A stretch of 64,000 nt of DNA from positions 96,001-160,000 of the forward strand of contig CAVVOB010000013.1 of the NCBI GenBank assembly GCA_963749655.1, read 5' to 3'. Source of the DNA: Nitrospirota bacterium. GTDB taxonomy: Bacteria > Nitrospirota > UBA9217. A model generated the notes under the pieces. It was given only the letters and a program-made list of their open reading frames with translations, searched no databases and had not been told where the DNA came from. Positions 1 to 64,000 of this stretch are shown piece after piece. A program made the position numbers and the translations under genes. How positions within the stretch are numbered: position 1 is the stretch's first letter; each line of letters opens with the position of its first letter.

Positions 1-399
1 CGCAAGCGTGATGAAAACGCCGGCGGACGCCGCTCGAGCGCCGCTCGGCGCGACATAGACGACGGTCGGCACGTCGGAGGCCATCATCTTCATGACGATC
101 TGCTGCATGGAGTCAACGAGGCCGCCCGGCGTGTTCAACTCGATAATGATCGCTTCCGCTTGTGCTTTCGAAGCGCTGTCGATGGACTTGATGATATATT
201 CGGCCACTACGGGGGTGATCGGTGCGTCGATCTTGATGAGGAAAACACGCTTTTTCTCGGCAGCGGATGACGGGGCTTTCGGCTCCGGGCTCTTGCCTTT
301 CTCAACGGAAAAGGCAAGCCCTGTCATTGCGCCGAGCACAAGCGTGAAAAGGAGAATCAGGATCGTCCACCTCATGTTTCTGCTGCGGGATTGATTCAT
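1..399 (-). CDS. nfeD: NfeD family membrane-bound ClpP-class serine protease, 5' part (runs off window start)
   Basis: Manual minus-strand translation (not in ORF track): signal-like MRWTILILLFTLVLGAM, then IKIDAPITP, IIIELNTPGGLVDSM, VYVAPSGARAASAGVFITLA. Start could be 375, 399 or 402. Confidence 0.88.
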   Translation of the reverse strand, partial: MNQSRSRNMRWTILILLFTLVLGAMTGLAFSVEKGKSPEPKAPSSAAEKKRVFLIKIDAPITPVVAEYIIKSIDSASKAQAEAIIIELNTPGGLVDSMQQIVMKMMASDVPTVVYVAPSGARAASAGVFITLA

Positions 400-411
400 C
401 ATGATACAAAA

Positions 412-440
412 AGTATATCCGCAATGCCGGGCACTGTCAA
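412..440 (-). promoter_or_regulatory. sigma70-type promoter for nfeD
   Basis: Minus strand TTGACA-17 nt-TATACT. Confidence 0.7.
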
Positions 441-447
441 GAAGTGC

Positions 448-476
448 TTGACTCTGAACGGCTTTTTCTGTAGCAT
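448..476 (+). promoter_or_regulatory. sigma70-type promoter for rsmD-coaD, back-to-back with the nfeD promoter
   Basis: TTGACT-17 nt-TAGCAT preceded by TG. Confidence 0.6.
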
Positions 477-494
477 CCATCCATTGATGACACC

Positions 495-1046
495 ATGCGA
501 GTGAGCGGAGGCATAGGCAGGGGGCGCAAGCTCAAGGTCCCGCAGGGATCGCACGTCAGACCCACGTCCGAGAAAGTCAAACAAGCCCTCTTCAATATTC
601 TCGGCGACCGGATAAGCGGCGCCTCTGTTCTCGATCTTTTTGCGGGCGCCGGGAGCATCGGCATCGAGGCGATCAGCCGGGGCGCCGGCAGGGTGGCATT
701 TGTCGATTCGTCGCGGGAGTCCCTGTCGGTCATAAAGGAAAATATCGAACGGACCGGCTTCAGCGACCGGGCGCAGATCGTGTTTGCCAGGGCCGAGTCC
801 TTTCTCAGGAAGCCGGCTGCGACATTTGATATTATTTTTCTTGATCCGCCCTATGCCGAGGAGCTGCTGCCGCTGCTTGAACTGGTTTCTGGATCGCCTG
901 TGGTGAATCCCGGGAGTGTTGTCATCGCCGAGCATTTCAAAAAACAGCCTTCCCCTGAACGGGCAGGCAGGCTTGCCCTTTACCGCGAGGCCCGGTACGG
1001 CGACACGATACTGGCGTTTTATAAACTAGAAGACAGGAGTCAGTAG
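495..1046 (+). CDS. rsmD: 16S rRNA m2G966 methyltransferase
   Basis: VRPTSEKVKQALFN, VLDLFAGAGSIGIEAISRGA, DIIFLDPPY; sits next to coaD. Confidence 0.95.
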   Translation: MRVSGGIGRGRKLKVPQGSHVRPTSEKVKQALFNILGDRISGASVLDLFAGAGSIGIEAISRGAGRVAFVDSSRESLSVIKENIERTGFSDRAQIVFARAESFLRKPAATFDIIFLDPPYAEELLPLLELVSGSPVVNPGSVVIAEHFKKQPSPERAGRLALYREARYGDTILAFYKLEDRSQ

Positions 1047-1118
1047 TCAGAAGCCGGGAGTAGCGATGCAGCAATGCTTCCGCTTTTGTCCTGGATTATG
1101 ACTTCCGTCTTCTGGCTG
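1031..1118. repeat. Heptamer-based inverted-repeat element overlapping the rsmD stop
   Basis: Left arm GACAGGA GTCAGTA GTCAGAA GCCGGGA; right arm reverse-complements to GCCAGAA GACGGAA GTCATAA TCCAGGA. Confidence 0.6.
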
Positions 1119-1137
1119 TTTATCCAAGGAGATTTCC

Positions 1138-1629
1138 ATGAAACACCTCGCTGTCTATCCCGGAACATTTGATCCCGTGACGAACGGTCATATCGACCTC
1201 GTTGAACGCAGCCTGACTATATTCGACGAGGTGATCGTAGCCGTTGCGGCGAATCCGAAAAAGCGGCCGCTGTTTTCCCTGGAAGAGCGCATCGAGATGT
1301 TCCGGAAGGTCATTTCCCGGCACCGGCGCGTGAGGATAGAGGGCTTCGATGGACTTCTCGTCGACTATGTACGGGTGAAAAAGGCGGTCGGGATCATTCG
1401 GGGACTCCGTGCCGTGTCGGATTTTGAATACGAAATGCAGATGGCGCTGATGAATCGGCGGCTCGACAGCAAGATCGAGACCGTATTCCTGATGCCGAGC
1501 GAGGAATATTCCTTCATAACCTCGACGATCGTCAGAGAGGCCGCGAGCTACGGCGGAGACGTGTCCAGCCTGGTGCCGGCCATTATTGTTGACAAGCTCC
1601 GGAAAAAGCTCGAACAGAGGATTCGATAG
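1138..1629 (+). CDS. coaD: Pantetheine-phosphate adenylyltransferase
   Basis: YPGTFDPVTNGH, RGLRAVSDFEYE. Confidence 0.97.
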   Translation: MKHLAVYPGTFDPVTNGHIDLVERSLTIFDEVIVAVAANPKKRPLFSLEERIEMFRKVISRHRRVRIEGFDGLLVDYVRVKKAVGIIRGLRAVSDFEYEMQMALMNRRLDSKIETVFLMPSEEYSFITSTIVREAASYGGDVSSLVPAIIVDKLRKKLEQRIR

Positions 1630-1699
1630 TATGCTCCTCGGGATCAATGCATGCTCGCGCCGGAGCTGCAGCATGGAATTACAGAAGGGGGGATCGTCG

Positions 1700-2011
1700 A
1701 TGAAAATTGTGAAGCTTTTCCTGTTGGCAGTCGCCTGTATCATGGTTACGGGTTTAGCTGCATCAAGCGCAAGGGCCGAGGAAAAGAAGCTCGAACTCAG
1801 ACAGGGAGATGTCATGGCCGACGTTCTCGGCCGGCTCGTGGGTTCGTCCGTCGAAGTCACCCTTCGGTCCGGAACTTCTCTGAGCGGCAAACTGACGAAG
1901 GTACACCAGCAGCTGGCAGTGGTTTCCGAGCTGTCCCGAAAGGAGTTCTACGACGCCGTCGTCAGGATCGACGAGATCAGCGCCGTCACGGTGAGGATGC
2001 GGGACCGATAA
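1700..2011 (+). CDS. Exported hypothetical protein with Sm/LSm-like beta pattern
   Basis: G-rich RBS before ATG 1700; Sec signal ending ARA-EE; GSSVEVTLRSGTSLSGKL...VVRIDEISAV. Confidence 0.7.
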   Translation: MKIVKLFLLAVACIMVTGLAASSARAEEKKLELRQGDVMADVLGRLVGSSVEVTLRSGTSLSGKLTKVHQQLAVVSELSRKEFYDAVVRIDEISAVTVRMRDR

Positions 2012-2298
2012 CCGTGCTTCGCGCGCACGTGCTGGCGGAAGCGATAACCTGACAGGGAGCGGCTGCGTGCCTGACACTTGAGGGGAAGAATTTGGTTCTA
2101 GAGCTCTGTCGGTCCGCGATCATGGCATCGTTGCGTTTTTCTGCATTAGTCTGAACAACGAAGACGGAATGTGGTATACTATTCCCGCTGATTAACAAAG
2201 ACATGCGTTGCCGCCCGTTGCTCGATGCTGCCGGGGTAATCTTTATGAATGCAGCATGAATGCAGCAGGGCATCTGCCAGGGGGTTGTCGTATAAACC

Positions 2299-2760
2299 AT
2301 GAGCAATAATGACACCGTCATCATCCGTTGCACCAACTGCCTCGTTCTGAACCGCATTCCCGTCGACAAACTCGACAGCAAACCCGCATGCGGCAGCTGC
2401 AAAACCGTTCTTCAGTTTCCCTGTCAACCCCTCTGGGCAAAGTCGGAAAGCTTCGACTTTTCGGTCGCAAACTGGCCGGAAACCCTGCTCATCGTATTTA
2501 CCGCCCCTCTGTGTCTGTACTGCAAGATCATCGATCCCACGCTGGTCGATCTGGCGCGGGAGCGAGCCGGCAGGCTCAAGGTCATCAAGGTCGACATCGA
2601 GGCAGATACGATCCTGGCGGGCCGTTTCAAGATCACCAAGACGCCAACCTTCGTCGTGTACAAGAACGGCACGGAGTTGCTCCGTGTGGATGGAGCGCCG
2701 AAGGAGAAGACCGACCTGGTGAAATGGATCGATAATCTCATTAATTTTACCAGCTATTGA
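2299..2760 (+). CDS. Thioredoxin-family protein with N-terminal zinc-finger (TrxC-like)
   Basis: CTNC...NRIP...CGSC, then Trx fold FTAPLCLYC, KVDIE, TPTFVVYKNG. Confidence 0.85.
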   Translation: MSNNDTVIIRCTNCLVLNRIPVDKLDSKPACGSCKTVLQFPCQPLWAKSESFDFSVANWPETLLIVFTAPLCLYCKIIDPTLVDLARERAGRLKVIKVDIEADTILAGRFKITKTPTFVVYKNGTELLRVDGAPKEKTDLVKWIDNLINFTSY

Positions 2761-3030
2761 TCAGTGCCGGAAAGCCCCGTCCGACATGCAATCCCGCGCC
2801 TTGGCATTCCCCGGCTCCCGCCGGGGATGGAAAGCGTTCATCACCCGTGACATCCTCGTGTCACGCTTACGCGAGTTCGTGGTGCCGGAGGTCGCGTTAT
2901 CGAGTCCCGACCAGTCGGGATGCCGGAGGGGGCTCCACTCCCGGTCACGATCCCTTGACGCAATGATGTTGACTCAATAATCCCCCGTCGTGCAGCGGCT
3001 TTTTTCGCGTTGTGCGCCAAAGGCAGGCAT

Positions 3031-4512
3031 ATGAATAACCATGAGCTTAATAGTCACCGGTCTCTGCTGCAGTGGATCGCCCGGCGGGAAATGCTTTCCC
3101 GGGGTTTGCTGCCGGACTTTTCTCCCAGGGCGTTGGAGGAGCTCAACGCGATCCAGGGGCTGGCCGTAAAAGCCGAAGGCACTGTGCGGGACCAGCGGCA
3201 CCTCACCTGGTGTTCCATCGACAACGATGATTCTCGGGATCTCGACCAGCTCACCGTGGCGGAGGCTCTCGACAACGGGGCTGTCAGGGTTTTTGTCGCG
3301 GTCGCCGATGTGGATGCGCTGGTCAAGAAGGATTCCGCTATCGATGATCATGCCAGACAGAACACGACCTCGGTCTACACTGAAGCAAGAATTTTTCCGA
3401 TGCTGCCGGAAAAACTTTCAACGGACCTTACCTCCCTCAACTACGCTGCGGACCGGCACGCGATCGTCATTGAGATGGAGATCGGCCCGGAGGGCAGCCT
3501 CCGGCGGTCGGACATCTACAGCGCTCTTGTACGGAACCGCGCTAAACTCGCGTATATCAGTGTTGCCGAGTGGCTGGAGGGGAGGGCGCCGGCGCCCGAC
3601 GCAGTCCGCGAAACAGACGGCCTTGCCGAGAACCTGCTGCTCCAGGACCGGGCCGCCCAGGCAATGAAGGCTTTCCGGCATGAGCACGGCGCGCTCACCC
3701 TTGAGACCGTGGAAGCGCGAATCGTATTTGACGCGGACGAGCTCAAGGATGTGGATGCCGACCGGGGGAACAGGGCTCAGGACATCATCGAGAACTTCAT
3801 GATCGGCGCAAACGGCGTCACGTCGCGGTATCTCGCGGCCGGCAATCTGCCGTCACTGCGACGCGTGGTCAAAACGCCGAAACGATGGGACAGGATCGTT
3901 GAGCTCGCCGCGGAAAAGCGCTTCACCCTTCCGGGGGAGCCCAGCTCGAAGGCATTGGAGAATTTCCTTGTACGTCAGAAAGCGGCCGACCCGACCGGAT
4001 TCCCCGATCTCTCTCTTTCCGTAATCAAGCTCATGGGGCCCGGCGAGTATGCAGTCCAGCTGCCGGACAGTCCGGTCCAGGGGCATTTCGGTCTTGCCGT
4101 CCGCGACTACGCCCATTCCACTGCTCCGAACCGCCGATATCCCGATGTCATTACGCAGCGTCTGTTGAAAGCTGCGTTGAGCGGAAGAGATCTGCCCTAC
4201 GGACATGACGAGTTGGAAATTCTGGCAAAGCACTGCACTGAAAAGGAGAACGCGGCCAAGAAGGTTGAGCGGCAGGTAAGAAAGTCCGCTGCGGCGATGC
4301 TGCTGGAACACCGGATCGGAGAACGATTCGATGCTGTTGTGACCGGAGCCGCAGACAAGGGCACCTGGGTCCGTCTTCTGCATCCCCCGATCGAAGGCAG
4401 GCTGGTGAATGGTTTTGAAAATGCGGACGTAGGCGACCGGTTGCGCGTCCAGCTGGTGCATACGGATGTGGATCGCGGGCACGTCGATTTCAAGAGAATC
4501 GGGGGTGCGTAA
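3031..4512 (+). CDS. RNB-domain (RNase II/R family) exoribonuclease
   Basis: SIDNDDSRDLDQ, TSVY, IIENFMI, HFGL...YAHSTAPNRRYPD, C-terminal S1-like domain. Confidence 0.92.
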   Translation: MNNHELNSHRSLLQWIARREMLSRGLLPDFSPRALEELNAIQGLAVKAEGTVRDQRHLTWCSIDNDDSRDLDQLTVAEALDNGAVRVFVAVADVDALVKKDSAIDDHARQNTTSVYTEARIFPMLPEKLSTDLTSLNYAADRHAIVIEMEIGPEGSLRRSDIYSALVRNRAKLAYISVAEWLEGRAPAPDAVRETDGLAENLLLQDRAAQAMKAFRHEHGALTLETVEARIVFDADELKDVDADRGNRAQDIIENFMIGANGVTSRYLAAGNLPSLRRVVKTPKRWDRIVELAAEKRFTLPGEPSSKALENFLVRQKAADPTGFPDLSLSVIKLMGPGEYAVQLPDSPVQGHFGLAVRDYAHSTAPNRRYPDVITQRLLKAALSGRDLPYGHDELEILAKHCTEKENAAKKVERQVRKSAAAMLLEHRIGERFDAVVTGAADKGTWVRLLHPPIEGRLVNGFENADVGDRLRVQLVHTDVDRGHVDFKRIGGA

Positions 4513-4542
4513 CGACAGACGGCCTGCGTTTTGTGGAACGTG

Positions 4543-5259
4543 TCAAGCAGCCGCTTCTTCACCCGGAGGCCTTCTCCCCTGCTTGCGGTCCTTATCAACA
4601 AAAGCCGCAATCGCCGCCTCGGCATCCGGCGCAATCGAAAGGAATCGGATGCCGTACGACCGGGCGTCCGACCCCGTTTCCGGCCCGTCGACGGTCCGAA
4701 CGACTTCTCCGGCCGCACTGATGCGTTTGCCGTCGGGAAGGAAGAACGAGCAGGCGAGATGATCGCCCTGGTCAAGCCGTTCTGCGCTGCGGATGAGGAT
4801 TCCCTTCCTGCTGACATTCCGGGAACTCCCGATGAACGGACGATTGTTACGCTTGCCGTCTACGGCTACATTCAGAACGATGCGGTAGTGTCTTCGGGGA
4901 GCCACGTTCAGGAGCTCGTGGACCGTGGCCGAGAGCGTTGCGCGTTCAGTCGGCCATGCCACCACCGCATTCGCGCCGCACCGGCTGTAACGTTCCCGAT
5001 TTGCTTCGTTTCCACAAAGCAGCATGACGGAAACAGCTCGCATGTTCTCGCCCCGCCTGATGGTGTGGATGAGAGTTTCGCACGACAGGCCGGGCAGGTC
5101 GTCGCGTGTCACGATAAGATTTGCGTTCTCCGTGATGTGGAGTTTCAGGATCTCATCGCCCGTGGCGGCGGGGAGAACAGAGGTGTCGGTGCGCTGGAGC
5201 ACGTCAATGGAGCTCAGCAGCAAGGGCTTTATATCGTGCGCGACAATCACTTTCTTCAT
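4543..5259 (-). CDS. Receiver-like domain + PilZ domain protein
   Basis: Degenerate REC N-terminus; PilZ motifs RRHYR and NVSRKG; C-terminal YGIRF. Confidence 0.85.
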   Translation of the reverse strand: MKKVIVAHDIKPLLLSSIDVLQRTDTSVLPAATGDEILKLHITENANLIVTRDDLPGLSCETLIHTIRRGENMRAVSVMLLCGNEANRERYSRCGANAVVAWPTERATLSATVHELLNVAPRRHYRIVLNVAVDGKRNNRPFIGSSRNVSRKGILIRSAERLDQGDHLACSFFLPDGKRISAAGEVVRTVDGPETGSDARSYGIRFLSIAPDAEAAIAAFVDKDRKQGRRPPGEEAAA

Positions 5260-5722
5260 CTGGTTTCCTCCCTACAGGCTGCGGCACGTTGTCCAAAATC
5301 CGGCTCACGGCCGGATTCCTTTCCGAAGTCAGCGTGCCGCACAGCCGGGCCGTGAATTTCCCCCGTCTCCTTCCTAAGCAGTATAGCATAAAACAGGTTT
5401 ACTCGATGACGCTCCTGAACTCCCGTTGGCGCGCTGCAGAAACGGTCGTGTCGTTCAAAGAACGTCTCAATGTGAGAATGTGAAACGGAAATAGCGGGCA
5501 GTGCTTATCACGATAGGGGGCGCAAAATGGGGGGGGGCAAACTGCAACGTGAAGGATCCTGCAGGGCCTCCATTTCACGCAAAGGTAAAAGAGCGCAAAG
5601 GGAAATCGGTTGGGGGCTCAGATAAAGCCGATGATGCAGAAGGCAAAGGCCGGGAACACGGTTTATCCGTTTCTTCCGCGTAAAATCGGTGTCCTCAGAA
5701 AATTTGCAGCTCCCTTGACCCG

Positions 5723-6940
5723 TCAGGACTGGTGTCCAAAGAACATTTCCATCCTGAACAGGATTCCCGGAATCATACGAAAATTGCGATCGTTCGGATA
5801 GCGAACCTGGGGCGCGAGTTCGAAAAAGAGCCATTCCCTCCAGTAACTCTGTCGATACCTGACTCTGAAGGCTATTTCCGTGAGCTTATCTCCGGGGGCA
5901 ATTTGAAAGTTGTTGATCATTTCGTATTGCAGGGCATGCGTCGGATCAAGGGTTTGCCGTACCAGGAAACTGAGGCTGTAGAAGTAGCCGGGAGTGGTCG
6001 CCAGCCAGACGCCGTCAAGAGTTGTGCGGAAAAAACAGTCGCGGGGGAGCGGTCGCTCAAAATCAAAGCGCGTATCAGTCTGCCATTCCGTGTCCGATTT
6101 CCACTGTAATTCCTGGGTGAAGCGGAGTGCCCATATCGTGTACTGCAGAAGCGACCGGTAGCGGGGCGTGAGAAACACGACAGGTTCCAGGCCGCTGAAC
6201 TGAAGTCCGCTCGACACGATGAAGCTTTCTTTCGGTGTTGTGCGGAAAATATATGCGAGAGCAGTGGTAATGCGCTGCTGCTCGGGAGCAGCGAAACGTT
6301 CGCTGACGGTCTGCGCCGGGGTTTTGTCGGCCGGTGCTGCGGCCGGCTCCGCAGAGAACACGAGGTGGGTTTTCCGTTCCATTTGCGGAAGGGAAAGCCG
6401 CACGTCGAAGGCGGGCTTGAACGACGGCCGAGCATAGTTTTCCTGAAACAGATCGGTCCGGAAGCGCACATAGGAGCGGTTGGTTTCATGCACGTAATTA
6501 GGGTCAGCGAAAAAGGAGTCAAGCCAGTCCGCTGTCGACAGAAGGCTTCTTGAGAGCTGGCCGTGAAGCTCATCAAAGAAACCCTGCTTGCCCGGCTCCC
6601 CGGGTTGCTGCACAGCAGGTGCCGATCCTGAGGGGGCTGTGCTCAAGTTCCGCAGCGGAGAGGGGGGTGGGAGCGTTTCGGCTTCCGGTCCGTTGCACTC
6701 ATGTGCCTCCTGTGAAGCGGTCGGCATCGTCCATAAGTCAGGCATGAGCAGCGGTGCAGCGGACGATTCCGTCGGAGATCGCTCGGGCGTGCAGAGAAAT
6801 AGTTCTTCTGCCCATGCCTCGCCGATGATTACCGGAGAGGGGAAAACAACACCCTTCAACAAGAAGGAGGCCGCATCGTACAAAGCCTGGCACAGAACGA
6901 GTGTTGTCAATGCGATGCATATGCGCTTTTTGGCGTGCAT
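5723..6940 (-). CDS. Exported hypothetical protein, probable outer-membrane beta-barrel
   Basis: Hydrophobic N-terminus, Pro-rich linker, WLDSFF, alternating aromatic strands, ends FRMEMFFG. Confidence 0.65.
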   Translation of the reverse strand: MHAKKRICIALTTLVLCQALYDAASFLLKGVVFPSPVIIGEAWAEELFLCTPERSPTESSAAPLLMPDLWTMPTASQEAHECNGPEAETLPPPSPLRNLSTAPSGSAPAVQQPGEPGKQGFFDELHGQLSRSLLSTADWLDSFFADPNYVHETNRSYVRFRTDLFQENYARPSFKPAFDVRLSLPQMERKTHLVFSAEPAAAPADKTPAQTVSERFAAPEQQRITTALAYIFRTTPKESFIVSSGLQFSGLEPVVFLTPRYRSLLQYTIWALRFTQELQWKSDTEWQTDTRFDFERPLPRDCFFRTTLDGVWLATTPGYFYSLSFLVRQTLDPTHALQYEMINNFQIAPGDKLTEIAFRVRYRQSYWREWLFFELAPQVRYPNDRNFRMIPGILFRMEMFFGHQS

Positions 6941-7203
6941 AGTTTGAATTATTCTGAGAATAGAGAAAGGGACGTTGAAAGTCAAGAGGTAAGCGTTTTT
7001 TTGCCTTCGTTTGCTTGAAAGCACCGGATGCTCAGCGCATCTTCGCGCGAGTTGCTGTTCTTATGGAAAAGCGGGGGCCACTGTCAGGGCCGGGATAGCG
7101 GACAGGCTGGAGCGGGAAGAAAAGAGAGGAGTCGTCAGGGTGGCTTCCCGCGCAGTTTTTTCTGTTCAGTTCCGACGCACGGTATGGGGAGAAAGAAACC
7201 CCA

Positions 7204-7878
7204 TCATTTCTTTCGGGCAATATATACTACGTGACGCAGTCCGCCCCGGCCCGGCCGCAGCCGGTCAAAGGAAAATCCTGCTGCAGCGAGCCGTTTCTCG
7301 AACCCGCCTTCAGGGCCTTCTCCCCAAACCGCGAAAATTCCGTTCTGTAAGAGGGCCACTGCGGTTCTTGCGAGAGCTTGCATGCCGTAAAAAGGATCGG
7401 TCTGATCGGCTGCCCCGGCACGAGGGCCTTCATAGAGATCGAGAATGATCGCATCGAATTTCAGGGCTCCCGGTCGGGCCGCATCCGCTATGACGCGGGC
7501 GACATCGGCGATTTCGATGCAGACCCTCCGGTCCTCCACTGCATGACGGGAAATCTCCGCGAGGGGGCCGCGGCACCAGGAAACGATGGCCGGATTTAAT
7601 TCGGCAACGATGACCTCGGCAGTCTCGGGCAGGATGTCGAGGGAGGCGCGGAGCGTCAGTCCCATGCCGAGGCCGCCCATGAGCACCCGCGGCCTGGGCA
7701 GCGCTGCCAGGGGCAGGCTGGCCTGCTCCCCCAGGGCGATCTCGGACCTGTTGGCGCTGCTGTTCATGAGAATCCGTCCCTCTATGACGATCAGAAAATC
7801 GTTTTCCCCGCGCTGCCGGAGCTCAAGGATGCCGTCAGGCGTAGAGTTCGTGTCGAGGGTTTTCCAGGGTTGTGCCAT
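7204..7878 (-). CDS. Spermidine-synthase-like SAM-dependent methyltransferase (short form)
   Basis: ILMNS, RVLMGGLGMGLTLR, VAELNP, FDAIILDLYEGP. Confidence 0.85.
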   Translation of the reverse strand: MAQPWKTLDTNSTPDGILELRQRGENDFLIVIEGRILMNSSANRSEIALGEQASLPLAALPRPRVLMGGLGMGLTLRASLDILPETAEVIVAELNPAIVSWCRGPLAEISRHAVEDRRVCIEIADVARVIADAARPGALKFDAIILDLYEGPRAGAADQTDPFYGMQALARTAVALLQNGIFAVWGEGPEGGFEKRLAAAGFSFDRLRPGRGGLRHVVYIARKK

Positions 7879-8020
7879 GTGCGCTTCCTCGAGGATGATT
7901 TTGTTCTCTGTGGTTAGGAAACAACAAGGACCGGTTTCGGAATGGAGAGCGGACCTGACCGCTCACAATTGTCACCGTTCCGCGGTTCGGTGTCGTGCGG
8001 CCTGCCGGTGAAGGGTATGC

Positions 8021-8425
8021 CTAGTTTTTCTGTTTGGAGTAGACGATGTTTACTTCGTAGGCGATGCTGGCGTGGCCGAGCCGGAGGCTGCCGTTTTTTC
8101 CGCGGCAGAAAATGTTTCCGGTGACCGACTTTTTCTTGCTTTTGACCATGCTGGAGACCACCGGCGTCAGATCAAATCCGCCGTTCGTGCACTCCTGCTG
8201 CACGCAGTCCATGTGAAAACAGGCGTAGTCGGTTGGGAAGAAAGTGACCGTCCTTTTCATCAGAACCGGGCCCGGCGTCCTCTGGTAATAGGTCATGTGA
8301 AAGACGATGTTCGAAACGCCGGGAAGGCGTTCTGAAACCAGGCCGGCTGCGAGCATGACGTTTTTCTTTTGTTCAAGCTTTTCTTTATAGGTTTGTTTGA
8401 TGTTCACGGATTCTTTCTTCGGCAT
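8021..8425 (-). CDS. Hypothetical protein, possible Cys/His metal site
   Basis: ORF with C-x4-C-x-NGGFDL...C-x-G...H; ATG at 8425. Confidence 0.65.
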   Translation of the reverse strand: MPKKESVNIKQTYKEKLEQKKNVMLAAGLVSERLPGVSNIVFHMTYYQRTPGPVLMKRTVTFFPTDYACFHMDCVQQECTNGGFDLTPVVSSMVKSKKKSVTGNIFCRGKNGSLRLGHASIAYEVNIVYSKQKN

Positions 8426-8547
8426 GGACCCGCCTGAAGGGAAAATGATGCCGGGAATCATTAGATGTCGCTGAACCCCGGGTATTTGTTTCCAATATTC
8501 ATATAATCGCACAATTTGGCAATTAAATCAATGATATTTTTTTGGGG

Positions 8548-8736
8548 TCATGTTTTATTCCGGCCCTTGGCAGGGCGTTTTTTGGCTGCGAAACATGTTT
8601 CGCAATAGATTCCCTGATCGTTTACATGGCATGTTCGCCATTGGATGTCTCCAAAGGGAGTCTGGAAACTTAACCGTTTTCCGCAGTTGCTGCAATGAGA
8701 TTTTCTTGTTTTTTCAGACTCTTCTTGTTCGTTCAT
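8548..8736 (-). CDS. Small CxxC/CxxC zinc-finger-like protein
   Basis: GGAG RBS; CSNCG...YCETC. Confidence 0.55.
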   Translation of the reverse strand: MNEQEESEKTRKSHCSNCGKRLSFQTPFGDIQWRTCHVNDQGIYCETCFAAKKRPAKGRNKT

Positions 8737-9085
8737 CCGGCACTATCTCCCTGTTACCATAATATTAGATGAGAGGGATTATATCAGCAAATTATCGTGA
8801 TGAAAAGAGGGAAGACGGGCCGTTTCAGTGAAGCATGGCTCTCAACAGGAATAAGACCGCTCGGTTTACCTTTTCCGGGACGAAGAGGGCCGGTAGCAAT
8901 GAGGGGAGCCATAATTTCCATTATGGAATGGATTGCGGGAGAAACCGTAGTTGCCCCTTTATTTTCAGTAAGATTTTGATTATACTTTTCGTAATAGCAG
9001 ACAGGCGGTGCTGAATATTTACGGGGCATCGGTCTCATCGAAAGTATGCCCGCTGGAAAGGCTGTCATTCAACCGGGATTTTATT

Positions 9086-9757
9086 ATGAAAAAAGTGCTT
9101 ATTGCAGACGAGTTGAGAGGTCTGTTTGCGGACCAGGAGGGTCTTCTCGAACGCTCGGACATAAGGTTGTTCACGGCCCATACCAACGAGGACGTGCTCA
9201 GGATCCACCGGAAGGAGCGGGTCGATCTCATCATCACCCAGATTGACATGCCCGGCGTCAGGAGCGAAGAACTTTTCAACATCATCAGGGCCAGTGAGGA
9301 ACTGCGTCATGTTTCCACCATCATCGTATGCAAGGACACGCTCGACCTCCGGCAACGATGCAGGAGGTGCCGTGCAAATTTCACGTTTACCCTGCCCGTT
9401 GACGGCACCCTCCTTTACCAGAAGGTAGAGCAATTTTTAAGCATCGTTCCGAGGAGATCGTACCGCGCGATGCTGGCCGTCGCAATCCAGGGGAAGTTCA
9501 AGAACAAACCCTTGTCGTTCCGGACCGAGAATATCAGCGCCAGTGGGATGCTCATCAGGTCCGAGGAGCCTCTTGCGCAGGGAGATGGAATTTTTTTCTC
9601 GTTCTTTCTTTCCGACGGAACACATGCCAGCGGATACGGCGAGATTGCCCGTGTAGTCCAGGTAAAGGCAGCGCCGGAGACCTATCAGTACGGGATAAAG
9701 TTTACGAACGTCGATGACGATGTGAAATCAGCTCTCGAGAAGGCCGTGAAAAAATAG
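9086..9757 (+). CDS. Receiver-like domain + PilZ domain protein
   Basis: MKKVLIADE, DLIITQIDMPG; PilZ RRSYR and NISASG; YGIKF. Confidence 0.87.
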   Translation: MKKVLIADELRGLFADQEGLLERSDIRLFTAHTNEDVLRIHRKERVDLIITQIDMPGVRSEELFNIIRASEELRHVSTIIVCKDTLDLRQRCRRCRANFTFTLPVDGTLLYQKVEQFLSIVPRRSYRAMLAVAIQGKFKNKPLSFRTENISASGMLIRSEEPLAQGDGIFFSFFLSDGTHASGYGEIARVVQVKAAPETYQYGIKFTNVDDDVKSALEKAVKK

Positions 9758-9801
9758 GCATAGGCCGCGGCAGGCGACCTTCGACCCGGTGATCCCTTCC
9801 C

Positions 9802-11730
9802 TTATGCCCTTAACCCCTCCATGAACTTTGCGAATGTATCCCGTTCGTCCGTGATCCTGCATTTGGGAATGGACTTGAGGAACGACTTCCCGTAATTTTT
9901 CGTCATGATCCGGGAGTCGAGCACAGCCACGGCCCCTTTGTCGGTTTTAGTGCGGATAAGCCTTCCGAAGCCCTGGCGGAAGAGGAGCGTGGCCTGCGGG
10001 ACCTGGTATTCGACAAAGGGGTTCTTGAGCCGTTCCATGCGCGATTCGATGACGGGATCGTCGGGCACGGCAAAAGGCAGCTTGGCGATGACAACGCACT
10101 GGAGCGCATCGCCGGGAATGTCGATACCCTGCCAGAACGAGGCGGTCCCCATGAGAATGGCGTTCGGGGCCGCCTTGAACTGTTCGATCAGCCGGTACGC
10201 GGGCATTTCTCCCTGGCAGAGGAAGCCGAGGCCCGGCATGGTGCGGCGGGCCGTTACAGCGCTTTTCTTCAGCTGGCCGTAGCTCGTGAAGAGCACCATG
10301 GTCCTTCCGCGGGTCACGGTCAGAACCGCCCGCAGTTCCTCGTCAAAGCGCTCCTGATAGCCCGGCGCCTGCTGGTCTTCCAGTCCGGGCGCGATGTAGA
10401 GGAGGGACTGGTTTTCGAAATCAAAGGGCGAGTCCAGCAGCAGCTCGGCGGGCGTGTCCAGACCCAGCCGGCTTTTGACGTAGGTGAACGTCCTTCCTGC
10501 CGAGAGAGTGGCCGAGGTGAGCACCACGGTGCCGGTCCTGCCGAACAGTTCGTCCCTGAGGGTTTCCGCAACGTCGATGGGAGATGCCACGAGGCGGTAG
10601 CGCTGGCTCTCGCGTTCCGCCCAGTAAACGTACCCCTCCTCGCTCTGCATGAGATTGACGCGCACGGCCGTTGCCAGCGCCTGCGCCCTTGCCGCGAAGG
10701 CTTTGATCTCCATCTCCTCCTCCTGCGATTCGGCGGTCAGCGCGAGCAGCTCGTCCCGGAGCTCCATGAGCGGATCGCTCAGAATGTCCGGAACGATGCC
10801 CTTTTTTCTGATCCGTAGCGCCGGCTCCCTGGCAAGGAACGGGTGGAGATTGAGAAAAAAATTATCCGAAACGACCCTTAGGCCGTCTACCATGCCGCGC
10901 AATGCCTGGATGTTCTGTTCCTGGACAGTGAGCCGGGTGAGCAGCCCTTTGCGGGTGCGCTGTGAGAGGAGCGAGTCGAGGAGATAGCGGACCGAGAAGT
11001 TCGTGACCTCGATGCCGAGATAATCGGTCGCCACGTCCTCGACCTGGTGCGCCTCGTCGAACACGACGGCCTTGAACTGCGGGAGAACGTTGCCGTCTGC
11101 CGCCATGTTCGCAAAGAAGAGATGGTGGTTCGCGACGAGGACCTGGGCCTGTTGCTCGTACGCTTTCGCTTTCTGGTAGAAACAATCGCGGTAGAAAGAA
11201 CAGTCCTTCCCGAAACAGAGGTCCGCCTGGCGCGAGGCCTTGGCCCAGAGTCCGGACGGCGGTTCGATGTCCAGTTCGCTCCGCAGGCCGGCGCGCGTCA
11301 TGGCGGACCAGGCAAACAGGCGGTTCAGAGGTTCTATCTCGCCCTGTTCGTAAAGATTTCCTATGCGAAGATGGTCGAACCTGCGAAGGCAGAGGTAGTT
11401 TTCCCCTCCCACGCAGAGAGCATACCGAAAGTCGCCCAATACGGAGCGGAGAAAAGGGAGGTCCTTTTCCACGAGCTGCTGTTGAAGCGCTTTGGAATAC
11501 GTGGCCACCACGGCGCGGCAGTTTTCGCGGCGCGTCCAGAGGACCAGCGGAACAAGGTAGGCCATGCTTTTGCCGACGCCGGTGCCCGCTTCGACGATCA
11601 AATGGGTCCTGCTGTCGAGTGCCTGTTCAACCGCAGCGGCCATGTCGTGCTGTTGCGGTCGGTGCTCATAGGTCGATTTCATCGCCCTGCTTATCATGCC
11701 GGTCGGGCCGAAGATCCTCAGCGCGTTCAT
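9802..11730 (-). CDS. DinG/YoaA-family ATP-dependent DNA helicase
   Basis: EAGTGVGKS, NYLC, DEAH, TSATL, FWQGIDIPG, KLPF, QGFGRLIR. Confidence 0.93.
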   Translation of the reverse strand: MNALRIFGPTGMISRAMKSTYEHRPQQHDMAAAVEQALDSRTHLIVEAGTGVGKSMAYLVPLVLWTRRENCRAVVATYSKALQQQLVEKDLPFLRSVLGDFRYALCVGGENYLCLRRFDHLRIGNLYEQGEIEPLNRLFAWSAMTRAGLRSELDIEPPSGLWAKASRQADLCFGKDCSFYRDCFYQKAKAYEQQAQVLVANHHLFFANMAADGNVLPQFKAVVFDEAHQVEDVATDYLGIEVTNFSVRYLLDSLLSQRTRKGLLTRLTVQEQNIQALRGMVDGLRVVSDNFFLNLHPFLAREPALRIRKKGIVPDILSDPLMELRDELLALTAESQEEEMEIKAFAARAQALATAVRVNLMQSEEGYVYWAERESQRYRLVASPIDVAETLRDELFGRTGTVVLTSATLSAGRTFTYVKSRLGLDTPAELLLDSPFDFENQSLLYIAPGLEDQQAPGYQERFDEELRAVLTVTRGRTMVLFTSYGQLKKSAVTARRTMPGLGFLCQGEMPAYRLIEQFKAAPNAILMGTASFWQGIDIPGDALQCVVIAKLPFAVPDDPVIESRMERLKNPFVEYQVPQATLLFRQGFGRLIRTKTDKGAVAVLDSRIMTKNYGKSFLKSIPKCRITDERDTFAKFMEGLRA

Positions 11731-11842
11731 GGTGGCGTAGATTAACACGGAGGCAGGGAGAATGCAAATTCTCCTTGGATGACCCCGATTTTTTAGGGTT
11801 TTTGCCCTCTTTTTCTTGCACTAATCGGCATGATGTGTTACT

Positions 11843-12889
11843 ATGCGACGCTGTATGCGCACAGTCACGCCATTCATACTATTTTTCCTTCTGGTGTCCC
11901 TTCCGGCCGGCGCGTCGGACACGGGGCTGATCGTGAGGGGCGTTCGACACGCTTCCTATTCCGGGTTCACGCGCATCGTGTTCGAGATAGAGACCGCCGG
12001 ACCTTACGTTCTGACGCGGTCGCAGGACGGGCGCAGCCTCATGCTGAGCTCCTATGAGGGTGCGTTCGTGCTCAAATCGCCGCTTCCTCCGGTCCATGAC
12101 AGCCTGGTGGACAGCCTTGAGCCCTGGGAAGAGGGGGGACGGACCTATGCCGTCATCCGCCTGGCACAGGCAGGCGGGGAAGTGAAGGACTTTACCCTGC
12201 GCAACCCCAACCGGATCGTGCTGGACATCGCGAAGAGGGGGACTGTTGCGGCAGGCCAGGCGCCTGCGGGCGCGGGGGGCAAGCCCGTCGTTGTCGTCCT
12301 CGACCCCGGGCACGGAGGCAAGGACACAGGTCTCCTGACCGGTGAAGGGCTTGAGAAGGCCATTGATCTGGAGCTTGCCTCGGCGATAAGAAGAATCCTG
12401 CGCAAGAATGAGCGCCTGAAGACGATTTTGACCCGGGAGAGGGATCAGACCCTCGCCCTTGACGAGCGGGCGGCTCTGGCCAACACGGCAGGAGCCGCGG
12501 TTTACGTGAGTATTCATTCTTCGCCGGGGGGGGCTGCTCGCGTTTATATTCAGGACCTGGCGGATGACGCCGACGGGGCCGCCCTGCAGAACCGGACAGC
12601 ACCGGCGACCGGAGATTTTCTCAGCTATGAGGCCGGCAGCGAACAGCAGGCGATTTCGTGGGGCAAACAGCAGGCGGCGCATGCGCAGCAAAGCGGCGGA
12701 CTGGGCAGGATCATCGCGCGCAGGCTTTCGGGAACGGACAATGCCGAGCCCCAGCAGGCGCCGCTCGCCGGCTTGAGGGCCGTCGATGCCGCGGCCGTCA
12801 TGGTGGAACTCGGCACTGCCTTCGATCGCGAACGTGCGGCCAGGGAAATTGCCGCGGGGGTGGAGCAGTATGTCATGGACGCACGATAG
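11843..12889 (+). CDS. N-acetylmuramoyl-L-alanine amidase (AMIN-like + Amidase_3)
   Basis: Signal peptide, TRIVFE, PNRIVLDI, VVLDPGHGGKD, VSIH, VMVELG. Start may be 11858. Confidence 0.88.
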   Translation: MRRCMRTVTPFILFFLLVSLPAGASDTGLIVRGVRHASYSGFTRIVFEIETAGPYVLTRSQDGRSLMLSSYEGAFVLKSPLPPVHDSLVDSLEPWEEGGRTYAVIRLAQAGGEVKDFTLRNPNRIVLDIAKRGTVAAGQAPAGAGGKPVVVVLDPGHGGKDTGLLTGEGLEKAIDLELASAIRRILRKNERLKTILTRERDQTLALDERAALANTAGAAVYVSIHSSPGGAARVYIQDLADDADGAALQNRTAPATGDFLSYEAGSEQQAISWGKQQAAHAQQSGGLGRIIARRLSGTDNAEPQQAPLAGLRAVDAAAVMVELGTAFDRERAAREIAAGVEQYVMDAR

Positions 12890-13463
12890 ATCGATCCAGA
12901 ACAATCATCTGGTTCTCCTGGTCGTGCTCGTATTCGGTATCGCCGCGGCAGGGGGCTACTATTTCTGGTCGCACCGGGAAGCGCGGGAGAGTGCGCAGAA
13001 TCAGCCGCAGAGCGGGAATTCCGTCATTCAACCCGCGTTCCGGAATGAACCGCTCACGGTGACATTCTATTATCCGCTTGCAGGCATGCTGGCGTCCGCG
13101 CCCGCGCCGGCAAAACGGCAGCCGGACACCCAGGCGCAGGCGGGCGAAGCTCTTGCCGTCATCTTCACGGACCCGCGCGCAGCGCAGGCGGACGTGATCA
13201 GGGACCTCAAGGTGGCGGCCTTCTTTCTTGACGCGCGGGGAACGGCGTATGTGGACCTTGCCGTCGGCCAGCCCCAGGGCATCAGGGCTTCGGCGTGGGA
13301 TGAAGAGCTTGCGATCTATGCCATGGTGAACACCCTCATGCAGAATTTCGAGGACGTCAAGCAGGTCACCTTTCTCCTCGACGGCAGAGAGGCCGCGACC
13401 CTCGCGGGGCATATGGACCTTGCGAGGACTTACACGAAAAGGATGGACCTGGTGAAGCAGTAA
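12870..13463 (+). CDS. GerMN-domain membrane protein
   Basis: TM segment, AYVDL, EELAIYAMVNTL, TLAGHMDL; lies between the amidase and murI. Confidence 0.85.
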   Translation: MSWTHDRSIQNNHLVLLVVLVFGIAAAGGYYFWSHREARESAQNQPQSGNSVIQPAFRNEPLTVTFYYPLAGMLASAPAPAKRQPDTQAQAGEALAVIFTDPRAAQADVIRDLKVAAFFLDARGTAYVDLAVGQPQGIRASAWDEELAIYAMVNTLMQNFEDVKQVTFLLDGREAATLAGHMDLARTYTKRMDLVKQ

Positions 13464-13538
13464 GCGGCGATTCGTTTCCTGCCGCCCGCCGGCGAGCCGG
13501 GAAACCGAAACCGGTGACTGCTTCGCAATTTTTTACCT

Positions 13539-14342
13539 ATGCAAAAAGCGATCGGCATATTCGATTCCGGCATCGGCGGCCTTACGGTGCTGAAGGAAAT
13601 CATGGCCACCTTGCCCGATGAGAACACCATTTATCTCGGCGATACGGCCAGGGTCCCCTACGGCATCCGTTCTCCCGAGACCGTGACGCGCTACAGCTTC
13701 GAGAACACGCAATTCCTGTTGGCGCAGGAAATCAAGATCCTCGTCGTAGCGTGCAATACGGCGTCAGCCATCAGCCTCGAGGCGGTGAAAAAGGAGTTTC
13801 CACTGCCGGTAATCGGCGTGCTCGACCCGGGAGCGCGCGCGGCCGTGGCGGCAACGAAGGCCGGAAAGGTCGGCGTCATCGGCACCGAGGCCACCATCAT
13901 GAGCGGCGCCTACGAAAAAGCCATTCGGAAACTCGCGCCGGACGTGGAAGTGCACAGCCTGGCCTGTCCGCTCTTCGTATCCCTGGCGGAGGAGGGGTGG
14001 ACCGACAATGATGTGGCAAAGCTCGTGGCGGAAAAGTATCTCGCGCCGCTGCGGGGCACCGGCATCGACTCGCTGGTGCTGGGCTGCACGCATTATCCCC
14101 TGCTCAAGTCGGTGATCGGCGGCGCCGTAGGGCCGGGGATCACGCTGATCGATTCCGCCCGGGAAACGGCAAAGGAAGTGTCCGACGTTCTTGAAAAACT
14201 CAGGTGGAAAGCGGACGGGAGGGACGGGAGCGTGCGGAAATTTTACGTGACCGACACCCCGACCCGTTTTGACAGGATCGGCACGCGGTTTCTCGGCCAG
14301 GCGCATCTCCACGCCGAACAGGTCCGTGTCGGGGGCATGTAG
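13539..14342 (+). CDS. murI: Glutamate racemase
   Basis: IGIFDSGIGGLTV, GDTARVPYG, ACNTAS, LGCTHYP. Confidence 0.97.
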   Translation: MQKAIGIFDSGIGGLTVLKEIMATLPDENTIYLGDTARVPYGIRSPETVTRYSFENTQFLLAQEIKILVVACNTASAISLEAVKKEFPLPVIGVLDPGARAAVAATKAGKVGVIGTEATIMSGAYEKAIRKLAPDVEVHSLACPLFVSLAEEGWTDNDVAKLVAEKYLAPLRGTGIDSLVLGCTHYPLLKSVIGGAVGPGITLIDSARETAKEVSDVLEKLRWKADGRDGSVRKFYVTDTPTRFDRIGTRFLGQAHLHAEQVRVGGM

Positions 14343-14430
14343 CGCCGCTTGCGCAGTATACGCAGGACCGCCTCCGCCGCACCCCTTTGCCCGGGAAGGG
14401 CGTATCAGGACATATCCCGATGAGGTGATC

Positions 14431-15312
14431 ATGAAAAAGCAGGAATGCCAGCAGACCAGAAAGAAGCTTGATCGATATCTGCATGGCCACGTCTTTGCCA
14501 CCGAGCGGGCCAGGATCGGCAAGCATCTGAGCCAGTGCGTCATCTGCCGCTCCGAATTCGAAGCGCTCAAGAGGACGGAGGAAACGCGGCAGATCCTCAA
14601 GGACATCCATGCGTCCGACGGTGTTGTCGGCAGGGTGCAGGACGGTGTCTCCGCGCTCGCCAAGGTAAAGAAGGTTCTCTACCGGCCGCTTTGGATCGCC
14701 GGAATTGTTTTGGCGGCCGGCGCGGTCTACTATTATGCCATGAAACCGAGACAGCTGGACATCGAGATTGAGAACATAGTGAAAAGCGGACCTGCGACAT
14801 CGCCGTCAGCGACCGTTGCGTCGGCGACCCCCCCGGCCCCGGAGCCGCCGGCAGCAAAGCCTGCGACGCCGGCCCCGGCGAACAATGTCCGTCCGCAGAC
14901 TCCTCCCCCGGCTCCTGCGCCGATTCCTGAGCCGCTTGTCGTCACGCTCAAGCCGGAAAATGATACGACTGCAGTTCGCAGGATCAACGAGGTTCTGCGC
15001 GGACACGGACAGCTTCGGACCCTGAAATTCAGCGAAACGGTCAAGGAGGTTGCGGGCAGTCTGACCGCCAAGGAACTGCTGACTTTTTTTGACCGCATCG
15101 GAAGCGCCGCCTCGGTCAGTTACAGCCGCAAACGGATGGAGTCGTTTCCGGCCACGCAGCCGATCCCCTTTGTCCTCAAACTGAAGGCAGCGCCCAAAGT
15201 CCCGGCCGTCAGTGCGGCTGAACCGGCCGCAGCAAAGCCCGAACCGGCGTCGGCGGAAAACAGGGTTCCCTCCGCAGCGTCGTCCGCACCCACGGTCTCG
15301 GCCGTCCCCTGA
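14431..15312 (+). CDS. zf-HC2 (anti-sigma-like) membrane protein with Pro/Ala-rich linker
   Basis: GAGGTG RBS; C...HLSQCVIC; one TM; PAP-rich linker. Confidence 0.75.
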   Translation: MKKQECQQTRKKLDRYLHGHVFATERARIGKHLSQCVICRSEFEALKRTEETRQILKDIHASDGVVGRVQDGVSALAKVKKVLYRPLWIAGIVLAAGAVYYYAMKPRQLDIEIENIVKSGPATSPSATVASATPPAPEPPAAKPATPAPANNVRPQTPPPAPAPIPEPLVVTLKPENDTTAVRRINEVLRGHGQLRTLKFSETVKEVAGSLTAKELLTFFDRIGSAASVSYSRKRMESFPATQPIPFVLKLKAAPKVPAVSAAEPAAAKPEPASAENRVPSAASSAPTVSAVP

Positions 15313-15364
15313 TGCTGCCGGATACCCCTGAGGCAGGTGCAACGCTGACCACGAGGAACGTTCA

Positions 15365-16727
15365 TTGACGAGTATGGCCCCTCATCCGTTATATCAGGAC
15401 ACCATAGAGTATCTCTTTGCGCTCCAGAAACACGGGATCAAGCTGGGGTTGTCCAACAGCGTGCAGATCCTGGACCGGCTGGGCAATCCCCACAGAAAAT
15501 TCCGGACCGTCCATGTCGCGGGCACGAACGGCAAGGGATCGACCTCGGTGTTCATCGCGGAGATGCTCAGGGCCGCCGGCTACCGCGTCGGCCTGTACAC
15601 CTCCCCCCACCTGGTTGACTTCAGCGAGCGGATCAGGGTCAACAATGTCCCGGTGCCGGAAGCAGAAGTCGTGGAGCTGGCGCAGCAGGTGAGGGAGGAA
15701 TGCAGGCGTACGGCGGCTGCCGACGGATCGGGCCCCATTCAGCCCACGTTCTTCGAGGTAACGACGGCGATTGCGTTCCTCTATTTCGCCCGGCAAGGCG
15801 TTGATATCGCCGTCGTCGAAGTCGGCATGGGCGGCCGCTGCGACTCGACGAACGTTATTTCCCCCCTCGTATCGGTCATCACCAACATCGACATCGAACA
15901 TACCGAGTTTCTCGGCGACACCCTGGAGCGGATCGCGGGCGAAAAGGCCGGCATCATCAAACAGGGGGCTCCGGTCGTGACCGGGGCGGCCCAGCAGGAA
16001 GTCCTCGCGGTGTTCGAGCGCGAAGCCGGCGTCAAGGGGACGCGTGTGCTTCGTCTGGGCCGAGAATTCGCGGTCTCGGCGGAAAGCTCCTCCGGGGACG
16101 GCCAGGTCTTTACGTACCGTGGAACGGTCGCGCACTACAGCGCCCTGCGCATTCGCCTGCTCGGCAGGCATCAGCTTGAGAACGCCGGCCTGGCGCTTGC
16201 GGCTGTTGAATGCCTGCGCGGCGCCGGCGTGGCCGTCGACGAGGCCGCGGTGCGGTCCGGGCTGGCGCAGGCCCGATGGGAAGGCCGGCTGGAACGCATG
16301 AGCGCGAAATCCCGATATCTTTCTGGACGGCGCCCACAACCCCGCGTCTGCGCGCAGGCTCGTTGCGGCTGTGCGGGAACTCATGCCCGGTTACCGGAAG
16401 CTTATCCTGATCATCGGGATCCTGGGAGACAAGGACTATCGGGGAATCGTGCGCGAGCTCGTTCCCCTTGCAGCGACGGTCGTGGCAACCAGGCCCCGTT
16501 ATGCACGGGCGCTGGATGTCGAGTCGCTCTGCACTGAAATCCGGAAGCACCACGGCTCGGTCGTTCCAGCAGATTCCGTGGGCGAGGCCATCGTCGCAGC
16601 GCGGGAGTCGGCTGCGCCCGGCGACGTGATCCTCGTGACGGGATCCCTGTATGTCGTGGGAGACGCACGGGCATTTCTTTCCCAGGACTCCGCGAAGGGC
16701 TCAGCCCTGCGGGATCTCACCGGGTAG
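15365..16727 (+). CDS. folC: Folylpolyglutamate/dihydrofolate synthase (one +1 frameshift near 16307)
   Basis: HVAGTNGKGS, YTSPHL, EVGMGG, WEGRLE. Removing one A from GCGAAAT restores ANPDIFLDGAHNP and the C-terminal VTGSLYVVG. Confidence 0.93.
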
Positions 16728-16786
16728 GGCGGGATGGGCGCGGCCATGGATCACAGGGAAAAACAGGGGGCGATGAAGGAACAGAT

Positions 16787-18811
16787 ATGACGGACCGGCG
16801 CATGCTCATGATGTCCCTTGCCGTTTTGATCGGCCTCTCGTTCACTACGTCGGCCCCCGCTCGCGAACAGACGCTTCCGGTGAAAATTCCCGTTACCGTC
16901 AACGCCGACAATCTCGATTACGACCGGACCAATGATGTCTATACCGCCACCGGCCATGTGAAGATCGAGCAGGAAAACATCAAGCTTGAGGCCGAGAAGG
17001 TCGTCCTGAACAACAAAACGGGAGAGGCCCTGGCTGAAGGCAAGGTATACCTGCAGGATCAGGACGATGTGGTGCACGCCGACAAACTGCGGGTCAACCT
17101 GAACACGGGCAATGGCGTCGTGTACCGCGGCGACCTGTTCATGAAAAAAGATAATTATCATCTGAGCGGCGACGTCATCGAGCGGCGGTCCGAGACCGTT
17201 TACCGCGTCGAGCACGGGACATTCACGACGTGCGACGAAAAGGACTGGTTCATCAGGGCCGATGAAATGAACATCGATATGGCCCGCTACGCAACCGGAA
17301 ACGGCGTCTCCCTCAATATGGGAGGCGTGCCGGTGTTCTACACGCCCTATTTTCTTTTTCCCGTGCGCCGGCAGACGGGTCTGCTGATCCCGGAACCAGG
17401 TACGAGCAGCAAAGACGGCTTTTTCATCCAGAACGCCTTTTTCTGGGCAATTTCGGACAATACGGACATGACGCTCTATTCCGACTACCGTGAGCGGACC
17501 GGCCACGGCACCGGCGTCGAATACCGGTACAACAATTCGCGGGAATCGGCAGGACAGGCCTACGCCAAGGTATGGGACCTCTATAATTCCGGTGAAAACC
17601 GGTGGGAGTTCCGGTTTCAGCACCGCGAGGAGTTTGCCGAGGACCTTTCCGCCCGTGCGGACATCAACCTGGTCAGCGATGAGCATTATTATTCCGATCT
17701 CGACAAGTCGCTGGAGATGCGGTCCATGACCTATATCGATTCGAACGCCTTTTTTGTGGAGCGGTGGGACACGGCATCGCTGTATCTCCTGAGCCAGTAT
17801 TCCACCGATCTCACCACGACAAATGGAGCGACGGTCCAGAAGCTGCCGGAGCTCCGCTATACGATCTATGAAGAGCAACTTGCCGGGCCCTTTCATCTTA
17901 ATTTTGAGGGATCAGCCACCAACTTTTCAAAAGAGACGGAGGACGGCGTGCGCCGGGCTGATTTCAACCCCCAGCTGAGCGCGGCTTTCGGCCACGGCGG
18001 CCTCAGCTTTGTTCCGCGTGCCGGCGTGCGTGCGACCTTTTATGATCGCAGTGCGTCAAGCGTGGAGCCGACAGAGCGAAAGTACGCCTATGCCGCCATG
18101 GACATCAATGCCCGCGTCTCGCAGGTCTTCCGTCAGGACGGCGACGCCGGGATCGGACGGGTCCGCCACTCGATCGAGCCTACCCTGTCGTACACCTACA
18201 TCCCCTATATAGACCAGGGGGACATTCCGAAGCTCGATTCAGTGGATTCCGTGTCGGCGCAGAACGTGATGTCCTATTCCGTGACCAACCGTTTAACGGC
18301 GCATTACAAGGAATCGAAGGACGCAAAGGAGTACTCGACCTTCGATCTGATGGTGTTCAAGCTGTCCCAGTCCTACGATCTGAACCTGGCGACGTCGAGT
18401 ACGAGCACGGCCCATTCCCGGTCCGACATCACGGGGGAGCTGTATATCAAGACCCCGAAACGATACACGCTTTCGGCCACCGCTACCTATGACACCTATA
18501 ACCGGTTGCTGTCCTCGCACTCGATCGGCGCCACCCTGACCACGGACGCGGTTACCCTGAATCTCACCGAACAGTTCCTGTATGATCCGGCAACCTATTA
18601 TCTGATCGGAGGGGGTGCTTTGAAGCTGGGCAAGTGGGACCTGAGCGCCGAGATGTGGCGGGACATCGAGAACAAGAAGACGACCCAGGAGGAGTACAAG
18701 GCGCATTACGCATCCCAGTGCTGGGGGATAGGCTTCTCCCACGTAGTCAAGCCCGGGGAGACCCAATGGAAGGTGCTGGTGGACCTGAAAGGCTTCGGCG
18801 GCAACAAGTAA
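16787..18811 (+). CDS. lptD: LPS-assembly protein LptD
   Basis: Signal peptide, OstA-like VTVNADNLDY, TFTTCD, PVFYTPY, beta-barrel, QCWGI. Confidence 0.9.
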   Translation: MTDRRMLMMSLAVLIGLSFTTSAPAREQTLPVKIPVTVNADNLDYDRTNDVYTATGHVKIEQENIKLEAEKVVLNNKTGEALAEGKVYLQDQDDVVHADKLRVNLNTGNGVVYRGDLFMKKDNYHLSGDVIERRSETVYRVEHGTFTTCDEKDWFIRADEMNIDMARYATGNGVSLNMGGVPVFYTPYFLFPVRRQTGLLIPEPGTSSKDGFFIQNAFFWAISDNTDMTLYSDYRERTGHGTGVEYRYNNSRESAGQAYAKVWDLYNSGENRWEFRFQHREEFAEDLSARADINLVSDEHYYSDLDKSLEMRSMTYIDSNAFFVERWDTASLYLLSQYSTDLTTTNGATVQKLPELRYTIYEEQLAGPFHLNFEGSATNFSKETEDGVRRADFNPQLSAAFGHGGLSFVPRAGVRATFYDRSASSVEPTERKYAYAAMDINARVSQVFRQDGDAGIGRVRHSIEPTLSYTYIPYIDQGDIPKLDSVDSVSAQNVMSYSVTNRLTAHYKESKDAKEYSTFDLMVFKLSQSYDLNLATSSTSTAHSRSDITGELYIKTPKRYTLSATATYDTYNRLLSSHSIGATLTTDAVTLNLTEQFLYDPATYYLIGGGALKLGKWDLSAEMWRDIENKKTTQEEYKAHYASQCWGIGFSHVVKPGETQWKVLVDLKGFGGNK

Positions 18812-18828
18812 GGGGCAGGAGGGCGGAC

Positions 18829-19149
18829 ATGGCCGGTGAAATCGTCGTATTCATAACAGCGTCCTCGCCGGACGAGGCGGAAAAAATAGCGCGCGCCCTT
18901 GTTGACGGGCATCTTATCGCCTGTGCGAACATCCTCTCCGGCGTGCGCTCGATCTTTTTCTGGGACGGGAAAACGCAGGACGGGCAGGAGACGCTCCTGA
19001 TCTGCAAGACCAGGCAGCCGCTCCTGGACAGGGTTATCGAGCAGGTCAAGACGCTCCATTCCTATTCCGTGCCCGAGGTGATCGCCCTCCCGGTCGCGGG
19101 AGGATCTCCTGAATATCTCTCCTGGCTGAATGAGACAACGGGGGCCTGA
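18829..19149 (+). CDS. cutA: Divalent-cation tolerance protein CutA
   Basis: LIACANI, SIFFW, HSYSVPEVIALP, YLSWL. Confidence 0.93.
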   Translation: MAGEIVVFITASSPDEAEKIARALVDGHLIACANILSGVRSIFFWDGKTQDGQETLLICKTRQPLLDRVIEQVKTLHSYSVPEVIALPVAGGSPEYLSWLNETTGA

Positions 19150-19202
19150 GGTCGATGAGCCTTCGAAGGGTGTACCCGTCTTCGGGCATCGACCATATTC
19201 TA

Positions 19203-19231
19203 TTGACAAGACCACATTTTGCTGGTATCCT
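19203..19231 (+). promoter_or_regulatory. sigma70-type promoter upstream of the GGDEF gene
   Basis: TTGACA-17 nt-TATCCT. Confidence 0.55.
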
Positions 19232-19324
19232 TTCATTCTCTTTGCCTGATTCCTATCACCATCGTGAAGCCTGCCAGTCGAGGCGGGCCGGCAGACACGA
19301 TGACGGCAGGAGTTCCACCTCTCA

Positions 19325-20713
19325 ATGTCCATGAGACTACCCGAGATTTCTTCCATTCTGGATTTCCTGACGCCCCATCGCCTTTTTGCGAGACTGCCGA
19401 TAGCCAGCAAGATGCTCATGGGCTATTCGACCCTCGTCGTCATGACCGTCGTCGTCGTGGTCTACGTGCTCCTGAGCCTTCAGCGCCTCAATTCCCTGAA
19501 CCGCAACATCGTCATGGTGGACATTCCGGTCCAGGAAGCGGCTGATACCATGATCGACGCAATGCTTGCCCAGGATATGTACGAGAAAAGGTACCTGATT
19601 CTGTCGGGCGATGACATGCGCGGGCTTTTCACGAAACGGGGGAAGGAGTTTTCCGGTGCGCTCGCATCGTTGCGTCAGCGCCCGGAAACAACGGGCCGCA
19701 GGATCGAGATCATCGGCAGACTGTACGAATCCTATTCCGCGCTGTTCCAGCGCGAGGTCAGGCTGATCCGGGCGGGGAAACCGGACGTCGCGGCAGCCCT
19801 GTCGAACGGCGAAATGAAACGTACTTTTGAAAAGCTCGTCGCGGAGATCCACGCGTTGTCGACCGAAGCCAAAAAGTCCCAGGAAATGAAAATGGACAGG
19901 ATCAGCCGGATCGGAACGACGGCGTTTTTCACCACGGCGGGCCTCTGCATCCTGGGCATCGTCCTGGGGGGCCTTTCGAGCATGGTGGTCATGCGCCACG
20001 TCCTGTCTTCCATCAACAAACTGACCGTTGCGACGACGCACATCGCCGAGGGCGACTTCCGGTACGATCCCCGCATCGAAACCAGGGACGAGGTCGGCGG
20101 CCTGGCCGAATCATTTCTTTCCATGGGCCAGAGACTCGGAAAACTGGAAGAGATGTACCTCGATGCGAGCCCCCTTACGCGCCTCCCGGGGGGGATTGCC
20201 ATTGAAAATGTCCTGAAGCGGCGGATCGGATCGGGCGACTTCTTCGCCTTTTGCGTCATCGACCTGGACAACTTTAAGGCCTTCAACGACCACTACGGTT
20301 ATGCGCACGGAAACGAGGTGATCAGGGATACGGCGAAATTGATCGAGACGGCGGTCAAGGCGAAGGGATCCCCGGAAGACTTTGTCGGGCACGTCGGCGG
20401 CGATGATTTCGTGGTTATTACGACCCCGAAGCTGATGCGCGAAGTGTGCAATGAGATCATCCGGCTGTTCGACGCCGGCATTCCGCTCTATTACAGCGAG
20501 CAAGACCGGCAGAACGGTTTTATTATCGGCAAGAGCCGGCAAGGGGAGGAAATGCGGTTTCCTCTCATGACCCTTTCCATAGCGATCGTCACCAACGAAC
20601 AGCGCCGGTTCGTCGATCCCCTGGAAGCATCGGAAATCGCGGCCGAGCTCAAGGATTACGCAAAAACAATTCCCTCAAGCCTGTATGTCGTTGATAAGAG
20701 AAGAACGGGGTGA
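19325..20713 (+). CDS. Membrane sensor-HAMP-GGDEF diguanylate cyclase (GGDDF variant)
   Basis: Two TMs around a helical sensor, HAMP RDEVGGLA, PLTRLPG, IDLDNFKAFNDHYG, GHVGGDDF. Confidence 0.9.
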   Translation: MSMRLPEISSILDFLTPHRLFARLPIASKMLMGYSTLVVMTVVVVVYVLLSLQRLNSLNRNIVMVDIPVQEAADTMIDAMLAQDMYEKRYLILSGDDMRGLFTKRGKEFSGALASLRQRPETTGRRIEIIGRLYESYSALFQREVRLIRAGKPDVAAALSNGEMKRTFEKLVAEIHALSTEAKKSQEMKMDRISRIGTTAFFTTAGLCILGIVLGGLSSMVVMRHVLSSINKLTVATTHIAEGDFRYDPRIETRDEVGGLAESFLSMGQRLGKLEEMYLDASPLTRLPGGIAIENVLKRRIGSGDFFAFCVIDLDNFKAFNDHYGYAHGNEVIRDTAKLIETAVKAKGSPEDFVGHVGGDDFVVITTPKLMREVCNEIIRLFDAGIPLYYSEQDRQNGFIIGKSRQGEEMRFPLMTLSIAIVTNEQRRFVDPLEASEIAAELKDYAKTIPSSLYVVDKRRTG

Positions 20714-20757
20714 TTGCCGGAAGTGAATCGGGGCCGTATCCTCATGGCCAGTCCCTA

Positions 20758-20850
20758 ACCGCAGAAGTCGCAGAATACGCAGAAAGAGATAATAATTCAC
20801 AGATCAATTACTACTCGTGTATTTTTGCGTTAATCTGCGCATTCTGCGGT
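20758..20850. repeat. 9-mer-based inverted-repeat element
   Basis: ACCGCAGAAGT CGCAGAATA CGCAGAAAG ... TTTTTGCG TTAATCTGCG CATTCTGCGGT. Confidence 0.7.
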
Positions 20851-21025
20851 AGAAAACCATTTGGTGCGATGAGGTGTAATGCTTACTTAGACAACGCTTC
20901 TGCGCTTCCCCTTGCTCTCTTTTTTCAAGGGGGGCTTTTCCCCGAAACAAGCAGCCGTTCTGCATTTTCCCGTTCAACAGCCGAAGCGTTTTTCCGAAGT
21001 TCCTGTCGTCAACTCTTATCTCGAA

Positions 21026-21328
21026 CTACCTTCCCTTGTTTCGGTCGAATGCGCCCCGGCTGCCGGCATGACCGCGGTCCCGCTGGGGTCGCGCTTCGTT
21101 TACCGTGATCTCCCGGTCCATGACCCTCGTGCCGTTCATCGTTGCGATGGCCTTGTCGGCATCTTCGTCGTTCGCCATTTCCACAAACCCGAAACCCCTC
21201 GATCTCCCGGTGGCGCCGTCGGTGACTATCTTGCTGGACTGCACTTCTCCGATTGCAGCAAAGACCTCTCTGAGGCTGTCCTCAGTCATTTGATAGGACA
21301 GGTTCCCTACATACAGTTTCTTCGCCAT
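21026..21328 (-). CDS. RRM-domain RNA-binding protein
   Basis: RNP2 LYVGNL, RNP1 RGFGFVEM, VNEARP; AAGGAGG RBS. Confidence 0.95.
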   Translation of the reverse strand: MAKKLYVGNLSYQMTEDSLREVFAAIGEVQSSKIVTDGATGRSRGFGFVEMANDEDADKAIATMNGTRVMDREITVNEARPQRDRGHAGSRGAFDRNKGR

Positions 21329-21462
21329 ATATCCCTCCTTGGATTTGACATGCTGATTTTGCTGCCCCCGTCACGGTCAGGTGCAGGATCTTCCCTCCGA
21401 CGGGCGCTGCAGAGGTGATGACGACCGATTGCCGGGCTCCGTCGGGGTCTATCGTCCGGCTG

Positions 21463-21508
21463 AAAAAATAAAAAAGACTGCAACCGTCTAACCGGTATTG
21501 TGCAGTCT
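21463..21508 (-). terminator. Intrinsic terminator between der and the RRM gene
   Basis: Minus strand AGACTGCA...ACCG GTTAG ACGGT TGCAGTCT followed by TTTTTATTTTTT. Confidence 0.7.
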
Positions 21509-21567
21509 GGCAAGCTACGCAAGTGGATTCTTCAACTATGCTTTTATGATACCATAGAAGCGCGACG

Positions 21568-22936
21568 TCAGCGAATTTTTTTGTGTTTCCTGCTTTTGGC
21601 GGGAGTCCGTTCTTCTCTCCGGCGCTTGGCGAAAATGCGTATCGGCGTTCCCGAGAATCCGAAGGCCTTGCGAAGCGTATTCTCCATGTAGCGGAGGTAA
21701 GAAAAATGGACGCCGTCGGGATAATTGACAAAAGCGATGAACGTCGGCGGTTTGATCCCGACCTGGGTGAAATAGTAGTACTTCACCCGTTTCCCGCGGT
21801 AGAGGGGGGGCTCATGGGCTGCCACCATGCCCTCGAATACGCGGTTCAGCTCGGCGGTGGGAACCCTCTTTTCAGCCTCCTCGATCGTACGGTCGATTTC
21901 CTCGAAGATTGTCGTGATCCTCTGGCGCGTTTTGGCCGAGAGGGTGATGATAGGGGCATAGTCGGCGAATTTGAGCCGCTGCCGGACCTCGAACATGAAC
22001 TTCTTGAAGGCCTCCTCCTTGTCCTGCACCAGGTCCCACTTGTTCAAAATGAGAATGAGGCCCTTGCCCTCCTCGTGCACAAGCCCCGCGATGCGTTCAT
22101 CCTGCTCGGTGATCCCTTCCTCGGCGTCGATCAGCACGAGCGCGACGTCTGCACGGGAAAGGCCCTTGACCGCCCGCATCACGCTGTATTTTTCCACTCC
22201 CTGACTGATCTTGCCCCGGCTCCGGATGCCGGCAGTGTCCACGAGGATGTATTTTTTGCCGTAGTACTGGTACACACTGTCAACGGCGTCCCGCGTCGTG
22301 CCTGCAACGGGGCTTACGATCATGCGGTCCTCGCCGATCAGTGCATTCACGAACGATGATTTCCCGACATTCGGCCTGCCGATGATTGCGATCCGCGGGA
22401 TCGCGACAGCCGCACCCTCTTCCGGCTGCGGCGCCTGCGCCGGCCACAGGCGGACGAGTTCGTCCATGAGATCGGAGAACCCGGCGCCGTGCTTGGCCGA
22501 CAGGGTGAACAGCGCATCGGTGCCGAGGCGGTAAAAGTCCGGGATGAGCCCCTCGTGCCGGGTCCCATCCACCTTGTTCACGGCGTAGATCACCGGTTTT
22601 CCCGAGGCCCGAAGCCGATGGGATACCTCTATGTCCGCCGGAAGCAGCCCTTCCTGGCCGTCCATGAGAAAGATGATGATAATCCGCCTCCTCGATGGCA
22701 AGGGTCGTCTGTTCCCGCATCTTGGAGTACATGGGATCCACGGTCTCAGGCTCGAAGCCTCCCGTGTCGATGAGCAAAAAACGCCTGTCCATCCATTTGG
22801 CTTCCGCGTAATTGCGGTCACGGGTGACACCGGGGATGTCCTCGACAATGGCGAAGTTCCTGCCGATGATCCGGTTGAACAGCGTGGACTTGCCCACATT
22901 GGGCCTGCCCACTATGGCGACGACTGGTTTTGGCAT
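21568..22936 (-). CDS. der: Ribosome biogenesis GTPase Der/EngA (one +1 frameshift near 22681)
   Basis: Two GRPNVGKS G-domains, DTGG/DTAG, NKVD/NKWD, KH-like C-terminus; extra T in GCGGATTATCATCATC. Confidence 0.95.
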
Positions 22937-23149
22937 GGTCAATTCTGCATCAAGAGTATACGCTGCTTCTGCGCAGGAGGTGTTAACGGCAGGTCGCCCG
23001 GTCTGAACCTGGATCCCGGAGCGCGATGCCTTCCTGCGGCGCGTGGAACATGTACTATAGCATTATTATCCGCGGCAGTTCAAGAAAAAACCTTGCGAAC
23101 CCCTGTTTTTTATGTTATTTTTCTACGTTCTTACCTTCAAGGAGGCTCT

Positions 23150-23668
23150 ATGCGGAGAAATGCCGTGCTGGCAGCGTGCGTGCTCGTTCTTGTCGCAACC
23201 CCCGTGTGGGCGGATTTTTACCGGTGGGTGGACCGGGATGGCAAGGAATTTTTCACGAACGACATGAAGCAGGTGCCGCAGGAATACCGGAGCACCGTGA
23301 CCGTGGTAAAGCCCGACGAGTCGCGCGTCGTCACCGAGAGCCGGCCTTCCGCGCCCGGTGACCGCCGGGCAGGAGCACCGCATAAGGACAAGTACGGCAG
23401 AGGAGAGGAATACTGGAGCAAGCGCGCCGCGAATATCCGCCTCAAACTCAGGGACCAGCAGGACGAGCTTGCTCTTGTTCGGAACCGCATCGACGAACAG
23501 GAAAAAAAGCCGAAGAAGCCGAACAGCAAGAACAAGACGCTTGCAAGCCTCGAAAAGAAGAAGACGAAGCTCGAGAAGGATATAGCGAAAACAAGGCGCC
23601 GGCTGGAAGTCGACCTCCCCGAGGAAGCGCGTAAGGCTGACGCCTATCCCGGATGGATCAGGGAATAA
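23150..23668 (+). CDS. DUF4124-type exported protein with coiled coil
   Basis: AAGGAGG RBS, signal peptide, FYRWVDRDGKEFFTND..VP.EYR, C-terminal EEARKA..PGWIRE. Confidence 0.82.
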   Translation: MRRNAVLAACVLVLVATPVWADFYRWVDRDGKEFFTNDMKQVPQEYRSTVTVVKPDESRVVTESRPSAPGDRRAGAPHKDKYGRGEEYWSKRAANIRLKLRDQQDELALVRNRIDEQEKKPKKPNSKNKTLASLEKKKTKLEKDIAKTRRRLEVDLPEEARKADAYPGWIRE

Positions 23669-23817
23669 CTCCGGACTTTTTCATACGGCTGGGAGCCCGG
23701 GCGCCGGCGCTCCGGACATGACCCCGAAAACCACATTTCGCTCAGTAAAGGATGTGGTAAACTTCAAAGCAGACGCCGTTTTCCCCTTCCGCGGCGGAAA
23801 ACCGAAGAAAGCTCACC

Positions 23818-24492
23818 ATGAAAAAGATCATTATGGCGGAAACCGTGCTGCGCGACGTCGGGCAGAGCCACACCCTGTTCGGCAGGGGGGGCATCACAAT
23901 GATTCCCGCCCGCTCGTCGGAGGAGATCCTGGACCTCCACCGGTCGGAAAAGGCAGACTTGATCGTAACCGATGTCGATCTGCCGGTCATGGGCGGCGCG
24001 CGACTGTGCGCCTTCATCCGCAGCGATGCGGCGCTGAAGGACGTGTCGCTGGTCATGGTCTGCGACGGAACCGATCAGTCCCGGCTGCGGTGCCAGCAGG
24101 CGGGAGCGAACACTATTCTGACAAAGCCGGTCGACCCCTTCGAGCTTTTCTCCCGCATATCGGAACTGCTCATCATCCCCCAGCGCCAGAGCATGCGGGC
24201 CGTGCTTCAGGTTTCCGTATCCGGGAAGGAGACAGGGGCGCCCTTTGTCGGGGTTTCGCACAACATCAGCATCTCCGGCATGCTCATTGAAGCAAAACAG
24301 GAGCTTTCGACAGGCGATCGGCTCGCCTGCACCATGACCATCGCGGGCCGTGAGATCGTCGTGGAATGCGAAATCGTCAGGGCTGAAGGAACGCCGAAAG
24401 GGCGCTTCCGATACGGCGTTAAATTCATCAATCCGGACATGAAATCATTGATCATCATCGAGCAGGTCGTCAAGGGAAACATCAAACACTGA
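23818..24492 (+). CDS. Receiver + PilZ domain protein
   Basis: DLIVTDVDLPVMGG, ILTKP; PilZ RQSMR and NISISG; YGVKF. Confidence 0.88.
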   Translation: MKKIIMAETVLRDVGQSHTLFGRGGITMIPARSSEEILDLHRSEKADLIVTDVDLPVMGGARLCAFIRSDAALKDVSLVMVCDGTDQSRLRCQQAGANTILTKPVDPFELFSRISELLIIPQRQSMRAVLQVSVSGKETGAPFVGVSHNISISGMLIEAKQELSTGDRLACTMTIAGREIVVECEIVRAEGTPKGRFRYGVKFINPDMKSLIIIEQVVKGNIKH

Positions 24493-24528
24493 CAGATACG
24501 CTGACGCAATCGTTGCGGAGGAACGTCT

Positions 24529-27004
24529 TTGGAAGAACGGTACGATTTTAAAAAAGTGGAAGAACGCTGGCAGCGGTCCTGGGCGGAACAGAAGACCTTC
24601 AAGGTGACGGAGGACCCGTCGAGGCCGAAATACTACTGTCTGGAGATGTTCCCCTACCCGTCGGGCCGGATCCACATGGGCCACGTGCGGAATTACGCCA
24701 TCGGCGACGTGGTCTCGCGCTACAAACGGATGCGCGGCTTCAACGTGCTCCACCCCATGGGCTGGGACTCCTTCGGCCTGCCGGCGGAGAACGCGGCGAT
24801 CAAACACAACATCCATCCCGCGAAGTGGACCCTGGAGAACATCGCCTTCATGCGCGACAAACAGCTCAAGCGGCTCGGCCTCTCCTACGACTGGGACCGC
24901 GAGGTGACCACCTGCCTCGAGGAGTACTACCGCTGGAACCAGTGGTTCTTCGTCAAGATGTACGAGCGGGGACTCGCCTACAAGAAGCTCTCCTACGTGA
25001 ACTGGTGCCCGTCGTGCAATACGGTGCTCGCAAACGAGCAGGTCGAGGACGGCCTGTGCTGGCGCTGCAGCTCCGTGGTGCACGCACAAGGAGCTCGAAC
25101 AGTGGTTCTTCAAGATCACCGCCTATGCCGAGGAACTGCTGGCGCACACCGACAAGCTCACGGGCTGGCCCGAGCGCGTGCTCACGATGCAGCGGAACTG
25201 GATCGGCAAGTCCGTGGGCGTCGAAGTGGACTTCCTCGTCGAGGGCAGCGGGGAGAAGCTCACGATCTTCACTACGCGCCCGGACACGCTCTACGGCGTG
25301 ACCTTCATGAGCATCGCGCCGGAGCATCCCATGCTGGAAACGCTCATCAAGGGAAAGAAGGAGGCCGACGAGGTCCGCTCCTTCGTGCAGCGCGTCATGC
25401 GGCAGGACAAGGCGGCGCGGACCGATGAAACGCAGGAAAAGGAAGGCATCTTCACCGGCGCCTATGCCGTCAATCCCCTGAACAACGAAAAGGTGCCGGT
25501 CTGGGTCGCCAACTTCGTGCTCATGGAATACGGGACCGGCGCGATCATGTCCGTGCCGTCCCACGACCAGCGCGACTTCGAGTTCGCGAAGAAATACGGA
25601 CTCCCGATCCGCGTCGTGATCCAGAACGCTGAAAAGAACCTCGATTCTGCGACGATGAAGGAAGCCTATGTCGACGAGGGGACGATGGTGAACTCCGGCC
25701 CCTTCGACGGCACGCCGAATGGGAAGGGCAAAGAAGACAGTCGCCGATTACGTGGAACAGAAGAAGATCGGCAAGCGGACCGTGAACTTGCGGCTCCGCG
25801 ACTGGGGCATCTCGCGCCAGCGCTACTGGGGCACGCCGATCCCGATCATGTACTGCGAGAAGTGCGGCACCGTGCCGGTCCCCGAAAAAGACCTGCCTGT
25901 GCAGCTGCCGACGGACGTGGAGTTCACCGGCAAGGGCCGGTCGCCCCTGGCGGAATCGAAGTCCTTCCGTGAAACGACCTGCCCCACCTGCGGCGGAAAA
26001 GCCCGGCGCGAGACGGACACGATGGACACCTTCGTGGACTCGTCCTGGTATTTCCTCCGCTACTGCTCGCCCCGGAACGACAAGGCGCCCTTCGACAAAA
26101 AAGCCGCCGGCTACTGGATGAGCGTTGACCAGTACATCGGCGGCATCGAGCACGCCGTGCTCCACCTGCTCTATGCGCGGTTCTTCACCAAGGTGATCCG
26201 CGACCTGGGGCTCTTCGACGGCGACGAGCCGTTCCTGAACCTGCTGACCCAGGGCATGGTGATCAAGGACGGGGCCAAGATGAGCAAGTCGAAGGGCAAT
26301 GTCGTGGACCCCGATTTCATTCTTACGAAGTACGGGGCCGATACGGCGCGCCTCTTCTCTCTTTTTGCCGCGCCGCCGGAGCGCGACCTGGACTGGAGCG
26401 ACCAGGGCGTGGACGGCGCCTACCGGTTCCTGCACCGCGTCTGGGCCATCGTGTACAAGCACAGCGAGGCGGTCGGGAGCATGAAGCCTGCCGGCCCCGA
26501 GGCCCGCGGGGACAGGCTCTACCGCAAGACCCACCTCACGATCAAGAAGGTGACCGAGGACATCGAGCGGGAGTTTCATTTCAACACGGCCATTGCGGCG
26601 CTCATGGAGATGGTGAACGAAATGTACGATTACACCTCAAGCGGCGTCACGGACAACGCAGCTGCCTGTGCTTCGCTCGGCCATCGACGCGCTCACGCTC
26701 CTCATTTCTCCTTTTGCTCCGCACTTTGCCGAGGAACTGTGGGAGTCTCTCGGCAACAGGACGAGCATTGCGAATGCGAAGTGGCCGGAGTATGACCCCG
26801 CGGCGATCGTGGCAACGGAGATTACGGTCGTGGTCCAGGTGAACGGCAAGGTCAGGAGCAAGCTCACTCTTCCGGCCGGAACGCCGGACAAGGACATCGA
26901 AGCAGCGGCGCTGTGCCGACCCCAAAGTGAAGGAGTTCACGAACGGGAAACAGCCGAAGAAGGTCATCGTGGTTCAGGGTAAACTCGTGAACGTGGTGGT
27001 ATAG
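24529..27004 (+). CDS. leuS: Leucine--tRNA ligase (four +1 frameshifts near 25080, 25730, 26657, 26913)
   Basis: [46 protein letters not shown]-terminal KLVNVVV*; TTG start. Confidence 0.96.
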
Positions 27005-27038
27005 CGAATGCGGAATGCGGAATGCGGAATGCGGAATG
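27005..27038 (+). repeat. Tandem heptamer (GAATGCG)n directly after the leuS stop
   Basis: CGAATGCGGAATGCGGAATGCGGAATGCGGAATG. Confidence 0.85.
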
Positions 27039-27562
27039 GAAACCTGAGGCGCATGGTTTGTGCGGCGTTTGTCCTTTTGCTGCTTTCCTCCTGCGGCTAT
27101 CACTTTACGCCCGTGGGCGGCGTCGTGCCCGAAAACGCAAAGACCATCGCGATCCCCGTATTTATCAATGACTCGCTGGAACCTTACGCGGATGTCGAGG
27201 TCACGAAAGCGGTAGTGGAGGCGTTCCTGACCGATGCGAGGCTGCAGGTCGTGAGCCCCGAATCGGCGGACCTTATCCTGCGCGGGCGGATTACGAAGTT
27301 TACGCTGACGCCGCTGTCCTATACGACCGATGCGTATGTCCAGCAGTATCAGATCGGCATTAGCGTGGACGTGAGCGTCGAGGATGCACGATCGAAGAAG
27401 ATCCTGTGGCAGGAAGCGGGACTGAACACGATCTTTTCATCATATTACTCAGTGACCATGGGCGATATTACGACAACGAAGATCGCCAGGGAAACAGCTT
27501 TAAAGAGCGCCTGCAGCGACATCGCCTCCACGATCCGCAGCAGGGTGCTGGAAGGGTTCTAG
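27029..27562 (+). CDS. lptE: LPS-assembly lipoprotein LptE
   Basis: Lipobox LSSC-GY, KTIAIPVF, ADLILRG; leuS-lptE-holA synteny. Start 27008, 27029 or 27053. Confidence 0.88.
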   Translation: MRNGNLRRMVCAAFVLLLLSSCGYHFTPVGGVVPENAKTIAIPVFINDSLEPYADVEVTKAVVEAFLTDARLQVVSPESADLILRGRITKFTLTPLSYTTDAYVQQYQIGISVDVSVEDARSKKILWQEAGLNTIFSSYYSVTMGDITTTKIARETALKSACSDIASTIRSRVLEGF

Positions 27563-27663
27563 ACGCATAGTGCAGAGCGCATGGCGCATGGTGTAAAACG
27601 GATACAGCGCACAGCTTCTCCGTCTTTTTTTGCCCCATGCTCTCTGCGCCATGCCCTGTGCGC
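27563..27663. repeat. Heptamer-based inverted-repeat element
   Basis: CGCATAG TGCAGAG CGCATGG CGCATGG ... CCATGCT CTCTGCG CCATGCC CTGTGCG. Confidence 0.75.
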
Positions 27664-27674
27664 AGCTTTATTTT

Positions 27675-28682
27675 ATGCTTAAATACGCCGACCTCATATC
27701 AGGCCTCAAACAGCGCAAGGTCCTGCCGCTTTACCTTTTTTTCGGCGAAGAGGAATTTCTCATCCGGGAAGCACTCGAGCTCCTCATTGAAACGGTCGTG
27801 GACCCGGGAGCGCGCGACTTCAATTTCAACACCCTCTATTGCCGCGACACCCCCGCCCACGACATCGTCAATCTGGCCCAGACACTCCCGTTCATGGCGG
27901 AGAAGCGGCTCGTCATTGCCAGGGAGGTCGATGCGTGGAAAGCCGGCGACCTCGAAGAACTGCTGCCCTACCTCAAGGACCCGTCCCCGAGCACCTGCCT
28001 CGCGCTGGTCTCGAACCAGGCGCGGTACGATAAAAAAGCGGTTGTCTCGGCCGTCGAGGCCAACGGCGGCGTGGTCCGGTTCTTTCCGCTTCTGGACCGC
28101 GAGATCATCGGATGGATCAACGGCTGGGCAAAGGGCCGCGGCATCGTCCTGCAAACTGAGGCGGCGCACTATCTCTGGCAGACGATCGGCAATGAGCTTC
28201 AGGCGCTCGGCAACGAGCTCCAGAAAGTGGAGATCTATGCCAAGGGGAAAAAGACCATTACACTCGATGATATGAAGACCGTGGTGGGTGATTTCCGGGA
28301 ATACACGTCCTTTGACCTTGCCGCTGCACTGGGCCAGAAGAACCGGGACCGGGCTTTTCTCATCCTGTCCCGGCTGCTGCAGGAGGGTGAGCAGCCCGTG
28401 GGGCTCCTGGGCGCCGTAGCATGGAACTTCAGGAGGCTGCTGCAGGCAAAGAGCCTGGAAGCGTCGGGACTCGGCAGCGATGAGGTCATGAAAAAACTGA
28501 GGATCGTTTTTCACCAGGCCGGTCTGTTCAAGGAGCAGATGAGGCGGTACCGGCAGGATGAATTGAGGGGCGCCCTGAGCGTCCTGCTGTCAACAGACCG
28601 GGCACTCAAATCGGGTGGGTTGAACGGGAAATTGGTCCTGGAACGGATGATCCTGAAGCTATGCGGGGGGAGTGACGCATAG
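27675..28682 (+). CDS. holA: DNA polymerase III subunit delta
   Basis: LYLFFGEEEFL, DFNF, TLPFMAEKRLV, NELQK, DRALKS. Confidence 0.92.
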   Translation: MLKYADLISGLKQRKVLPLYLFFGEEEFLIREALELLIETVVDPGARDFNFNTLYCRDTPAHDIVNLAQTLPFMAEKRLVIAREVDAWKAGDLEELLPYLKDPSPSTCLALVSNQARYDKKAVVSAVEANGGVVRFFPLLDREIIGWINGWAKGRGIVLQTEAAHYLWQTIGNELQALGNELQKVEIYAKGKKTITLDDMKTVVGDFREYTSFDLAAALGQKNRDRAFLILSRLLQEGEQPVGLLGAVAWNFRRLLQAKSLEASGLGSDEVMKKLRIVFHQAGLFKEQMRRYRQDELRGALSVLLSTDRALKSGGLNGKLVLERMILKLCGGSDA

Positions 28683-28738
28683 GGCAGGGAGCAGAGGGCA
28701 AAGTGAAGCTCTTTCCCCTATGCGCTATGCCCTTTGCC
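28676..28738. repeat. Heptamer-based inverted-repeat element overlapping the holA stop
   Basis: GCATAGG GCAGGGA GCAGAGG GCAAAG ... CCTATGC GCTATGC CCTTTGC. Confidence 0.7.
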
Positions 28739-28751
28739 GCAGCACATGATA

Positions 28752-29021
28752 TCAGGCGGTCTTGACCTTGCCCGCCCTTTTCGACAGGCGAGAGATCTTC
28801 CTGGAAGCGGTTTTCTTGTGCACGAACCCCTGCGATGCGGCCTTGTTAAAGGCTTTCATGGCCTTGGTCAGGGCATCCTTGGCTTCGCCTGCATTGTTGG
28901 CTGCGGCAGCCTGTTCTACTTTCTTGGCAGCTGTCTTGAGCGCTGATTTCACGGATTTATTCACAAGATGCTGCTTATCTGCCTGTCTCTGCCTTTTGAT
29001 GACGGATTTGTGTATTGCCAC
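28752..29021 (-). CDS. rpsT: 30S ribosomal protein S20
   Basis: HKSVIKRQRQ, NKSVKS, KAASQGFVHKKTASRKISRL; GGAGG RBS, GTG start. Confidence 0.95.
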   Translation of the reverse strand: MAIHKSVIKRQRQADKQHLVNKSVKSALKTAAKKVEQAAAANNAGEAKDALTKAMKAFNKAASQGFVHKKTASRKISRLSKRAGKVKTA

Positions 29022-29056
29022 TTCTTGCCTCCTTGTAATTTAAAAACAGTTCATTC

Positions 29057-29085
29057 TTTTAACACAAAGGGCCGCTAAGTGTCAA
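29057..29085 (-). promoter_or_regulatory. sigma70-type promoter for rpsT
   Basis: Minus strand TTGACA, 17-18 nt spacer ending TGTG, then (T)TAAAAA. Confidence 0.55.
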
Positions 29086-29158
29086 GAAAAAAACCTTTTC
29101 TTGGCGCCTGTTTTCTGTTACAGTGTCCCCTTATTTCCCGTACGTGAGGAGAAACGGC

Positions 29159-30736
29159 ATGTCTGAGAAAGTCAAGGTTGCGAAGGCTGCGGGCGTTGTG
29201 GGCCTTGCCACCCTTGCCAGCAGGCTGATGGGCTATATGCGCGACGTGGTGATGTCCTGGGCCTTCGGCACCGGACTCGCGGCCGATGCCTTCTACGTCG
29301 CCTACCGCATCCCGAACCTTCTCCGGGAGCTCCTCGCCGAAGGGTCCATGTCCGCGGCCTTCATTCCGGTTTTTTCCGAGACCCTGGCCAAGGAATCGAA
29401 GGAAAGCGCCCGGCACCTCGCCAATGCCGTGTTCGCGCGGCTCCTGGTCATTCTCGTTATCATCACCGGCCTCGGCATTCTGTTCGCGCCCTACGTGGTC
29501 AAGGTGGTCGCCTGGGGGTGGGCGTACAATGCCGAGCATGCCAAGTACGTCCTCGGGGTCACGCTTACCAGGATGATGTTCCCCTACCTGTTGTTCATCG
29601 GCCTTGCCGCGCTTGCCATGGGCATGCTGAACTCTCTCCGCTCCTTCCTCATGCCGGCACTGTCGCCGGTCATGCTCAACATCATGGTCATAACTGCGGT
29701 GGTTCTCAGCATGCGGTATCTTTCAGAACCGATCATGGGAGTGGCGGCAGGGGTCGTGCTCGGCGGCGTGTGCCAGTTTCTCGTCCAGATACCGGGGCTC
29801 AGAAAACAGGGAATGATGATCCGGCCGCAATTCACGCCGACCCATCCCGGAGTCAGAAAGGTCGGCGCCCTGGCAGTGCCTATTTTCATCAGCTCCTCGG
29901 TGAGCCAGATCAACATATTCATGGGCACGATCTTCGCGTCCTTTCTGGCGACCGGCAGCATCACCTATCTTTTCTACGGCATGCGGTTCATTCATTTTCC
30001 GCTCGGCATCTTCGGGATCGCCATAGCAACGGCCGTGCTCCCGACCATGGCGACGCAGGCGGCCCGGAACGAAATCGAAGACTTCCGCGACACGCTTTCG
30101 CTGGGTCTGCGCCTCGTCTTCTTCATCATGTTTCCGGCGATGGCGGGCCTCATCACGCTCCGGGTCCCGATCGTGAACCTCCTGCTCGAGCACGGCCAGT
30201 TCGACCGCATATCCACCCAGGGAACGGCAATAGCCATTCTCTACTATGCCGTCGGTCTCTGGTCCTTTGCCGGCGTGCGGATCGTGGCCCAGGCGTTCTA
30301 TGCGCTCCAGGACACGAAAACGCCGGTCAAGGTCGCCGTGGTGTGCCTCATCGCCAATATCCTGATGAGCGCCGCGTTCATCGTCTGGACGCCGCTGAAC
30401 CACGGCGGACTTGCCCTTGCTAATTCGCTGGCATCTGCTCTCAACATCGGACTCCTGACCGTGCAGCTGCGGAAAAAGATCGGCCGCATGGACGGCGGCC
30501 GGATACTGAAGTCAATGATCAAGATCGTCATCGCGTCCGTCGCCATGGCCGCGGTCGGCTGGTGGGTCAGCAAGAATCCCGTATGGCTGCTGACGGGGAA
30601 CACTCTGTATAAAGCCGAGCTCCTGGCCGGTGGGATGTTCGCCAGCGCGCTCTTCTATATCGTCGCGATGTGGATCATGAGGAGCGAGGAGCTGCAGTTC
30701 CTCTGGGGGATGGCGCGGAGAAGAAAGCAGGGATGA
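29159..30736 (+). CDS. murJ: Lipid II flippase MurJ (MviN)
   Basis: SRLMGYMRD, ADAF, RIPNLLRELLAEG.MSAAFIP, FYALQDTKTPV. Confidence 0.96.
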   Translation: MSEKVKVAKAAGVVGLATLASRLMGYMRDVVMSWAFGTGLAADAFYVAYRIPNLLRELLAEGSMSAAFIPVFSETLAKESKESARHLANAVFARLLVILVIITGLGILFAPYVVKVVAWGWAYNAEHAKYVLGVTLTRMMFPYLLFIGLAALAMGMLNSLRSFLMPALSPVMLNIMVITAVVLSMRYLSEPIMGVAAGVVLGGVCQFLVQIPGLRKQGMMIRPQFTPTHPGVRKVGALAVPIFISSSVSQINIFMGTIFASFLATGSITYLFYGMRFIHFPLGIFGIAIATAVLPTMATQAARNEIEDFRDTLSLGLRLVFFIMFPAMAGLITLRVPIVNLLLEHGQFDRISTQGTAIAILYYAVGLWSFAGVRIVAQAFYALQDTKTPVKVAVVCLIANILMSAAFIVWTPLNHGGLALANSLASALNIGLLTVQLRKKIGRMDGGRILKSMIKIVIASVAMAAVGWWVSKNPVWLLTGNTLYKAELLAGGMFASALFYIVAMWIMRSEELQFLWGMARRRKQG

Positions 30737-30853
30737 TTCTGAATGCGGAATGGGGAATAAAAAATCGTCACAAGGGTCAAGTAGCAAGGGGGGATGCCAC
30801 TCCTTGCTACATGCAACTTGCTACTTCGCTACTTTCTTTAAGGATAAAAGGAC

Positions 30854-31492
30854 ATGGTTCTCATTCGACTGGTGGTCGGACCGCTGCAGGTGAACTGCTT
30901 CATTCTCGCCGACGACAAAACAAAAGAAGCGGTGGTCATCGACCCCGGCGACGACGGGCAGGACATACTGAAGGTCGTCAGAGACCGGGAGTTCAAGGTA
31001 AAATACATCGTGAATACCCATGCCCATTTCGACCATGTGGGTGCGAACAGGGCTGTCAGGGAGGCCACCGGCGCCGAACTGCTGCTCCATGAAGGCGATG
31101 CACAGCTGCTGACCGAGGCGCCCCGGCAGGCCCGCTCTTTCGGCATCCAGGCAGCGCAGCCGCTCCCTGCGGACCGGTATGTCAAACAGGGCGATGTCAT
31201 CAGGGCGGGAGAGGTCGCTCTCACGGTCCTGCATACGCCCGGCCACTCGCCCGGCGGCATCAGCCTGCTCGAGCAGGGTATGGTGTTCACGGGCGACGCC
31301 CTTTTTGCCGGGTCCATCGGCAGGACGGACCTGGAGGGAGGGGACCTTATGACCCTCATCAAGGGCATCAAAACCAATCTTATGACCCTGCCCGATGATA
31401 CGAAAGTCTTTCCCGGCCACGGTCCGGCATCGACGATCGGAGAGGAAAGGCGGGAAAACCCGTTTTTGAACGCCCAGTCGGGGTTTGAATAG
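30854..31492 (+). CDS. MBL-fold metallo-hydrolase (YcbL/glyoxalase II-like)
   Basis: THAHFDHVG, HTPGHSPG, GDALF, PGHG. Confidence 0.92.
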   Translation: MVLIRLVVGPLQVNCFILADDKTKEAVVIDPGDDGQDILKVVRDREFKVKYIVNTHAHFDHVGANRAVREATGAELLLHEGDAQLLTEAPRQARSFGIQAAQPLPADRYVKQGDVIRAGEVALTVLHTPGHSPGGISLLEQGMVFTGDALFAGSIGRTDLEGGDLMTLIKGIKTNLMTLPDDTKVFPGHGPASTIGEERRENPFLNAQSGFE

Positions 31493-31571
31493 CCGGTTTC
31501 TCTTGAGCTTTGAGCGCCGGTGTGGTAAAGTGCAGGTTACATTTTTAGCAGCGGAATTTCTGTAAAGTTTA

Positions 31572-31656
31572 GCCACGAATTAACACGAATTTTAGATAAG
31601 AGAAAGAGCCTGGTTCTTTTAATCTTGGTTGCTTTTTAATCGAGAAAATTCGTGGC
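31572..31656. repeat. 10-mer-based inverted-repeat element upstream of guaB
   Basis: GCCACGAATT AACACGAATT ... AATTCGTGGC. Confidence 0.65.
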
Positions 31657-31680
31657 AAAACAATGCGACAATAATTTTGA

Positions 31681-33153
<1,473 letters not shown>

Positions 33154-33155
33154 GC

Positions 33156-33220
33156 ATTGCGAATTGCGGATTGCGAATTGCGGAATGGAAAGATAGTAAG
33201 GCAATTGCGGATTTCGGATT
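33156..33220 (+). repeat. Tandem heptamers directly after the guaB stop
   Basis: ATTGCGA ATTGCGG ATTGCGA ATTGCGG AATGG ... ATTGCGG ATTTCGG ATTG. Confidence 0.75.
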
Positions 33221-33255
33221 GAACATCGCTGGGCCGACGCCCGGGGAGGACTGTC

Positions 33256-33693
33256 GTGAAAAAGAAGGCCTTGATCATTGCGGGCGTGCTGATTGTCCTG
33301 GCGGCCCTTGCCGGACTGCTGGTCGCCGACGACCTCGGGAACAAGAACAGCAGCGATGCGGTCCTGTATGTTTCGAGCTGCGCCGACTGCACACGCGTCG
33401 TCGTGTCCCGGGATTCGGGCTCCTGCGCCTGCGGCAAGGACCTCGTCGCGATGCATGTTCTGAAGCAGGAGGGGAACGAAGCGGTTCTCTGCGCCTGCGG
33501 CAAGGACTGCAGCTGTACGATCGACGAAAAAAATCCTTTGCAATGCGGCTGCGGAAAGCCGGTCAGGAAAGTCTCGCTGACAGCCGATCAAACCAGCGCC
33601 CCCTGCAAAGGCGGGAGCGAAAACTGCCCGCGTTCTGCAACGGATAAGCCCGTCGGCTGCGGAAAGTGCTCCAAACCCTGCAGGTCGATTTAA
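33256..33693 (+). CDS. Exported Cys-rich (metallothionein-like) protein
   Basis: GGAGG RBS, GTG start, signal/TM segment; 15 Cys with repeated CxCGK. Confidence 0.8.
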   Translation: MKKKALIIAGVLIVLAALAGLLVADDLGNKNSSDAVLYVSSCADCTRVVVSRDSGSCACGKDLVAMHVLKQEGNEAVLCACGKDCSCTIDEKNPLQCGCGKPVRKVSLTADQTSAPCKGGSENCPRSATDKPVGCGKCSKPCRSI

Positions 33694-33722
33694 ATTGTTC
33701 TCCTGTTCAAACCACGATAGCC

Positions 33723-33908
33723 ATGCCGAAAGTCACCAGTATTCGAAGCGCACGCAGTGCGACAAGGAATAAGACGCTGATGGGCCAGGGACCGGACGTT
33801 TTTACTCCCTGCAGCCAGGACATGACCATCTGCGGCGACTGCGAGGGGAACCGGGCGAAGAACGCATGCCCGAGGCTCAAGGAGTGGCTGGCGAAAAGGA
33901 AAGCCTGA
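33723..33908 (+). CDS. Small hypothetical protein with C-x6-CxxC-x8-C
   Basis: MPKVTSIR...PCSQDMTICGDCEGNRAKNACPRL; followed by a terminator. Confidence 0.5.
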   Translation: MPKVTSIRSARSATRNKTLMGQGPDVFTPCSQDMTICGDCEGNRAKNACPRLKEWLAKRKA

Positions 33909-33939
33909 GCGCTGCCGGGCAAGGAACGTAAAATTGAAC

Positions 33940-33970
33940 ACCCTGAGTGTTGCCGGACTCAGGGTTTTTT
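33940..33970 (+). terminator. Intrinsic terminator
   Basis: ACCCTGAGT-GTTGCCGG-ACTCAGGGT then T run. Confidence 0.8.
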
Positions 33971-33983
33971 ATTCTGAGAGGCG

Positions 33984-36686
33984 TTGATCTGCATGAATGT
34001 GGTCCCTAAACATACCAGTGCCGGCAAGAACCGGGAACTGCAGGCAGTTGTCATGCCTGTCGGCTCCGTGCGGATGGAATGGCTGGAAACACGGGAGCGG
34101 ATCGACAAGAGCAGGGAATTGCTGGAGCAGGAAGTCTTCAGGCGGTTCTCGGAAAACCCGGACGGCGCCTTTCTCTTTCTCGGGTTCCGCAGCGCCTCCG
34201 TTTCCCTCTCCCCCTCCCTTGATTTCCTGCGCGGGTTTTGCGGGCTTTTTGCCAGGAAACTGAGCGCTACTCCCAACCTCGAATTCATTCGCCAGGACGT
34301 CTCCGTCCGGCTGAACGATGAGGAGCGGGACTACTGGCTCGCATCGGTGCCCCCCATGACCGGGGCCGAGTATCTGACCAGGGTCGTACTGGACGATCTT
34401 TGGACGCGGCTCCATGCCGAGTTCCGCAACGAGATCCGGCATTACAAGGGGACGGTCGAGGAGTTCATACAACAATACAGCCCCGACGTGCACCTTACCG
34501 GCCGGGTATTCTTTCACCTTGTCGAGAGCAGGAAAAAGGACCTTCCCTTCAGGTTCTTCGCCACCTATTCCACGGGCTTCACCAAGCGGGGCAAATCGAA
34601 GCATCTTCCCCTCAAACATGCACTCGAGGAATACGGCAAAGACGGCAAGGAGCTGATCGACCTGCTTTCGACAGTGCATCGCGCCGCGAAAGAGAGCACC
34701 CTGATCGCGGGACTCCTTAAAAGCGGCGGATTGTTCCGTCACCTCGCATGGACCGCCAGGCAGGCTTACGACTTTCTGCGGGAAATCCCCCTCTACGAGC
34801 AATCGGGCATCCTGTGCCGCATCCCCGGCTGGTGGAAAGGCGCTTCATCGAGCCTCCATCTCAGCATCTCCCTGGGCGACAGCCGGCCTTCCCTGGTGGG
34901 AATGGATGCCCTGCTCAGTTTCGATATCGGGCTCCATATCGAGGATGAACCGATATCCGTCGAGGAGGCGCGCCGCCTGGTCGCGTCGTCCGAGGGGCTT
35001 ACCCTGATCAAAAACCGCTGGATGGCAGTTGACCCCGAGAAGCTGCGCCGGACCCTCGATGCCTATGAAAAAGCGCGCCAGCTGGCCGAGCGCGAGGGGC
35101 TTACGTTCCGCGACGCGCTCCGTCTGCAAATGAACCCCCGTTCCGCCCTGGATCTCGGCAAGCGTGACGCCGCCGTGACGATCACCAGCGGCGAATGGCT
35201 TGAATCGGTCATGGCGAAGATGCGCCATCCCGCCCTGATCGCTTCGGTCGACCCGGCGCCGTCCTTCAAGGCGGAACTGAGGCCCTACCAGGAAAAGGGC
35301 CTGAACTGGCTCGCCTTTCTGCACTCCCTGAATTTCGGCATGTGCCTTGCCGACGACATGGGGCTCGGCAAAACCGTGCAGGTGCTGGCGCTCCTGCATC
35401 TGTCGAAGCACCGGGAAGAGAAGGGGGCCAGCCTGGTCGTGATCCCCGCATCGCTTCTCGCCAACTGGGAGAACGAGATCCTGAAGTTCGCGCCGGACCT
35501 CAGGTACTACACGGCCCATCCTGCGGCCAACGCTTCCGGCGAAGTCGAACCGAAAACGCCTTCTGAGCTGGACGATCTCGACCTCGTGATCACGACCTAC
35601 GCCCGGGTGCAGAAGTACGAGTGGCTCCAGGCATACGACTGGAAGTATGTGGTCCTCGATGAGGCCCAGGCGATCAAGAACCCGGCGACGAAGCAGACCA
35701 GGGCGGTCAAGAAGCTGAAGGCCGCGAACCGGATCGTCATGACCGGCACGCCGGTGGAGAACAGGCTGTCCGACCTCTGGTCGCTCTTCGATTTCATCAA
35801 CCCCGGTCTTCTCGGGACCAGGCAGGAGTTCCGCAAATTTTCCAGAAACCTGGCCACAGACCCCGAGGGCTACGCCAGGCTCAGGAAGATCATCAGCCCC
35901 TATATTCTCAGAAGGCTCAAGACGGACAAGACGGTCATCTCCGATTTGCCGGACAAGGTCGAGATGAAGACGTGGTCGCTGTTAAGCAGGAAGCAGGCGG
36001 CGCTCTACCAGAAGCTGGTGGACGATCTCAGGCAGATCGTGGAGACCGTGGAAGGCATCCAGCGAAAGGGGATCATCCTGAGCTCGCTCATGAAGTTCAA
36101 GCAGCTCTGCAACCACCCGGACCAATACCTCGGCGACGGAGCTTACGAGGAGAGCGAAAGCGGCAAGTTCGGCAGGCTGCGCGAGATCTGCGAGACGATC
36201 CACGAGAAGCGGGAGCGCGTCCTCGTATTCACCCAGTTCCGGGAGATCACGGGCCCGCTCTCGGATTTTTTATCGGGAATATTCAGGCGGCAGGGCCTGG
36301 TGCTGCACGGCGGGACATCCGTGGGCAAGAGAAAAGAGATCGTGGCCAGGTTCCAGGACGAGGAATACGTTCCTTTCATGGTGCTGTCCCTCAAGGCCGG
36401 CGGTCTCGGGCTCAATCTGACGGCGGCTAACCACGTTATTCATTTCGACCGGTGGTGGAACCCCGCGGTCGAGAACCAGGCAACGGACCGCGCGTTCAGG
36501 ATCGGCCAGAAGAAAAAGGTGCTCGTCCACAAGTTCATCTCGAAAGGGACCGTTGAAGAGAAGATCGATCTGATGATCGAGGGGAAATTGAAGCTTTCGA
36601 AAGAGATCATCGAATCGGGCTCCGAGGCATGGATCACGGAGATGAGCAATGAAGAGCTGCTCGGGATGTTTACGCTGACGATATAG
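33984..36686 (+). CDS. SNF2-family (SWI2/SNF2) helicase/ATPase
   Basis: LRPYQ, LADDMGLGKT, DEAQ, TGTPVEN, LRRLK, GGLGLNL, WWNPAVENQATDRAFRIGQ. Exact start uncertain. Confidence 0.94.
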   Translation: MICMNVVPKHTSAGKNRELQAVVMPVGSVRMEWLETRERIDKSRELLEQEVFRRFSENPDGAFLFLGFRSASVSLSPSLDFLRGFCGLFARKLSATPNLEFIRQDVSVRLNDEERDYWLASVPPMTGAEYLTRVVLDDLWTRLHAEFRNEIRHYKGTVEEFIQQYSPDVHLTGRVFFHLVESRKKDLPFRFFATYSTGFTKRGKSKHLPLKHALEEYGKDGKELIDLLSTVHRAAKESTLIAGLLKSGGLFRHLAWTARQAYDFLREIPLYEQSGILCRIPGWWKGASSSLHLSISLGDSRPSLVGMDALLSFDIGLHIEDEPISVEEARRLVASSEGLTLIKNRWMAVDPEKLRRTLDAYEKARQLAEREGLTFRDALRLQMNPRSALDLGKRDAAVTITSGEWLESVMAKMRHPALIASVDPAPSFKAELRPYQEKGLNWLAFLHSLNFGMCLADDMGLGKTVQVLALLHLSKHREEKGASLVVIPASLLANWENEILKFAPDLRYYTAHPAANASGEVEPKTPSELDDLDLVITTYARVQKYEWLQAYDWKYVVLDEAQAIKNPATKQTRAVKKLKAANRIVMTGTPVENRLSDLWSLFDFINPGLLGTRQEFRKFSRNLATDPEGYARLRKIISPYILRRLKTDKTVISDLPDKVEMKTWSLLSRKQAALYQKLVDDLRQIVETVEGIQRKGIILSSLMKFKQLCNHPDQYLGDGAYEESESGKFGRLREICETIHEKRERVLVFTQFREITGPLSDFLSGIFRRQGLVLHGGTSVGKRKEIVARFQDEEYVPFMVLSLKAGGLGLNLTAANHVIHFDRWWNPAVENQATDRAFRIGQKKKVLVHKFISKGTVEEKIDLMIEGKLKLSKEIIESGSEAWITEMSNEELLGMFTLTI

Positions 36687-36715
36687 AAGAGCGTTTAAAC
36701 CTGAAAAAATCAGTT

Positions 36716-36846
36716 AACCACTGATGAACACGGATAAACACGGATAAATCAGAAAGTTAAATTGAAACGCTGAATCGCCTGACGGGCAGCGCCGAAATGA
36801 TGGAGGTGTTCCTGACCTTGCTTTCCATCTGTGTCCATCTGTGGTT
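36716..36846. repeat. 10-mer-based inverted-repeat element
   Basis: AACCACTGATG AACACGGATA AACACGGATA ... TCCATCTGTG TCCATCTGTG GTT. Confidence 0.7.
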
Positions 36847-36923
36847 CCAACAGCAGTATTTAAAATGGAACAACACATCTCGGGGCGAGGCTTACGGCTT
36901 CAGGAGTGTGACTGGAATCCTGC

Positions 36924-37874
36924 ATGAAACGTGCGCATCAAAAAGATACACCCGACTTCCCGACCGGCAATCCAACTTTTAATAAAGGCTGCGAATACCG
37001 GGAACAGCTCGGTCCTGATGCCGACGGCCAGGTGCTTCTGGCGTATCTCTCCAAGCGCTACGATCACTCTGATCTCGACGAATGGACAGCGCGTATTGCC
37101 GAGGGCCGCGTTCTGATCGACGACCTGCCCGGTAATGCTGAAACCGTGCTGCGCAAAGGGTCCAGCCTTGTCTGGCAGCGGCCACCCTGGATCGAACCGG
37201 ATGCTCCCCGAACTTTTTCAATTCTCTACGAAGATCATGATCTCCTTGCTGTTGCCAAGCCGGCAGGCTTGCCCACGCTTCCGGGCGCAAACTTTCTGAC
37301 CGCAACGCTCCTCCATCTGGTCCGCTCCTGCGCGCCTGACGCCGCTCCTGTTCACCGCCTGGGGCGCTGGACATCAGGAATCGTGCTCTGCGCCAGAAAC
37401 GGTCAGACCCGCGCTTCGCTGATGGGGCAGTGGTCGAGGAAAGAGGTCGGGAAGCGCTACCGTGCGCTGGCCAGCGGAACGCCGGCATGGGATGAGATGA
37501 CGATTACAACGCCTATCGGCACTGTGCCCCATGCGCTTCTCGGTTCAGTCCATGCAGCAGCCGCTGACGGCAAGCCGTCTGTTTCCCGGGCTATTGTCCT
37601 TGAACGTCGAGAGAATTTTTTCCTTTGTGACGTGCACATTACCACAGGCCGTCCTCATCAGATCAGGATTCACCTGGCCTCAGCAGGTCACCCGCTCGTG
37701 GGCGATCCGCTGTACGGCGCAGGAGGTGTGCCTTTGCAGGATTCCCGCGCAGTGCCCGGCGATCCGGGCTATCACCTTCATGCTGCTGAACTGCGTTTTC
37801 GCCATCCCAGTACCGGGCAAGAGATGGTGATCGAATGCGAGCCCCCTGAGCTGTTGCGGGTGAAGCGGCGTTAA
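36924..37874 (+). CDS. RluA-family pseudouridine synthase
   Basis: KPAGLP, VHRLGRWTSG (the Asp of HRLD reads as Gly), TGRPHQIRIH, PLVGDPLYG, LHA. Confidence 0.88.
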   Translation: MKRAHQKDTPDFPTGNPTFNKGCEYREQLGPDADGQVLLAYLSKRYDHSDLDEWTARIAEGRVLIDDLPGNAETVLRKGSSLVWQRPPWIEPDAPRTFSILYEDHDLLAVAKPAGLPTLPGANFLTATLLHLVRSCAPDAAPVHRLGRWTSGIVLCARNGQTRASLMGQWSRKEVGKRYRALASGTPAWDEMTITTPIGTVPHALLGSVHAAAADGKPSVSRAIVLERRENFFLCDVHITTGRPHQIRIHLASAGHPLVGDPLYGAGGVPLQDSRAVPGDPGYHLHAAELRFRHPSTGQEMVIECEPPELLRVKRR

Positions 37875-37883
37875 CATTTTTGC

Positions 37884-37931
37884 TTCTCACCTTTATCCTC
37901 TCCCAAAGGGGAGAGGGTTGGGTGAGGGGGG
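37884..37931. repeat. REP-like palindrome
   Basis: CTTCTCACC TTTAT CCTCTCCC AAA GGGAGAGG GTTG GGTGAGGGG. Confidence 0.6.
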
Positions 37932-37998
37932 GACTTTCCGATGTAACAATATTTACTTCGTTTGCACTAGTTCCGTAAGCTCCCTTACAAAGAACAGG

Positions 37999-38250
37999 AT
38001 GGATATGAACGACCAACAGCATAAAGATCCCCTTCACGGTGTCACGCTGGAAATGATTCTTACCCAGCTTGTTGAGCATCATGGGTGGGAGAAGATGGGG
38101 CAGATCATCGACATCAGGTGCTTTAATAATAATCCGAGCATCAAGTCCAGTCTGCAGTTTTTGAGAAGAACTCCCTGGGCGAGGGCGAAGGTTGAGGAAT
38201 TGTATCTGAAGTACAGGAGGAATGCTTTGAAGAAACAGGAGCGCGGTTAA
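37999..38250 (+). CDS. VF530/DUF2132 family small protein
   Basis: DPLHGVTLEMIL..LV...GW, CF..NPSIKSSL.FLRRTPWAR.KVE. Confidence 0.9.
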   Translation: MDMNDQQHKDPLHGVTLEMILTQLVEHHGWEKMGQIIDIRCFNNNPSIKSSLQFLRRTPWARAKVEELYLKYRRNALKKQERG

Positions 38251-38599
38251 GGCGGTAAGAACTTGACAGCCGTGAAAGCGATTTTTATTCATTTCCAACT
38301 TAAAACTCACCACTCAAAACTAAGAACTCAAACCACCCCATCCCCTGAAAAACCCCGTCGAAATCGTTGACATTCGCAGCCATTTGCCCTACTCTAATCG
38401 CAGAAAATTGCTCCAATAGTTTGCGAATTAAGAACTGAGAATTAAGAATTATAGTGCGAGGAGAACACACTAAGAAGTTTTCCCATCTTGTCGAAAAATC
38501 TCCCGCCGGTTTTCCTTTTCAATTCTATGGCAAGCATAGAAACAACATCCCTTTGAAGTCTAACGATCAACAGTACTCCCGAAGCGTCCTGGGATTATG

Positions 38600-38781
38600 C
38601 ATCAGATCCCGCGAATTGGACAGCTTCATCGGCCTATCAGAGAAAGACGTACCATTTCTGCTTCTTTTCATGCAAAGATAAATTCGACAAAGACCCGGGC
38701 GCCTATGCTGAAAAGACCAAAAAGGAAGGGAAAGCGGCACAGGAAGCAATGAGGGAAGCCTGTTCAGCGAAGGCGAGGTGA
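38600..38781 (+). pseudogene. YHS-domain remnant
   Basis: Manual translation AYQRKTYHFCFFSCKDKFDKDPGAY; no DPVCGM motif, and no start codon between the upstream in-frame stop and the motif. Confidence 0.55.
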
Positions 38782-38785
38782 AGCA

Positions 38786-39814
38786 TTGGGCGACACGGAC
38801 GTCAGGGGATATTTGCAAACAGGACAGACAACCTGCCATGACACGGCAGGCCGCGAAGTTCCCTGCACCGGAAGCGGACAGGACGGCGAATTCCGGAAAG
38901 GCATTGCGTGGCTGCGACCTCGATTTGAACAGAAGGACGGAACAGTGCAGGATTGCCTTACCGGGCTCGTCTGGACGCGGAATGCGAACGTCGCCGAATT
39001 CCCCCTGACCTGGCAGGAAGCGCTCGATTTCGTCAAGGAAATGAACCGCAGCAGGACCTTCGGCTTTTCGGACTGGCGTCTTCCCAACCGCCGTGAGCTC
39101 CGGAGTCTCGTGAGCCATCAGACCAAAAATCCCGCGCTGCCGGAGGGGCACCCCTTCGGTAATGCTTTTCCCGGCTGGCGCTGGACATCGACGTCGGCTG
39201 CGATCAACACCGCCTATGCGTGGTATATACATACGGAAGGCGCGCGGATGTTTTACGGCAACAAAGAGCAGTTCTTTCTGCTCTGGCCTGTGCGGGGTGA
39301 GGGAAACGGGGTCCTGCCCGAGACCGGCCAGACAGAGTGCTGCGACGCAGCGGGACGCCCTGTTTCCTGCGCAGGCACGGGCCAGGACGGAGAATACCGT
39401 CTCGGCAAGCCCTGGCCTGCGCAGCGGTTTGAAGTCCTGGAAGATACTGTCATCGATCACATCACTAATCTCTGCTGGCTCAGAACCGTGGATCTTACCG
39501 GCGTGCCAATGACCTGGAAAGGTGCGTTGGAGGCAGTGGCGGCCTTAAATCAACGGTCATTGCGGGAAAAACTCTGGCGCCTGCCGAATATCAATGAGCT
39601 CGAATCCCTGGTGGACTGCAGCAGGCATAGCCCGGCGCTGCCTCCAGGTCATCCGTTCGACCGCGTGCAGGAGGGCTATTGGTCGTCGACAACAAGCATG
39701 TTCGAGCCGGACTGGGCATGGGCGCTGTATCTGACCAAGGGGGCTGTCGGGGTCGGTCAGAAAGGGGGAGCGCATTTCCATGCATGGTCGGTACGCGATG
39801 CAAAGGCTGGTTGA
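38786..39814 (+). CDS. Tandem DUF1566 (Lcl C-terminal) domain protein
   Basis: Two repeats of TGQ..C....G..V.C.G.GQDGE / D..T.L.W / WRLPN..EL.SLV / WSST. Start uncertain. Confidence 0.88.
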   Translation: MGDTDVRGYLQTGQTTCHDTAGREVPCTGSGQDGEFRKGIAWLRPRFEQKDGTVQDCLTGLVWTRNANVAEFPLTWQEALDFVKEMNRSRTFGFSDWRLPNRRELRSLVSHQTKNPALPEGHPFGNAFPGWRWTSTSAAINTAYAWYIHTEGARMFYGNKEQFFLLWPVRGEGNGVLPETGQTECCDAAGRPVSCAGTGQDGEYRLGKPWPAQRFEVLEDTVIDHITNLCWLRTVDLTGVPMTWKGALEAVAALNQRSLREKLWRLPNINELESLVDCSRHSPALPPGHPFDRVQEGYWSSTTSMFEPDWAWALYLTKGAVGVGQKGGAHFHAWSVRDAKAG

Positions 39815-39904
39815 AGGGCCGCTCCCCGGTTGTCCGGCGTAACGGCCCTCTTCGGCAGAGGATTGCTGCGCTCCATCCGGCTGCCCGATAGGCCGGATTA
39901 TTAG

Positions 39905-40039
39905 CAGGTTGCTGACAAAGTCGCGTTTTGTCATTACGAAGAGCGATTGTCGCGACGCGGCAATCTCGAAGCGCTTGGCCTCAAGTGGGCGAGATTGCTT
40001 CGCTCGCAAAGACGGCTAAAAGATTTTTTCAGTGGCCCG
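39905..40039. mobile_element. MITE-like element with imperfect TIRs, TTAG duplication and internal REP
   Basis: TTAG on both sides; CAGGTTGCTGACAAAGTC vs reverse-complement CGGGCCACTGAAAAAATC; internal GTCATTACGA...GCAATCTC...GAGATTGC...TCGCAAAGAC. Confidence 0.55.
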
Positions 40040-40085
40040 TTAGGAATCAAATGTAGAAAAGAAATATTTCTTCCTGAAGTCTGCA

Positions 40086-41181
40086 CAGTAGTGTCCGGTT
40101 AACTTGACCGCACCAGCACCAAAAGGCTTTATTGGCGCGGGTTACAATGCGATTTAGTTTGGTGTCGATTTGAAATCAGTTTACCTTTTCCCCGATTCAA
40201 GTAACTTCCAGAGGGTACATTCTTTGGAGGTGAGCCATGAATCAGGGCAAGACGCTGTTCGCGCAGCTCATGGAGTTCGTGCCATGGACCAGCTTTGCGC
40301 GCATCGTGACTCGATACGGCGGCGATTCCGGCGTACGCGTCTCTTCCCTGCACCGAACAATTTCGCGCGATGGCGTTTGCTCAACTGACGTATCGCGAGA
40401 GTCTGCGCGACATCGAGGCCTGTTTGCTGGCCAACCAGACGAAGCTGTACGGCATGGGATTCCGCTCTCCGGTCAAGCGTTCGACGCTGGCCGATGCCAA
40501 CGAAGGGCGCGATTGGCACATCTGGGCCGACTTGGCGGCGTTGCTGATCAGGCGTGCGCGCAAGCTGTACTGCAACGACAGCTTCGGTATCGAACTGGAC
40601 AACACGGTCTACGCCTTGGATGCCACGACCATTGACCTGTGCCTGTCGTTGTTTCCGTGGGCACCGTTTCGTTCTACCAAGGCTGCGGTCAAATTGCATA
40701 CGCTGCTCGATCTGCGCGGCAACATCCCGACGTTCATTCATATCTCGGACGGCAAGACCCACGAGGTCAATGTGCTGGATATGCTGACCGCGAAGCAGGC
40801 GCGTTCTACGTGATGGATCGCGGTTATCTGGACTTCGGTCGGTTGTTTGCAATGCATCAGGCCGGAGCCTTCTTCGTGACACGCGCCAAGCGCGGCATGG
40901 ATGCGCATCGGGTGTATTCGATGCCGATCGACCGGAACACCGGCATCATCTGCGATCAGCGCATCGTTCTGGACGGGTTCTACGTCTGCAAAGGATTATC
41001 CCGAGCAGTTGCGGCGTATCCGTTTCAAAGACCCGGAATCCGGCAAGACGCTGGTGTTCCTGACAAACAACACCGCGTTGCCGGCATTGACCATTGCCGC
41101 GCTGTACAAAAGCCGCTGGCAGGTCGAGTTGTTCTTCAAGTGGATCAAGCAGCATCTGCGCATCAAGCGTTTCATTGGTAC
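40086..41181 (+). mobile_element. IS4-family insertion sequence (DUF4372 + DDE), 3'-truncated, three frameshifts
   Basis: Left end CAGTAGTGTCCGGTTAA; MNQGKTLFAQLM, YRESLRDIE, DATTIDL, KLHTLLD, MDRGY, YKSRWQVELFFKWIKQHL; breaks off after KRFIGT, no right end. Confidence 0.9.
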
Positions 41182-41224
41182 TGTTTTGGCTCAGCGTGAA
41201 CTGGACTTTCAGCCGATTTGAGCA

Positions 41225-41286
41225 AGGTTGAATGAAATGAAACCCAACAAAGCCGTTGGGTTGCGCTCCGCTTAACCCAACCTACG
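41225..41286. repeat. REP-like palindrome
   Basis: AACCCAAC AAAGCC GTTGGGTT GCGCTCCGCTT AACCCAACCTAC. Confidence 0.55.
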
Positions 41287-41346
41287 ACCTACGAACTGTC
41301 CATGCAAAGAAGTGCATAAAAATTTAATCGCTTATGGAGCCACCGG

Positions 41347-43197
41347 ATGAACAAAAATAAAATTATTCTCCTTCCAACTTTACTGTTGAGTATCATTCTC
41401 GTTTATTCAACTTATGGAGAGGCTCAGAGTACTGAAAGCCTGCCCCAGACAAAAAGTGAGAATGGCCGCTGGGGACTTATTGATCATAGCGGAAAATTTA
41501 TTCTTGAGCCAAAGTATGAAGAAATCAGATTGTTCAGCAATTGGATCGACAACGGCAGGGTGTGGATTAAAACAAACAATAAATGGGGCTTATTTGACCT
41601 TAAGGGAAAAATCATCGTCCCACCCACGTATGATAATGTTTCCAGTATCCAGGCTAATTATGACTATGCAGAGATTACACTGGCAGGCAATCACGGCCTT
41701 ATCACTCAAACGGGCAAGATTCTTGTGGAACTGCAATATTCTTCCTTACGCGTATTCGACGATGGCATGATAGAGGTTCGGACGCATGACGGCAAAAGAG
41801 GTTTTATTAATCAACAGGGTAAGATTATCGCTGCTCCTGTTTACGATCTGGTTCTGGATTATCAAAACCATATTAAGAGAGTGCAAAAGAACCAGCGATG
41901 GGGGTTGATCAAGGATGACGGACGCATCATTGTTCCCACCCTCTATTCGGCAATATCGGAACCGGTAGACAATGTTTCGCGCGTCAACATGAGCGGTAAG
42001 TGCGACTGGGAGGGTTATTGTGAGGGCGGGAAATGGGGTCTGATTGACGTAAAGGGGACGACCATCCTTGAACCCAAATACAATTACATAGACGATTTTC
42101 ATGACGGGCTCGCGACCGTTGTGATAAACGGCAAGTGGGGCTACTTGAATACCAGGGGCAATCTCGCAATAGCTGCAAAATTCGATGCAGCAAATGATTT
42201 CGATAATGGACACGCATCGGTCACCTATCGCGACGAAGCGGGTTACATTGACAGGAGCGGGACCTTTGTCAGGAGCTTTAACGAGAACCACTACGTCGGC
42301 TCAATCGATAACAGGATCGGCTTCTACATGTACTTAACGATGAAAGCAGGCGCTGTTTCAGGGCGATACTTCTATTTAAATCAAAAACGACCGATCACAG
42401 TACAGGGTAAAATCAATCCTGACGGATCGTTCGATTTGGAAGAGAAGTATGAGGGCAAGATCAGCGGAAAATTTCAAGGTACCTTCTCTGCAGCCTTTGA
42501 CAAGGCCGGCGGCGAATGGTTCGCGCCAAAGGGGAAAAAGAAATTACCATTCATTCTGCAGCAGGTGTCCCGGTTTACCGGCATGAACACATTTCGGAAT
42601 GTTCACGGTTTTCTTTATTTTTACCTTGAAAACCCGGAACTCCAGAAGACGGTCAATGCAATGCTCAGCAAGATCACGAAGGGAACTTCGCGTTTTCTTA
42701 TTCAGAGTAAGAACGATTTGGACAACATGGGCTGGCTGCTCGGGACCGAAGAAGAGTCATCGATCAATTCATCCGAATATAACGCAGACTATAAATCAAA
42801 TACGCTGATCAGCATCCATTACACGGATTATATGGAGGGAGGAGCTCACCCGAACACAGCGTACGCTTCGTTAAACCTGCGGTTTAATAATGGCCGGGTC
42901 TATGACATTTCCCTCGATGATCTCTTCCGGCAGGATGCAAATTACCTGCAGGTGATAATGGGTTACTGTGCAAGTAATTTAAAGGAACAAGGGGCCAGTG
43001 ACGCTATAGTAGGCCATATCCCCGCCTTGTCTGAAAAGCTCGACGTCTTTAATATTGAATCCTCAGGGATTAAATTTTCTTTTGCACCCTATCAAGTTGG
43101 TTCATATGCCGAGGGGTCTTATTTTGTTTTAGTTCCGTATAACGTCTTAAAAGGACTGATCAGGCTTGACGGGCCGCTTAAGGATGTCATCAAATAA
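41347..43197 (+). CDS. Exported WG-repeat protein with C-terminal RsiV/PdaC-like (DUF4163/DUF3298) region
   Basis: Signal peptide; repeated (K/R)WGLID..G.....P.Y; C-terminal GGAHPNT, LDDLF, F.PYQVGSYAEG; AT-rich coding. Confidence 0.85.
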   Translation: MNKNKIILLPTLLLSIILVYSTYGEAQSTESLPQTKSENGRWGLIDHSGKFILEPKYEEIRLFSNWIDNGRVWIKTNNKWGLFDLKGKIIVPPTYDNVSSIQANYDYAEITLAGNHGLITQTGKILVELQYSSLRVFDDGMIEVRTHDGKRGFINQQGKIIAAPVYDLVLDYQNHIKRVQKNQRWGLIKDDGRIIVPTLYSAISEPVDNVSRVNMSGKCDWEGYCEGGKWGLIDVKGTTILEPKYNYIDDFHDGLATVVINGKWGYLNTRGNLAIAAKFDAANDFDNGHASVTYRDEAGYIDRSGTFVRSFNENHYVGSIDNRIGFYMYLTMKAGAVSGRYFYLNQKRPITVQGKINPDGSFDLEEKYEGKISGKFQGTFSAAFDKAGGEWFAPKGKKKLPFILQQVSRFTGMNTFRNVHGFLYFYLENPELQKTVNAMLSKITKGTSRFLIQSKNDLDNMGWLLGTEEESSINSSEYNADYKSNTLISIHYTDYMEGGAHPNTAYASLNLRFNNGRVYDISLDDLFRQDANYLQVIMGYCASNLKEQGASDAIVGHIPALSEKLDVFNIESSGIKFSFAPYQVGSYAEGSYFVLVPYNVLKGLIRLDGPLKDVIK

Positions 43198-43328
43198 TGA
43201 TTGCCAGAGACGCAGGCGGGCACGCTGTGTGTGCGTTTCGTGCGTTAAAAGTCGGCAATTTCAACAAAAAGACGGTAGGTGCCTACTACCTGGTAGTTTT
43301 TTTAATCTGAATTTTTCAGGAGGAATCC

Positions 43329-43826
43329 ATGCAAAAAATAGTCATCCTGCTTGTTCCATTTTTGTTTGTCTCGTGTGTTCCGGCACCCCAGTCGGTAAGC
43401 GAGTTTCGTGATGCTATGCAGACCCACCCGTCGATGATGAAAGAAGAATCCCATACAGTTAGTCGAAATCTTTCCGTTGTCGTAAAGGATTTAGAGCGCA
43501 AATCGAAGGAATGTTTACAGTTTGGTTATGAATCGACCACCCGAGCCGGCGCTGCTTCGAGAAGTAACACCGTTCTCTACCATCCCCGCGTTCGAATGAG
43601 CGGGAAAGCCAAGGCTGAAATGTTCATTCAGGAGGAACATATTCCTGCAGCGGTAGGGTCTCCCAAAGGAGGAGCGTATGTATTCCTTACGGATATGAAG
43701 CAGGTATCTTCCTCCAAAACGCAAATGACCATATACAGTCCTTCATTCCCTACATGGCAGCCGATTATTGATGCAGTCAAGGGGTGGAGTGAGGGGAAAA
43801 ACATCAAGTGTCCCGATTCGCCCTGA
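43329..43826 (+). CDS. Hypothetical lipoprotein
   Basis: AGGAGG RBS; lipobox FVSC. Confidence 0.75.
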   Translation: MQKIVILLVPFLFVSCVPAPQSVSEFRDAMQTHPSMMKEESHTVSRNLSVVVKDLERKSKECLQFGYESTTRAGAASRSNTVLYHPRVRMSGKAKAEMFIQEEHIPAAVGSPKGGAYVFLTDMKQVSSSKTQMTIYSPSFPTWQPIIDAVKGWSEGKNIKCPDSP

Positions 43827-43891
43827 TAGGGTCTTTCCGCTAATAGCCGGTCAATAGGGCGGGTATTGAACCACGTGAAACCCGGCGATGA

Positions 43892-43948
43892 TTCTAACCA
43901 TTCGAGAGAGGGCCGCGAAAACCGCGGCCCTTAGCCGAGCCGTTCATG
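43892..43948 (+). other. Degenerate integron attC-like site
   Basis: TTCTAAC-5 nt-GAGAGAGG-hairpin-CCTTAGC-6 nt-GTTCATG, 57 bp. Confidence 0.4.
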
Positions 43949-44127
43949 CAGGTTTCAACCGATAATTCTCATTTTTTCGTTCGGGCGCTTGCGCATACTT
44001 GTAGGAAAAACCCGCAGCAGCATTATGGAGGGAGCTTTGGGGATGTTGGTTCATATAGTTGCTGCATGATTTAATCGAGGTTGACTCCGGGACAATCCTT
44101 GGCCAACAGAAAAGCTGAAGGAGCAAC

Positions 44128-45378
44128 ATGGGCAAGACCGACTACGGCGTCAAATGCGCATCCATATTCGGCGGGGGAGTGGCCCTCGGCCTCGGCGGGC
44201 TTTTATTGTACGACGCGTTGTTTTATCGAGATCCCGATTTCGAAGCATGGGTCGTGCAGATCATCGGCGGCGCAGCCGCATGCCTCATGGCGCTCGTCGG
44301 GTTCTGGGCAGCATGGCGCTTCGGCAACGCAGAGAAACCGGCTGCTCCGTCAGACGAAAAAGAACGGCTGGAGAGGATCAGGCAGGCGTTTCATGAAAGC
44401 CCTGTCATGGCCGGTGTGAGCGGCGAGGAGGGTCACAGCGTATGCATCTACCGGACGATCGGTTTTGCCGCTATGGCGGTCTTCCTGGGGCTGTCGTTCA
44501 TCGCCCTTCGCATGGAGGCATACAGCGCCTTGAGCGGGATGTCCTTGTTCGGGGCTGCTGTCTTTTTCTTCATTGGCGTCGGCGCTTTGATTTTCGGATG
44601 GGTGGAAAACAAGGACCGGGAATCTCCTCGAGGACCGGTCAGCCTCCGGGCAGGCGGAGACCTGTTCGTGAACAGGCAAACCACTGCGTCGTTTGAAACT
44701 GTCGCCCCGCAGCAGGATATTCGGTCCGACGCACTTCCTCCGGTACAGGCCAATTATACGATCAAAGACCGGACTATTCTGGAGGCATGCGGGCCATACA
44801 AACCGGAAACGATCGACGGTCTCGGACGGTTCGTGATGGACGACCGCCGGGACTATTCCGGTGTAAACTTTCTTTTTACCGGCACTAAGATCGCCGCCCT
44901 GATCGCGGCCGCGGGCGGCCTGCTCCTGTTGGCCCCGAACCTCGCTCGTTTTGCAAAATACGCATTGGTCTTCGATTTCTTCGGCAAGATAATCGCCGGA
45001 ATGGGCGTTTTTTTCTTTGTAGCTTTTGGACTGATGCACCTGGTCTTCGTCAAGGGACGGCTGGGCTTTCGGTTGGAGATCGACAAAAGCGGGGGCACGG
45101 TCAGTTTTCACACCTATTGGTTCGCGTTCCATTTTAAAAGCAACTACGCCCTGCGCGCCTTCGATCATATCTTCGTCACCCGCGTGAAACTCGTGTTCAC
45201 AGACAGTCAAAACCACATTGAGAGTGAAATCCGGTTTCAGGTCTACCTCGCGGGCAAGGACCTGCTCGGCATCGTCTATTTTGACACCAATGAAAAGACG
45301 CAGGCATTCGCCGCTAAACTGGCCCGATATCTGGACCTGCCGGTGAAGGTGAATGTGGACGAGGAAACGGTGCTGTGA
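44128..45378 (+). CDS. Hypothetical multi-pass membrane protein
   Basis: AAGGAG RBS; three pairs of hydrophobic segments plus a soluble C-terminal domain. Confidence 0.75.
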   Translation: MGKTDYGVKCASIFGGGVALGLGGLLLYDALFYRDPDFEAWVVQIIGGAAACLMALVGFWAAWRFGNAEKPAAPSDEKERLERIRQAFHESPVMAGVSGEEGHSVCIYRTIGFAAMAVFLGLSFIALRMEAYSALSGMSLFGAAVFFFIGVGALIFGWVENKDRESPRGPVSLRAGGDLFVNRQTTASFETVAPQQDIRSDALPPVQANYTIKDRTILEACGPYKPETIDGLGRFVMDDRRDYSGVNFLFTGTKIAALIAAAGGLLLLAPNLARFAKYALVFDFFGKIIAGMGVFFFVAFGLMHLVFVKGRLGFRLEIDKSGGTVSFHTYWFAFHFKSNYALRAFDHIFVTRVKLVFTDSQNHIESEIRFQVYLAGKDLLGIVYFDTNEKTQAFAAKLARYLDLPVKVNVDEETVL

Positions 45379-45528
45379 ATCCGGAATTTTACAAAAATCG
45401 TTGACATTCGAAATCATTCGTCCTATATATCCAATACCAGCAGCGTTCCCTGGACGTCCCCGGGGAATAATGTTTTTGACCAGAATTGCGCAGCGCCAAT
45501 AGCCGGGGAGAATCGGAGGATAGCAAAA

Positions 45529-46955
45529 ATGGGATATACAAAAACGATTATTACCCTGTTCGTCGTCTATCTGACCTGTGGCTGCGCCCCCAGTGCCAGC
45601 CGCGTTGATCCGCTGTCGAGCCTGAATATGGCGCCGGTGACCATATCACGATCACCGGAGTACAAGGAATTGTCCCTTGCACTGATCTTATCGGACAACA
45701 CAAGGAACACCGGCGAGCAATTGAAAAAATGGAACAGCATGATGAGGTTCAACGCAGCCGCGCAGGTTGATTTAGACAACGTCTTCGCCGGGCTCTTGGA
45801 CATTTTTCGAAAAAACTTCCTCAAAGTCGAGACTGTTCAAAACGTCGAAGAAGCCCGGAAGCTTAATGTCGATTGCATAGCCGTTCTTGACATCAATATG
45901 ACGTTAAGCAACTTCATATGGAATCCCACGGTAGTGGAAATTTCCTCCATCCTGCTCACAAAGGGGAAAATGGAAATCGATAACGTGCGGGGAGAAGCCA
46001 CCAAAAAGGGACACGGCGCTCTTGCATCAGCATTCAACGACGCGCAGGCGGAATTCCAAAATGCGCTCTTGTCGTCGAAAAAGCTTCATGAGTTCAGCAT
46101 GATGAATTCACGGGGTTTGCCTGTGATGGCTGCCGGGAGCCATCACAGGCATCTGTGTCCGGCGCGCCCGGGACACAAACATCGGAAATTGAGCATCCGT
46201 CATTTCCTCAGGACAGAAGGGTATTCAACGACGATGACGTTGCAGTGGTGATCGGAATAGAGAAGTACCTGAATGCGCCTTCATCCGACTATTCGTACGA
46301 TGACGCAGTCCTGGTCAAAGCCTATCTTGTTGCCCTGGGAATGAAGGAGAGAAATATTGAACTCCTGCTGAATGAAAAAGCCACCCAGTCCGGCATCAGG
46401 AAATCCATAGAAACATGGCTGCCGAACCGGGTAAAGAAAGGGAACCGCGTTTTTGTCTACTATTCCGGGCACGGGGCGCCGGAGCCGGCCAGCGGCGAAG
46501 CATATATCGTCCCTGCTGACGGCGATCCAAACTATCTTTCCGATACCGGCTATCCATTGCAGAGACTGTATGAAAAACTGGGAAGGCTCCAGGCAGCGGA
46601 AGTCGTGATTGCTCTGGATTCGTGTTTTTCCGGCGCAGGCGGCCGGTCCGTCCTTGCAAAAGGAGCGAGGCCGCTGGTTATGACGACGCAGGCTGCATTC
46701 AGATCGCAGAATATGGCAATTATTACGGCAACGCAGGGCGCTCAGATCAGCACATCTTCTCCAGAGAAAAAGCATGGAGTTTTCACGTATTATTTTCTGA
46801 AAGCTCTGCAACAAGGAAAGAAGAGTCTGGAAGAGGTTTATGCTTACTTAAAACCGCTGGTTGAAGATGAGGCGAAAATGCTGAATGTGGCGCAAACTCC
46901 GGGGATAACTCCTGCCCCTGATCAGCTGACAGGACGATTTATTTTGCAGCATTAG
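45529..46955 (+). CDS. Lipoprotein with C-terminal caspase-like (peptidase C14) domain; frameshift near 46140
   Basis: GGAGG RBS, lipobox TCGC; AVVIGIEKY, YYSGHG, LDSCFSG, HGVFTY, QTP. Confidence 0.82.
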
Positions 46956-47000
46956 AGACCGGCGTTCGGTACAAATTCAGGATCGCATAAAAGCATCCAC

Positions 47001-48836
47001 TCATTTCGGCATTTTAGGGCTGCTTTCCACGTAGTTTCTGATCTCCTCGATAAACTCCCTGCCGTACCGCTCAAGCTTGACGTCCCCCACGCCCGAGATC
47101 TGCCGCATCTCCGACTCGCTCGTCGGAAAATGCGTGCACATCTCGCGAAGCGTTTTGTCAGAGAAGATCACAAAGGGCGGAACCTCCTGCTCTTCTGCAA
47201 ACTTTTTTCTGATCATGCGGAGTCGCTCAAAAAGAGTTCTGTCGGAACTGCTGAGATCGCCGATCTGCTTGCGCCTGCCTTTTGTTTTTGCTTCTTCCCG
47301 CTTGAGCCCTGATATCTGCTCCTGTCCTGTAAGCTGCGCCGCCCCTTTTGGCGTCAATTTCAGCACCGGGTAGCGGTCCCCGTCCTGCCTGATCATTTCC
47401 TGGGCCAGCAATTCGTCAACGATGAACCGCCAGTGCATCTTGTCATGATGTTTCCCGGCTCCGAAGGTCTTGATCTTGTCATGACCCAGTTCCCTGATGC
47501 GCCTGGTGTCCGCTCCGATGACGATGTCGACGATATGCCCGATGCCGAACCGTTCGCTGGTCCGTGCCATGGCTGACATGATTATCCTGGCGTCCATGGA
47601 GATGTCTACCTGCTTGACCAGGCCGGTGCAGATATCGCAGGTGCCGCAATTGTCCCCGGGGTAAACTTCCCCGAAAAAGGCGAGGAGCTGTTTTCGCCTG
47701 CATACGTTATGGGAGGCGAACCGTACGGTCTGATTCAGCTTCTCCATGGCGATCGCCCGTTCGTGCTCGTCCTGCACCTGGTCGATGAAATACCGTATTT
47801 TCGGGATGTCGCCCCTGCTGAAATAGAGCAGGCAATGGGCAGGTTCTCCGTCCCGTCCCGCGCGTCCCGTTTCCTGGTAATAGCCCTCGATATGGCGGGG
47901 CAGATCGGCATGGACCACGAACCGGACGTTCGATTTGTCGATTCCCATGCCGAAGGCGATAGTTGCCACGATCACGGACACCTCGTCGCGGTTAAAGGCT
48001 TCCTGGTTCTTCTCACGCTTCTCCGCAGGCAATCCCGCATGGTAAGGGAGCGCCTTGATGCCGTGGGAAGCGAGAAAAGCAGCTGTTGTATCCACCGAGT
48101 CGCGCGTGGTCCGGTATATGATCCCTGCTTCATTCCCGCGGTCTTTGACAAATGCCAGGAGCTGCTCTTCAACTCCTGATTTGGCCTCCACCTGGTAGAA
48201 GAGGTTCGGCCGGTTGAAGGAGGCGCGGACCACCTGGGGCTTTCTAAGCCCTATCTTGCTGATGATGTCCTGCTGGACCTTTTGTGTTGCCGTGGCAGTG
48301 AAGGCTGCGACAGGAATGCCGGGAAAGTGCGTGGGAATGGCGGAGAGTGCGAGATAATCGGGCCGGAAATCGTGTCCCCATTCCGATATGCAGTGCGCTT
48401 CGTCGATAGCGAACAGCGCGATAGGGATGGCTTTCAGCGTGTCCATGAACTGCGGCATGGCAAAGCGTTCCGGCGCGATATAAAGGATCCTGATCCGGTT
48501 GCTCTTGAGCTCGAGGTACAGGTCTGTAATTTCCTTCTGTTCAAGAGAGCTGTTCATGAACGCGGCAGCGATACCATTCTCCTTTGCTGCGTCCACCTGG
48601 TCCTTCATGAGCGAGATAAGAGGGCTGATCACAACGGTTGTACCCTGCAGAAGGAGCGCCGGCAGCTGATAGCAGAGGGACTTCCCTCCGCCGGTAGGCA
48701 TGACTGCGAAGACATCCTGCTTATTCAGGATCGCGCTGATGATCGTTTCCTGGTTCGGGCGGAAAGATTCAAAGCCGAAGACCGTGCGGAGGGTATGGAA
48801 AACGGCAGATTTGTCTGGAGGTGTGCGGGTATCCAT
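47001..48836 (-). CDS. recQ: ATP-dependent DNA helicase RecQ
   Basis: MPTGGGKSLCYQLP, DEAHCISEWGHDFRP, QETGRAGRDG, RQC Cys cluster, HRDC. Confidence 0.97.
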   Translation of the reverse strand: MDTRTPPDKSAVFHTLRTVFGFESFRPNQETIISAILNKQDVFAVMPTGGGKSLCYQLPALLLQGTTVVISPLISLMKDQVDAAKENGIAAAFMNSSLEQKEITDLYLELKSNRIRILYIAPERFAMPQFMDTLKAIPIALFAIDEAHCISEWGHDFRPDYLALSAIPTHFPGIPVAAFTATATQKVQQDIISKIGLRKPQVVRASFNRPNLFYQVEAKSGVEEQLLAFVKDRGNEAGIIYRTTRDSVDTTAAFLASHGIKALPYHAGLPAEKREKNQEAFNRDEVSVIVATIAFGMGIDKSNVRFVVHADLPRHIEGYYQETGRAGRDGEPAHCLLYFSRGDIPKIRYFIDQVQDEHERAIAMEKLNQTVRFASHNVCRRKQLLAFFGEVYPGDNCGTCDICTGLVKQVDISMDARIIMSAMARTSERFGIGHIVDIVIGADTRRIRELGHDKIKTFGAGKHHDKMHWRFIVDELLAQEMIRQDGDRYPVLKLTPKGAAQLTGQEQISGLKREEAKTKGRRKQIGDLSSSDRTLFERLRMIRKKFAEEQEVPPFVIFSDKTLREMCTHFPTSESEMRQISGVGDVKLERYGREFIEEIRNYVESSPKMPK

Positions 48837-48972
48837 GGGCTCTCTTTTCAAAAAAAGGACGTTACGACAAAAAATATAAAAGGCTTTTCTCGCGCAAAGC
48901 CGCAAAGTCGCAAAGAACGACAAGACATGATATGCATGAGTGAGCGCAAAGTCAAGCGACGTTGTGATACGT

Positions 48973-49000
48973 TGACTTATTCCAGGCGCAATGGTATAAG
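48973..49000 (+). promoter_or_regulatory. sigma70-type promoter for the DUF523 gene
   Basis: TTGACT-17 nt-TATAAG. Confidence 0.55.
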
Positions 49001-49037
49001 CAGGGCATACCGTGGAAGACTGATTGGGAATAGCTAA

Positions 49038-49565
49038 ATGACGAATAAATCAAAAATCAAGATTGCTGTCAGCTCCTGTTTGCTCGGCAACAACGTCCGC
49101 TATGACGGCAACAGCAGGCTGGATCAGTATATCCTCGACAGGTTCGGCTCGTTCGTTGATTGGGTGCCGGTCTGTCCCGAGGCCGAGTCCGGCATGCCGG
49201 TACCGCGGGAGCCGATGCAGCTCGTCGGAGATGCTGCAAAGCCGCGCCTGATAACGATCAACACGAAAATAGACCGCACGGAAGAGCTTACGCGCTGGAT
49301 TGGAATCAAACTGCAGGAGCTGGAGCAGGCGGGCATCTGTGGGTTCATTCTGAAGGCGCGATCGCCGAGCTGCAGCGTTCACGATGCGGAGTTCTTTTCT
49401 TCTGAAAGTGGATCCCTGGGGAGGAGGGCCGGGTTGTTTGCAGAAGCTATTACGATCAGGTTTCCGGCCTTGCCTGTCGAGGATGAAGAGGCGCTGCGGG
49501 ATCGCGAAATTCTGGAAAAGTTTATCAAGCGGATCAGGGGTGAATATTGGAATCAGACGCCATGA
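49038..49565 (+). CDS. DUF523 (TudS/thiouracil desulfurase-like) Fe-S protein
   Basis: VSSCLLG..VRYDG, PVCPE, ILKARSPSC, GLFA. Confidence 0.88.
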   Translation: MTNKSKIKIAVSSCLLGNNVRYDGNSRLDQYILDRFGSFVDWVPVCPEAESGMPVPREPMQLVGDAAKPRLITINTKIDRTEELTRWIGIKLQELEQAGICGFILKARSPSCSVHDAEFFSSESGSLGRRAGLFAEAITIRFPALPVEDEEALRDREILEKFIKRIRGEYWNQTP

Positions 49566-49637
49566 GGAAGAAGTATGCTTTTGTGTATGTATGACTTCCG
49601 GCAGGGATATTGTTAATTATTTTTAGAGTCTTTCTGC

Positions 49638-49705
49638 CGTCATGCCGGACTTGATCCGGCATCCAGGAGCTAGAAGACTGGATTCCCGCCTTCACGGGAA
49701 TGACG
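49638..49705. repeat. REP-like palindromic element (copy 1)
   Basis: CGTCATGCCGGACTTGATCCGGCATCCAG...CTGGATTCCCGCCTTCACGGGAATGACG. Confidence 0.75.
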
Positions 49706-49755
49706 ATTTATTTATCTGCAGTCAAGGTTCTCGATAAGGCACTGCCGAATAATTC

Positions 49756-51507
49756 CTACGACCTGCCCCGGTTCGATGTTACCGTGCTGACGCGGGGCAG
49801 GCAGCTCGGGGAGCCGAAGAACAGCTTCAGGATGTTCGGCACCTTCAACTTCCATCCGCTCACGGGCCAGTCGAGCTCATGCTTCCCGCAGAGGGAATCC
49901 AGAGTGTTCAGTCCGAAGATCTCCTCGCGCAGGGATTCATCGACATTGTCCGGATCGGTTATCATCCCGCTCAAACGTATCGCCCGCTGAAGATGGTTCC
50001 TGACCCGGTCCGCGCTTCTCCCCCCGATGACACCGTAGCGCTCCTTGATATCCAGGAGCGCCAGCGCACCGTCGTAAGTGGCCCTCACGATATCGTCCCG
50101 CGTCATCCACTTCGTTTCATAGTTCAAGGTGAACTTCCAACTCGGCATGAGCATCGCCTTTCTGTGCTCTGCGAGCGTGCGATAGAAGAAACGGTAGCCG
50201 TATCGTTCGGGGTCCTCGAAGATGCCGCTTCCGGGGTCGATGAACGGCGCCAGCGGCGCCAGCAGGGGAAGCACCTTGCCGGTCGAGCCGTTGCTGCCGT
50301 ACCGCGCCAGGAGCGAGCCGCAGTACTTTACCGTCTCCATGACCGACGAGTAGTCCTGATAGGGAAGGCCGACCATGAAGAAGAGGTCGATCCGCTTGCA
50401 TCCTGCGTCGATCAGCGACTGGATCATGTTTTCCAGGGCTTCGTTCTCGTAGTTCTTGCCGAAGGTCCTGCGTACATTGATGTCGTGGGACTCCGGCGAG
50501 ATCTCCACGTTGAAGGTCTCGATGCTGTCTGCCACCTTATGGATCACCTCCTCCGGAGGAGGGCTGAAAAACTCGATGCAGATCTCGTTCTTGATCCGGT
50601 ATTTCTTAACGGCGTCGAGGAACCGGTCGCAGTACTCCCGCCCCGCCTGGAGCAGGTCCCCCAGGACCATCACCGGCGCGCCGGTGTACTCCGCAATGCG
50701 GTGAATATCGTCGGCGACCCGCTCGGGAGACCGGAAGCAGGGCTTCGACCGCGCGCAGACCTTTTGAAAGGCCGAGATCGATCCGCCGCAGGTGCCGCAG
50801 TTGTGATTGCACCCCCGCACCGAGAAGACCGCGGTAACGGGGTAGTTGAGCCAGTACTTGAAGGGAATATAACCCGAGGGATCGAAGTACTTGACCGCCA
50901 TCTTGAGCAGATGGGGATAGTCGAAATCCACGTAGTCGAGGTTCTCGGGCTTGAAGGACCGCTCATTGACCACGGTGCGGCCTTTCCCGTCGCGCCACAC
51001 CAGGTTGGGCACCTCTTCATAGCCCGATCCCCTGCTGATTGCCTTAAGGAGCAGCCGGAGCGGCTCTTCCGTGGATTCGCCGCAAACGATGAAATCGACG
51101 AAGGAGTAGTCCCTCATGATCTCCTCGTGGTAATAGGTGGAGGTCAGGCCGCCGAGAATGACGGGCTTGTCGGGATGATGCTTCTTCACCAGGGCCGCGA
51201 GGCTCAGGCTGCCGTCCACGTGGGGCATCCAGTGCAGATCGATGCCGAAGGCGCCGGCATTCAGGTTCTTGATATAGGCTTCGGGATCAAAGGAGCGCGA
51301 GCGGAGCATCCGGAGGGCCAGGTTGACGATCCGTACGGACATCCCGTGCCGGGTCAGGTAATCGGACATCGTGAGGAACCCGATGGGATAGATCTCGAAA
51401 ATCGACGACGACGGCACGACGTCGCTCACGGGCCCGAAGAAAAGGGGCAGTTCGCGGAACCGGAACACGCTCGGCGGATGGATGAGCAGCAGGTCAGGCC
51501 TGGACAT
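49756..51507 (-). CDS. B12-binding/radical SAM protein (TIGR04190-like)
   Basis: LIHPPSV, GPVSDVVPS, YPIGF, FGIDLHW, GGLTSTYY, RGCNHNCGTC, PFIDPGS. Confidence 0.85.
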   Translation of the reverse strand: MSRPDLLLIHPPSVFRFRELPLFFGPVSDVVPSSSIFEIYPIGFLTMSDYLTRHGMSVRIVNLALRMLRSRSFDPEAYIKNLNAGAFGIDLHWMPHVDGSLSLAALVKKHHPDKPVILGGLTSTYYHEEIMRDYSFVDFIVCGESTEEPLRLLLKAISRGSGYEEVPNLVWRDGKGRTVVNERSFKPENLDYVDFDYPHLLKMAVKYFDPSGYIPFKYWLNYPVTAVFSVRGCNHNCGTCGGSISAFQKVCARSKPCFRSPERVADDIHRIAEYTGAPVMVLGDLLQAGREYCDRFLDAVKKYRIKNEICIEFFSPPPEEVIHKVADSIETFNVEISPESHDINVRRTFGKNYENEALENMIQSLIDAGCKRIDLFFMVGLPYQDYSSVMETVKYCGSLLARYGSNGSTGKVLPLLAPLAPFIDPGSGIFEDPERYGYRFFYRTLAEHRKAMLMPSWKFTLNYETKWMTRDDIVRATYDGALALLDIKERYGVIGGRSADRVRNHLQRAIRLSGMITDPDNVDESLREEIFGLNTLDSLCGKHELDWPVSGWKLKVPNILKLFFGSPSCLPRVSTVTSNRGRS

Positions 51508-52138
51508 GGGTGAGGTTGCCTCCGAAGATCTTGCTCGAGTATTCGGCGACCATGTCTTTTGACACGGTTTCCATGATGTCGAAGAGAGTGTCGGCCACGA
51601 AATCAACGGCCGTGTTGAAGGGCGGGAAGAGCCTGATCGAACGGCTCAGCAGCCGCGTTTCCTGATTATAGAGATGAAGGATTTCACACAAAACTACTTC
51701 GAACGCTTTTTCCGGGTACGCTGCACGCACGGCGTCGCCGAACGGCAGACCGTCCTTCCACTGGGCGAGAATGCCGTGGACCGCGCCGAACAAACGGACG
51801 ATACGCTTCTTCCTTACATCAGCGATGTCCTCGTAGCGCACGGTTATGGAGAGCGAGGGGATGGCGAGGTGCTTGACGAAGAGGCGGTCCACCTTTTTTG
51901 TTTCCTCAAATACAGCGTCCACGTCGAGCTCCCTGCCCGCGGCAAAAGACTCCCCCGCATGCTCGATGATCAGACGGTCCTTCTCCACCTCTTTTTTGAC
52001 GTTGGCATCCAGGTAGGCGCCGACGAAGGGAAGCCGGGCTGCGCTCAGGGAGCGTCCCGTCATCCGGTCCAGGGACCGCTTGCTGAATTCTGTGAGCATG
52101 ATCCTGTCTTTTTCACAGAGCAGGGCAATTCTGTCCAT
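51494..52138 (-). CDS. Hypothetical protein overlapping the start of the radical SAM gene
   Basis: GAGG RBS; 14-nt overlap with the downstream gene; helical, N..KE..KD motif. Confidence 0.75.
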   Translation of the reverse strand: MDRIALLCEKDRIMLTEFSKRSLDRMTGRSLSAARLPFVGAYLDANVKKEVEKDRLIIEHAGESFAAGRELDVDAVFEETKKVDRLFVKHLAIPSLSITVRYEDIADVRKKRIVRLFGAVHGILAQWKDGLPFGDAVRAAYPEKAFEVVLCEILHLYNQETRLLSRSIRLFPPFNTAVDFVADTLFDIMETVSKDMVAEYSSKIFGGNLTHVQA

Positions 52139-52221
52139 CGTGCACCTCTGCGCGGAAATCCTGCGGCATCATTGCCGGCGCATTGTCTTTCTGAAGACTC
52201 GATCCTGTGTGGTACCCCGTG

Positions 52222-52929
52222 TCAGCGGGGTTTCACTGCCCGGTAAATGGTGGCGATCCCCATGGTGAGGGAATCGACGGTGACATCCTCATATCCGCAT
52301 GACAGAATGAGATCCTTGAACTCGTCCGGCGGATAAAAGGCGTTGATGGAGCGGGGCAAGTACAGATAGGGCGCTGCCGTCTTGACGACCGCCTTGCCGA
52401 TCATCGGCATGATCCGGAAGACATACCATTCATACAGCATGCGGAACCAGTGCGATCCCGGCTTGGTCAGCTCAAGGCAGACAAAAACGGCGCCGGGCTT
52501 CAGGACCCGCCAGAGCTCCTTCAGGGCAAGCGAGGTGTCCGGAATGTTTCTCATGCCGAAGGCGACGGTCACCGCGTCGAAGGTGTTTTCCCGGAAGGGG
52601 ACCTGTTTTGCATCGGACAGGACAAAGGAAATGTTCCGAAAGCGGCCGGCGGTCTTTTTACGGGCGCGCTTGAGCATTTCCTCGCAGAAGTCCGCGCCGG
52701 TCACCGTTCCGTCCTCGCCAACCTGGTTGGACAGGAGCATGGCCAGTTCACCGGTTCCGGTGCAGACATCGAGCACGCGGTCGCCCCGATGGATGCCCGA
52801 GTTGACCACGGCGCGCCTGCGCCAGAAGTGGTCGAAGCCGAAGCTGAAACTGCTGCTGAGCAGATCGACGTAGGGCGCGACGGTGGAGAAAATATTTTTT
52901 ATGAAGAGATCACGCTGCTCCAGTGACAT
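52222..52929 (-). CDS. ubiE: UbiE/MenG-family quinone methyltransferase
   Basis: FS.VAP.VD...SFGFDHFWR, VLDVCTGTG, FDAVTVAFGMRN, RVLKPG, Y.YL..SI. Confidence 0.88.
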   Translation of the reverse strand: MSLEQRDLFIKNIFSTVAPYVDLLSSSFSFGFDHFWRRRAVVNSGIHRGDRVLDVCTGTGELAMLLSNQVGEDGTVTGADFCEEMLKRARKKTAGRFRNISFVLSDAKQVPFRENTFDAVTVAFGMRNIPDTSLALKELWRVLKPGAVFVCLELTKPGSHWFRMLYEWYVFRIMPMIGKAVVKTAAPYLYLPRSINAFYPPDEFKDLILSCGYEDVTVDSLTMGIATIYRAVKPR

Positions 52930-53035
52930 GATTCGCCTTTCGCTGTAAATGCGCCCGGCGTACCCGCCGTCATGACGCTTCTGTATTTTCCGGTCTGCCC
53001 TGTCCGTCTCAGGTCCAAGGTGGTGAATCCATAAC

Positions 53036-53153
53036 TGATGAGTCGTAAGAAGTCAAGATTTGCCACAAGAGGCACAAAAAGCACAAAAAGAGTTTTTGAA
53101 AAATTAAACTTTTGTGACTTCTGTGGCTAAAAAAACTTTTTACGAAATCATCA
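53036..53153. mobile_element. MITE-like element with TIRs, TAAC duplication and internal 9-mer inverted repeats
   Basis: TAAC|TGATGAGTCGTAAGAAGT ... ACTTTTTACGAAATCATCA|TAAC; inner GCCACAAGA GGCACAAAA AGCACAAAA ... TTTTGTGAC TTCTGTGGC. Confidence 0.7.
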
Positions 53154-53156
53154 TAA

Positions 53157-53972
53157 CTAGTACACGAACTGCCCCAGAATGATCAGCACCAGCAGCAGGA
53201 ACCCGGCAGCCACGACCGCGAACCCGAAGATGATCCCCATGTCCGTTATCCAGTTCTTCTGCGGCTCCACCATGAGCCGGTCCATCTGCCGTTCTTCGGT
53301 CAGGCGCTGATACTCCAGCGGCCGTTCGTGCTGCAGTTCATGAACACTGACGGCCCCCGTGAAGATGACGGGATCCATCGGGAATTTTTCCGGCCGCATA
53401 TGAGTGTTGAAAAAGTGGATCGTGAAAATAAAGCCCGCCGCGAGGAGCGCCTCGTCGCTGTGGATGACCGTGGCGATGTTGAACACCCAGCCCGGGAAAA
53501 AACGGCCGAAGAACTCCGGGAACCAGAGGAACAGCCCCGACACGCCGATCATTCCCACGCCCCAGAATACGGCCCAGTAGTCGAACTTTTCCCAGTAGGT
53601 CCACCGGTCGAACTGCGGCTTCGGCCCCATCCCGAGGAACCACTTGAAGTTGTTGTAGATGTCTTCGAGGTCCTTGAGCCAGGGCACCATGGACTCGGGG
53701 CCGAGGGGGTTGAACCGCATTTTCCGGACAACCACGATATTGTGCAGGACATAGGCGATATGGGCCGCGAAGTACCCGAAGGTGAGGACCGCGCAGATGC
53801 GGTGGATGAGGGCCGCGCCCTGGTAGCCTCCTTCAAGCCCTACGAGCCAGGCCGCCCACGGCGCCTGGGCGTACTTGATCGGCATGCCCGAGGCAACGAG
53901 GCCGATGAAGCTGAGGGCCATGACCGCGTGCAGGACGCGGTGGTAAGCGTTGAACCGTCGTACCTGTGCCAT
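53157..53972 (-). CDS. Cytochrome b subunit (FdnI/HydC-like, CbcL-type)
   Basis: RF...HRVLH, IHR, WEKFDYWAVFWG, HSDEALLA, IHFFNTH.RP.KFP. Confidence 0.9.
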   Translation of the reverse strand: MAQVRRFNAYHRVLHAVMALSFIGLVASGMPIKYAQAPWAAWLVGLEGGYQGAALIHRICAVLTFGYFAAHIAYVLHNIVVVRKMRFNPLGPESMVPWLKDLEDIYNNFKWFLGMGPKPQFDRWTYWEKFDYWAVFWGVGMIGVSGLFLWFPEFFGRFFPGWVFNIATVIHSDEALLAAGFIFTIHFFNTHMRPEKFPMDPVIFTGAVSVHELQHERPLEYQRLTEERQMDRLMVEPQKNWITDMGIIFGFAVVAAGFLLLVLIILGQFVY

Positions 53973-53973
53973 A

Positions 53974-54957
53974 TTATTCGCCCCCTTTCTTTGTCATACG
54001 TTCTTTCAGCGCGCGATAGGCCCAGAGGAACGTATGGATAAAGAAGAAGGTGAACACGCCGATCAAAAGCGTCGTCATGAACAGGAAGGTGTAGTAGAGA
54101 ATGGGGTATTTCTCCCGGTTGCCCTCTTCCCCGTGAGCGTAGAACTTCGTGAATCCCCGCGTCGCGTGGGCATGGCATTTTTTGCACGTGGCGAGGATAT
54201 TGTGCTGCGCCAGCGGCGACAGGCGGTCGGCGACGGAAACGATCGCATGGGACCCGTGGCAGTCAGCGCATTTCGCCATGGTGGCATAGCCGAGCTCCGT
54301 CACCTTGCCGTGGTAGGTCTTATGATAGGTCTTCATCTGCTCCTGGTGGCAGTTGCCGCATTGCCGGATGAGCGAAAGCTTCCACCGGTCGGTGACTGTC
54401 GGGGGTGCCAGGTGCTCCAGGTGGCAGTCAAAGCAGGTGGGCGCCTTCAGCGTCAGGTCGAGCTGGAGCGCCGTGGCGTGGATGCTGGTCCGGTATGCCT
54501 CATACTCGGCAGGATGACACTGCGAACAGAGAGCAGGGATCTTCTTCCTGTTCGTAGCCGAACGCGTGTCAGCGGAGGGGTAAATGGCATGCGACCCATG
54601 GCAGGTCTGGCACGTCGGCGCCGCGCCATTTCCCGCCGCGGCTTCTTTCCCGTGCACGCTCAGCTTGTACTGCTGAGCCTGCTCTTTCGGGGCGCCTTCG
54701 TTGCCCGTGAAGTGGCAGATGCCGCAGTTCACCTTCGCCGTCTTCCCGTGGGGATATTCCGTTATCCCGAGATGGCATTTGGCGCAGGCCAGGTGTCCGT
54801 GAACCGATTGCTCCAGTGCGGCGCGGTCGACATACCCCTTCGAGCCCTTCTGGCCGTGACAATCGTAACAGATATTCTGTGCGAAAGCGGCGAGGGGGAA
54901 GAGGAGGCAAAGGAACAGGAAAAAAAGTATTAGACGTTTCTTGCCAGGGCAATGCAT
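53974..54957 (-). CDS. Nonaheme c-type cytochrome with C-terminal membrane anchor
   Basis: Signal peptide; nine CxxCH (CYDCH, CAKCH, CGICH, CQTCH, CSQCH, CFDCH, CGNCH, CADCH, CKKCH); C-terminal TM. Confidence 0.93.
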   Translation of the reverse strand: MHCPGKKRLILFFLFLCLLFPLAAFAQNICYDCHGQKGSKGYVDRAALEQSVHGHLACAKCHLGITEYPHGKTAKVNCGICHFTGNEGAPKEQAQQYKLSVHGKEAAAGNGAAPTCQTCHGSHAIYPSADTRSATNRKKIPALCSQCHPAEYEAYRTSIHATALQLDLTLKAPTCFDCHLEHLAPPTVTDRWKLSLIRQCGNCHQEQMKTYHKTYHGKVTELGYATMAKCADCHGSHAIVSVADRLSPLAQHNILATCKKCHAHATRGFTKFYAHGEEGNREKYPILYYTFLFMTTLLIGVFTFFFIHTFLWAYRALKERMTKKGGE

Positions 54958-55130
54958 GGCTAAATTGTAGCAAAGAATATCAGACTGTCAAGGTAGAGAA
55001 AAAAAGTTGTCAAATGTTGAGCACGGGCGGACAGTTGGCAGACTTCTCAATTCTGAAAATCGCGAGAAACGCAGGACTCCGGCAGTTTTTCATACGTAGT
55101 TATACTAAGGAAGCGGAAACGGCTTTGTTC

Positions 55131-55205
55131 ACCGCAGAGACGCAGAGGCGCGGAGGAACCGTTCAGTTATAAAATTTTTTCTCAGCGTCTCAGCGCATCT
55201 GCGGT
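55131..55205. repeat. 8-mer-based inverted-repeat element
   Basis: ACCGCAGAG ACGCAGAG GCGCGGAG ... CTCAGCGT CTCAGCGC ATCTGCGGT. Confidence 0.75.
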
Positions 55206-55270
55206 AAGTTTTTTGCGCGCAGAACGCTGCTGGTGTTCATATCGTGTCGTCTGAGAGCTAATGATCCTGT

Positions 55271-56701
55271 CTACCTGATGATATCCGCCGTGAAGGAATA
55301 GAGCTGCGCGTCTTTCCAGGCGTCCTTGGGCAGGCCTGCCTTGATCGAGACCTGCTCAAGGAACGTCGGCACGTCCCAGTGATATTCCTCGGCAACCTGG
55401 GGGAGGAGGATGCCGCTGTTCCATCCCTTTACCAGGTAGAGTCCGTGCGTCCCGATCCTGATGTTTTTAACGTCCAACAGGAGTTCGAGGGGAGAAAGGA
55501 CTGTGACCTCGACGGACATATCGTTCAGCTCCTGAGGCGTCATGGGTTCGAATCGCGGGTCGCGGGAGCAGGCCGAGACTGCGTTCGTGATGACGGACTT
55601 GAACAGCGGCATGACGGGTTCGATGTTCCCGATGCAGCCCCGCAGGCGCCCGCTGCGATTGATCGTGACAAAGACGGCCCCGTTGGCCGCGAGACGGGCG
55701 TCTTTCGGTTCGAACTGCGGCGTCTTGCCGTGCTTCACATAGCTTTCTATCGTTCGTCTGGCAAGAGCGAGAAGCTCCCGTTGCTGTTCTGCTGTGAGCG
55801 CGCTTTTGTACAGGCCCAGCGCCGCATATCCCACGACCCGGGTACGGTCATTTGTCACATCGCCCGAGTTCGCCGCGTTGAACAGCACGCCGTTGGTTGC
55901 GCCGAGCCTCCGGGCCGCTGCCATGGCAACGAGCACCGCGTACCCGCCGCACATTTCACCCTCGCTGCTCCGGAGGCGCTGCTCCAGGTCTTCCACCGAC
56001 ATCCTGGCCACGGCGTTGGTGACCGTTCCGTCCATTTTTTTCGCTGTTCTGTAATCGTGATAATGGGAGAGGTCCGTGCTCGCGATGATGATCGTCTTCG
56101 GATTTTCAGCGACAATCGACGTAAGGCTGCGGATCAGGGAGTCGAAGGATTCCTGTGTGGGGCGGCCGATCAGGACAGGCACTATGGTGAAGCGCGTCAG
56201 CGTGCGCTGAAGGAACGGCAGCTGCACCTCGATCGAGTGCTCCTTTTCAAAGGCCGAGGTTGACGCCGTGACGCCTGCTTTCGGGTCGATGAGCTTTTTC
56301 GCGAGCCGGTCGTTGATCTTGATCGTTCCCAAAGGGGTCCGCATGCCGCCTGACGCATACACGACAGCGCCGTTCACCTCGGCGTAATGGCTCGGTCCGA
56401 TCAGTATAACCGTATCGACCGGCCGTTCCTGCAGATGGCGGTACGCATAGGCCGCGACCTGTCCGGAATACTGGTACCCGGCATGGGGCGCGATCAGGGC
56501 GATGAGCTTCCCTTCCACGGGGGTCGTCTTTGCGCGGGACAGGAAATCGTCGACCATGGCGGTAAGCGCCTGTTTGTCCGCGGGATAGAAGGCCCCGGCA
56601 ACCGCGGGCTCCTTGACGGTCCCGCCGGCGCCCACAAGCAGGACGGTCAGGACCAGGAGAATGGACAGCAATGCAGCTCCGACAAGGTGCTTACGCTTCA
56701 T
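55271..56701 (-). CDS. amrB: AmmeMemoRadiSam protein B (Memo) - protein A (AMMECR1) fusion with signal peptide
   Basis: PAVAGAFYP, APHAGY.YSG, GPSH, EHSIEVQLPF, STDLSHY; then GAVFVT, LRGCIG, DPRF, LLPQVA; hydrophobic N-terminus. Confidence 0.93.
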   Translation of the reverse strand: MKRKHLVGAALLSILLVLTVLLVGAGGTVKEPAVAGAFYPADKQALTAMVDDFLSRAKTTPVEGKLIALIAPHAGYQYSGQVAAYAYRHLQERPVDTVILIGPSHYAEVNGAVVYASGGMRTPLGTIKINDRLAKKLIDPKAGVTASTSAFEKEHSIEVQLPFLQRTLTRFTIVPVLIGRPTQESFDSLIRSLTSIVAENPKTIIIASTDLSHYHDYRTAKKMDGTVTNAVARMSVEDLEQRLRSSEGEMCGGYAVLVAMAAARRLGATNGVLFNAANSGDVTNDRTRVVGYAALGLYKSALTAEQQRELLALARRTIESYVKHGKTPQFEPKDARLAANGAVFVTINRSGRLRGCIGNIEPVMPLFKSVITNAVSACSRDPRFEPMTPQELNDMSVEVTVLSPLELLLDVKNIRIGTHGLYLVKGWNSGILLPQVAEEYHWDVPTFLEQVSIKAGLPKDAWKDAQLYSFTADIIR

Positions 56702-56828
56702 CTTTTCTCCTCCAGAACCTGGCGGGCTTGTCCTGCTCCTTGGATTTTATCTTTTTTGCAAGAAAACTGATGATGCCGCCTGCGAGGAAGAATCCGAGGA
56801 AGCTCCTTCGTGATATGGTGTCCTTCAT
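56691..56828 (-). CDS. 45-aa twin-arginine (Tat-signal-like) peptide
   Basis: Manual translation MKDTISRRSFLGFFLAGGIISFLAKKIKSKEQDKPARFWRRKDEA*; AAGAGG RBS; overlaps the amrB start. Confidence 0.72.
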   Translation of the reverse strand: MKDTISRRSFLGFFLAGGIISFLAKKIKSKEQDKPARFWRRKDEA

Positions 56829-56849
56829 TGTTCGCCTCTTTTCAAGGGC

Positions 56850-56923
56850 CGTCATTCCGGGCTTGACCCGGAATCCAGTGGCTTTTCGCTAAGTCCTGGA
56901 TTCCTGCTTCCGCAGGAATGACG
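56850..56923. repeat. REP-like palindromic element (copy 2)
   Basis: CGTCATTCCGGGCTTGACCCGGAATCCAG...CTGGATTCCTGCTTCCGCAGGAATGACG. Confidence 0.75.
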
Positions 56924-57006
56924 AGCGATAGGGGTATATTGTTAACCCTCAATTCTCCGCAGCTTACTGCGGAGAGGTATTAGTAGCTTGCAACAAAGCC
57001 CCTTCT

Positions 57007-57981
57007 TCATCCCCACACTCCCGCGATCTTCATGCCGCAGAACCTGCATTTTCCCGACGCGATGTTGTTCTGCTTCACGAAATATCCGGTCCGCTCGATG
57101 ACGATCTTTTTGCAGCGCGGGCAGAGGGTGTTCTCTGCGTCGCTCCGCACATTGCCGATATAGACAAAGCGGAGTCCGGCGTCGAGGGCGGTTGTTCTGG
57201 CGTTTTTCAGCGTCTCGACGGGCGTGGGCGGCAGGTCCTTCAGCTTGTAACCCGGGAAGAACCGGGAAAAGTGAAGCGGCACGTCATTCCCGAGGTTCTT
57301 CACGATCCATTTGCACATGTCGCGGACCTGCGACAGGTTATCGTTCAACGTGGGGATGACCAGGTTCGTGACCTCGAGCCACACCTTGTCCTCCCTGAGC
57401 TGTACGAGGGAGTCCAGAACGGGTCTGAGCCTGCCGCCGCATATTCTTGCGTAGAAGTCCTCGGTAAAGGCCTTCAGGTCCACGTCGGCGGCATCGAGAT
57501 ACCTGGCGAGTTCGTGGAGCGGTTTTTTGTTGATGTACCCGCAGGAATGCATCGTGTTGTTGATGCCGTATTGGCGGGCGATTACCGCGGTGTCGTACAT
57601 GTATTCGTAGAACACCGTGGGTTCGGTGTAGGTGTAGGTGATTGTCCTGCACTGGTAGAACAGCGCCTGGCGGACGACATCCGCGGGAGGAAGGTCCCGG
57701 GAATCCACGTCCTCGGGGTTCGCCTGCGAGATCTCCCAGTTCTGGCAGAACTTGCAGCCCAGGACGCATCCTGCCGTTGCGATCGAAAAGGCGGTAGTTC
57801 CGGGATGGAAATGGAAGAAAGGCTTTTTTTCGATGGGGTCGATGGCCACGGCGCAGGGCTTCCCGTACACAAGGCTGTACAGTGTCCCGCCCTTGTTTAT
57901 CCTGGTCCTGCACCCGCCGATCTGAAATTCCTCGAGCACGCATTCGGTGGGGCAGAGTTCGCATTGGACTGTTTTCGCCAT
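57007..57981 (-). CDS. amrS: AmmeMemoRadiSam radical SAM enzyme
   Basis: CELCPTEC, DPIEKKP, GCVLGCKFCQNWEISQ, TYTEP, VDLK, PLHFSRF, CPRC...CRFC. Confidence 0.94.
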   Translation of the reverse strand: MAKTVQCELCPTECVLEEFQIGGCRTRINKGGTLYSLVYGKPCAVAIDPIEKKPFFHFHPGTTAFSIATAGCVLGCKFCQNWEISQANPEDVDSRDLPPADVVRQALFYQCRTITYTYTEPTVFYEYMYDTAVIARQYGINNTMHSCGYINKKPLHELARYLDAADVDLKAFTEDFYARICGGRLRPVLDSLVQLREDKVWLEVTNLVIPTLNDNLSQVRDMCKWIVKNLGNDVPLHFSRFFPGYKLKDLPPTPVETLKNARTTALDAGLRFVYIGNVRSDAENTLCPRCKKIVIERTGYFVKQNNIASGKCRFCGMKIAGVWG

Positions 57982-57999
57982 TAGTCAGTTAAATGTTTT

Positions 58000-58086
58000 G
58001 CCGCAGAGTTCTCAGAGGACACGGGAAAAAGCTTAAGAATCATTATTCCTGGAGTTTTCCTCTGTGCTCTCAATGTCCTCTGTGGC
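58000..58086. repeat. 9-mer-based inverted-repeat element directly upstream of amrS
   Basis: GCCGCAGAG TTCTCAGAG GACACGGG ... CTCTGTGCT CTCAATGTC CTCTGTGGC. Confidence 0.72.
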
Positions 58087-58125
58087 TAAAGTTTTTCGGC
58101 TTGTCCTGAGCAGGATATGCTGGGG

Positions 58126-58329
58126 TTACTGCTTCTCCTTCCAGTAAGAGCCTTGATGCAGGCTGAGCCCCTTTTTCGAGATCGTGCTTTCGTAGTAGAC
58201 GCGGCGTTTCAGATAATTCTCGATGTCAGGTATCACCGTTTCCCGGAGCACGGAAAAGGCCAGAATCGCAATGACGAGCCCTGCGCTCGCGGAAAGCAAT
58301 ACCTTGAATTTTTGTTTGTCCTTCTCCAT
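58126..58329 (-). CDS. Small single-TM protein
   Basis: MEKDKQKFKVLLSASAGLVIAILAFSVL...GLSLHQGSYWKEKQ; co-oriented within the cluster. Confidence 0.65.
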   Translation of the reverse strand: MEKDKQKFKVLLSASAGLVIAILAFSVLRETVIPDIENYLKRRVYYESTISKKGLSLHQGSYWKEKQ

Positions 58330-58401
58330 AGGCAGCAAATTAAATCTTCTCTCTCTGGTGGTTCTTTGTCAAGCCGCATTTACCGGCCTGCAGGGCCTTT
58401 T

Positions 58402-58467
58402 GCTGGTTCAGGCTTGCAGCCTGAACCAAATGTTAAGGTTTGGTTCAATCTTCAAGATTGAACCAGC
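58402..58467. repeat. REP doublet (REPIN-like)
   Basis: GCTGGTTCAGGCT TGC AGCCTGAACCAAA ... TTTGGTTCAATCTT C AAGATTGAACCAGC. Confidence 0.7.
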
Positions 58468-58544
58468 GTGAGGCTTCGTGTGAGTTTTATGAATGCATCA
58501 ATCTTGAGTGAATCTGGCTAGTCCAAACTTGCCGCATAGTGCAA

Positions 58545-59771
58545 TCATCGACCTGCAGGGCCGTGCTGAAAACAGCGGTTGCAGCGGATGCACTCGGAAA
58601 CAGCCGGATTCGGCTTGTTCGCCACGGGACAATCGGCGCCGCTCGGATATCCCCTTGCCTCTCTTGACAAGGCGCCGGTCAGCGCGGCCACAGGACAAAG
58701 ATACCGGCACCAGAACCGTTCGATGCGCAGGTTCGCGGCAAGGGCAATAACGACGAGGGCCCATGTTAACGCTGTACCGTTGAAGGAAAAGAGCGTCACG
58801 TAGGCCTCGTAGTTCCCGTAGTCCGCGCTGCTGCCTGTGAACGCCAGAACAACGGCGAGGCCGAGCAGGCCATATTTCAAGGTTCTCGCACGGCCGTCCA
58901 GTTCGGGCGGGATTTCCCATTTGCGGAAAGGCAGCCTGCTTATGAACTCGGACAAAGCGCCGAAGGGGCAGAGCCAGCCGCAGTAGAACCTTCCTGCCAC
59001 GATGATAGACGCGAAGGTGCTGATAACGAGCACATACCACAGCATCGACGACGACGGCCTCAGGAGGACAAGGTTAAAGACGTGAATGACGGAGAAGGGG
59101 GCGGAAAGATATAAACCGACGATGATGACGGAAGAGGCCAGGCTGAGGTCCCTCAGCGTCTGAAACTTCCGCGATCGCCGCGTAAGAACATATCCCGCTG
59201 CAGCGGCGATGAACAGGCCTGCGTACCACAGCCAGGCGGTTTCGCGGCGGCCTGTGCCGGCCGGTCCGGAACTGATGCCGAGGACGTCCCTTGCCGCGGT
59301 GCGCGAGGACTCCCTGACCGTATCAGCCAGGGCTTTAACGCTCACCGTGGCGCGGGTGATCCCATCGATGTCGCGGTCCACCTCGAAGGGATCGGTCACG
59401 CTCTTCCCGATGAATTGGCTGAGATAGGACGGAAGCTCGAGATAGCGGACGTAATTCTTCGTCTCCCGGTGCTCGATGATCCTGAGGCCGGCGATCATTC
59501 CCTCGCGGCTCAGGACGACCATGACCTTGATCGGACCTGCATATCCCCTGATCTGCGGCACGATGTCATGGGAGTTGAAGGCGACAGCTCCATCCCCGGA
59601 GCGATAGACCGGTGGGCTGCCCTGCTTCTCTGCAAAACGCGAGTCAGGAGCAGCGATCTTGAGAATACTGCGTTCATCGGGCGCAGGCGCCATGAGGCGG
59701 GACCGGACAAGGTGGCCCGTGATCAGCGAACAGAGGGCAAGGGCTGTAAGGAGGATTCTAATTTTTTTCAT
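58545..59771 (-). CDS. FMN-binding domain + polytopic 4Fe-4S (NosR/NapH-like) membrane protein
   Basis: GYAGPI, IIEHRET, DGITRATVS; GRFYCGWLCPFG, RFWCRYLCP, CP...CIRCNRC. Confidence 0.88.
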   Translation of the reverse strand: MKKIRILLTALALCSLITGHLVRSRLMAPAPDERSILKIAAPDSRFAEKQGSPPVYRSGDGAVAFNSHDIVPQIRGYAGPIKVMVVLSREGMIAGLRIIEHRETKNYVRYLELPSYLSQFIGKSVTDPFEVDRDIDGITRATVSVKALADTVRESSRTAARDVLGISSGPAGTGRRETAWLWYAGLFIAAAAGYVLTRRSRKFQTLRDLSLASSVIIVGLYLSAPFSVIHVFNLVLLRPSSSMLWYVLVISTFASIIVAGRFYCGWLCPFGALSEFISRLPFRKWEIPPELDGRARTLKYGLLGLAVVLAFTGSSADYGNYEAYVTLFSFNGTALTWALVVIALAANLRIERFWCRYLCPVAALTGALSREARGYPSGADCPVANKPNPAVSECIRCNRCFQHGPAGR

Positions 59772-61854
59772 GGCCCAGGACCATCAGCAGCACCAGCGAA
59801 GACGCTTTCAGCGCAATCAGCGACAGGATCGCATTCCCGACTCCGAGAAGGGGCACGAAGAGTATGGATGCGGAGAGGGCTCCGAGAACGGCGCCTCCCA
59901 GGTCCACGGCATAGAGCCGCCCCGCATGCTCTCCCGGCTTCGCGCCTCCGATCAACCGGCTTATGAGCGCGAACTGCATCCCGGCCATGGCGCCGCAGAG
60001 GAGGACCATGACGTAATAGAACAGCTCGAGGGTGAAGAAAAGCGGCGCCACAAGAAGCAGCAGCAGTGAGGCCACGTCCAACGCCTGGACCCACGACTGC
60101 GATCGTTTCAGGAACCGGGCCCCGGAAGCGCCGGCCGCCGTGCCTGCCATGAAGAGGGCAGAGAGGATGCCGATCCGTTCGTAGACATAGCCGAACGACG
60201 CCTGATACATAAGCAGGACAGCCACGTTGAACGCCATGGCGAAGTAGCCGGTGGTGAAAAGGCTGTAATAGAACGTACGCTGTTTTCTCCAGAACAGGAC
60301 AACAGCCGTCAGGAGCAGTGCGGCAAAGGCCGTCAAGACGGGAACTTCGCCTGCGCCGACGATGCTGTTCAGGAACGCGCCGCCGTGCGTCTCCGTCCAG
60401 AGCATGAGGTTGTACAGGTAGGCGACCGGCCTGCGGTCCCTGTTGAGCGTGTCGACCGCGCCGAGCCGTGCAGCGACCATGTCCGTTTTCATCGGGTCGA
60501 AGATGTCCTTGAAGATAAGGGGGTAGAAGTATTCGGTCTGCACGCCCCGTGCGGAAAATCGCATCGCAAGCTCGTCAGGGTCCGCCTTCAGGGGCCTGTC
60601 CGAAGCGTACATGCCTCCGTATTCCTCGGAAGAGAGCGCCACGGTCGGGAAGACCGCCTTCAGCGAGCGGTAAATGGACCCGTTGGCGGCCTGCAGACGC
60701 CGTCCGATGTAGCCGTGGGACGCGGGCAGGGTCAGGGCGAGGACGCCGCCGGGGTTCAGGATCGCGCGGGCCTCGCGGAAAAATTCCACGGTATAGAACC
60801 TGTTGAGATTGGCGGTCGAAGGCTCGGGCAGGTTCAGGATCACGATATCGTACCGTGCTTTTGCAGCCGACCTGACAAAGGACCGCGCGTCCTGCACATT
60901 GACCTTCAGCCGTTTGTCGCCCAGCCGTTCCCGGTCCTCGCGGGTCAGGATGCTGAAGCAGAGGTCGATCATTTTGGGGTCGATCTCGACGAAGTCGACC
61001 TCCACCGCCGGATACTTCAGCAGCTCCCGCGCAACGGCCGCGGACCCGCCGATCAGCAGCACCCGGCCGGGCGACTCATGGAGCGACATCGGCACGTGGG
61101 CCCGCAGTTCCTCGGTCTGCTCATCGGGATAGGAGAACGCGAACCTGCCTGAGGTGAAAAGATTGAGCTGGTCGTCGGAATCGTAGAGCGCGAGCTCTCC
61201 ATACTTCGATTCCACGCGCTGAACCAGATCGAGGTCCTGTTCGGGCGCGTTCTCGACGATCGTCGTGGCCGCAACATGAAAAAGCAGGGGGATGACCAGG
61301 AACAGGAACCTCCGTTTTTTCTTCAGCAGCACGATCGTGAGCAGGATGTTCACGAAGCTGACTGCGGCGACAAGAGCGAAGGCATTGACGTTTCCGGCGA
61401 ACAGCACGGTAAAGAACAGGCCTCCGAGAAAAGAGCCCGCTGCCTCCAGGCCGTAGGTCCTGGCGGTGTCGCCTTTCAGGAAAGCCACGGCCAGCGGAAA
61501 CTGGGTGCCGATCATGAAGCAGACAGGGGCGAGGGCAAGAACAGTGGAGAGCACCGTGGTAGTCAGGGGGACCGTTTCGCCTGCTACCAGGCCGAAGACC
61601 GGGTGAATGAGGCTGATGAACAAGACGGAGGTTTGGGCCAGGAGAGCAACGCCGAAGAAGGAATACTCAAAAGCGTTTCTGTACCGGAACCTCCGGCCGA
61701 AGATGCTGCCGAGTCCGACGGCAAGGAGCCAGACCGCAAGGGTGATGCCGATGTCGAGCTCGTTCCCGGAGAAGACGGTCAAAAGCTGGCGCAAGGCGAT
61801 GATCTGCACCAGGATCGAGGTGAACCCCATTCCGAGAACAGCAAGGATGTTCAT
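59758..61854 (-). CDS. Polytopic membrane protein fused to a spermidine-synthase-like SAM-binding domain
   Basis: N- and C-terminal TM bundles (YGLEAAGS, LYAVDLGGA); central VLLIGG, VEIDP, DAR, YDIVILNLPEP, FYTVEFF. Confidence 0.88.
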   Translation of the reverse strand: MNILAVLGMGFTSILVQIIALRQLLTVFSGNELDIGITLAVWLLAVGLGSIFGRRFRYRNAFEYSFFGVALLAQTSVLFISLIHPVFGLVAGETVPLTTTVLSTVLALAPVCFMIGTQFPLAVAFLKGDTARTYGLEAAGSFLGGLFFTVLFAGNVNAFALVAAVSFVNILLTIVLLKKKRRFLFLVIPLLFHVAATTIVENAPEQDLDLVQRVESKYGELALYDSDDQLNLFTSGRFAFSYPDEQTEELRAHVPMSLHESPGRVLLIGGSAAVARELLKYPAVEVDFVEIDPKMIDLCFSILTREDRERLGDKRLKVNVQDARSFVRSAAKARYDIVILNLPEPSTANLNRFYTVEFFREARAILNPGGVLALTLPASHGYIGRRLQAANGSIYRSLKAVFPTVALSSEEYGGMYASDRPLKADPDELAMRFSARGVQTEYFYPLIFKDIFDPMKTDMVAARLGAVDTLNRDRRPVAYLYNLMLWTETHGGAFLNSIVGAGEVPVLTAFAALLLTAVVLFWRKQRTFYYSLFTTGYFAMAFNVAVLLMYQASFGYVYERIGILSALFMAGTAAGASGARFLKRSQSWVQALDVASLLLLLVAPLFFTLELFYYVMVLLCGAMAGMQFALISRLIGGAKPGEHAGRLYAVDLGGAVLGALSASILFVPLLGVGNAILSLIALKASSLVLLMVLGHEKN

Positions 61855-61921
61855 GGCCGGTAAGACCCTCCGAGAAACACCTTCTCATTATGCTGTGCGC
61901 GGAACCCCCTGTCAAGGGACT

Positions 61922-62016
61922 TGAGAGGGCAGAGGGCAGGGGGCAGGAGTGAGGAGTGAGGAGTCAGGAGTAAGGAGACAGCGCAAACCCGAAACCCGAG
62001 ACGAGAAACCCGAAAC
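61922..62016. repeat. Composite heptamer arrays
   Basis: (GAGGGCA)x3-like, (GGAGTGA/GGAGTCA)x4-like, then (AAACCCG)-like x4. Confidence 0.7.
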
Positions 62017-62081
62017 TCTGTTTTTTGATTTATCTTGCAAAAGTTTCGGAGGTTCGATACTATGGCCGAAGGGAGACCTTC

Positions 62082-62948
62082 ATGCAGATCGACAAACATG
62101 TTCACGCTTTAAAAATTCCATTTACGATCACGACGCCCCGTGGTTTCCTGGACCGGTTCGTGTACGTCTATCTCATCTACGGCACGAACGGCGTACATCT
62201 CATCGACACGGGCGTGGCTTCTTCGGAGCAGACGATCTTCAATTATCTCAGGGCCACGGACCGCAAGGTGAGCGACATATCGCTGATCATCCAGACCCAC
62301 GCCCACCCCGACCATATCGGCGCTTCACGAACCATCAAGGGCGAGACGGGGTGCGCGGTCGCGGTCCATCCCGCGGAGAGGGCCTGGATCGAGAACGTGC
62401 AGCTCCAAGCCAAAGAGCGGCCGGTGCCGGGCTTCGATACTCTTGTGGCCGGGTCGCTCGTCGTGAACAGACTGCTGGAGGACGGCGAGGTCTTTGATCT
62501 CGGCTGCGGTCTGAAACTGCAGGTGTTCCATACGCCGGGCCACTCGAAAGGATCGATCTCCATACTGCTGCTCGGATACATGTCCCTTTTTTCCGGAGAC
62601 GCTGTACCGGTTCCCGGAGAAATGCCGATCTACGAGGATGTAGCTGTGTCGGTCGCTTCGATCAAGAAGCTGCAGGCAGTGAAGGACCTGCGCTACCTGC
62701 TTTCCTCCTGGGACGACCCGCGCAAGGGAGACGAGGCTTACGAGCGCATGGATGAAGGGCTTGCCTACATTCAGCGTGTGCACGACGCGGTCAGAAAGTG
62801 TTCTGCCGGCGACGCGAAATCGGACCTCCCAAAACTCACGCCCTTGGTGCTGACGGAATTGGGGCTCCCTCCGGAACTCGCAAATCCTCTCGTAGCGCGG
62901 ACCTTCGCCGCCCATCTCGAGGTGCGGGACCGAAAAGATATAATCTAA
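62082..62948 (+). CDS. MBL-fold metallo-hydrolase
   Basis: LIDTG, THAHPDHIG, HTPGHSKG, FSGDA; promoter TTGCAA-17 nt-TACTAT upstream. Confidence 0.88.
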   Translation: MQIDKHVHALKIPFTITTPRGFLDRFVYVYLIYGTNGVHLIDTGVASSEQTIFNYLRATDRKVSDISLIIQTHAHPDHIGASRTIKGETGCAVAVHPAERAWIENVQLQAKERPVPGFDTLVAGSLVVNRLLEDGEVFDLGCGLKLQVFHTPGHSKGSISILLLGYMSLFSGDAVPVPGEMPIYEDVAVSVASIKKLQAVKDLRYLLSSWDDPRKGDEAYERMDEGLAYIQRVHDAVRKCSAGDAKSDLPKLTPLVLTELGLPPELANPLVARTFAAHLEVRDRKDII

Positions 62949-63127
62949 GAACAGTCTTCTCATCCCCATTAATCATGCAGCCCCATCTCTCCCGGGTCGG
63001 ATCGTGATGCCTGCATTGATAACGGCGGACCAGGGTACGCTCAGGAATCCATCAATTTCTATTTACAAGCCGGTCAGTGCCCTGTTATACTCGTAGAAAC
63101 ATGACCACGTCAAGGAGAGCGGCGCGA

Positions 63128-63622
63128 ATGTATTATGAAAATGTGTTCAGTTCGCTCCAGAAGAATAGAATTCGATACGCCGTCGCCGGCGGCGTCGCTC
63201 TTGTGCTTCATGGGGTGGTCAGGTTCACGGCTGACCTTGATCTGATCGTGGACCTTCAGCCGGACAATCTCAGACGGTTTGTCCACGCTCTGACGGAACT
63301 GGGTTTTCTGCCGAGAAATCCGGTGAAAGCGGAGCTAATTCTTGACCCCGCGATCCGGGATGGATGGAAGCGGGAAAAGGGGATGGAGGTTTTTTCATTC
63401 GTTGATCCGAAACAACCGATGTCCCTCATCGATGTGTTTATCGAGGAAAAGATCCCCTTTCAAGAGGTCATGCAGGAGCTCGTACAAATGGAAGCAAAGG
63501 GAATTTCGATCCCGGTTGTTTCTCTTCGGCATTTGAAGAGGCTCAAGCAAGCTGCGGGCAGGCCGCAGGACCTTGCGGATATAGAGGCGATCGAGGCAAT
63601 GGAAAAACCGGTGGAGGAGTGA
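63128..63622 (+). CDS. Nucleotidyltransferase-family protein (possible TA component)
   Basis: YAVAGGVALVLHG..RFT.DLD, L..LK..AGRPQD.ADI. Confidence 0.82.
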   Translation: MYYENVFSSLQKNRIRYAVAGGVALVLHGVVRFTADLDLIVDLQPDNLRRFVHALTELGFLPRNPVKAELILDPAIRDGWKREKGMEVFSFVDPKQPMSLIDVFIEEKIPFQEVMQELVQMEAKGISIPVVSLRHLKRLKQAAGRPQDLADIEAIEAMEKPVEE

Positions 63623-63801
63623 TGGATAAGCGACTGAAGAAAAGCTCCTTTGTGTTTCGTCCATCGCCGGAGTCATTGAAGCAGTTCAAGGATGCCCCCC
63701 CTGAAGCGAAGCTGAATTGGCTTGAAGAGGCAAATCTGTTCGTGTACGATTTTGTGCCGCCGGATAAATTGAAGCGATGGAAAAGGATTACGGGACGGTG
63801 A
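63622..63801 (+). CDS. Small hypothetical protein coupled to the NTase
   Basis: TGATG stop/start overlap, GGAGGAG RBS; P.EAKLNWLEEAN. Confidence 0.65.
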   Translation: MDKRLKKSSFVFRPSPESLKQFKDAPPEAKLNWLEEANLFVYDFVPPDKLKRWKRITGR

Positions 63802-64000
63802 AGACCGGAAATTCAGCGGGCACGTTCATCCCTGGAGAGGTTGCGGTTTGACTTCGGGAAAAAACGGGTTTCTCCGAATCGTAGCGAATAAACAACGACG
63901 CAACGGATTCCACTCTTATCATCCCCTATTTCCCCCGAAGAAGTAATTGCATCCCCAGCGGTATAATCAAGCATGAAGAAAAAAGTGAACGAGCCGCCAG

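Follow-up and report, generated by a model that had tools for sequence, protein, structure and literature searches.

The window analysed here is a stretch of 64,000 nucleotides from a Nitrospirota bacterium (contig CAVVOB010000013.1, positions 96,001 to 160,000). It contains a cluster of six ORFs, all located on the minus strand. A first-pass annotation, made without database searches, had proposed these six co-oriented genes, and this part of its claim held, since both the ORF coordinates that we checked and the domain matches confirmed it. From the upstream end, the features are the following:

61887..61915, minus strand: possible promoter-like site upstream of the first gene (11/12 match)
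59758..61854, minus strand: gene of the SpeE-like membrane protein, 698 aa, with PF01564 Spermine_synth at residues 249-373
58545..59771, minus strand: NapH/NosR-like gene, 408 aa, with FMN_bind at residues 76-154 and two Fer4_5
58126..58338, minus strand: gene of the small TM protein, 70 aa, one TM, belonging to no family
57007..57981, minus strand: amrS, 324 aa, TIGR04337 at 375.6 bits (cut-off 220)
56691..56855, minus strand: RR peptide ORF, 54 aa, containing SRRSFLGFF
55271..56701, minus strand: AmrB-AmrA fusion gene (amrBA), 476 aa, TIGR04336 at 278.2 bits and TIGR04335 at 175 bits

The SpeE-like and NapH/NosR-like genes overlap by 14 nt. The RR peptide ORF overlaps amrBA by 11 nt, and we infer that the two are translationally coupled; the fused amrBA ORF lies 306 nt downstream of amrS. 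The RR peptide likely starts at an internal ATG at 56828, giving 45 aa, because AAGAGG is found 6 nt upstream of it and the upstream ATG is buried in a hairpin. For the small TM protein (67-70 aa), the N-termini of the orthologues point to a likely start at the ATG at 58329. The next minus-strand promoter-like site lies past amrBA (54991-54964), and none is internal to the cluster. The site upstream of the first gene is no more than suggestive, the region containing three such sites in total, which is not above the 2.2 ± 1.7 found in shuffles. The six-gene arrangement itself is not due to chance, because both small ORFs are conserved families and several families of the window's own phylum possess the block.

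The AmmeMemoRadiSam core and its membrane partners

The three core domains of the cluster (AmrA, AmrB and AmrS) are intact in sequence. As in the canonical AmmeMemoRadiSam trio (TIGR04335 AmrA, TIGR04336 AmrB, TIGR04337 AmrS), the cut-offs are passed, the genes are adjacent and the Cys, His and Asp ligands are kept. Indeed, the fusion exceeds both curated cut-offs (26 bits for TIGR04336 and 99 for TIGR04335). Residues H73, H105, D210, H213, C251 and C356 are invariant among 33 AmrBA sequences, and AmrS retains an invariant CX3CX2C motif and invariant C7/C10/C14/C24, C72/C76/C79, C287 and C312 among 31 homologues. On the other hand, the window genes differ from this trio in that AmrB and AmrA are fused and appear to carry an export signal, AmrS is N-terminally truncated, the missing AmrS piece seems to have a 45-aa gene to itself, which also encodes a Tat signal, and three membrane proteins are added. 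The same genome also possesses a dispersed, signal-less housekeeping set (AmrS on contig C29, AmrB on C24 and AmrA at C13:263 kb). By NCBIfam, the closest characterised radical SAM relatives of AmrS are the PflA-type glycyl-radical activases (TIGR02493, 1e-13), but AmrS scores far under their cut-offs and has its own N-terminal 4-Cys and C-terminal Cys motifs; no glycyl-radical enzyme gene was found within the cluster. The term AmmeMemoRadiSam is rare in the open-access literature that we searched, where it appears in no title or abstract.

The SpeE-like protein has 7 + 7 TM helices. A spermidine-synthase-like domain of the class I SAM fold (PF01564, E 3.2e-22) separates TM7 from TM8 and covers approximately residues 200-500. 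Searched against the PDB, a profile of 29 orthologues retrieved the SpeE protein of T. thermophilus (3anx, E 1.7e-40), and its TM part matched nothing. From TM calling on these orthologues with an N-in model, which gave 19.1 K+R per protein in the inner loops versus 2.2 in the outer loops, the SpeE-like domain is predicted to face the periplasm. In spermidine synthase, the GGGDG and D-x-x-D-P motifs contain acidic residues that are catalytic. The consensus of the 29 orthologues replaces the acidic residues of GGGDG and D..DP by IGGS..G and LNLP.P, at positions where 3anx reads GGGEG and IDLTDP. With these residues lost, and with 140.7 bits against a cut-off of 472 (PRK03612) and 78 against 249.55 (TIGR00417), the protein fails both criteria for a spermidine synthase. 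The protein nevertheless resembles the membrane-fused spermidine synthases (PRK03612 / NF037959, 'fused MFS/spermidine synthase'): the adenosyl-contacting positions of the SpeE fold are conserved and the N-terminal TM block is homologous to PRK03612 over residues 24-373. It differs from PRK03612 by a second 7-TM block following the domain, by the predicted outward orientation of this domain and by the absence of the acidic residues. The TM part resembles MFS proteins only weakly (a precomputed PF07690 match in 4/120 homologues, and in 0/29 orthologues at E ≤ 0.05). Databases annotate this family as 'spermidine synthase' or hypothetical, and nothing else. We infer that the domain handles SAM or its by-products.

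The NapH/NosR-like protein comprises an N-terminal signal anchor, FMN_bind (2.6e-11), Fer4_5 (1.5e-16), two CX3CP motifs and a C-terminal 4-Cys motif. A141-T142 (a flavinylation-type motif), C264/C268, C355/C359 and C381/C394/C397/C400 are invariant in 16 orthologues. The protein shares the architecture of NosR (NF046105, 85 bits against a cut-off of 1000) and of NapH (TIGR02163, 52.7 against 213) and is a member of neither family. It meets the definition of the NapH-like flavinylated systems (NosR, PceC/RdhC; Meheust et al. 2021, PMC8238504), namely a PF12801 membrane Fe-S protein in which a signal or TM segment is followed by FMN_bind, and then by the NapH-like TM Fe-S domain. This architecture is described as a modular conduit carrying electrons outward or inward, most partners of which are unknown, and in NosR/PceC-type proteins the FMN domain is extracytosolic, behind an N-terminal anchor (PMC8238504). 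What sets the window cluster apart from these systems is the partner, a radical SAM/Memo/AMMECR1 set; the main text of PMC8238504 contains 0 mentions of Memo, AMMECR1, radical SAM or spermidine. The window genome, 86.6% complete, yielded no ApbE; the gene is present, unlinked, in 5/5 cluster-bearing relatives tested.

Export signals and the two small ORFs

The AmrB-AmrA fusion starts with a hydrophobic extension of about 29 aa. A hydrophobic N-terminus is shared by 113 of its 120 closest homologues, and a lipobox-like Cys is present in 57. We infer that this extension is a Sec-type export signal or a signal anchor, the localisation of the protein being itself an inference. On the contrary, the window AmrS has neither a signal nor the N-terminal motif of its family: its match to TIGR04337 spans model positions 11-333 and its ORF starts 6 residues before the first Cys motif. 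Split-type AmrS start in this way, right before the Cys motif, whereas the housekeeping AmrS paralogues of the same genomes start with the N-terminal motif in cis.

The RR peptide, the product of a conserved gene of 40-45 aa, displays the layout of a Tat substrate (i.e., an S/T-R-R-x-F-L type motif and an uncharged h-region, meeting the sequence criterion for such substrates), followed by a tail that resembles the N-terminal motif of full-length AmrS. In an alignment of 18 orthologues, R7, R8, A36 and W39 are invariant and F10 and F38 near-invariant. The family has 91 small-protein cluster representatives in a library of 1.84 billion proteins, among which 86 carry the RR motif and 84 a C-terminal [FYW]W[KR]. 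Aligned with hhalign, the RR-peptide profile matches the N-termini of full-length AmrS end to end (95.5%, E 1.6e-8; 96.2%, E 2.7e-9). At E ≤ 0.001, all the hits of an unbiased HMMER search with the same profile were small proteins and none was a full-length Tat-AmrS, so that the case for homology is carried by hhalign, by the motif that both share and by gene order. Within the phylum, the RR ORF lies directly 5' of amrBA in 20/23 loci, and its presence matches that of a split-type AmrS exactly in 5/5 genomes checked. In other phyla no such peptide exists and the signal is fused to AmrS instead. From sequence alone, we thus infer that the Tat signal of AmrS has been detached onto its own gene; Tat-dependent translocation is likewise inferred. 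The genome has a TatC family match of 113.6 bits, the best alignment of which reads through 4 stops.

The small TM protein is single-pass, with an ambiguous orientation (charges are present on both flanks) and a conserved C-terminal tail whose end motif also resembles the AmrS N-terminal motif. With hhalign, this protein matches AmrS N-termini only weakly (11% probability, E 0.0026, 15 columns in register). Both small ORFs look like detached N-terminal pieces of AmrS, a resemblance which the first-pass annotation had missed and which for the small TM protein amounts to weak similarity only.

We also surveyed AmrS in 80 fused-AmrBA loci of many phyla. Its N-terminus was visible in 41 of them (L060, L069 and L083 were judged by eye): 10 show an RR Tat motif, 7 a KR variant, 7 a hydrophobic or lipobox N-terminus and 17 none. 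Signal-bearing AmrS adjoins signal-bearing AmrBA in 24/24 loci, and 0/11 loci with a signal-less AmrBA and a visible AmrS have an AmrS signal. Signal-less AmrS was found next to signal-bearing AmrBA in L110 and L111; L100 and L112 are less certain cases of the same pairing. All Fe-S ligands are invariant in the exported AmrS forms too, which is consistent with Tat export. The seven orthologues with Sec-like or lipobox N-termini, rather than Tat signals, are hard to square with the export of an Fe-S enzyme.

Co-occurrence across genomes

The first-pass annotation had proposed co-occurrence of the accessory and amr genes as a check, and this check is positive in the phylum and in others. Among 300 sampled genomes of the phylum, close orthologues of the NapH/NosR-like protein are present in 15, all of which have the SpeE-like protein (15/15) and nearly all the exported AmrB-AmrA (14/15). 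An exported AmrBA orthologue and the SpeE-like protein occur together in 19/300 genomes, AmrBA without SpeE-like in 3/300, SpeE-like without AmrBA in 6/300 and neither in 272/300. In other phyla, a SpeE-like gene lies at most 10 kb from a signal-bearing AmrBA in 23/~50 loci and from a signal-less AmrBA in 0/27. The SpeE-like/NosR-like pair is apart from the amr genes in 4 to 5 genomes, and co-occurrence at the genome level persists even where the genes are unlinked.

Orthologues of the small TM protein are found in 11/15 NosR-like orthologous loci, and also 5' of amrS in L170, L190 and L196. L038-type clusters have no NosR-like gene at all. The NosR-like and small TM genes form an optional add-on, which the first-pass annotation had not recognized, to a wider core consisting of the SpeE-like protein, AmrS and AmrBA. 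Other phyla substitute NapH-ferredoxin or DsbD-type membrane proteins for the NosR-like gene: Acidobacteriota loci encode a NapH-ferredoxin protein with Tat-signal DUF362 proteins, and in L061 and L064 a DsbD_2 gene adjoins amrS. In L100, SpeE-like, FMN_bind and NapH-like parts form a single 1208-aa fusion. Electron conduits hence recur in differing forms.

Proposed mechanism and rival explanations

We favor the reading that the cluster is an extracytoplasmic variant of AmmeMemoRadiSam with a detached Tat signal, to which, judging from sequence alone, we give a probability of about 0.6. Every module would lie outside the membrane; localisation and SAM supply are inferred or unknown, as is the substrate. 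In this view, Fe-S clusters would be inserted into AmrS in the cytoplasm, the RR peptide tail would then be bound by AmrS and stand in for its N-terminal element, and both would leave through Tat as a hitchhiker complex. After export, the RR peptide may either stay uncleaved and serve as a membrane anchor, or remain bound as a small subunit. Outside, AmrS and the exported AmrB-AmrA would act on an unknown envelope substrate. The NapH-like flavoprotein, drawing on the quinol pool or on a cytoplasmic donor, would bring electrons to an outward-facing FMN and, by our inference, on to AmrS rather than AmrB. The 14-TM protein would expose an adenosyl-binding domain devoid of the acidic residues for aminopropyl transfer, its likeliest role being SAM delivery or the uptake of 5'-deoxyadenosine or methionine. 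The small TM protein possibly tethers AmrS near the flavoprotein.

The first-pass annotation had also read the cluster as a radical-SAM machine at the outer face of the membrane, to be refuted by cytoplasmic AmrS and AmrB-AmrA, by an inward FMN domain or by accessory genes not linked to amr genes elsewhere. Our analysis supports this reading, and none of the three was met. The linkage held; the conserved AmrBA signals, the Tat signals in cis on AmrS orthologues and the RR peptide match favor a non-cytoplasmic location, although localisation is inferred; and the outward FMN domain is favored, by analogy with NosR/PceC-type proteins (PMC8238504), by the N-terminal signal anchor. The handling of SAM or by-products and the supply of electrons to AmrS remain inferences. 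Several points count against the favored reading: no source of SAM is known to us in the periplasm, the FMN domain is possibly not reducing enough for a radical SAM cluster, and some AmrS orthologues have the Sec-like or lipobox N-termini described above. The loci where signal-less AmrS adjoins signal-bearing AmrBA, the lack of full-length Tat-AmrS among the HMMER hits, the weak AmrS similarity and ambiguous orientation of the small TM protein, the missing ApbE, the stops in the TatC alignment and the weak MFS likeness also speak against it.

In known Tat hitchhikers (HybO-HybC, DmsA-DmsB, PaoABC), a signal-less cofactor protein is exported bound to a partner with an RR signal. The window AmrS is similarly signal-less and would leave bound to such a partner, but this partner is a peptide of about 40 aa, combining a signal and a short motif from the N-terminus of its passenger, and not a folded subunit. 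No such hitchhiker partner is described in the open-access literature searched, and to our knowledge no Tat signal peptide gene has been reported to borrow the N-terminal motif of its passenger. A signal peptide that is its own gene and borrows a piece of the passenger protein is possibly a new export device. Moreover, the cytoplasm is regarded as the only place for radical SAM enzymes, since SAM, low-potential reductants and Fe-S assembly occur in it. The sequence evidence points to a widespread family in which a radical SAM protein has a Tat signal and its two partners have Sec or lipoprotein signals; its ties to an outward SAM-fold domain and to transmembrane electron conduits imply that the supplies are delivered outside.

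A bolder reading can be proposed, in which we place rather less than even confidence. Radical SAM catalysis would occur in the periplasm, where the Fe-S enzyme would be brought by a detachable Tat signal peptide of 40 aa, which would also complete the fold of the enzyme. A dedicated 14-TM protein with an outward-facing SAM-binding domain would feed it SAM and would thus be a bacterial SAM exporter or presenter; reduction would proceed through the flavinylated NapH-like conduit, and the target of the AMMECR1/Memo pair would be a molecule of the cell envelope. Conservation of AMMECR1 and MEMO1 extends to humans, and no biochemical function is agreed upon for them. With an exported bacterial version, the candidates for a substrate are narrowed down to envelope molecules, and the bolder reading, if true, would give a first handle on what the ancient AmmeMemoRadiSam trio does.

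The strongest rival, which we consider unlikely, is a pathway spanning the membrane with AmrS inside. The two small membrane proteins would hold AmrS at the inner face, where it would act on a precursor that is cytoplasmic or embedded in the membrane; the intermediate would be exported or flipped by the 14-TM protein, and then finished outside by the exported AmrB-AmrA with electrons from the flavoprotein. This explanation is favored by the lack of a signal on the window AmrS ORF itself, by the ambiguous orientation of the small TM protein and by the L110 and L111 pairs; it also needs neither SAM nor a low-potential reductant outside. Against it stand the canonical S/T-R-R-x-F-L motif conserved in 86/91 RR-peptide representatives and the RR/KR Tat-type motifs in cis on AmrS in 17 loci of other phyla, in otherwise equivalent clusters. 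Moreover, no Tat signal is known to serve as a tether at the inner face.

A second rival, very unlikely, considers the RR peptide as a RiPP-like substrate, a role that the small TM protein might share. AmrS would modify the aromatic C-terminal motif of the peptide in the cytoplasm, Tat would export the product, and AmrB-AmrA would process it further into a cofactor-like or signalling peptide. Indeed, a small conserved peptide adjoins a radical SAM gene, with A36 and W39 invariant and F38 near-invariant near its C-terminus, and peptide-processing systems are said to contain a related radical SAM domain (PMC7159879). On the contrary, housekeeping AmrS natively begin with the motif of the peptide in cis, split-type AmrS lacks exactly that segment, and other phyla have no peptide and fuse the signal to AmrS.

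Finally, a chance adjacency of two or three unrelated units (SpeE-like plus NosR-like, spurious small ORFs, and amrS-amrBA) could draw on the separation of the SpeE-like/NosR-like pair in some genomes and on the L038-type clusters without a NosR-like gene, but we consider it highly improbable, and it is disfavored by the co-occurrence of unlinked genes, the L100 fusion of SpeE-like and NapH-like parts, the conservation of both small ORFs, and the overlapping genes with no internal promoter-like site.

Export signals on AmrS and AmrBA

The simplest reading of the six-gene cluster, to which we give a probability of about 0.6, is that it encodes an exported variant of the AmmeMemoRadiSam trio (AmrA, AmrB and the radical SAM protein AmrS), localisation being inferred from the sequence. 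The component proteins all come from known families. Pfam/NCBIfam searches place a Spermine_synth domain at residues 249-373 of the hydrophobic 698-aa protein (SpeE-like), and FMN_bind plus two Fer4_5 domains in the 408-aa protein (NosR-like or NapH-like). The 324-aa AmrS matches TIGR04337 (375.6 bits, for a cut-off of 220), and the 476-aa AmrBA carries both TIGR04336 and TIGR04335 in a single fusion. No Pfam/NCBIfam family was matched by the 70-aa ORF (small TM protein) or by the 54-aa ORF (RR peptide).

When species-representative genomes were scanned using an alignment of AmrBA, at least 80 fused-AmrBA loci from many phyla were recovered, mostly at 33-42% identity, and the six window proteins were compared with 80 AmrBA loci by tblastn. 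AmrS was found in 42 of the 80. The N-termini of AmrBA, judged by script and by eye, bear a hydrophobic signal in around 50 of the 80 loci, frequently with a lipobox, and no signal in 27 (26 by script and L082 by eye); they are unclear or truncated in L045 and L072, and ambiguous in L098 and L112. For 23 loci, all of the signal-bearing class, the SpeE-like gene lies within 10 kb of AmrBA (>= 100 bits in 20); this is so in none of the 27 signal-less loci. The first-pass annotation had proposed to test whether the accessory genes accompany signal-bearing AmrB; across phyla, this held for the SpeE-like gene, while NosR-like matches were weak and limited to five of the 80 loci.

Our key result is that, in other loci, AmrS itself is likely exported, as inferred from the N-terminal signals read upstream of the AmrS matches (for L060, L069 and L083, the call was made by eye).

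N-terminal classes of AmrS, and presence of a SpeE-like gene (>= 100 bits) beside it
Canonical RR Tat motif, 10 loci (L043, L049, L054, L056, L057, L060, L069, L076, L078, L083): SpeE-like in 8 of 10
KR variant, 7 Bacteroidales-type loci (L080, L081, L084-L087, L091): SpeE-like in 6 of 7
Hydrophobic or lipobox N-terminus, 7 loci (L040, L042, L048, L059, L061, L063, L064): SpeE-like in 3 of 7
No signal, 17 loci: SpeE-like in 1 of 17

Every signal-bearing AmrS (24/24) adjoins a signal-bearing AmrBA, and none of the 11 loci combining a signal-less AmrBA with a visible AmrS shows a signal on AmrS. The lone signal-less AmrS locus with a SpeE-like gene, L038, is of the split type, i.e., its AmrS has no N-terminal motif of its own. 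All Fe-S cysteines are invariant in exported and non-exported forms.

One MAG chromosome carries at L095:8978-11383 (+) an 801-aa ORF in which AmrS, AmrB and AmrA are fused without any signal, a Rosetta-stone joining of the entire trio.

The RR peptide and the N-terminus of AmrS

Full-length AmrS proteins, with or without a signal, have a short motif ahead of their first Cys motif (alignment A5), and housekeeping AmrS paralogues start with it. This motif is missing from the window AmrS and from its orthologues, which begin six residues ahead of the first Cys, in agreement with a TIGR04337 match that begins at model position 11. The C-terminal end of the RR peptide is this very motif; R7, R8, A36 and W39 are invariant among 18 orthologues. 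In two profile-profile comparisons, the RR peptide aligned over its whole length with AmrS N-termini, RR matching RR and the tail matching the motif (95.5% probability, E 1.6e-8; 96.2% probability, E 2.7e-9).

The RR peptide is a genuine protein family. Its profile, searched against 1.84 billion representatives, gave 93 matches at E <= 0.001, of which 91 are proteins of 34-104 aa; the RR motif is present in 86 and the aromatic C-terminal motif in 84. This search, at that threshold, did not recover full-length Tat-AmrS, and the homology between the RR peptide and AmrS therefore rests on hhalign, on the motif and on gene order. The RR ORF is found immediately 5' of amrBA in 20 of 23 loci of the phylum; L186 and L195 lack it, and L197 has a degenerate version. 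Three genomes have RR-amrBA without an adjacent amrS, and each encodes a split-type AmrS elsewhere (60-72% identity); in the two genomes that lack the RR ORF, AmrS is of the housekeeping type only. In other phyla, searching the surroundings of amr genes for small ORFs with RR or [FYW]W[KR] gave only chance-like matches, except at L038, which was also the sole tblastn match of the RR peptide among the 80 fused-AmrBA loci. As to the degenerate frame, it lies 5' of amrBA at L197:2860-3160 (-), with a recognisable tail motif, an internal stop and an altered RR.

In the window, the first-pass placement of six co-oriented ORFs held, with exact coordinates; all six are on the minus strand. There is a 14-nt overlap between the first two genes and an 11-nt overlap between the RR ORF and amrBA, the AGGAG of amrBA being located within the RR ORF. 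An internal ATG of the RR ORF at 56828 is preceded by AAGAGG, which makes a length of 45 aa probable for the RR peptide, as inferred from sequence alone. A strong promoter-like site stands immediately 5' of the first gene and the next one on the same strand is found only past amrBA, a layout that is no more than suggestive. The spacer between amrS and the RR peptide (56854-56919, -) contains two similar perfect 8-bp hairpins, neither followed by a T-run, and the RR ORF has its upstream ATG inside the second:

56919-56912/56907-56900 (-): stem of the first hairpin
56874-56867/56861-56854 (-): stem of the second hairpin

The small TM protein, usually encoded just 5' of amrS, also ends with a motif similar to the AmrS N-terminal motif; the profile similarity is weak (11% probability, 15 columns). 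Genomes carrying a NosR-like gene encode it in 13 of 15 cases, and it was not found by tblastn in five NosR-less loci (L191-L194, L198). That the small TM ORF could be read through its stop codon into amrS was rejected, as the gap ranges from 17 to 557 nt and the frames vary among orthologues.

Putative membrane partners and the proposed reading

Hydropathy averaged over 29 orthologues of the SpeE-like protein gives seven TM segments, a soluble domain and seven further TM segments. With the N-terminus inside, the K+R count per protein is 19.1 in the inner loops and 2.2 in the outer loops. K/R-rich loops flank the soluble domain, one before TM7 and one after TM8, and the domain is therefore predicted to face outward. 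Its SpeE fold is clear (3anx, E 1.7e-40), with the Gly-rich loop retained, as are the Glu that follows strand 2 and the Asp that precedes the aromatic residue. The acidic residues of GGGDG and D..DP, which have a catalytic role in spermidine synthases, are missing; thus, the domain is expected to bind an adenosyl ligand and not to transfer aminopropyl groups. The membrane part found no support as an MFS transporter (0 of 29 orthologues at E <= 0.05).

The NapH-like protein combines a signal anchor with an FMN_bind domain, where A-T is invariant at the flavinylation-type position, and further carries a pair of CX3CP motifs and a C-terminal four-Cys motif. This architecture is that of an extracytosolic flavin coupled to a transmembrane Fe-S conduit, with mostly unknown partners (Meheust et al., PMC8238504). 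A Myxococcales MAG encodes, at L100:11450-15076 (+), a 1208-aa fusion of the SpeE-like membrane part with FMN_bind and NapH-like Fer4_5 domains, next to amrS and a lipobox-bearing AmrBA; it serves as a linkage argument only, because TM counting by hydropathy fails on its Ala-rich helices. Acidobacterial clusters contain a NapH-like protein of 637 aa that includes ferredoxin domains, and a pair of DUF362 proteins with N-terminal RR motifs, flanking Tat-AmrS:

L049:7601-8656: RR-type DUF362 protein flanking Tat-AmrS
L049:13813-14826: RR-type DUF362 protein flanking Tat-AmrS
L054, L056, L057, L076: counterparts of these two

In L061 and L064, a DsbD_2 protein lies directly 5' of amrS. A census of 122 neighbouring ORFs from 20 loci ranked DUF362 first (10), followed by ferredoxin-type (4), Fer4_5 (3) and DsbD_2 (2) proteins. 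Electron conduits recur in differing forms beside amr genes, electron transfer itself being inferred.

Under the exported-variant reading, the radical SAM enzyme would bear its own Tat signal in most phyla. In the phylum of the window, the Tat signal and the first structural motif would have split off as a separate gene of 40-45 aa; the signal and motif being on a separate gene, the AmrS core would exit by hitchhiking on the N-terminal piece detached from it. Electrons would come from the flavoprotein, or from its analogues in other phyla, and the outward SAM-fold domain on its 14-TM body is the only candidate for delivering SAM outward or returning a by-product. Electron supply and SAM or by-product handling remain inferences, as do the substrate and what the small TM protein does.

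Neither this assembly, nor export signals on the radical SAM enzyme, nor a detached Tat signal was found in the searchable literature, which did not cover Burroughs et al. 2019 (J Biol Chem 294:10211); likewise, the literature searched, including a passage in PMC10924467, gave nothing relevant on a Tat-exported or periplasmic radical SAM enzyme. Burroughs et al. reportedly extends the gene contexts of Memo and may mention secreted forms; it is the paper likeliest to contain prior art and the main caveat on novelty. We see a substantial chance that this is categorically new biology.

Distribution in the phylum and genomic setting

In 300 genomes of the phylum, searched three times, full-length NosR-like orthologues (46-62% identity) are present in 15, the SpeE-like protein (E <= 1e-60) in 25 and the exported-type AmrBA (E <= 1e-80) in 22. 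AmrBA and the SpeE-like protein occur together in 19 genomes, AmrBA only in 3, the SpeE-like protein only in 6 and neither in 272; five of the six SpeE-only genomes have a distant SpeE-like class (29-33% identity). Genomes with the NosR-like protein have the SpeE-like protein in 15 of 15 cases and AmrBA in 14 of 15. The co-occurrence check proposed in the first-pass annotation therefore held in the phylum for the SpeE-like and NosR-like genes; the 300 genomes share ancestry, hence no p-value is given. Carriers span at least 11 families and the spread is patchy: among 63 same-family genomes there are four full-length orthologues, and neither the NosR-like protein nor a close AmrBA orthologue was found in the 14 same-genus genomes searched. 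Acquisition of the cluster from another phylum was rejected, as the Nitrospiraceae genome carrying L038 belongs to the window's own phylum (two phylum searches returned identical matches).

Within 20-kb regions around the 15 NosR-like genes, where several contigs stop inside the block, a neighbouring SpeE-like gene is seen in 12 and a neighbouring small TM gene in 11; amrS occurs in 8, plus one distant partial copy, and amrBA in 7. When the amr genes are not adjacent, exported AmrBA is encoded elsewhere in four of five such genomes.

A second, longer SpeE-like class (about 740-775 aa, 29-33% identity) was seen in G436, G439, G445, G561, G597, G509:C16 and G514:C86, mostly genomes without exported AmrBA. 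Some orthologous clusters have inserts that separate the NosR-like gene from the small TM gene or from amrS:

L145:10935-14126 (+): two MacB/FtsX-type permeases and an RHS-repeat protein
L138:4244-5359 (-): 371-aa ORF without family
L141:4969-5745 (-): 258-aa ORF without family
L137:10847-12373 (-): AMP-binding enzyme, opposite strand

In its own genome, the window cluster is an additional copy beside a dispersed, signal-less set, with a second AmrS on C29, a stand-alone AmrB on C24 and AmrA elsewhere on C13. ApbE (PF02424) was not found in this genome, which is 86.6% complete, and is present in all five cluster-bearing relatives tested. The TatC match, at C18:11038-11718 (-) with 113.6 bits, crosses three TGA and one TAG in its best alignment and contains a shorter, nested open-frame match; assembly frameshifts or a broken gene are both possible.

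A trio of genes with its own promoter-like site in front lies downstream of amrBA, and is also found 3' of amrBA in L134, the closest relative, and in no other locus. Another pair diverges from the cluster:

52222-54957 (-): multihaem cytochrome c (327 aa), cytochrome b561/DUF4405 membrane protein (271 aa) and UbiE-type methyltransferase (235 aa)
62025-63622 (+): metallo-beta-lactamase-fold protein (307 aa) and DUF6036/AbiEii-like nucleotidyltransferase (181 aa)

What the first reader, a model, noticed from the sequence alone, without database searches (positions are those of the whole stretch)
56691..56828. Unlisted 45-aa Tat peptide that looks like the detached leader of AmrS
The ORF is below the track cutoff but has an RBS, SRRSFL, a hydrophobic stretch and a stop overlapping the amrB start. 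It has no passenger domain and ends KPARFWRR. From recollection, AmrS proteins usually carry an 'EA-x-(F/Y)-(Y/W)' strand just before the first CxxC, often after a Tat-like leader, whereas this AmrS starts abruptly at MAKTVQC. The peptide may complement that strand in trans and carry or tether AmrS. It is encoded downstream of amrS, so a simple frameshift cannot explain it.
Basis: partly seen in the sequence, partly recalled or inferred. Interest (0 to 1): 0.75.

Follow-up and report, generated by a model that had tools for sequence, protein, structure and literature searches.

The report
Detached Tat leader gene of AmrS
A conserved 45-residue gene encodes what in related bacteria is the export signal plus first beta-strand of the radical-SAM enzyme AmrS, and it probably lends that signal to the leaderless enzyme by strand complementation so that it can be exported or tethered.

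Summary
A 45-codon ORF lies on the minus strand at 56691-56828 between amrS and a fused amrB-amrA gene. It has an RBS, an SRRSFL motif, a 16-residue uncharged stretch and a stop that overlaps the amrBA start.

It is a real gene. The same micro-ORF sits in the same place in 16 of 16 assessable Nitrospirota loci and in relative G031. A second clade has a downstream RR micro-ORF in 6 of 6 loci. A profile search found 89 small-protein clusters, and pN is below pS in 153 of 153 pairs.

Its C-terminus (A-x-F-W) matches the strand that begins canonical AmrS (28 of 29). The same strand follows a Tat-type or hydrophobic leader in fused AmrS of other phyla (52 of 53, at a fixed distance from the first Cys). 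The piece lengths add up to the fused spacing within one residue.

A complex prediction puts peptide residues 33-43 against AmrS residues 3-9 and 32-36 (ipSAE 0.93, best control 0.02).

The "detached leader" reading is therefore supported. Tat hitchhiker export is the most likely mechanism but is inferred only. AmrBA carries its own Sec or lipoprotein-type leader, which suggests the whole system works outside the cytoplasm.

The parts
56691..56828 (-). Micro-ORF, 45 aa: Tat-type signal (n-region MKDTISRR, h-region S9-A24, basic KKIKSK) plus a C-terminal strand motif.
   Evidence: sequence. (syntenic homologues, invariant R7 R8 A36 F38 W39). (pN<pS in 153/153 pairs). (89 small-protein clusters).
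56835..56840 (-). RBS AAGAGG, 6 nt upstream of the micro-ORF ATG.
   Evidence: GGAG-like sequences precede the homologous starts in the other loci.
56796..56813 (-). Codons for S6-R7-R8-S9-F10-L11, the twin-arginine consensus.
   Evidence: RR invariant in 18/18 and present in 86/89 family clusters.
56700..56729 (-). Codons K34-D43 (KPARFWRRKD). This is the equivalent of AmrS beta-strand 1 and the predicted interface.
   Evidence: 11.6 bits with the fused-AmrS matrix; 3 of 3525 control ORFs reach this. (interface residues 33-43).
56691..56701 (-). 11-nt overlap of the micro-ORF end (GATGAAGCGTAA) with the amrBA start. The amrBA RBS GGAGGAG lies at 56707-56713, inside the micro-ORF.
   Evidence: The same overlap is seen in G031. 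Overlapping or abutting ends occur in other loci.
57007..57981 (-). amrS: leaderless AmmeMemoRadiSam radical SAM enzyme, 324 aa. It starts 6 residues before the first Cys.
   Evidence: TIGR04337, 375.6 bits, profile positions 11-333 of 349. (in-frame stop two codons upstream). (clade of ~324-aa proteins).
55271..56701 (-). amrBA: fused Memo (AmrB) + AMMECR1 (AmrA) protein, 476 aa, with a 29-residue hydrophobic N-terminal leader.
   Evidence: TIGR04336 at residues 30-295, TIGR04335 at 309-474. (Pfam Memo, AMMECR1). (leaders and lipobox Cys in relatives).
56851..56922 (.). Pair of REP-like hairpins inserted between amrS and the micro-ORF (56851-56878 and 56896-56922). G031 lacks the insertion.
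   Evidence: 41 matches in the genome, 0 for the control pattern.

Best explanation
The micro-ORF is a separate gene for the N-terminal leader and first beta-strand of AmrS. Other phyla encode these as one piece with the enzyme.

- Shown by sequence: the window's AmrS lacks both parts, and the 45-aa peptide has both. The parts are a twin-arginine signal (SRRSFL, a 16-residue uncharged h-region, a basic KK stretch) and a C-terminal A-x-F-W strand.
- Predicted, not measured: the strand (residues 33-43) adds onto the N-terminal Cys-rich hairpin of folded AmrS (residues 3-9 and 32-36).
- Inferred: AmrS thereby acquires a Tat signal in trans. [quoted passage not shown]
- Inferred: in family members with KK + AxA the signal would be cleaved, leaving a ~20-residue peptide bound to AmrS. 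In the window's copy, which has no AxA, it may stay as a signal anchor.
- Inferred: because the signal can only attach to a folded hairpin, the split could act as built-in proofreading. The overlap with amrBA suggests translational coupling.
For: Real gene:
- It keeps its position in 16/16 assessable Nitrospirota loci and in G031.
- A second clade has a downstream RR micro-ORF in 6/6 loci.
- pN<pS in 153/153 pairs, and R7, R8 and A36 are each written with 3-4 codons.
- 89 small-protein clusters exist; 86/89 have RR and 86/89 have the C-terminal motif.

Equivalent to the AmrS N-terminus:
- The motif sits at a fixed distance from the first Cys in 52/53 fused AmrS.
- It sits at the very start of 28/29 canonical AmrS.
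- The fused-derived matrix scores 17/18 micro-ORF C-termini above the 99th percentile of 3525 control ORFs.
- The micro-ORF tail after the motif (3-7 aa, mostly 4) plus the 6 AmrS residues before the Cys gives about 10 residues, against 9 in fused forms.

Binding:
- ipSAE 0.93 in 3 runs, best of 3 controls 0.02. That mark was reached by 58 of 80 solved complexes and 2 of 110 mismatched pairs.
- The runs share at least 85% of contacts. Partner pLDDT is 52-53.
- The interface is peptide 33-43 with AmrS 3-9, 15, 27, 30, 32-36, 39, 125-127, 129, 151 and 153-154.
- In a fused homologue (L101) the same strand is ordered (pLDDT >95 for residues 41-60) behind a helical leader and a low-confidence linker.

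Tat signal rather than transmembrane helix:
- The h-regions are 11-16 uncharged residues.
- They are less hydrophobic than the AmrBA leaders of the same loci (2.38 against 3.26; the sequences are related, so not independent).
- Many family members have KK followed by AxA.
- TatC is intact in G031, G002 and G024.

Partner outside the cytoplasm: 34/34 scored AmrBA have a hydrophobic leader, and 17 have a lipobox Cys just before the Memo domain.
Against: - There is no expression, binding or localisation data.
- In this assembly tatC reads in three frames. This could be assembly error or a defective Tat system.
- The window's peptide has no AxA site, and its C-terminal tail is net positive (+4). 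That would also fit an N-out/C-in tether on the cytoplasmic face.
- From general knowledge, no source of SAM or low-potential electrons is known outside the cytoplasm.
- 17 of 54 fused relatives carry non-RR, Sec-like leaders. A folded Fe-S enzyme should not be able to use these, so the leader may serve something other than export in at least some lineages.
- The profile search did not link the micro-ORFs to fused AmrS at E<=1e-3. The equivalence therefore rests on a 10-residue motif, its position and the fold prediction.
- The complex prediction may score high from 'memory' of the intrachain contacts of full-length AmrS. It shows likeness, not binding.
- Exceptions: L068 (tail one residue too short for the window), L075 (1.1 bits) and L110 (no motif) do not score with the matrix.
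Confidence: 0.6

Rival explanations
1. Membrane tether without export. The peptide inserts N-out/C-in (or peripherally) and its basic C-terminal tail holds AmrS on the cytoplasmic face, near the site where AmrBA is exported. The RR motif would be a relic or serve only for insertion.
For: - The C-terminal tail is net positive in 17 of 18 family members.
- The window's copy has no AxA site.
- Radical SAM chemistry needs SAM and reductant, which are known only in the cytoplasm (general knowledge).
- 17 of 54 fused relatives have non-RR hydrophobic leaders.
Against: - The uncharged stretch is only 11-16 residues, too short for a stable transmembrane helix, and is less hydrophobic than the AmrBA leaders.
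- RR is invariant in 18/18 and present in 86/89, within the T/S-R-R-x-F-L consensus.
- Many members have KK + AxA.
- The partner AmrBA has leaders and often a lipobox, which places it outside.
Confidence: 0.2
2. Structural strand donor only. The peptide completes the AmrS fold, and the signal-like part is vestigial with no role in targeting.
For: Strand equivalence and the predicted interface involve only residues 33-43. Partner pLDDT is low (52-53) because residues 1-32 are not placed.
Against: - R7 and R8 are invariant and are written with 4 and 3 different codons. F10 and G17 are nearly invariant, so the leader part is under selection.
- Canonical cytoplasmic AmrS keep the strand fused with no leader. 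A strand-only role therefore gives no reason for a separate gene with a leader.
Confidence: 0.1
3. The peptide is a substrate or RiPP-like precursor of the radical SAM enzyme.
For: It is a small ORF next to a radical SAM gene. Radical SAM domains related to those of Memo-AMMECR1 systems occur in peptide-processing systems (passage seen in PMC7159879).
Against: - The conserved C-terminal motif is the enzyme's own first strand in fused and canonical forms.
- There is no Cys-, Ser- or Thr-rich core region.
- The predicted contacts are with the N-terminal hairpin.
Confidence: 0.03
4. The ORF is a leader for AmrBA, joined to it by a frameshift at the overlap, or it is a decaying remnant.
For: There is an 11-nt overlap with the amrBA start.
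Against: - AmrBA has its own leader in every locus scored (34/34).
- The junction varies between loci, from overlaps of different lengths to a gap in L063.
- There is purifying selection.
- The C-terminal motif belongs to AmrS, not to AmrB.
Confidence: 0.03

Closest known systems
Fused leader-AmrS of other phyla (found here: Aminicenantes, Omnitrophota, Terriglobia, Thermodesulfobacteriota and other MAGs, L069-L130)
   Same: Same enzyme clade (51-60% identity to the window's AmrS). Same order of elements: leader, linker, K-E-A-x-F-Y-x-K-L strand, then x-V-Q-C-x-L-C-P. Often the same downstream amrBA with a leader.
   Different: There the elements are one polypeptide. Here the leader and strand are a separate gene placed downstream of amrS.
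Tat 'hitchhiker' co-export, e.g. Ni-Fe hydrogenase and formate dehydrogenase subunits (passages seen in PMC10924467, which cites Rodrigue et al. 1999) and PaoABC (abstract of PMC4273604 seen in a search listing)
   Same: Only one subunit carries the twin-arginine signal. The cofactor-bearing partner without a signal is thought to ride along as a folded complex.
   Different: Known carriers are full-size folded subunits with functions of their own. Here the carrier would be a signal peptide plus about 20 residues, taken from the cargo's own N-terminus. Export is not shown here.
[quoted passage not shown]
   Same: A small subunit with a twin-arginine signal, described as needed for folding and secretion of a catalytic subunit that carries an Fe-S cluster.
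   Different: The gamma-subunit is a five-helix protein. The present peptide has no domain and is predicted to bind by adding one beta-strand.
Small subunit of periplasmic [FeFe]-hydrogenase (Fe_hyd_SSU, PF02256). Recalled: it corresponds to a C-terminal segment of monomeric hydrogenases and carries the Tat signal.
   Same: A segment of an Fe-S enzyme encoded as a separate small gene that bears the export signal. An Atlas feature search listed this family at rank 22 with score 0.88, which is a lead only.
   Different: That fragment comes from the C-terminus and is about 90 residues when mature. The resemblance is recalled and was not tested here.
Uncleaved Tat signal anchors such as Rieske proteins (passage seen in PMC13673990)
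   Same: A twin-arginine signal that stays in the membrane and holds an Fe-S protein at the outer face. This is possible for the window's copy, which lacks an AxA site.
   Different: In Rieske proteins the anchor is covalently part of the protein.

Membership tests
Twin-arginine (Tat) signal peptide | S/T-R-R-x-F-L-K type motif in a short basic n-region | tested here: met
   S-R-R-S-F-L at residues 6-11. RR in 18/18 and 86/89. The family consensus is M-T-R-R-x-F-L. The consensus definition itself is from general knowledge.
Twin-arginine (Tat) signal peptide | Short, moderately hydrophobic h-region, less hydrophobic than Sec leaders | tested here: met
   11-16 uncharged residues. Maximal 10-residue Kyte-Doolittle mean is 2.38 against 3.26 for the AmrBA leaders of the same loci (related sequences, so the test overstates).
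Twin-arginine (Tat) signal peptide | Basic c-region and an AxA signal-peptidase site | tested here: inconclusive
   KK follows the h-region in most members. AxA-like sites (for example KKAKA-E, KKASA-V) were seen by eye in many of the 89 clusters. None is obvious in the window's copy. No predictor was available.
Twin-arginine (Tat) signal peptide | Export depends on TatABC | not testable with these tools
   TatC is intact in G031, G002 and G024. In G000 tatC reads in three frames beside a TatA-like ORF.
Tat hitchhiker complex | Cargo has no signal of its own while the partner has one | tested here: met
   AmrS starts 6 residues before its first Cys, with an in-frame stop two codons upstream. 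The peptide carries the RR signal.
Tat hitchhiker complex | Stable complex of cargo and carrier before export | tested here: inconclusive
   Prediction only: ipSAE 0.93, best control 0.02, at least 85% shared contacts, partner pLDDT 52-53.
Tat hitchhiker complex | Co-translocation shown experimentally | not testable with these tools
   No experiment was possible. No RNA run was listed.
AmmeMemoRadiSam system (TIGR04337 / TIGR04336 / TIGR04335) | Radical SAM enzyme over the family cut-off, beside Memo and AMMECR1 homologues | tested here: met
   AmrS scores 375.6 bits (cut-off 220), AmrB 278.2 bits (cut-off 26), AmrA 175 bits (cut-off 99), the last two in one fused protein. The CX3CX2C Cys residues C72, C76 and C79 are invariant in 86 sequences.
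AmmeMemoRadiSam system (TIGR04337) | Full-length match to the AmrS profile, including its N-terminal positions | tested here: not met
   The match starts at profile position 11 of 349. The missing positions correspond to the strand carried by the micro-ORF.
RiPP precursor peptide | Leader plus a core with modifiable residues, recognised at the enzyme's substrate site | tested here: not met
   There is no conserved Cys/Ser/Thr core. The conserved part equals the enzyme's own strand 1.

The most novel reading that the evidence does not exclude
A whole radical-SAM / Memo / AMMECR1 system works outside the cytoplasm in many anaerobic phyla. In Thermodesulfovibrionales-type Nitrospirota its Fe-S enzyme is exported by the smallest known hitchhiker carrier: a free-standing Tat signal peptide with a ~20-residue tail. 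The tail snaps onto the folded enzyme as its missing first beta-strand, so that only correctly folded AmrS acquires an export signal. Recurrent neighbours might supply the SAM-related substrate and electrons on the outside. These neighbours are a fused polytopic-membrane/spermidine-synthase-like protein and a NosR/NapH-like FMN/4Fe-4S protein.
Probability: 0.4. Interest if true: 0.85.

Novelty: new variant of a known kind. Interest (0 to 1): 0.72.

Why it matters
Tat substrates are normally targeted by a signal that is part of the cargo or of a full-size partner subunit. A gene that encodes little more than a signal peptide, and docks by completing the cargo's own beta-sheet, would be a minimal natural "signal in trans" design. 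It would link export to correct folding without a dedicated chaperone. It is also a template for engineering, in the way split tags are used.

The finding also exposes something wider. In this large AmrS clade both the radical SAM enzyme and its Memo-AMMECR1 partner carry export-type leaders. That bears on the unknown function of a system conserved from bacteria to the human proteins MEMO1 and AMMECR1. It also raises the question of how radical SAM chemistry could run outside the cytoplasm.

For annotation, about 89 clusters of this microprotein exist in public data, and neither Pfam nor NCBIfam has a family for it. My searches found no paper describing it. Burroughs et al. 2019, which describes Memo-AMMECR1 systems, could not be read and may bear on this.

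Tried and rejected
1. Word-index protein search with the single 45-aa peptide found nothing. The later profile search found 93 hits, so one search was a sensitivity limit, not absence.
2. Within the window's own genus, 0 of 14 other genomes had a match to the peptide better than E 0.0138. They have only a stand-alone AmrB at about 35% identity. The locus is therefore patchy within the family. G031, in another genus, is the only close relative among the 60 searched.
3. The profile search did not reach fused AmrS N-termini at E<=1e-3. The four long hits (P0202, P0208, P0210, P0213) are weak or multi-stretch and were set aside.
4. NCBIfam and Pfam have no family for the peptide or for orf70.
5. 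PDB sequence search with AmrS gave no hit at E<=1e-3. Foldseek with the fused model gave PFL-activating enzyme 3cb8 as the best match (E 1.6e-14). No AmrS structure exists to check strand 1 against.
6. RNA evidence: no RNA holder was listed. The six DNA holders share 0.05-0.12 of the words.
7. The Atlas feature search scored 0.87-0.91 with a recognition value below the mark. It gives leads only.
8. Tree labels: I labelled L075, L084, L105, L114 and L120 'leaderless_other'. One search then showed that L075, L084 and L105 have downstream RR micro-ORFs, that L114 is a frameshifted fused form, and that L120 has no leader. The group counts printed predate this relabelling. The tree used the quick method with SH-aLRT support only.
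9. One origin or two for the split could not be settled. The Nitrospirota clade (20 rows, support 100) and the second clade (6 rows, support 83) lie in the same half of the tree, with three fused Omnitrophota as sister to the second clade.
10. Rows dropped before counts:
- L092 (open 5' end) and L075, L083, L084, L105, L109, L110, L114 and L120 were left out of the 53 fused sequences.
- L058 and L067 end before the downstream region.
- L140 (the G031 copy of the window's locus) was left out.
- In one search, 12 AmrBA N-termini did not match my Memo-start expression and were not scored. Their printed sequences also show hydrophobic leaders. L057 and L063 have a Cys that the lipobox expression missed.
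11. Considered and rejected: the 54-aa start at 56855, because it lies inside the REP-like element and is absent from homologues.
Full report
**What is there.** The ORF lies on the minus strand at 56691-56828 (ATG at 56828) and encodes 45 residues: MKDTISRRSFLGFFLAGGIISFLAKKIKSKEQDKPARFWRRKDEA.
- AAGAGG lies 6 nt upstream of the ATG.
- The TAA stop overlaps the start of the next gene by 11 nt. That gene's GGAGGAG ribosome-binding site lies within codons W39-R41.
- The gene upstream (57007-57981) is the AmmeMemoRadiSam radical SAM enzyme AmrS (TIGR04337, 375.6 bits). It matches the profile only from position 11 of 349.
- The gene downstream (55271-56701) is a fusion of AmrB (Memo) and AmrA (AMMECR1), preceded by 29 hydrophobic residues.
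- An in-frame stop two codons before the AmrS ATG rules out a longer AmrS.
- The ~180 nt between amrS and the micro-ORF hold a pair of REP-like hairpins. This family has 41 matches in the genome and 0 for the control pattern. The alternative 54-aa start at 56855 lies inside one of them.

**Is it a gene?**
- Among 60 relatives, only G031 (same family, another genus) has the peptide: 57% identity, E 5.6e-10, again 45 codons with the same overlap with amrBA, and no REP insertion.
- Searching one genome per species with AmrS gave 80 loci. The 18 nearest are Nitrospirota. Two of them end before the downstream region. The other 16 all have a 37-45-codon ORF (75 codons in L056, which carries an insertion) between amrS and amrBA.
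- In the alignment of 18 peptides, R7, R8, A36, F38 and W39 are invariant, and F10 and G17 nearly so.
- R7, R8 and A36 are each written with 3-4 different codons. pN < pS in all 153 pairs, with mean pS 0.80 and mean pN 0.34.
- A profile of the 18 peptides, run against 1.84 billion representative proteins, found 93 hits at E<=1e-3, of which 34 are at E<=1e-10. 89 are proteins of 34-104 residues. Of those, 86 have RR, 86 have [AGS]-x-[FYW]-[WYF] in the last 16 residues, and 83 have both.

**What it corresponds to.**
- The 120 best AmrS protein clusters (72-100% identity) are all 316-330 residues long, so the short N-terminus is a clade trait.
- In the other 62 loci AmrS usually has an N-terminal extension. 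25 have an RR leader, 12 have KR or RK, and 17 have a hydrophobic non-RR leader. One is a frameshifted RR form (L114), one has no leader (L120), and six are discussed below.
- In 52 of 53 fused sequences, [AGS]-x-[FYH]-[YWF] sits at -13..-10 from the first Cys, typically as K-E-A-x-F-Y-x-K-L.
- Canonical AmrS of 29 relatives, including a second copy in this genome (MKSALFQEPRENKGVRC), start directly with this strand in 28 cases.
- A position matrix built only from the fused sequences scores the extreme C-termini of 17 of 18 micro-ORFs at 8.1-24.7 bits. The 99th percentile of 3525 control ORFs from the same loci is 6.1, and the top control (22.1 bits) is the frameshifted leader of L114.
- L068 fails the matrix only because its tail is one residue too short for the 10-residue window.
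- The pieces fit. Fused forms have 9 residues between the motif and the first Cys. The split forms have 3-7 (mostly 4) residues after the motif in the peptide, plus 6 in AmrS including its Met.

**A second split clade.**
- L075, L083, L084, L105, L109 and L110 (Omnitrophota, Fermentibacterota, Planctomycetota and unclassified MAGs) also have a leaderless AmrS followed by an RR micro-ORF. Examples are ...KEASFYRQADDLAG in L084 and ...REAQFYRRVNRA in L105.
- L075 scores weakly with the matrix and L110 does not score.
- In the quick tree the Nitrospirota clade has support 100 and this second clade 83. Whether the split arose once or twice is open.
- L105 also has an upstream ORF with a hydrophobic leader that ends ...LREARFYTTLKK and overlaps the amrS ATG. 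This looks like an in-situ split alongside a downstream copy, and hints at how the leader gene came to lie downstream.

**Does it bind?**
- The complex prediction used an AmrS alignment of 86 rows and a peptide alignment of 18 rows. It gave ipSAE 0.93 in three runs, and the best of three controls gave 0.02. That mark was reached by 58 of 80 solved complexes and 2 of 110 mismatched pairs.
- The runs share at least 85% of their contacts. Partner pLDDT is 52-53.
- The confident interface is peptide residues 33-43 (DKPARFWRRKD) against AmrS 3-9 and 32-36, plus residues 125-127, 129, 151 and 153-154. The leader part is not placed.
- The tool warns that such a pass can come from likeness to known folds. 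Here the likeness would be to the intrachain packing of full-length AmrS, which is the point at issue, but it is not proof of binding.
- An AlphaFold2 model of a fused homologue (L101, mean pLDDT 92.7) shows a helical leader (residues 4-27) and a low-confidence linker. The motif region is ordered (pLDDT >95), with strands 46-50 and 53-56.
- I could not superpose coordinates.
- The nearest solved fold is pyruvate formate-lyase activating enzyme.

**Signal or anchor?**
- The uncharged stretch is 11-16 residues and less hydrophobic than the AmrBA leaders of the same loci (2.38 against 3.26).
- RR sits in a T/S-R-R-x-F-L context, and KK follows the h-region. Many family members then have an AxA-like site, seen by eye.
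- These features fit a Tat signal better than a transmembrane helix.
- TatC is intact in G031, G002 and G024. In this assembly it reads in three frames beside a TatA-like ORF.
- All 34 AmrBA N-termini that I could score have a hydrophobic leader, and 17 have a lipobox-like Cys directly before the Memo domain. The window and G031 lack that Cys. The partner protein is therefore predicted to sit outside the cytoplasm.

**Points against export.**
- The peptide's tail is basic.
- The window's copy has no AxA site.
- No extracytoplasmic source of SAM or reductant is known.
- The Omnitrophota relatives have Sec-like leaders, which are hard to reconcile with export of a folded Fe-S enzyme.

**Comparison with what is known.**
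- Tat hitchhiking is established for hydrogenases and formate dehydrogenases (passages in PMC10924467) and for arsenite oxidase (passage in PMC13673990).
- It is also described for a dedicated five-helix 'hitchhiker protein' of FAD glucose dehydrogenase (passages in PMC6719666).
- I found no description of a carrier that is only a signal plus one strand of its cargo, nor of an exported AmrS.
- The one paper that describes Memo-AMMECR1 systems (Burroughs et al. 2019, seen only as a citation in PMC7159879) is not held.

**Verdict.**
- The reading "detached leader of AmrS" is supported by position, motif, spacing and a fold prediction.
- I put about 0.97 on a real gene, 0.9 on equivalence to the AmrS leader plus strand, 0.8 on binding by strand addition, and 0.55-0.6 on Tat-dependent export.
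- It is a new variant of a known kind.

Noticed in passing
window 55271-56701 (minus); L051-L130: AmrBA of this clade has an export-type leader. 34 of 34 scored have a hydrophobic N-terminus, and 17 have a lipobox-like Cys directly before the Memo domain. The window and G031 have lost the Cys. A Memo-AMMECR1 protein outside the cytoplasm is itself unexpected.
   Followed up: partly
window 59758-61854 (minus): A 698-aa polytopic membrane protein with a spermidine-synthase-like domain (NF037959, PF01564) recurs within 3 kb of this AmrS clade in 30 of 81 loci across phyla. In Aminicenantes-type loci it directly follows amrS. It may belong to the system, and a SAM-related role at the membrane is speculation.
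   Followed up: partly
window 58545-59771 (minus): A NosR/NapH-like protein (FMN_bind + Fer4_5) lies two genes upstream of amrS and recurs in 5 of 81 loci. It is a candidate electron route to the outer face. This was not tested.
   Followed up: no
window 58126-58338 (minus): A 70-aa ORF with one hydrophobic segment lies directly upstream of amrS. It is conserved (40-58% identity) in 7 of 81 loci, all Nitrospirota. No Pfam or NCBIfam family matches it.
   Followed up: partly
L105:2783-2989 and L105:3963-4130: One MAG has both an upstream leader ORF (hydrophobic, ending ...LREARFYTTLKK and overlapping the amrS ATG) and a downstream RR micro-ORF (...REAQFYRRVNRA). This may be an intermediate in the move of the leader gene.
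   Followed up: partly
L069-L097, L104, L128, L129 (mostly Omnitrophota): 17 fused AmrS have Sec-like, non-RR leaders, some with AxA-like sites (for example ...PNALA-DT). This is puzzling for an enzyme with three conserved Cys clusters, which should fold in the cytoplasm.
   Followed up: no
window 56851-56878 and 56896-56922: A convergent pair of REP-like hairpins (GTCATTCC...GGAATCCAG) lies between amrS and the micro-ORF. The family has 41 matches genome-wide, often in pairs about 45 nt apart, and is absent from this spot in G031.
   Followed up: yes
G000:C18:11038-11718 (L131): tatC of this assembly reads in three frames (pieces of 96, 127 and 86 aa) next to a TatA-like ORF. This is either assembly frameshifts or a broken gene. 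TatC is intact in three relatives.
   Followed up: partly
G000:C29:60821-61810 (L134:1456-2511, minus): The genome has a second, canonical AmrS of 351 aa with no leader that starts with the strand (MKSALFQEPRENKGVRC). It therefore has two AmrS systems, and the one in the window is the export-type one.
   Followed up: partly
window 57982-58010 (minus): No Shine-Dalgarno-like sequence precedes the amrS ATG (...aaaacatttaactgactaATG), unlike the micro-ORF and amrBA.
   Followed up: no
L114:2778-3032: A Calditrichia MAG has an RR leader plus IEARYYEKLDHKKIRC in a frame different from the rest of amrS. This is an apparent frameshift in a fused form.
   Followed up: no
window 53157-54957 (minus): A multihaem c-type cytochrome (327 aa, weak GSU2203-family match) and a cytochrome-b-like membrane protein (formate dehydrogenase gamma-like) lie downstream of amrBA on the same strand. 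They were not found within the 3-kb flanks of the other loci.
   Followed up: partly
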